Shown: positions 1 to 7,542, counted from the first letter of the stretch. The stretch: DNA of 7,542 bases from Leidyana gryllorum EB-2025a (GCA_048772705.1 JBLWGC010000130.1:1-7542); one strand, 5' to 3'. Numbers and translations: made by a program. The notes: generated from the letters alone by a model not told the origin.

Positions 1-29
1 GAAGAATCATACCACTAGACCAAACAGCC
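1..29 (-). tRNA. trnP: tRNA-Pro, 5' part only (cut by window start)
   Basis: Reverse complement GGCTGTTTGGTCTAGTGGTATGATTCTTC matches the 5' end of tRNA-Pro at 5837-5908 with one mismatch; the anticodon lies outside the window. Confidence 0.8.
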
Positions 30-93
30 GCCTGTCGGTCGTGCAAACCGCTGAGGACACTTGAGATAGTGACACCAAACGTCACAACGTCTC

Positions 94-166
94 TGCCTCG
101 GCCGTGGATCGAACACGGGACTTCCAGATCTTCAGTCTGGCGCTCTCCCAACTGAGCTACCGAGGC
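94..166 (-). tRNA. trnF-GAA: tRNA-Phe(GAA)
   Basis: 73-nt cloverleaf GCCTCGG...CCGAGGC-A; anticodon arm CCAGA-CT-GAA-GA-TCTGG; T-loop TTCGATC. Confidence 0.96.
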
Positions 167-254
167 GGTAGGTAGTCACGGAAGGCGATGAAAATAAGCA
201 CTCACCGCGGCGGTATGTGGGGCCACTCCTCGCCGCATGGCGAAATCGACAGTA

Positions 255-382
255 GCCAACTTGCCCGAGTGGGGAAGGGGGGTAGATTGGAATTCATGCG
301 TAAGTTGGTGTCTGACCCCTCCAATCACATCGCACGACAACTGCTGGATCTGCACCAGCGCGGCCCAGGCCCAGTTGAATTC
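255..382. pseudogene. tRNA-Ser pseudogene split by an internal inversion (5' half on +, 3' half on -)
   Basis: About 255-295 matches the 5' half of tRNA-Ser 6771-6852. The reverse complement of 290-382 supplies the variable arm, T arm, acceptor 3' strand and downstream flank. Confidence 0.85.
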
Positions 383-624
383 TGTGGTGGAAATGATGGC
401 TTTGGTACCCACCAGCCTCACTTGAAGATTGTCCGGGTCGTCTAGGTGCTTACAACAGCAAGTTGTGGCCGTGCATACCCAGGCCCGAATCCTGGTTTGG
501 ATAGTATGTCCCCGATGTCTCGAACGGGAGATGTAGGTGAAGTCTGTCCAAATTCACGATCGGGCGTAGCTGCCCATGTCCTTTCTTGATCGCTACACAC
601 TTCCATTTGACGGCTCCGTTAGTC

Positions 625-697
625 GGCGCTATGGCCTAATGGATATGGCATCGGTCTACGGAACCGGGGATTCTGGGTTCGAGTCCCAGTAGCGTCT
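625..697 (+). tRNA. trnR-ACG: tRNA-Arg(ACG)
   Basis: GGCGCTA...TAGCGTC-T; anticodon arm TCGGT-CT-ACG-GA-ACCGG; T-loop TTCGAGT. Confidence 0.95.
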
Positions 698-735
698 GGG
701 CGAATGGTGCCGTGTAGCGTCAACAACTATCAGAC

Positions 736-764
736 GGGCTGGGAATCGAACCCGCTAGACCAAA
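736..764 (-). pseudogene. Internally deleted tRNA-Pro remnant
   Basis: Only GGGCT, GGGAATCGAACCC and CTAGACCAAA blocks remain, at the position homologous to tRNA-Pro 5837-5908. Confidence 0.75.
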
Positions 765-843
765 TGGTTCAACCCGCTGGGTACAGTCGAGAGACTCGTA
801 TCACTATGTGAAGTATCACTCAATGCCATGAGGTAGGCATAGA

Positions 844-915
844 GGGAGGCTAGCCCAGATGATGAAAAGGTGGCTTAGTATACGAAGGGTTCTGGATCGA
901 TTCCCAGCCCATCCG
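844..915 (+). pseudogene. Degenerate tRNA-Ala pseudogene
   Basis: GGGAGGCTAGCCCAGATGATG...GGATCGATTCCCAGCCCATCC aligns along tRNA-Ala 4849-4921; D and anticodon stems are broken. Confidence 0.65.
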
Positions 916-1005
916 AACTATATAGATGGAATTCTCGTCGGAGTAGTCTAGTTGGCCTATCAACGCTCATCAAGTTGAGTAGTAGTTTGCCGATGACCCT
1001 CTACT

Positions 1006-1085
1006 TCCGGTGGGACGGAATCGAACCGCCGACTATCTGATGCCCGCACTACAGTCAGATGCTCTACCAACTGAGCTACCCCCGG
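1006..1085 (-). tRNA. trnY-GTA: tRNA-Tyr(GTA) with 7-nt intron at 1042-1048
   Basis: CCGGGGG-TA-GCTCAGTTGGTAGAGC-A-TCTGA-CT-GTA-G-[TGCGGGC]-A-TCAGA...TTCGATT...CCACCGG-A. C1-G72 is the eukaryotic Tyr type; one G-A mismatch in the acceptor stem. Confidence 0.9.
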
Positions 1086-1130
1086 CCGTCCAACTGCTCC
1101 GGGGTTCGAAAGGCTTAACCCCAGATCCTC

Positions 1131-1185
1131 ACCCTGTCGGACTGCGGCCTGAACACAGCGCCTTGGACCACTCGGCCATCTTGCC
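1131..1185 (-). pseudogene. tRNA-Leu(CAG) pseudogene, T arm and 3' end disrupted
   Basis: Matches the 5' 55 nt of tRNA-Leu 4711-4790; the T arm and acceptor 3' strand are replaced. Confidence 0.85.
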
Positions 1186-1278
1186 GCAGTGTTGGTTCGT
1201 CGCTCCACGCAGTTTTTGTCCGTGGAATCTCGAAACTGGTAAGACGTCTGAGGCTGAAGGCCGGCGTGTTTGCGAGCG

Positions 1279-1350
1279 TCCGAGATAGTATAGTGGTTAG
1301 TATTTCCGCCTGTCACGCGGAAGACCCGGGTTCGATTTCCGGTCTCGGAG
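1279..1350 (+). tRNA. trnD-GTC: tRNA-Asp(GTC)
   Basis: TCCGAGA...TCTCGGA-G; anticodon arm TCCGC-CT-GTC-AC-GCGGA; T-loop TTCGATT. Confidence 0.95.
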
Positions 1351-1405
1351 CACAGTTGATTTCGGTTAAGATTCTCCCCTTTGGTTCCCGCTGAAAGTTG
1401 CGAGC

Positions 1406-1477
1406 TACAGCCACCGAGGATCGAACTCGGGACTTCTGCGTGCGAAGCAGACGTCGTAACCACTGGACCATTGCTGC
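1406..1477 (-). tRNA. tRNA-Val-derived gene with CGC (Ala-reading) anticodon; probable pseudogene
   Basis: Body matches the Val(CAC) copies, but the anticodon arm is TCTGC-TT-CGC-AC-GCAGA. A-G acceptor mismatch, 1-nt variable-loop deletion, no G3:U70 pair. Confidence 0.8.
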
Positions 1478-1539
1478 ACGGATGGTCCCCGCAGCCCAAG
1501 ACATGGCGAAGTTCCAGGGAGTAGTGAGGACCAGTTCCA

Positions 1540-1611
1540 AGGTCGCGCCGCGAATCGAACCCAGGTCGGGAGATTCAGAGTCTCCAGTGCTAACCACTAC
1601 ACGACGCAACC
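1540..1611 (-). tRNA. trnQ-CTG: tRNA-Gln(CTG), variant with T-stem mismatch
   Basis: Anticodon arm GGAGA-CT-CTG-AA-TCTCC; two substitutions relative to 3413-3484 (position 9 and a G-G in the T stem). Confidence 0.85.
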
Positions 1612-1776
1612 GGCTCAGCCCATCCCAGAAGAGTCTGTTGAATTATCCGTACTAGCGCTTCCTCAACTGGACACACGCAACACGGGTCTCTCTACTGACC
1701 TCTGAAATATTTTAAGTGGCTCCTGTATATAGCGCCCAGCGTAGGCGTTGGATTGAAGCAGTTGCGCAAATGCAAC

Positions 1777-1858
1777 CGACAAGGGTGAGATTCGAACTCA
1801 CGCGGGTGAAACCCAACGGCTTAGCAGGCCGCCGCCTTAACCACTCGGCCACCTTGCC
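1777..1858 (-). tRNA. trnS-GCT: tRNA-Ser(GCT)
   Basis: 82 nt; anticodon arm GCGGC-CT-GCT-AA-GCCGT; long variable arm GGGTTTCACCC; G73. Confidence 0.96.
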
Positions 1859-2062
1859 GAGAGTGGAACGGGCTACACATTCCATCGGGAATCCCGTGCG
1901 AAATTGGTAGTGCCCCTTCTCGATGTCAGTATTTGCCTTTGGAATGACTGCTTGGCGGGGTGGACGAAGGTGAGAGTGGCCGGCTCAGTACCAATCATAA
2001 GGCTTTGCTGAACACATCAGTCGGCTCCTTCGACTAGTGACTGTTCACCTCAACTCTGAAGC

Positions 2063-2135
2063 GGTTGCGTATTTCAGGCGGCCAGAGCGTGAGCCTAATA
2101 AGTTCTGAGTCCGCGGTTGGAGCCCGGCGTGACCA
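2063..2135 (+). pseudogene. tRNA-Ile(AAT) pseudogene
   Basis: 73 nt; acceptor GGTTGCG/CGTGACC-A still pairs; loop CT-AAT-AA; T-loop decayed to TTGGAGC and D stem broken. Confidence 0.7.
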
Positions 2136-2235
2136 AGTGAGTGCATCTCTGATACAGCTTCGCCCTGTACCCGAGGAAGGCCCAAGATTCAACGATCAAT
2201 ACGAATGGAATTTGTTACCAAGTCCGCACTTCCTT

Positions 2236-2301
2236 GCCGCGCCAGCTCCGTCGGTAAAGTGCAAGACTTTCAATGGAGAGACCGCGGGTTGGGGCAGCGC
2301 G
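2236..2301 (+). pseudogene. Degenerate tRNA-Lys(TTT)-derived pseudogene
   Basis: GCCGCGCCAGCTCCGTCGGTAAAGTGCAAGACTTTCAAT...CGCGGGTTGGGGC aligns with tRNA-Lys 6348-6420. Confidence 0.7.
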
Positions 2302-2375
2302 ACCAGACCAGTCCGAGTCAAGCTTGCTGAACCGTATGTGAAGCCACTGGCCGCTAAATGCCGAGTTCGACAGGT

Positions 2376-2457
2376 GGCAACTTGCCCGAGTGTTTAAGGG
2401 GGTAGACTAGAAATCTACTGGGCCTGACCCGGGCTGGTTCAAATCCAGCAGTTGTCG
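2376..2457 (+). tRNA. trnS-AGA: tRNA-Ser(AGA), variant with D-loop GG>GT
   Basis: Anticodon arm GTAGA-CT-AGA-AA-TCTAC; long variable arm; D-loop AGTGTTTAA lacks the conserved GG. Confidence 0.85.
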
Positions 2458-2521
2458 TGCGATGTGATCGAGGGGTCAAACACCAACTCACGCATAAAAC
2501 TCAATCATGTGCTATCTCCTC

Positions 2522-2592
2522 TGCATCTGCCGGGAATCGAACCCGGGTCGTCTCGATGGCAACGAGACATTCTACCACTAGACCACAGATGC
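2522..2592 (-). tRNA. trnG-GCC: tRNA-Gly(GCC)
   Basis: GCATCTG...CAGATGC-A; anticodon arm TCTCG-TT-GCC-AT-CGAGA; T-loop TTCGATT. Confidence 0.96.
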
Positions 2593-2688
2593 ATGACTCG
2601 TTGTTGTTCAAGCTCGTGCACAATAACGGCCGTTTTGCTTCAAACGAGAAGACAGAATCTAGCTGAGCGAGTATGACGGGTGTTTTGT

Positions 2689-2760
2689 GGGTACGTAGCT
2701 CAGTGGTAGAGCAGCTGACTGCAGATCAGCAAGTCCGTGGTTCAACCCCGGGCGTGCCCT
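2689..2760 (+). tRNA. trnC-GCA: tRNA-Cys(GCA), one T-stem mismatch
   Basis: Anticodon arm GCTGA-CT-GCA-GA-TCAGC; T73; T stem CGTGG/CCGGG. Confidence 0.88.
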
Positions 2761-2905
2761 AAAGATGACCTGAAGGTTGAAGATGTTGGAATCCCTGACC
2801 ACATGCCAATGAGTCTGAAGTCGGTGGACAATTTTGGGTGTGTGGCGGATGGTGGCGCGCAGAAATCGCCCGAGTGTCTTGGGGTGCTGCAACTCTTTCG
2901 CAGTT

Positions 2906-2976
2906 GCACTTGTGGTCTAAGGGTAAGATGCGACCCTTCCAAGGTCGTAACCCGGGTTCGAGTCCCGGCAGGTGCA
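2906..2976 (+). tRNA. trnG-TCC: tRNA-Gly(TCC)
   Basis: GCACTTG...CAGGTGC-A; anticodon arm CGACC-CT-TCC-AA-GGTCG; T-loop TTCGAGT. Confidence 0.96.
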
Positions 2977-3036
2977 GGCGTATGTAGCTCGAACCACCTG
3001 AAGAGAGGGGACTACCTACCAATACAATACAACGGC

Positions 3037-3116
3037 TGACAAGAGTGGGATTCGAACCCACGCCCTTTCGGACTGCGGCCTGAACACAGCGCCTTAGACC
3101 ACTCGGCCATCTTGCC
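3037..3116 (-). tRNA. trnL-CAG: tRNA-Leu(CAG)
   Basis: 80 nt; anticodon arm CTGTG-TT-CAG-GC-CGCAG; variable arm TCCGAAAGGG; T-loop TTCGAAT. Confidence 0.96.
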
Positions 3117-3192
3117 GCAGCGTTCTTGGCTCGTCACTTTACACGTTTTCTGGCCGTGAAGTTCTCGAGAAGGAAGACTTCTAGGGTTGAAG

Positions 3193-3228
3193 ACGCGGAA
3201 GACGCGGGTTCGATGCCCTGTCTCGAAG
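3193..3228 (+). pseudogene. tRNA-Asp 3'-half remnant
   Basis: ACGCGGAAGACGCGGGTTCGATGCCCTGTCTCGAAG matches the 3' half of 1279-1350 at the syntenic position. Confidence 0.8.
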
Positions 3229-3276
3229 ACAGCACGTTTCCTCGCTTTGGGTGGAGCTCACTTCACATGTTCGAGC

Positions 3277-3349
3277 TACAGCCACCGAGGATAGAACTCG
3301 GGACCTTCTGCGTGTGAAGCAGACGTCGTAACCACTAGACCATGGCTGC
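3277..3349 (-). tRNA. trnV-CAC: tRNA-Val(CAC), T-loop variant TTCTATC
   Basis: Anticodon arm TCTGC-TT-CAC-AC-GCAGA; stems intact; G57>T. Confidence 0.85.
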
Positions 3350-3412
3350 AGCCAAGGTCCCGCAGACCAAGAGAAGTGGCGAGGTTTTACGAAGTAGTGA
3401 GGACTAGTTTTG

Positions 3413-3484
3413 AGGTCGCGCCGGGAATCGAACCCAGGTCGGGAGATTCAGAGTCTCCAGTGCTAACCACTACACCACGCAACC
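3413..3484 (-). tRNA. trnQ-CTG: tRNA-Gln(CTG)
   Basis: GGTTGCG...CGCGACC-T; anticodon arm GGAGA-CT-CTG-AA-TCTCC; T-loop TTCGATT. Confidence 0.95.
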
Positions 3485-3604
3485 CATTCAGTCCTTCCCA
3501 AAAAGGAGTTGGTAGAGCCATCGGACTTAGCGCTCCTTCAAGTAGGTCATCAGGTTACGTGTTTCCAGAGACACACGCCTTTTTTCCCAGTCCGCAAGCT
3601 CCGT

Positions 3605-3677
3605 GCAGTCATGGTCTAGTGGTCACGACGTCTGCTTCACACGCAGTAGTTCCCGAGTTTGATCCTCGGTGGCTGTA
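3605..3677 (+). tRNA. trnV-CAC: tRNA-Val(CAC), probable pseudogene
   Basis: CAC anticodon; T-loop TTTGATC (C56>T); T-T mismatch at the top of the anticodon stem. Confidence 0.75.
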
Positions 3678-3732
3678 GCTCGCAACTTTCAGCGAGAACC
3701 AAAGGAAACAATCCTAAGCGCAACCAAGTGTG

Positions 3733-3802
3733 CTCCGAGACCGGCAATCGACCCTGGTCTTCCGCGTGATAGGCGGAAATACTAACCGCTATACGATCTC
3801 GA
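3733..3802 (-). pseudogene. tRNA-Asp pseudogene with ATC anticodon
   Basis: Anticodon arm TCCGC-CT-ATC-AC-GCGGA; damaged T arm (GGGTCGATTG); 5' end clipped by the tandem junction. Confidence 0.82.
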
Positions 3803-3839
3803 GAACCAAAGGAAACAATCCTAAGCGAAATCAACTGTG

Positions 3840-3890
3840 CTCCGAGACCGGGAAACGAACCCTGGTCTTCCGCGTGACAGGCGGAAATAC
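3840..3890 (-). pseudogene. tRNA-Asp(GTC), 5'-deleted pseudogene
   Basis: Anticodon and T arms are present; the 5' acceptor strand and most of the D arm are deleted, joining directly to upstream flank ACGCCGGCCT. Confidence 0.82.
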
Positions 3891-3971
3891 ACGCCGGCCT
3901 CCAATCCCAGCAGTCTTTCTATTTTGACTCACGAACAGAAAACGTGTAAAGCGGCGAGCCAAGAGCACTCC

Positions 3972-4051
3972 GGCAAGATGGCCGAGTGGTGTAAGGCGCT
4001 GTGTTAAGGCCGCAGTCCGAGAGGACGTGGGTTCGAATCCCACTCTTGTCA
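3972..4051 (+). tRNA. trnL-AAG: tRNA-Leu(AAG)
   Basis: Anticodon arm CTGTG-TT-AAG-GC-CGCAG; variable arm TCCGAGAGGA; T-loop TTCGAAT. Confidence 0.94.
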
Positions 4052-4118
4052 ACCGTTGTATTTTATTGAGTCGTCCCCTCTCTTCACCTATAGACAGGTC
4101 GTTCGAGCTACATACGGC

Positions 4119-4189
4119 TGCACCTGCCGGGACTCGAACCCGGGTTACGACCTTGGAAGGGTCGCATCTTACCCTTAGACCACAAGTGC
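4119..4189 (-). tRNA. trnG-TCC: tRNA-Gly(TCC)
   Basis: Reverse complement of 2906-2976. Confidence 0.96.
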
Positions 4190-4418
4190 AATTGTGAAAG
4201 ATCTGCAGCACCCCGAGAGACTCGGGCAATTTCTACTTCCAGCTGTCAGCAACCTACGGGGATCGAATCGAGCACTTTCACGGACAAAGGAAACTGATAC
4301 CACTAGCACTTCAACTCGACATGCGGGGCAGCCATCCGGACTAGCGCTCCCTCAACTAGATCATCAGGATACGTGTTTCCAGAGACACACGCCTTTTTTC
4401 CCAGTCCGCAGGCTCCGT

Positions 4419-4491
4419 GCAGCCATGGTCTAGTGGTCGCGACGTCTGCTTCACACGCAGAAGGTCCCGAGTCCGATCCTCGGTGGCTGTA
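4419..4491 (+). tRNA. trnV-CAC: tRNA-Val(CAC), T-loop variant TCCGATC
   Basis: CAC anticodon; stems intact; T55>C. Confidence 0.8.
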
Positions 4492-4546
4492 GCTCGCAAC
4501 TTTCAGCGATATCCGAAAGAAACAATCCTAAGCGCAACCAACTGTG

Positions 4547-4616
4547 CTCCGAGACCGGGAATCGATCTTGGTTTTCCGCGTGATAGGCGGAATACTAACC
4601 GCTATACTATCTCGGA
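4547..4616 (-). pseudogene. tRNA-Asp pseudogene with ATC anticodon
   Basis: 70 nt; acceptor intact; loop CT-ATC-AC; T arm broken (CCAAGATCGATTCCCGG). Confidence 0.82.
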
Positions 4617-4710
4617 CGCTCTGGATACGCTGGCCCCCAACCCCAGAAGTTCTTCCATTTTGAGATTCCACGGATAGAAAACGCGTGGAGCGGCGAGCCA
4701 ACAACATTTC

Positions 4711-4790
4711 GGCAAGATGGCCGAGTGGTCCAAGGCGCTGTGTTCAGGCCGCAGTCCGAAAGGGCGTGGGTTCGAATCCCACTCTTGTCA
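4711..4790 (+). tRNA. trnL-CAG: tRNA-Leu(CAG)
   Basis: 80-nt intact cloverleaf; one D-loop difference from 3037-3116. Confidence 0.96.
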
Positions 4791-4848
4791 GCCGTTGTAT
4801 CGGCTCGGTCAGCCACTGGATGCAATAGGTCTTCCATGTAGAGCGGAT

Positions 4849-4921
4849 GGGCGGCTAGCTCAGATGGTAGAGCGCTCGCTTTGCATGCGAGAGGTACTGG
4901 GATCGATACCCAGGTCGTCCA
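4849..4921 (+). tRNA. trnA-TGC: tRNA-Ala(TGC)
   Basis: G3:U70 pair; anticodon arm CTCGC-TT-TGC-AT-GCGAG; eukaryotic Ala T-loop ATCGATA. Confidence 0.96.
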
Positions 4922-5110
4922 AACTTTGTAGTGCTGCAACTGGCGCTATTTGACTACAGAGTTGAGAGCTTTAAGGGTGCCCTGTAGCCGTTGAATAGAC
5001 TTGGGCACCGCACTTCAACTCGACATGCGCAGCAGTGGCCCCCATACAGCTAGCAAGCTTGCCTCGGTCGAAACGGAACGTCTTCCGCGTGCGAGGCTAT
5101 AATGCGGATG

Positions 5111-5134
5111 GCCATATCCATTAGCCACCGCACC
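5111..5134 (-). pseudogene. tRNA-Arg-like 5' fragment
   Basis: Reverse complement GGTGCGGTGGCTAATGGATATGGC resembles the acceptor and D arm of Arg 625-697. Confidence 0.45.
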
Positions 5135-5165
5135 ATAGACAAGCTTTGGTCATCTCGGGAGCTTG

Positions 5166-5238
5166 TCCACTGTAGTCTAAGTGGCTAGGATATGCCGCTT
5201 TCACCCGCACAATCCGGGTTCAAGTCCCGGCAGTGGAA
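5166..5238 (+). tRNA. trnE-TTC: tRNA-Glu(TTC), one anticodon-stem mismatch
   Basis: TCCACTG...CAGTGGA-A; anticodon arm TGCCG-CT-TTC-AC-CCGCA (C-C mismatch); T-loop TTCAAGT. Confidence 0.88.
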
Positions 5239-5306
5239 GTTACTCGAGCAAAGTGCTCCAGTAATCCCCGTCAATAGTAACTGATTCGTGATCTTCGGCT
5301 TGTATT

Positions 5307-5378
5307 GCCTTCTTAGCTTAGGGGCAGAGCATTCGCTTAGTAAGCGAAAGGTCGCCGGTTCGATTCCGGCAGAAGGCT
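5307..5378 (+). tRNA. trnT-AGT: tRNA-Thr(AGT)
   Basis: GCCTTCT...AGAAGGC-T; anticodon arm TTCGC-TT-AGT-AA-GCGAA; T-loop TTCGATT. Confidence 0.93.
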
Positions 5379-5500
5379 TGCTCACGAGCTTAAGCTTTTC
5401 TGGCTGGTCTCTCAGATCTCGATAACGACCTGAGAGGGCTGCAAAATTCTTCGGTAGAAGATGAAGGATCTCCCTACTAACCTCTGAAAGATTGTCACTG

Positions 5501-5573
5501 GGTCTTATAACTCAGTCGGCAGAGCGTGTGGCTGTTAACCACAAAGTCGCAGGTTCGCAACCTGCCAGGACCG
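5501..5573 (+). tRNA. trnN-GTT: tRNA-Asn(GTT), possibly inactive
   Basis: Anticodon arm TGTGG-CT-GTT-AA-CCACA; G10>A, T-loop TTCGCAA (A58>C) and an A-C acceptor mismatch. Confidence 0.8.
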
Positions 5574-5601
5574 GGTGCTGCGGCACCGTACTCTCTAGAC
5601 G

Positions 5602-5635
5602 GCACTTGTGCTCTTGGACCCTTCCAAGGTCGTAA
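5602..5635 (+). pseudogene. tRNA-Gly(TCC) fragment
   Basis: GCACTTGTG...GACCCTTCCAAGGTCGTAA matches the 5' end and anticodon arm of 2906-2976; D arm deleted, T arm absent. Confidence 0.75.
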
Positions 5636-5674
5636 ATATGTATTTAAATACCGGCAGTTGCAGACTACGAAGTT

Positions 5675-5747
5675 TGGACGACCTGTGCATCGATCCCAGT
5701 ACCTCTCGCATGCTAAGCGAGCGCTCTACCATTTGAGCCAGTAGCCC
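5675..5747 (-). tRNA. trnA-AGC: tRNA-Ala(AGC), variant with stem mismatches
   Basis: Anticodon arm CTCGC-TT-AGC-AT-GCGAG; G3:U70; one mismatch each in the acceptor and T stems. Confidence 0.85.
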
Positions 5748-5836
5748 ATTGTGCAGACCCCATCGCATTTTTTTGTTCTCAACATCGTATGACCACTCTC
5801 TCGACTGTACCCAGCGGGTTGAACCACCGGCTAGGC

Positions 5837-5908
5837 GGCTGTTTGGTCTAGTGGTATGATCCTTCCTTAGGGTGGAAGGAGTCCTGGGTTCGATTCCCAG
5901 AACAGCCC
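5837..5908 (+). tRNA. trnP-AGG: tRNA-Pro(AGG)
   Basis: GGCTGTT...AACAGCC-C; anticodon arm CTTCC-TT-AGG-GT-GGAAG; T-loop TTCGATT. Confidence 0.94.
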
Positions 5909-6004
5909 GTCTGATAGTTGTTGACGCAACACGGCACTCGACCCATACAGCTAAGACAGGATCTGAGTTGTTGACTCAATAGGCTGCAACTCGGCCATTC
6001 GTCC

Positions 6005-6077
6005 AGACGCTACTGGGACTCGAACCCAGAACCCCCGGTTCCGTAGACCGATGCCATATCCATTAGGCCATAGCGCC
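6005..6077 (-). tRNA. trnR-ACG: tRNA-Arg(ACG)
   Basis: Reverse complement of 625-697 with one variable-loop difference. Confidence 0.95.
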
Positions 6078-6347
6078 GACTAGCGGAGCCGTCAAATGGG
6101 AGTGTGTAGCGATCAAGACAGGACATGGGCAGCTACGCCCGATGGTGGGTGTGGGCAGACTTCACCCACATCTCCCATTCGAGACATCGGGGACATACTA
6201 TCCAAGCCAGGATTCGGGCCTGGGTATGCACGGCCACAACTTGCTGTTGTAAGCACCTAGACGACCCGCACAATCTTCAAGTGAGGCTGGTGGGTACCAA
6301 AGCCACTTAAGATGTCGGGCTATCGGGTTTTTTGTCCTTGCATTCCT

Positions 6348-6420
6348 GCCGCCCTAGCTCAGTCGGTAGAGCGCAAGACTTTTAATCTTGCAGTCGCGGG
6401 TTCGAGCCCCGCGGGCGGTG
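6348..6420 (+). tRNA. trnK-TTT: tRNA-Lys(TTT)
   Basis: GCCGCCC...GGGCGGT-G; anticodon arm CAAGA-CT-TTT-AA-TCTTG; T-loop TTCGAGC. Confidence 0.96.
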
Positions 6421-6480
6421 CAAATCAATGTCTCTGGGAGTAGGAATGGAACCGTTGCCTACAAGCACACTCTGCTGGAT

Positions 6481-6553
6481 TTCCACTGCCGGGACTTGAA
6501 CCCGGATCGTGCGGGTGAGAGCCGCATATCCGAGCCATTTAGACTACAGTGGA
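6481..6553 (-). tRNA. trnE-CTC: tRNA-Glu(CTC)
   Basis: TCCACTG...CAGTGGA-A; anticodon arm TGCGG-CT-CTC-AC-CCGCA; T-loop TTCAAGT. Confidence 0.93.
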
Positions 6554-6639
6554 CGAGACACAACAGTTGCACTGACGAATGAGGCGCCAGATAACTGTGA
6601 GTCGGTCTCAGATGGAAAGTTCACCTAGGTTTGGCGGGC

Positions 6640-6686
6640 GGGCGGCTATCTCAAGTGGTAGAGCGGTGACTTTGCACGCGAGAGGT
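6640..6686 (+). pseudogene. tRNA-Ala(TGC) 3'-truncated pseudogene
   Basis: GGGCGGCTATCTCAAGTGGTAGAGCGGTGACTTTGCACGCGAGAGGT aligns with the 5' two-thirds of 4849-4921; no T arm. Confidence 0.78.
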
Positions 6687-6770
6687 CAGTTAGACATCTG
6701 TCAATGCCGCAGGGCAGGCTGAACATGGGGGCATTTGGTCACTCCTCGCGGCATGTCGAATTCGACAGTT

Positions 6771-6852
6771 GGCAACTTGCCCGAGTGGTTAAGGGGGTAG
6801 ACTTGAAATCTACTGGGCCTGGCCCGCGCTGGTTCAAATCCAGCAGTTGTCG
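6771..6852 (+). tRNA. trnS-TGA: tRNA-Ser(TGA)
   Basis: 82 nt; anticodon arm GTAGA-CT-TGA-AA-TCTAC; variable arm GGGCCTGGCCC; G73. Confidence 0.96.
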
Positions 6853-6934
6853 TGCGATCTGATTGGAGGGGCAGACAACAACTCACTCCTGAAACCCCAG
6901 AATTGTGCCTCAATCAACCATCTGCCATCTTCTC

Positions 6935-7005
6935 TGCATCTGCCGGGAATCGAACCTGGGTCGTCTCGGTGGCAACGAAACATTCTACCACTAGACCACA
7001 GATGC
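6935..7005 (-). tRNA. trnG-GCC: tRNA-Gly(GCC), one T-stem mismatch
   Basis: Anticodon arm TTTCG-TT-GCC-AC-CGAGA; three differences from 2522-2592. Confidence 0.9.
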
Positions 7006-7100
7006 ATGACTCGTTGTTGTTCAAGCTCGTGCACAATAACGGCCGTTTTGCTTCAAATGAGAAGACAGAATCGAGTTGAGCGAGTATGACGGGCAGTTCT

Positions 7101-7172
7101 GGGTACGTAGCTCAGTGGTAGAGCAGCTGACTGCAGATCAGCAAGTCCGTGGTTCAACTCCGCGCGTGCCCT
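7101..7172 (+). tRNA. trnC-GCA: tRNA-Cys(GCA)
   Basis: GGGTACG...CGTGCCC-T; anticodon arm GCTGA-CT-GCA-GA-TCAGC; T stem fully paired. Confidence 0.95.
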
Positions 7173-7253
7173 GAAGATGGTTTGGAACGATCGGAGATGT
7201 TGGACCTCCATTCCTGACCACAAGGCAATTAGTTTGGAACGGGAGATGGTTTC

Positions 7254-7325
7254 GGGCCTATGGCGCAACGGTAGCGCGTCTGACTCCAGATCAGAAGGTT
7301 GGGTGTTCGAATCACTCTGGGCTCA
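7254..7325 (+). tRNA. trnW-CCA: tRNA-Trp(CCA)
   Basis: GGGCCTA...TGGGCTC-A; anticodon arm TCTGA-CT-CCA-GA-TCAGA; T-loop TTCGAAT. Confidence 0.96.
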
Positions 7326-7505
7326 ATCAGACTTTATGTTCTTCTCGTATGGGGCGCAACCAAGAATGGGATTCGGACGCACGCCCAGTCGGCGCTGCGC
7401 CGTCACATACGTCCCTGCGAGTGCTACAGCTGTCCGCCCGTGTCTAATTGGCACTGGAGTTCAACGGCGTAGAATTCTAGTGAGTCAGCCATGTGCTATG
7501 TCCTC

Positions 7506-7542
7506 TGCATCTGCCGGGAATCGAAAACGGGTCGTCTCGATG
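7506..7542 (-). tRNA. trnG: tRNA-Gly(GCC-type), 3' half (cut by window end, T stem damaged)
   Basis: Matches 2522-2558 and its flank CATGTGCTAT..TCCTC; GAAAACGGG replaces GAACCCGGG. Confidence 0.75.

Follow-up and report, generated by a model that had tools for sequence, protein, structure and literature searches.

The window, i.e. the whole 7,542-bp stretch of DNA that was analysed, holds a dense island of nuclear tRNA genes which consists of copied, inverted and decaying segments and is likely chromosomal and of gregarine origin. Judging from the sequence, we consider it moderately probable that its intact genes, which mostly lack a T-run, are read through and that their tRNAs are cut from precursors. 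If read right, the lineage would likely make tRNAs through read-through transcription and cutting.

Gene content and decoding capacity

ARAGORN called 34 tRNA genes in the whole window, including two broken Asp copies, while Rfam found 32 tRNAs above the gathering score; the full-length set was taken as 32. Using 21 window tRNAs as BLAST queries against the window, 52 tRNA loci were detected, compared to 0–4 hits in each shuffled-window control. Leaving out the two weakest loci, 50 tRNA-derived units on both strands were obtained (32 full-length genes, 18 remnants; 151 bp per unit). A preliminary description had estimated about 34 full-length genes, more than 10 remnants and roughly one unit per 160 bp on both strands, which agrees with these counts, except that two of the 34 are the broken Asp copies and that only 20 genes look intact. 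It had also rightly seen both window edges inside tRNAs (Pro at 1–29, Gly-GCC at 7506–7542), the missing CCA and an intron. No CCA is encoded after the discriminator in any of the 32 full-length genes, and the only intron is one of 7 nt in Tyr. Together with the A34 anticodons these traits are of the eukaryotic nuclear type. Genes were tested as intact by paired acceptor and T stems and by A and B boxes, with D and anticodon stems left out. The test was passed by 19 of the 32 genes, or 20 once Ala-TGC was counted despite the A54 in its T-loop. A54 is normal in eukaryotic tRNA-Ala. The same 19 (20) genes combine internal A and B boxes with the lack of an encoded CCA, the canonical traits of Pol III type 2 genes. 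Lesions were found in 12 of the 32. All features are listed below (coordinates, strand, identity, evidence in brackets).

1–7542, tRNA gene island of 50 units, with both ends open and no protein gene found (ARAGORN, Rfam, BLAST, Pfam)
1–29, −, 5' part of a possibly whole tRNA-Pro gene, truncated by the window edge (BLAST)
94–166, −, tRNA-Phe(GAA), intact-looking (Rfam, intact test)
257–295, +, Ser 5' remnant (BLAST)
335–382, −, Ser 3' remnant, inverted (BLAST)
430–504, +, pseudo-His(GTG) (relaxed score only, BLAST)
625–697, +, tRNA-Arg(ACG), intact-looking (Rfam, intact test)
735–753, −, deleted Pro remnant; 707–753 matches 5886–5937 (BLAST, weak, E 0.01)
844–914, +, Ala remnant, 72% to Ala-TGC (BLAST)
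1006–1085, −, tRNA-Tyr(GTA), 7-nt intron, one acceptor-stem mismatch (gene call, intact test)
1127–1185, −, Leu 5' remnant (BLAST)
1279–1350, +, tRNA-Asp(GTC), B-box change (intact test)
1406–1477, −, Val-derived gene, CGC anticodon (Ala per ARAGORN), acceptor mismatch (BLAST, intact test)
1540–1611, −, tRNA-Gln(CTG), T-stem mismatch (intact test)
1777–1858, −, tRNA-Ser(GCT), intact-looking (Rfam, intact test)
2063–2135, +, pseudo-Ile(AAT) (relaxed score only)
2236–2301, +, Lys remnant, 74% (BLAST)
2376–2457, +, tRNA-Ser(AGA) with a lesion in the D-loop; its module A paralog is Ser-TGA (intact test)
2522–2592, −, tRNA-Gly(GCC), intact-looking, T4 at +22 (intact test)
2689–2760, +, tRNA-Cys(GCA), T-stem mismatch (intact test)
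2906–2976, +, tRNA-Gly(TCC), intact-looking (Rfam, intact test)
3037–3116, −, tRNA-Leu(CAG), intact-looking (Rfam, intact test)
3193–3228, +, Asp 3' remnant (BLAST)
3277–3349, −, tRNA-Val(CAC), B-box lesion (intact test)
3413–3484, −, tRNA-Gln(CTG), intact-looking (Rfam, intact test)
3605–3677, +, tRNA-Val(CAC), B-box lesion (intact test)
3733–3803, −, decayed Asp copy, ATC anticodon (Rfam-level search)
3840–3890, −, Asp 3' part fused to spacer (BLAST)
3972–4051, +, tRNA-Leu(AAG), intact-looking, within Leu-CAG module, T4 at +9 (intact test)
4119–4189, −, tRNA-Gly(TCC), intact-looking, identical to 2906–2976 (intact test)
4419–4491, +, tRNA-Val(CAC), B-box lesion (intact test)
4547–4616, −, decayed Asp copy, ATC anticodon (Rfam-level search)
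4711–4790, +, tRNA-Leu(CAG), intact-looking (Rfam, intact test)
4849–4921, +, tRNA-Ala(TGC), stems paired, A54 T-loop, counted intact (Rfam, intact test)
5166–5238, +, tRNA-Glu(TTC), passes intact test (intact test)
5307–5378, +, tRNA-Thr(AGT), intact-looking, T4 at +17 (intact test)
5501–5573, +, tRNA-Asn(GTT), acceptor and B-box lesions (intact test)
5617–5662, +, Gly-TCC 3' remnant (BLAST)
5675–5747, −, tRNA-Ala(AGC), stem mismatches (intact test)
5837–5908, +, tRNA-Pro(AGG), intact-looking (Rfam, intact test)
6005–6077, −, tRNA-Arg(ACG), intact-looking (Rfam, intact test)
6198–6272, −, pseudo-His(GTG) (relaxed score only)
6348–6420, +, tRNA-Lys(TTT), intact-looking (Rfam, intact test)
6481–6553, −, tRNA-Glu(CTC), intact-looking (Rfam, intact test)
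6640–6686, +, Ala 5' remnant (BLAST)
6771–6852, +, tRNA-Ser(TGA), intact-looking, 82/82 nt identical to the L001 gene (comparison with L001)
6935–7005, −, tRNA-Gly(GCC), T-stem mismatch (intact test)
7101–7172, +, tRNA-Cys(GCA), intact-looking (Rfam, intact test)
7254–7325, +, tRNA-Trp(CCA), intact-looking (Rfam, intact test)
7361–7392, −, Leu 3' remnant (BLAST)
7506–7542, −, Gly-GCC 3' part, cut by window edge (BLAST)

A total of 17 amino acids are covered, 18 counting pseudo-Ile as had been proposed, and 19 counting pseudo-His as well; a Met tRNA was not found among the gene calls for the 7,542 bp. All full-length Val, Asp, Asn and Tyr copies are damaged, and His and Ile are present as pseudogenes only, which speaks against the read-through proposed below: their working copies must be located beyond the window, possibly with terminators. 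The set comprises 24 anticodon types, with 17 types (13 amino acids) among the intact-looking genes. Compared to the 46 types given for trypanosomatids (PMC2695483) the decoding set is about half complete, and its earlier designation as near-complete was overstated.

Adjacent units change strand at 30 of 49 junctions, the gaps between units are all at most 244 nt (median spacer 64 nt), and the GC content ranges from 0.51 to 0.58 per sub-window. In a review a tRNA gene island is defined by five or more tRNA genes in 5 kb (PMC13578239), a density that the window exceeds with 32 full-length genes in 7.5 kb; its many isotypes and mixed orientation are likewise those of an island.

Duplicated modules and a related contig

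Direct and inverted duplications make up 59% of the window, in segments of 130–485 bp which are 70–95% identical, spacers included. At least three modules recur separately:

2358–2817, module A: Ser(+), Gly-GCC(−), Cys(+); direct copy at 6753–7236, 85% identical
2861–3541, module B: Gly-TCC(+), Leu(−), Asp piece(+), Val(−), Gln(−); partial direct copy at 1132–1666
3516–4234 and 4330–4800, inverted copies of module B
397–919, module C: pseudo-His(+), Arg(+), Pro piece(−), Ala piece(+); inverted copy at 5671–6305, identity 95% over 397–707 and 71% over 765–919

A regular repeat unit is absent from the window, where TRF gave a single tandem repeat of 19 nt in 2 copies. The proposed mosaic of copied, inverted and eroded modules is supported. 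The single ancestral cassette from which it was thought to derive is not, given the three or more separate modules and, in the contig L001 described below, the same genes in a different order with unrelated spacers. In 11 overlapping segment pairs, which are not independent, 52 of 1,043 positions in tRNA bodies were mismatched (5.0%), compared to 229 of 1,360 in spacers (16.8%). Selection would explain this difference, but so might conversion by active genes located elsewhere; the divergence test does not separate the two. Co-duplicated flanks, the retained Tyr intron and the absence of CCA indicate DNA copies with native flanks and rule against tRNA retrocopies or tRNA-derived SINEs.

The structure recurs in a relative. 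The independent metagenome contig L001 carries 6 different tRNAs in 1,203 bp on alternating strands (GC 0.557). Its Ser-TGA is identical to that of the window over 82 nt, and its Asp, Asn and Thr bodies differ at 2–5 positions, while the flanks are identical at only 6–14 of 30, the spacers are unalignable and the gene order is different. T4 (a run of four T) lies within 25 nt behind 1 of its 6 genes and within 50 nt behind 2; 3 of the 6 are damaged. The density is thus the same and the bodies are nearly identical, whereas spacers and order are not shared, which makes the layout a lineage trait rather than a misassembly, on the evidence of this one 1.2-kb contig. The one match in the genome collection, L002, is a short eukaryote-like contig.

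T-run terminators and the proposed read-through

Within 25 nt downstream, T4 was found for 2 of the 32 full-length and 2 of the 20 intact-looking genes, and within 50 nt for 3 of the 32. Spacer sequence as such contains T4 in 5.5% of 20-nt stretches and in 8.9% of 30-nt stretches, so that T4 behind the genes is at background level. This is the oddest feature of the array, and the preliminary description had not mentioned it. Summed over 27 downstream flanks, each 30 nt long, T showed no excess over A (212 T versus 196 A, p 0.46), and a degenerate terminator signal, by our own definition, was present in 2 of 27 flanks. T3 within 20 nt was slightly enriched (11 of 32 versus 19.7%, p 0.037 uncorrected), a possible relaxed termination signal. 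T runs of 5–7 are present elsewhere in the window, hence the assembly did not erase T-runs.

We place published tRNA sets at 54–100% with a T-run. The cited data sets give a T-run within 0–7 nt for all 269 trypanosomatid tRNA genes (PMC2695483), within 15 nt for >97% of yeast and 50–60% of human genes (PMC3141230) and within 25 nt for 53.7–91.6% across plant and algal groups (PMC13437025 Fig. S6). Against the lowest plant/algal group (53.7%) our 2 of 20 differ with p 6e-5; the group "other Archaeplastida" shows 68.7%, compared to 6% here (PMC13437025). Yeast Pol III termination is reported to need T-tracts (PMC9278858), which counts against the read-through proposed here. Human tRNA genes with non-canonical terminators likewise lack a nearby T4 and can still be transcribed, with long 3' trailers; however, as described, they make up about a fifth of the genes and carry degenerate T-rich signals, compared to about nine in ten genes here and no T enrichment (PMC3141230).

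[quoted passage not shown] An A at −4 in 11 of 26 upstream flanks (permutation p 0.009, post hoc), on a strand otherwise poor in A (234 T versus 147 A), fits a separate start site per gene. Without a T-run the polymerase would continue over the spacer into the neighbouring tRNA unit, where it would be stopped by factors on that unit or by an oncoming polymerase; the downstream neighbour is convergent in just 21 of 32 cases, weak support for a stop by collision. RNase P and RNase Z, for both of which excision without a terminator is established, would then release the mature tRNA. Clustering would keep read-through off protein genes, and with so many copies any single one would be dispensable, in agreement with the steady proportion that is damaged.

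With clearly lower probability, the island may instead be a stock of spare or decaying copies that are mostly silent, perhaps with a structural role (centromere, chromosome end, chromatin boundary), with working terminator-bearing genes elsewhere and gene conversion keeping the bodies alike. The damaged genes and remnants of window and L001 agree with this, as does the background terminator level, expected of unexpressed copies; in the Entamoeba array study, too, many copies are believed to be inactive, and a role at telomeres is considered (PMC2652664). Nevertheless, the duplicated flanks travel with the copies and never hold a T-run remnant, and two lineages with unalignable spacers both retain intact genes in arrays. 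A scan of the metagenome collection for Asp found only the array contig and no lone copy, a weak counterargument, since such a scan can readily overlook contigs that are short or collapsed.

Rather unlikely are long multi-tRNA precursors, made per strand from a small number of promoters outside the island, perhaps by RNA polymerase II, with tRNAs as punctuation and boxes kept only for tRNA shape. The lack of terminators would suit them, the next same-strand T4 often lies past one or more same-strand genes (up to 1,488 nt away), and a Pol II-made tRNA-Sec is reported from Trypanosoma brucei (PMC2943599). However, the frequent strand switches are unlike an operon, full transcription of two strands would yield long double-stranded RNA, and the upstream A pattern suggests a start per gene.

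Genomic context and known arrays

A dedicated chromosomal tRNA domain, one of two origins suggested earlier, is likely. The other, in which a large mobile element or an endogenous virus carries the array, we regard as very improbable: the array does extend off both window ends, and large tRNA clusters are described from viruses and prokaryotes, but no Pfam match was obtained in 12 of the window's 14 frames of at least 100 codons, four of four viral-contig scans gave 0 hits, intron and A34 anticodons are eukaryotic, the relative keeps the layout with unrelated spacers, and class II transposons are reported absent from 64 apicomplexan genomes (PMC9141347). The window has the density of a prokaryotic/viral tRNA array (at least 20 genes, 2 per kb), but its eukaryotic-type genes and the four viral scans set it apart from that class. 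Least credible is that the assembler fused dispersed loci wherever they have tRNA sequence in common, since, although numerous near-identical 70–85 nt repeats could mislead an assembler, spacers of module copies differ by 7–28% and thus mark distinct loci, dispersed genes would carry long unique flanks instead of such short gaps, and L001 is independently as dense.

The islands of Chlamydomonas reinhardtii and metazoans share close, mixed-orientation isotypes with the window, which is far above 5 genes per 5 kb (PMC13578239; PMC13437025), but are described as free of obvious repeated motifs, in contrast to the duplications here; among the protists sampled by that review singletons are nearly exclusive (PMC13578239). 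Trypanosomatid clusters, likewise from protist parasites, combine mixed isotypes, a gene order that is little conserved among species, tRNA-Tyr as the only gene with an intron and short spacers (on average 202 bp in L. major), yet are given as 2–10 tRNA genes each (13 Pol III genes at most), compared to at least 50 units here (PMC2695483). They are bounded by protein genes and have their own T-runs, whereas here no bounding gene is in view, and they may contain 5S, snRNA and 7SL genes (PMC2695483), whereas Rfam searches of the window to E 5, which divergent genes could escape, found no 5S, U snRNA or 7SL gene. Entamoeba also arrays tRNA genes in a protist parasite, and recombination at tRNA genes is proposed as driver (PMC2652664). 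Those arrays are described as tandem repeats of a uniform unit with at most 5 genes and without clear pseudogenes, with short tandem repeats in the spacers of E. histolytica and E. dispar (PMC2652664). The window departs from this type by its irregular order, as noted before, and by copies that are only 70–95% alike, many of them decayed, and spacers without such repeats.

For gregarines, the cited genome paper lists 231 tRNA genes in Gregarina niphandrodes versus 45 in Cryptosporidium and Plasmodium, and only 14 in the Porospora assemblies (PMC9250747). The latter number, fewer than a cell needs, would fit unassembled arrays. The GC content of G. niphandrodes (53.8%) and Porospora cf. gigantea (54.3%; PMC9250747 Table 1) falls within the range of the window and agrees with its likely assignment to the gregarines.

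tRNA gene content of the window

ARAGORN predicted 34 tRNA genes in the window, and Rfam reported 32 over the gathering score. A BLAST search with 21 representative window tRNAs as queries yielded 52 tRNA loci, while shuffled windows gave 0–4 matches. After the 2 weakest BLAST loci (E about 0.03) were left out, 50 tRNA-derived loci, termed units throughout, were kept for analysis. They comprised 32 full-length genes and 18 remnants, 2 of which were truncated by the window edges and are possibly whole genes. The density amounted to 1 unit per 151 bp, or 6.6 per kb, with a largest gap of at most 244 nt. The tRNA counts of the preliminary description (about 34 full-length genes plus more than 10 remnants) were borne out. 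It had also assigned the genes to the eukaryotic type. This holds, because none of the 32 full-length genes encoded CCA, the tRNA-Tyr carried an intron of 7 nt and A34 anticodons were common, as is found for genes of eukaryotic nuclear type.

The set covered 17 amino acids and 24 anticodon types. No Met tRNA gene was found in the window set, and His and Ile were represented by pseudogenes only. Compared to the 46 anticodon types of trypanosomatids (PMC2695483), the earlier term of a near-complete decoding set was overstated. Intactness was judged by the acceptor stem, T stem, A box and B box only, leaving the D and anticodon stems outside the test. Using this test, 19 of the 32 full-length genes were found intact, or 20 when Ala-TGC with A54, which we take to be normal, was counted. 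The intact genes represented 13 amino acids and 17 anticodons.

Individual loci of the window
257–382, + then −: Ser 5' half (+) followed by Ser 3' half (−), an inversion breakpoint within a tRNA gene
430–504 and 6198–6272: pseudo-His copies, 97% identical with flanks 95% identical, a dead gene duplicated along with its module
1006–1085, −: Tyr copy with an acceptor mismatch; its 7 nt intron, a length which may reflect decay, lies at the bottom of the 7–121 nt range given in PMC2695483 and below the 11–13 nt of trypanosomatids
1406–1477, −: body of Val type carrying the anticodon CGC (Ala), B box intact, automatically annotated as Ala; codon misreading would be expected if charged, and stem lesions are present
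3037–3116, 3972–4051 and 4711–4790: Leu-CAG/Leu-AAG genes with short variable arms, each just 80 nt long
4922–5165: longest spacer, with Asp- and Arg-like scraps; on the minus strand its fold is slightly better than that of shuffles (z −2.7, the strongest among 26 tests)

Searching the window with Rfam, 5S, U6 and 7SL were not found, and no other RNA genes were detected up to an E-value of 5 apart from tRNA look-alikes. Hidden structured RNAs in the spacers were considered and rejected, as the best z-scores for 13 spacers on both strands were −2.7 and −2.4 in 26 tests. Among 34 listed reading frames, 14 had at least 100 codons; 12 of these were scanned and gave no Pfam match.

The Gly and Asp genes may resemble apicomplexan tRNAs. 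The GC content varied between 0.51 and 0.58 along the window. Genome values of 53.8% and 54.3% were published for Gregarina niphandrodes and Porospora, respectively, with tRNA gene counts of 231 for G. niphandrodes and 14 per Porospora genome; Cryptosporidium and Plasmodium are listed with 45 (PMC9250747, Table 1). A gregarine assignment is likely, checked here by GC content. The tRNA motifs of the window had no match in the accessible portions of published papers, including two supplements of PMC9465071. The 23 tRNA-bearing repeat models of PMC9141347, for which the accessible part gives no species, may bear on the array.

Duplication and decay of tRNA modules

A total of 4,442 of the 7,542 bases (59%) lay within segments having a second copy, either direct or inverted, 130–485 bp long and 70–95% identical. 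Three modules recurred, namely Ser-Gly-Cys, Gly-Leu-Asp-Val-Gln and His-Arg-Pro-Ala. The tRNA array described before is real and, as stated there, irregular: neither a regular repeat unit nor short tandem repeats of note were found in the window. Copies without CCA, with the intron and with native flanks identify the events as DNA duplications, and missing T-runs were therefore inherited together with the genes. In 11 overlapping duplicate pairs, mismatches were counted at 52 of 1,043 positions of tRNA bodies and at 229 of 1,360 spacer positions. The greater likeness of the bodies points to selection on them or to conversion between them, which this test does not separate.

Anticodon changes within duplicated modules were observed for Leu (CAG/AAG), Ser (TGA/AGA), Ala (TGC/AGC) and Asp (GTC/ATC), and further for the Val-derived body with the CGC anticodon. 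Among the changed copies Leu-AAG alone passed the intactness test, and it may represent a working isoacceptor which arose through anticodon change. It lies at 3972–4051 within a duplicated Leu-CAG module (cf. 3037–3116), and its remaining changes preserve the variable-arm hairpin. Changes to A34 were also seen in the Ser, Ala and Asp copies, but those are damaged.

Scanning a metagenome collection with the Asp motif, a single contig (L001, 1,203 bp, GC 0.557) was matched. It carries 6 different tRNAs (Ser, Asp, Asn, Thr, Leu, Met) on strictly alternating strands, the divergent gaps measuring about 75–105 nt and the convergent ones about 180 nt. The Met gene, missing from the window, is of initiator type, and Leu-CAA measures 84 nt with a body unlike that of the window Leu-CAG/AAG genes. 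Ser-TGA was identical to the window gene across 82 nt, and Asp, Asn and Thr differed at 2–5 sites each. The gene order was different and just 6–14 of 30 flanking positions were identical, which argues against the single ancestral cassette proposed before. As 3 of the 6 genes were damaged, dense mixed arrays with some damaged copies are a trait of the lineage.

Runs of T downstream of the genes

RNA polymerase III is generally regarded as stopping at a run of T residues, its universal termination signal. In the window, a run of four (T4) was found within 15 nt downstream of 1 of the 32 genes; this number rose to 2 when the range was widened to 25 nt and to 3 at 50 nt. For the intact genes, 2 of 20 had one within 25 nt. 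The corresponding values for L001 were 0, 1 and 2 of 6 genes. With a spacer background of 5.5% per 20 nt and 8.9% per 30 nt, the T4 rate behind genes matches that of the spacers, and terminators are therefore at chance level. No excess of T over A was observed in the 30 nt downstream (212 T versus 196 A, p = 0.46; 21 window and 6 L001 flanks), and a degenerate T-rich signal, by our own definition, was present in 2 of these 27 flanks. The first T4 was often located hundreds of bases off, past other genes. T3 within 20 nt showed a mild enrichment (11 of 32 genes; uncorrected p = 0.037, with copies that are not independent), which counts against a total absence of signal. The preliminary description had overlooked this scarcity of T-run terminators.

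A general depletion of T-runs was rejected, since 23 T4/A4 runs were found in the spacers versus 22 expected; erasure by sequencing error or assembly was rejected on the same count and by the presence of runs of 5–7. Upstream, the coding strand was A-poor (234 T versus 147 A in 30 nt), and 11 of 26 flanks had an A at position −4 (post hoc test, p = 0.009); both fit a start site at each gene.

In trypanosomatids a T-run follows at 0–7 nt in 269 of 269 tRNA genes (PMC2695483). Values within 15 nt are >97% for yeast and 50–60% for human (PMC3141230), and group values within 25 nt are 53.7–91.6% for four plant and algal groups (PMC13437025, Fig. S6). Overall, these published sets show a T-run behind 54–100% of tRNA genes.

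Interpretation of the array

Under the definition given in PMC13578239 the array is a tRNA gene island and thus of a known kind, and clusters of at least 50 tRNA genes are known from Nematostella and fishes (PMC2888827). It belongs neither with the Entamoeba-type arrays nor with the trypanosomatid-type clusters. Its novelty lies in the joint occurrence of 6.6 units per kb, irregular shuffling and decay, a probably apicomplexan lineage and chance-level terminators in two related sequences. In the literature searched, mostly papers outside subscription, no account of how tRNA genes are arranged or terminated in gregarines or apicomplexans was found, nor one of a lineage-wide lack of T-runs; only human non-canonical terminators were found.

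Judging from sequence features, the most likely reading, somewhat more probable than not, is an island that houses many of the lineage's working tRNA genes and undergoes fast birth-and-death through local duplications and inversions. For other clusters, recombination at tRNA genes has been proposed as the driver (PMC2888827; PMC2652664). On this reading, RNA polymerase III would initiate at every intact gene and continue over the median 64 nt spacer into the next unit, the downstream neighbor being convergent for 21 of 32 genes. There, factors bound at that unit or a polymerase coming the other way would halt it, with the tRNA cut free by RNase P and RNase Z. A more far-reaching model, somewhat less probable than not, is offered tentatively. 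The lineage, probably the gregarines, would have relocated working tRNA genes to fast-shuffling islands and dispensed with T-run termination there, neighboring genes would halt each other's polymerases, clustering would be required and not incidental, and new isoacceptors would arise via anticodon change in duplicated modules. If true, intact tRNA genes without T-run would provide a natural test of other stop modes of the polymerase, and would offer a mechanical reason for tRNA clustering, listed as unresolved in reviews (PMC13578239). Plasmodium and Cryptosporidium, with their minimal sets of 45 genes, would form a contrast, and gregarine assemblies reporting 14 or 231 tRNAs may be accounted for.

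The main rival, a silent store with working master genes elsewhere, is rather unlikely in our view. For it speak that T-tracts were reported necessary in yeast (PMC9278858), that every window copy of Val, Asp, Asn and Tyr is damaged, and that conversion could mimic selection on the tRNA bodies. A silent array would be a tRNA graveyard, less surprising yet likewise undescribed. The remaining explanations fit less well than either the island of working genes or the silent store. Long precursors transcribed from outside promoters are improbable. Cargo of a mobile or viral element is very improbable: the Ser, Asp, Gly and Leu patterns all remained without match in viral contigs (0 of 4 scans), the Leu pattern also in metagenome and genome contigs, and no Pfam match was obtained for the scanned frames. 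Misassembly of dispersed genes is hardly credible, as the independent contig L001 is equally dense and the density is therefore not caused by it.

The Asp pattern also matched a contig of 1,771 bp in the genome collection (L002), with 4 tRNAs on one strand; in the 3 of them that have flanks, T4 follows after 0, 149 and 518 nt. With tRNAs only 73–92% identical to window genes it was rejected as a relative and assigned to a more distant eukaryote. Filed in a bacterial genome bin, it shows eukaryote-type tRNAs, local repeats and a microsatellite end, and probably represents eukaryotic contamination of that bin with another clustered arrangement.
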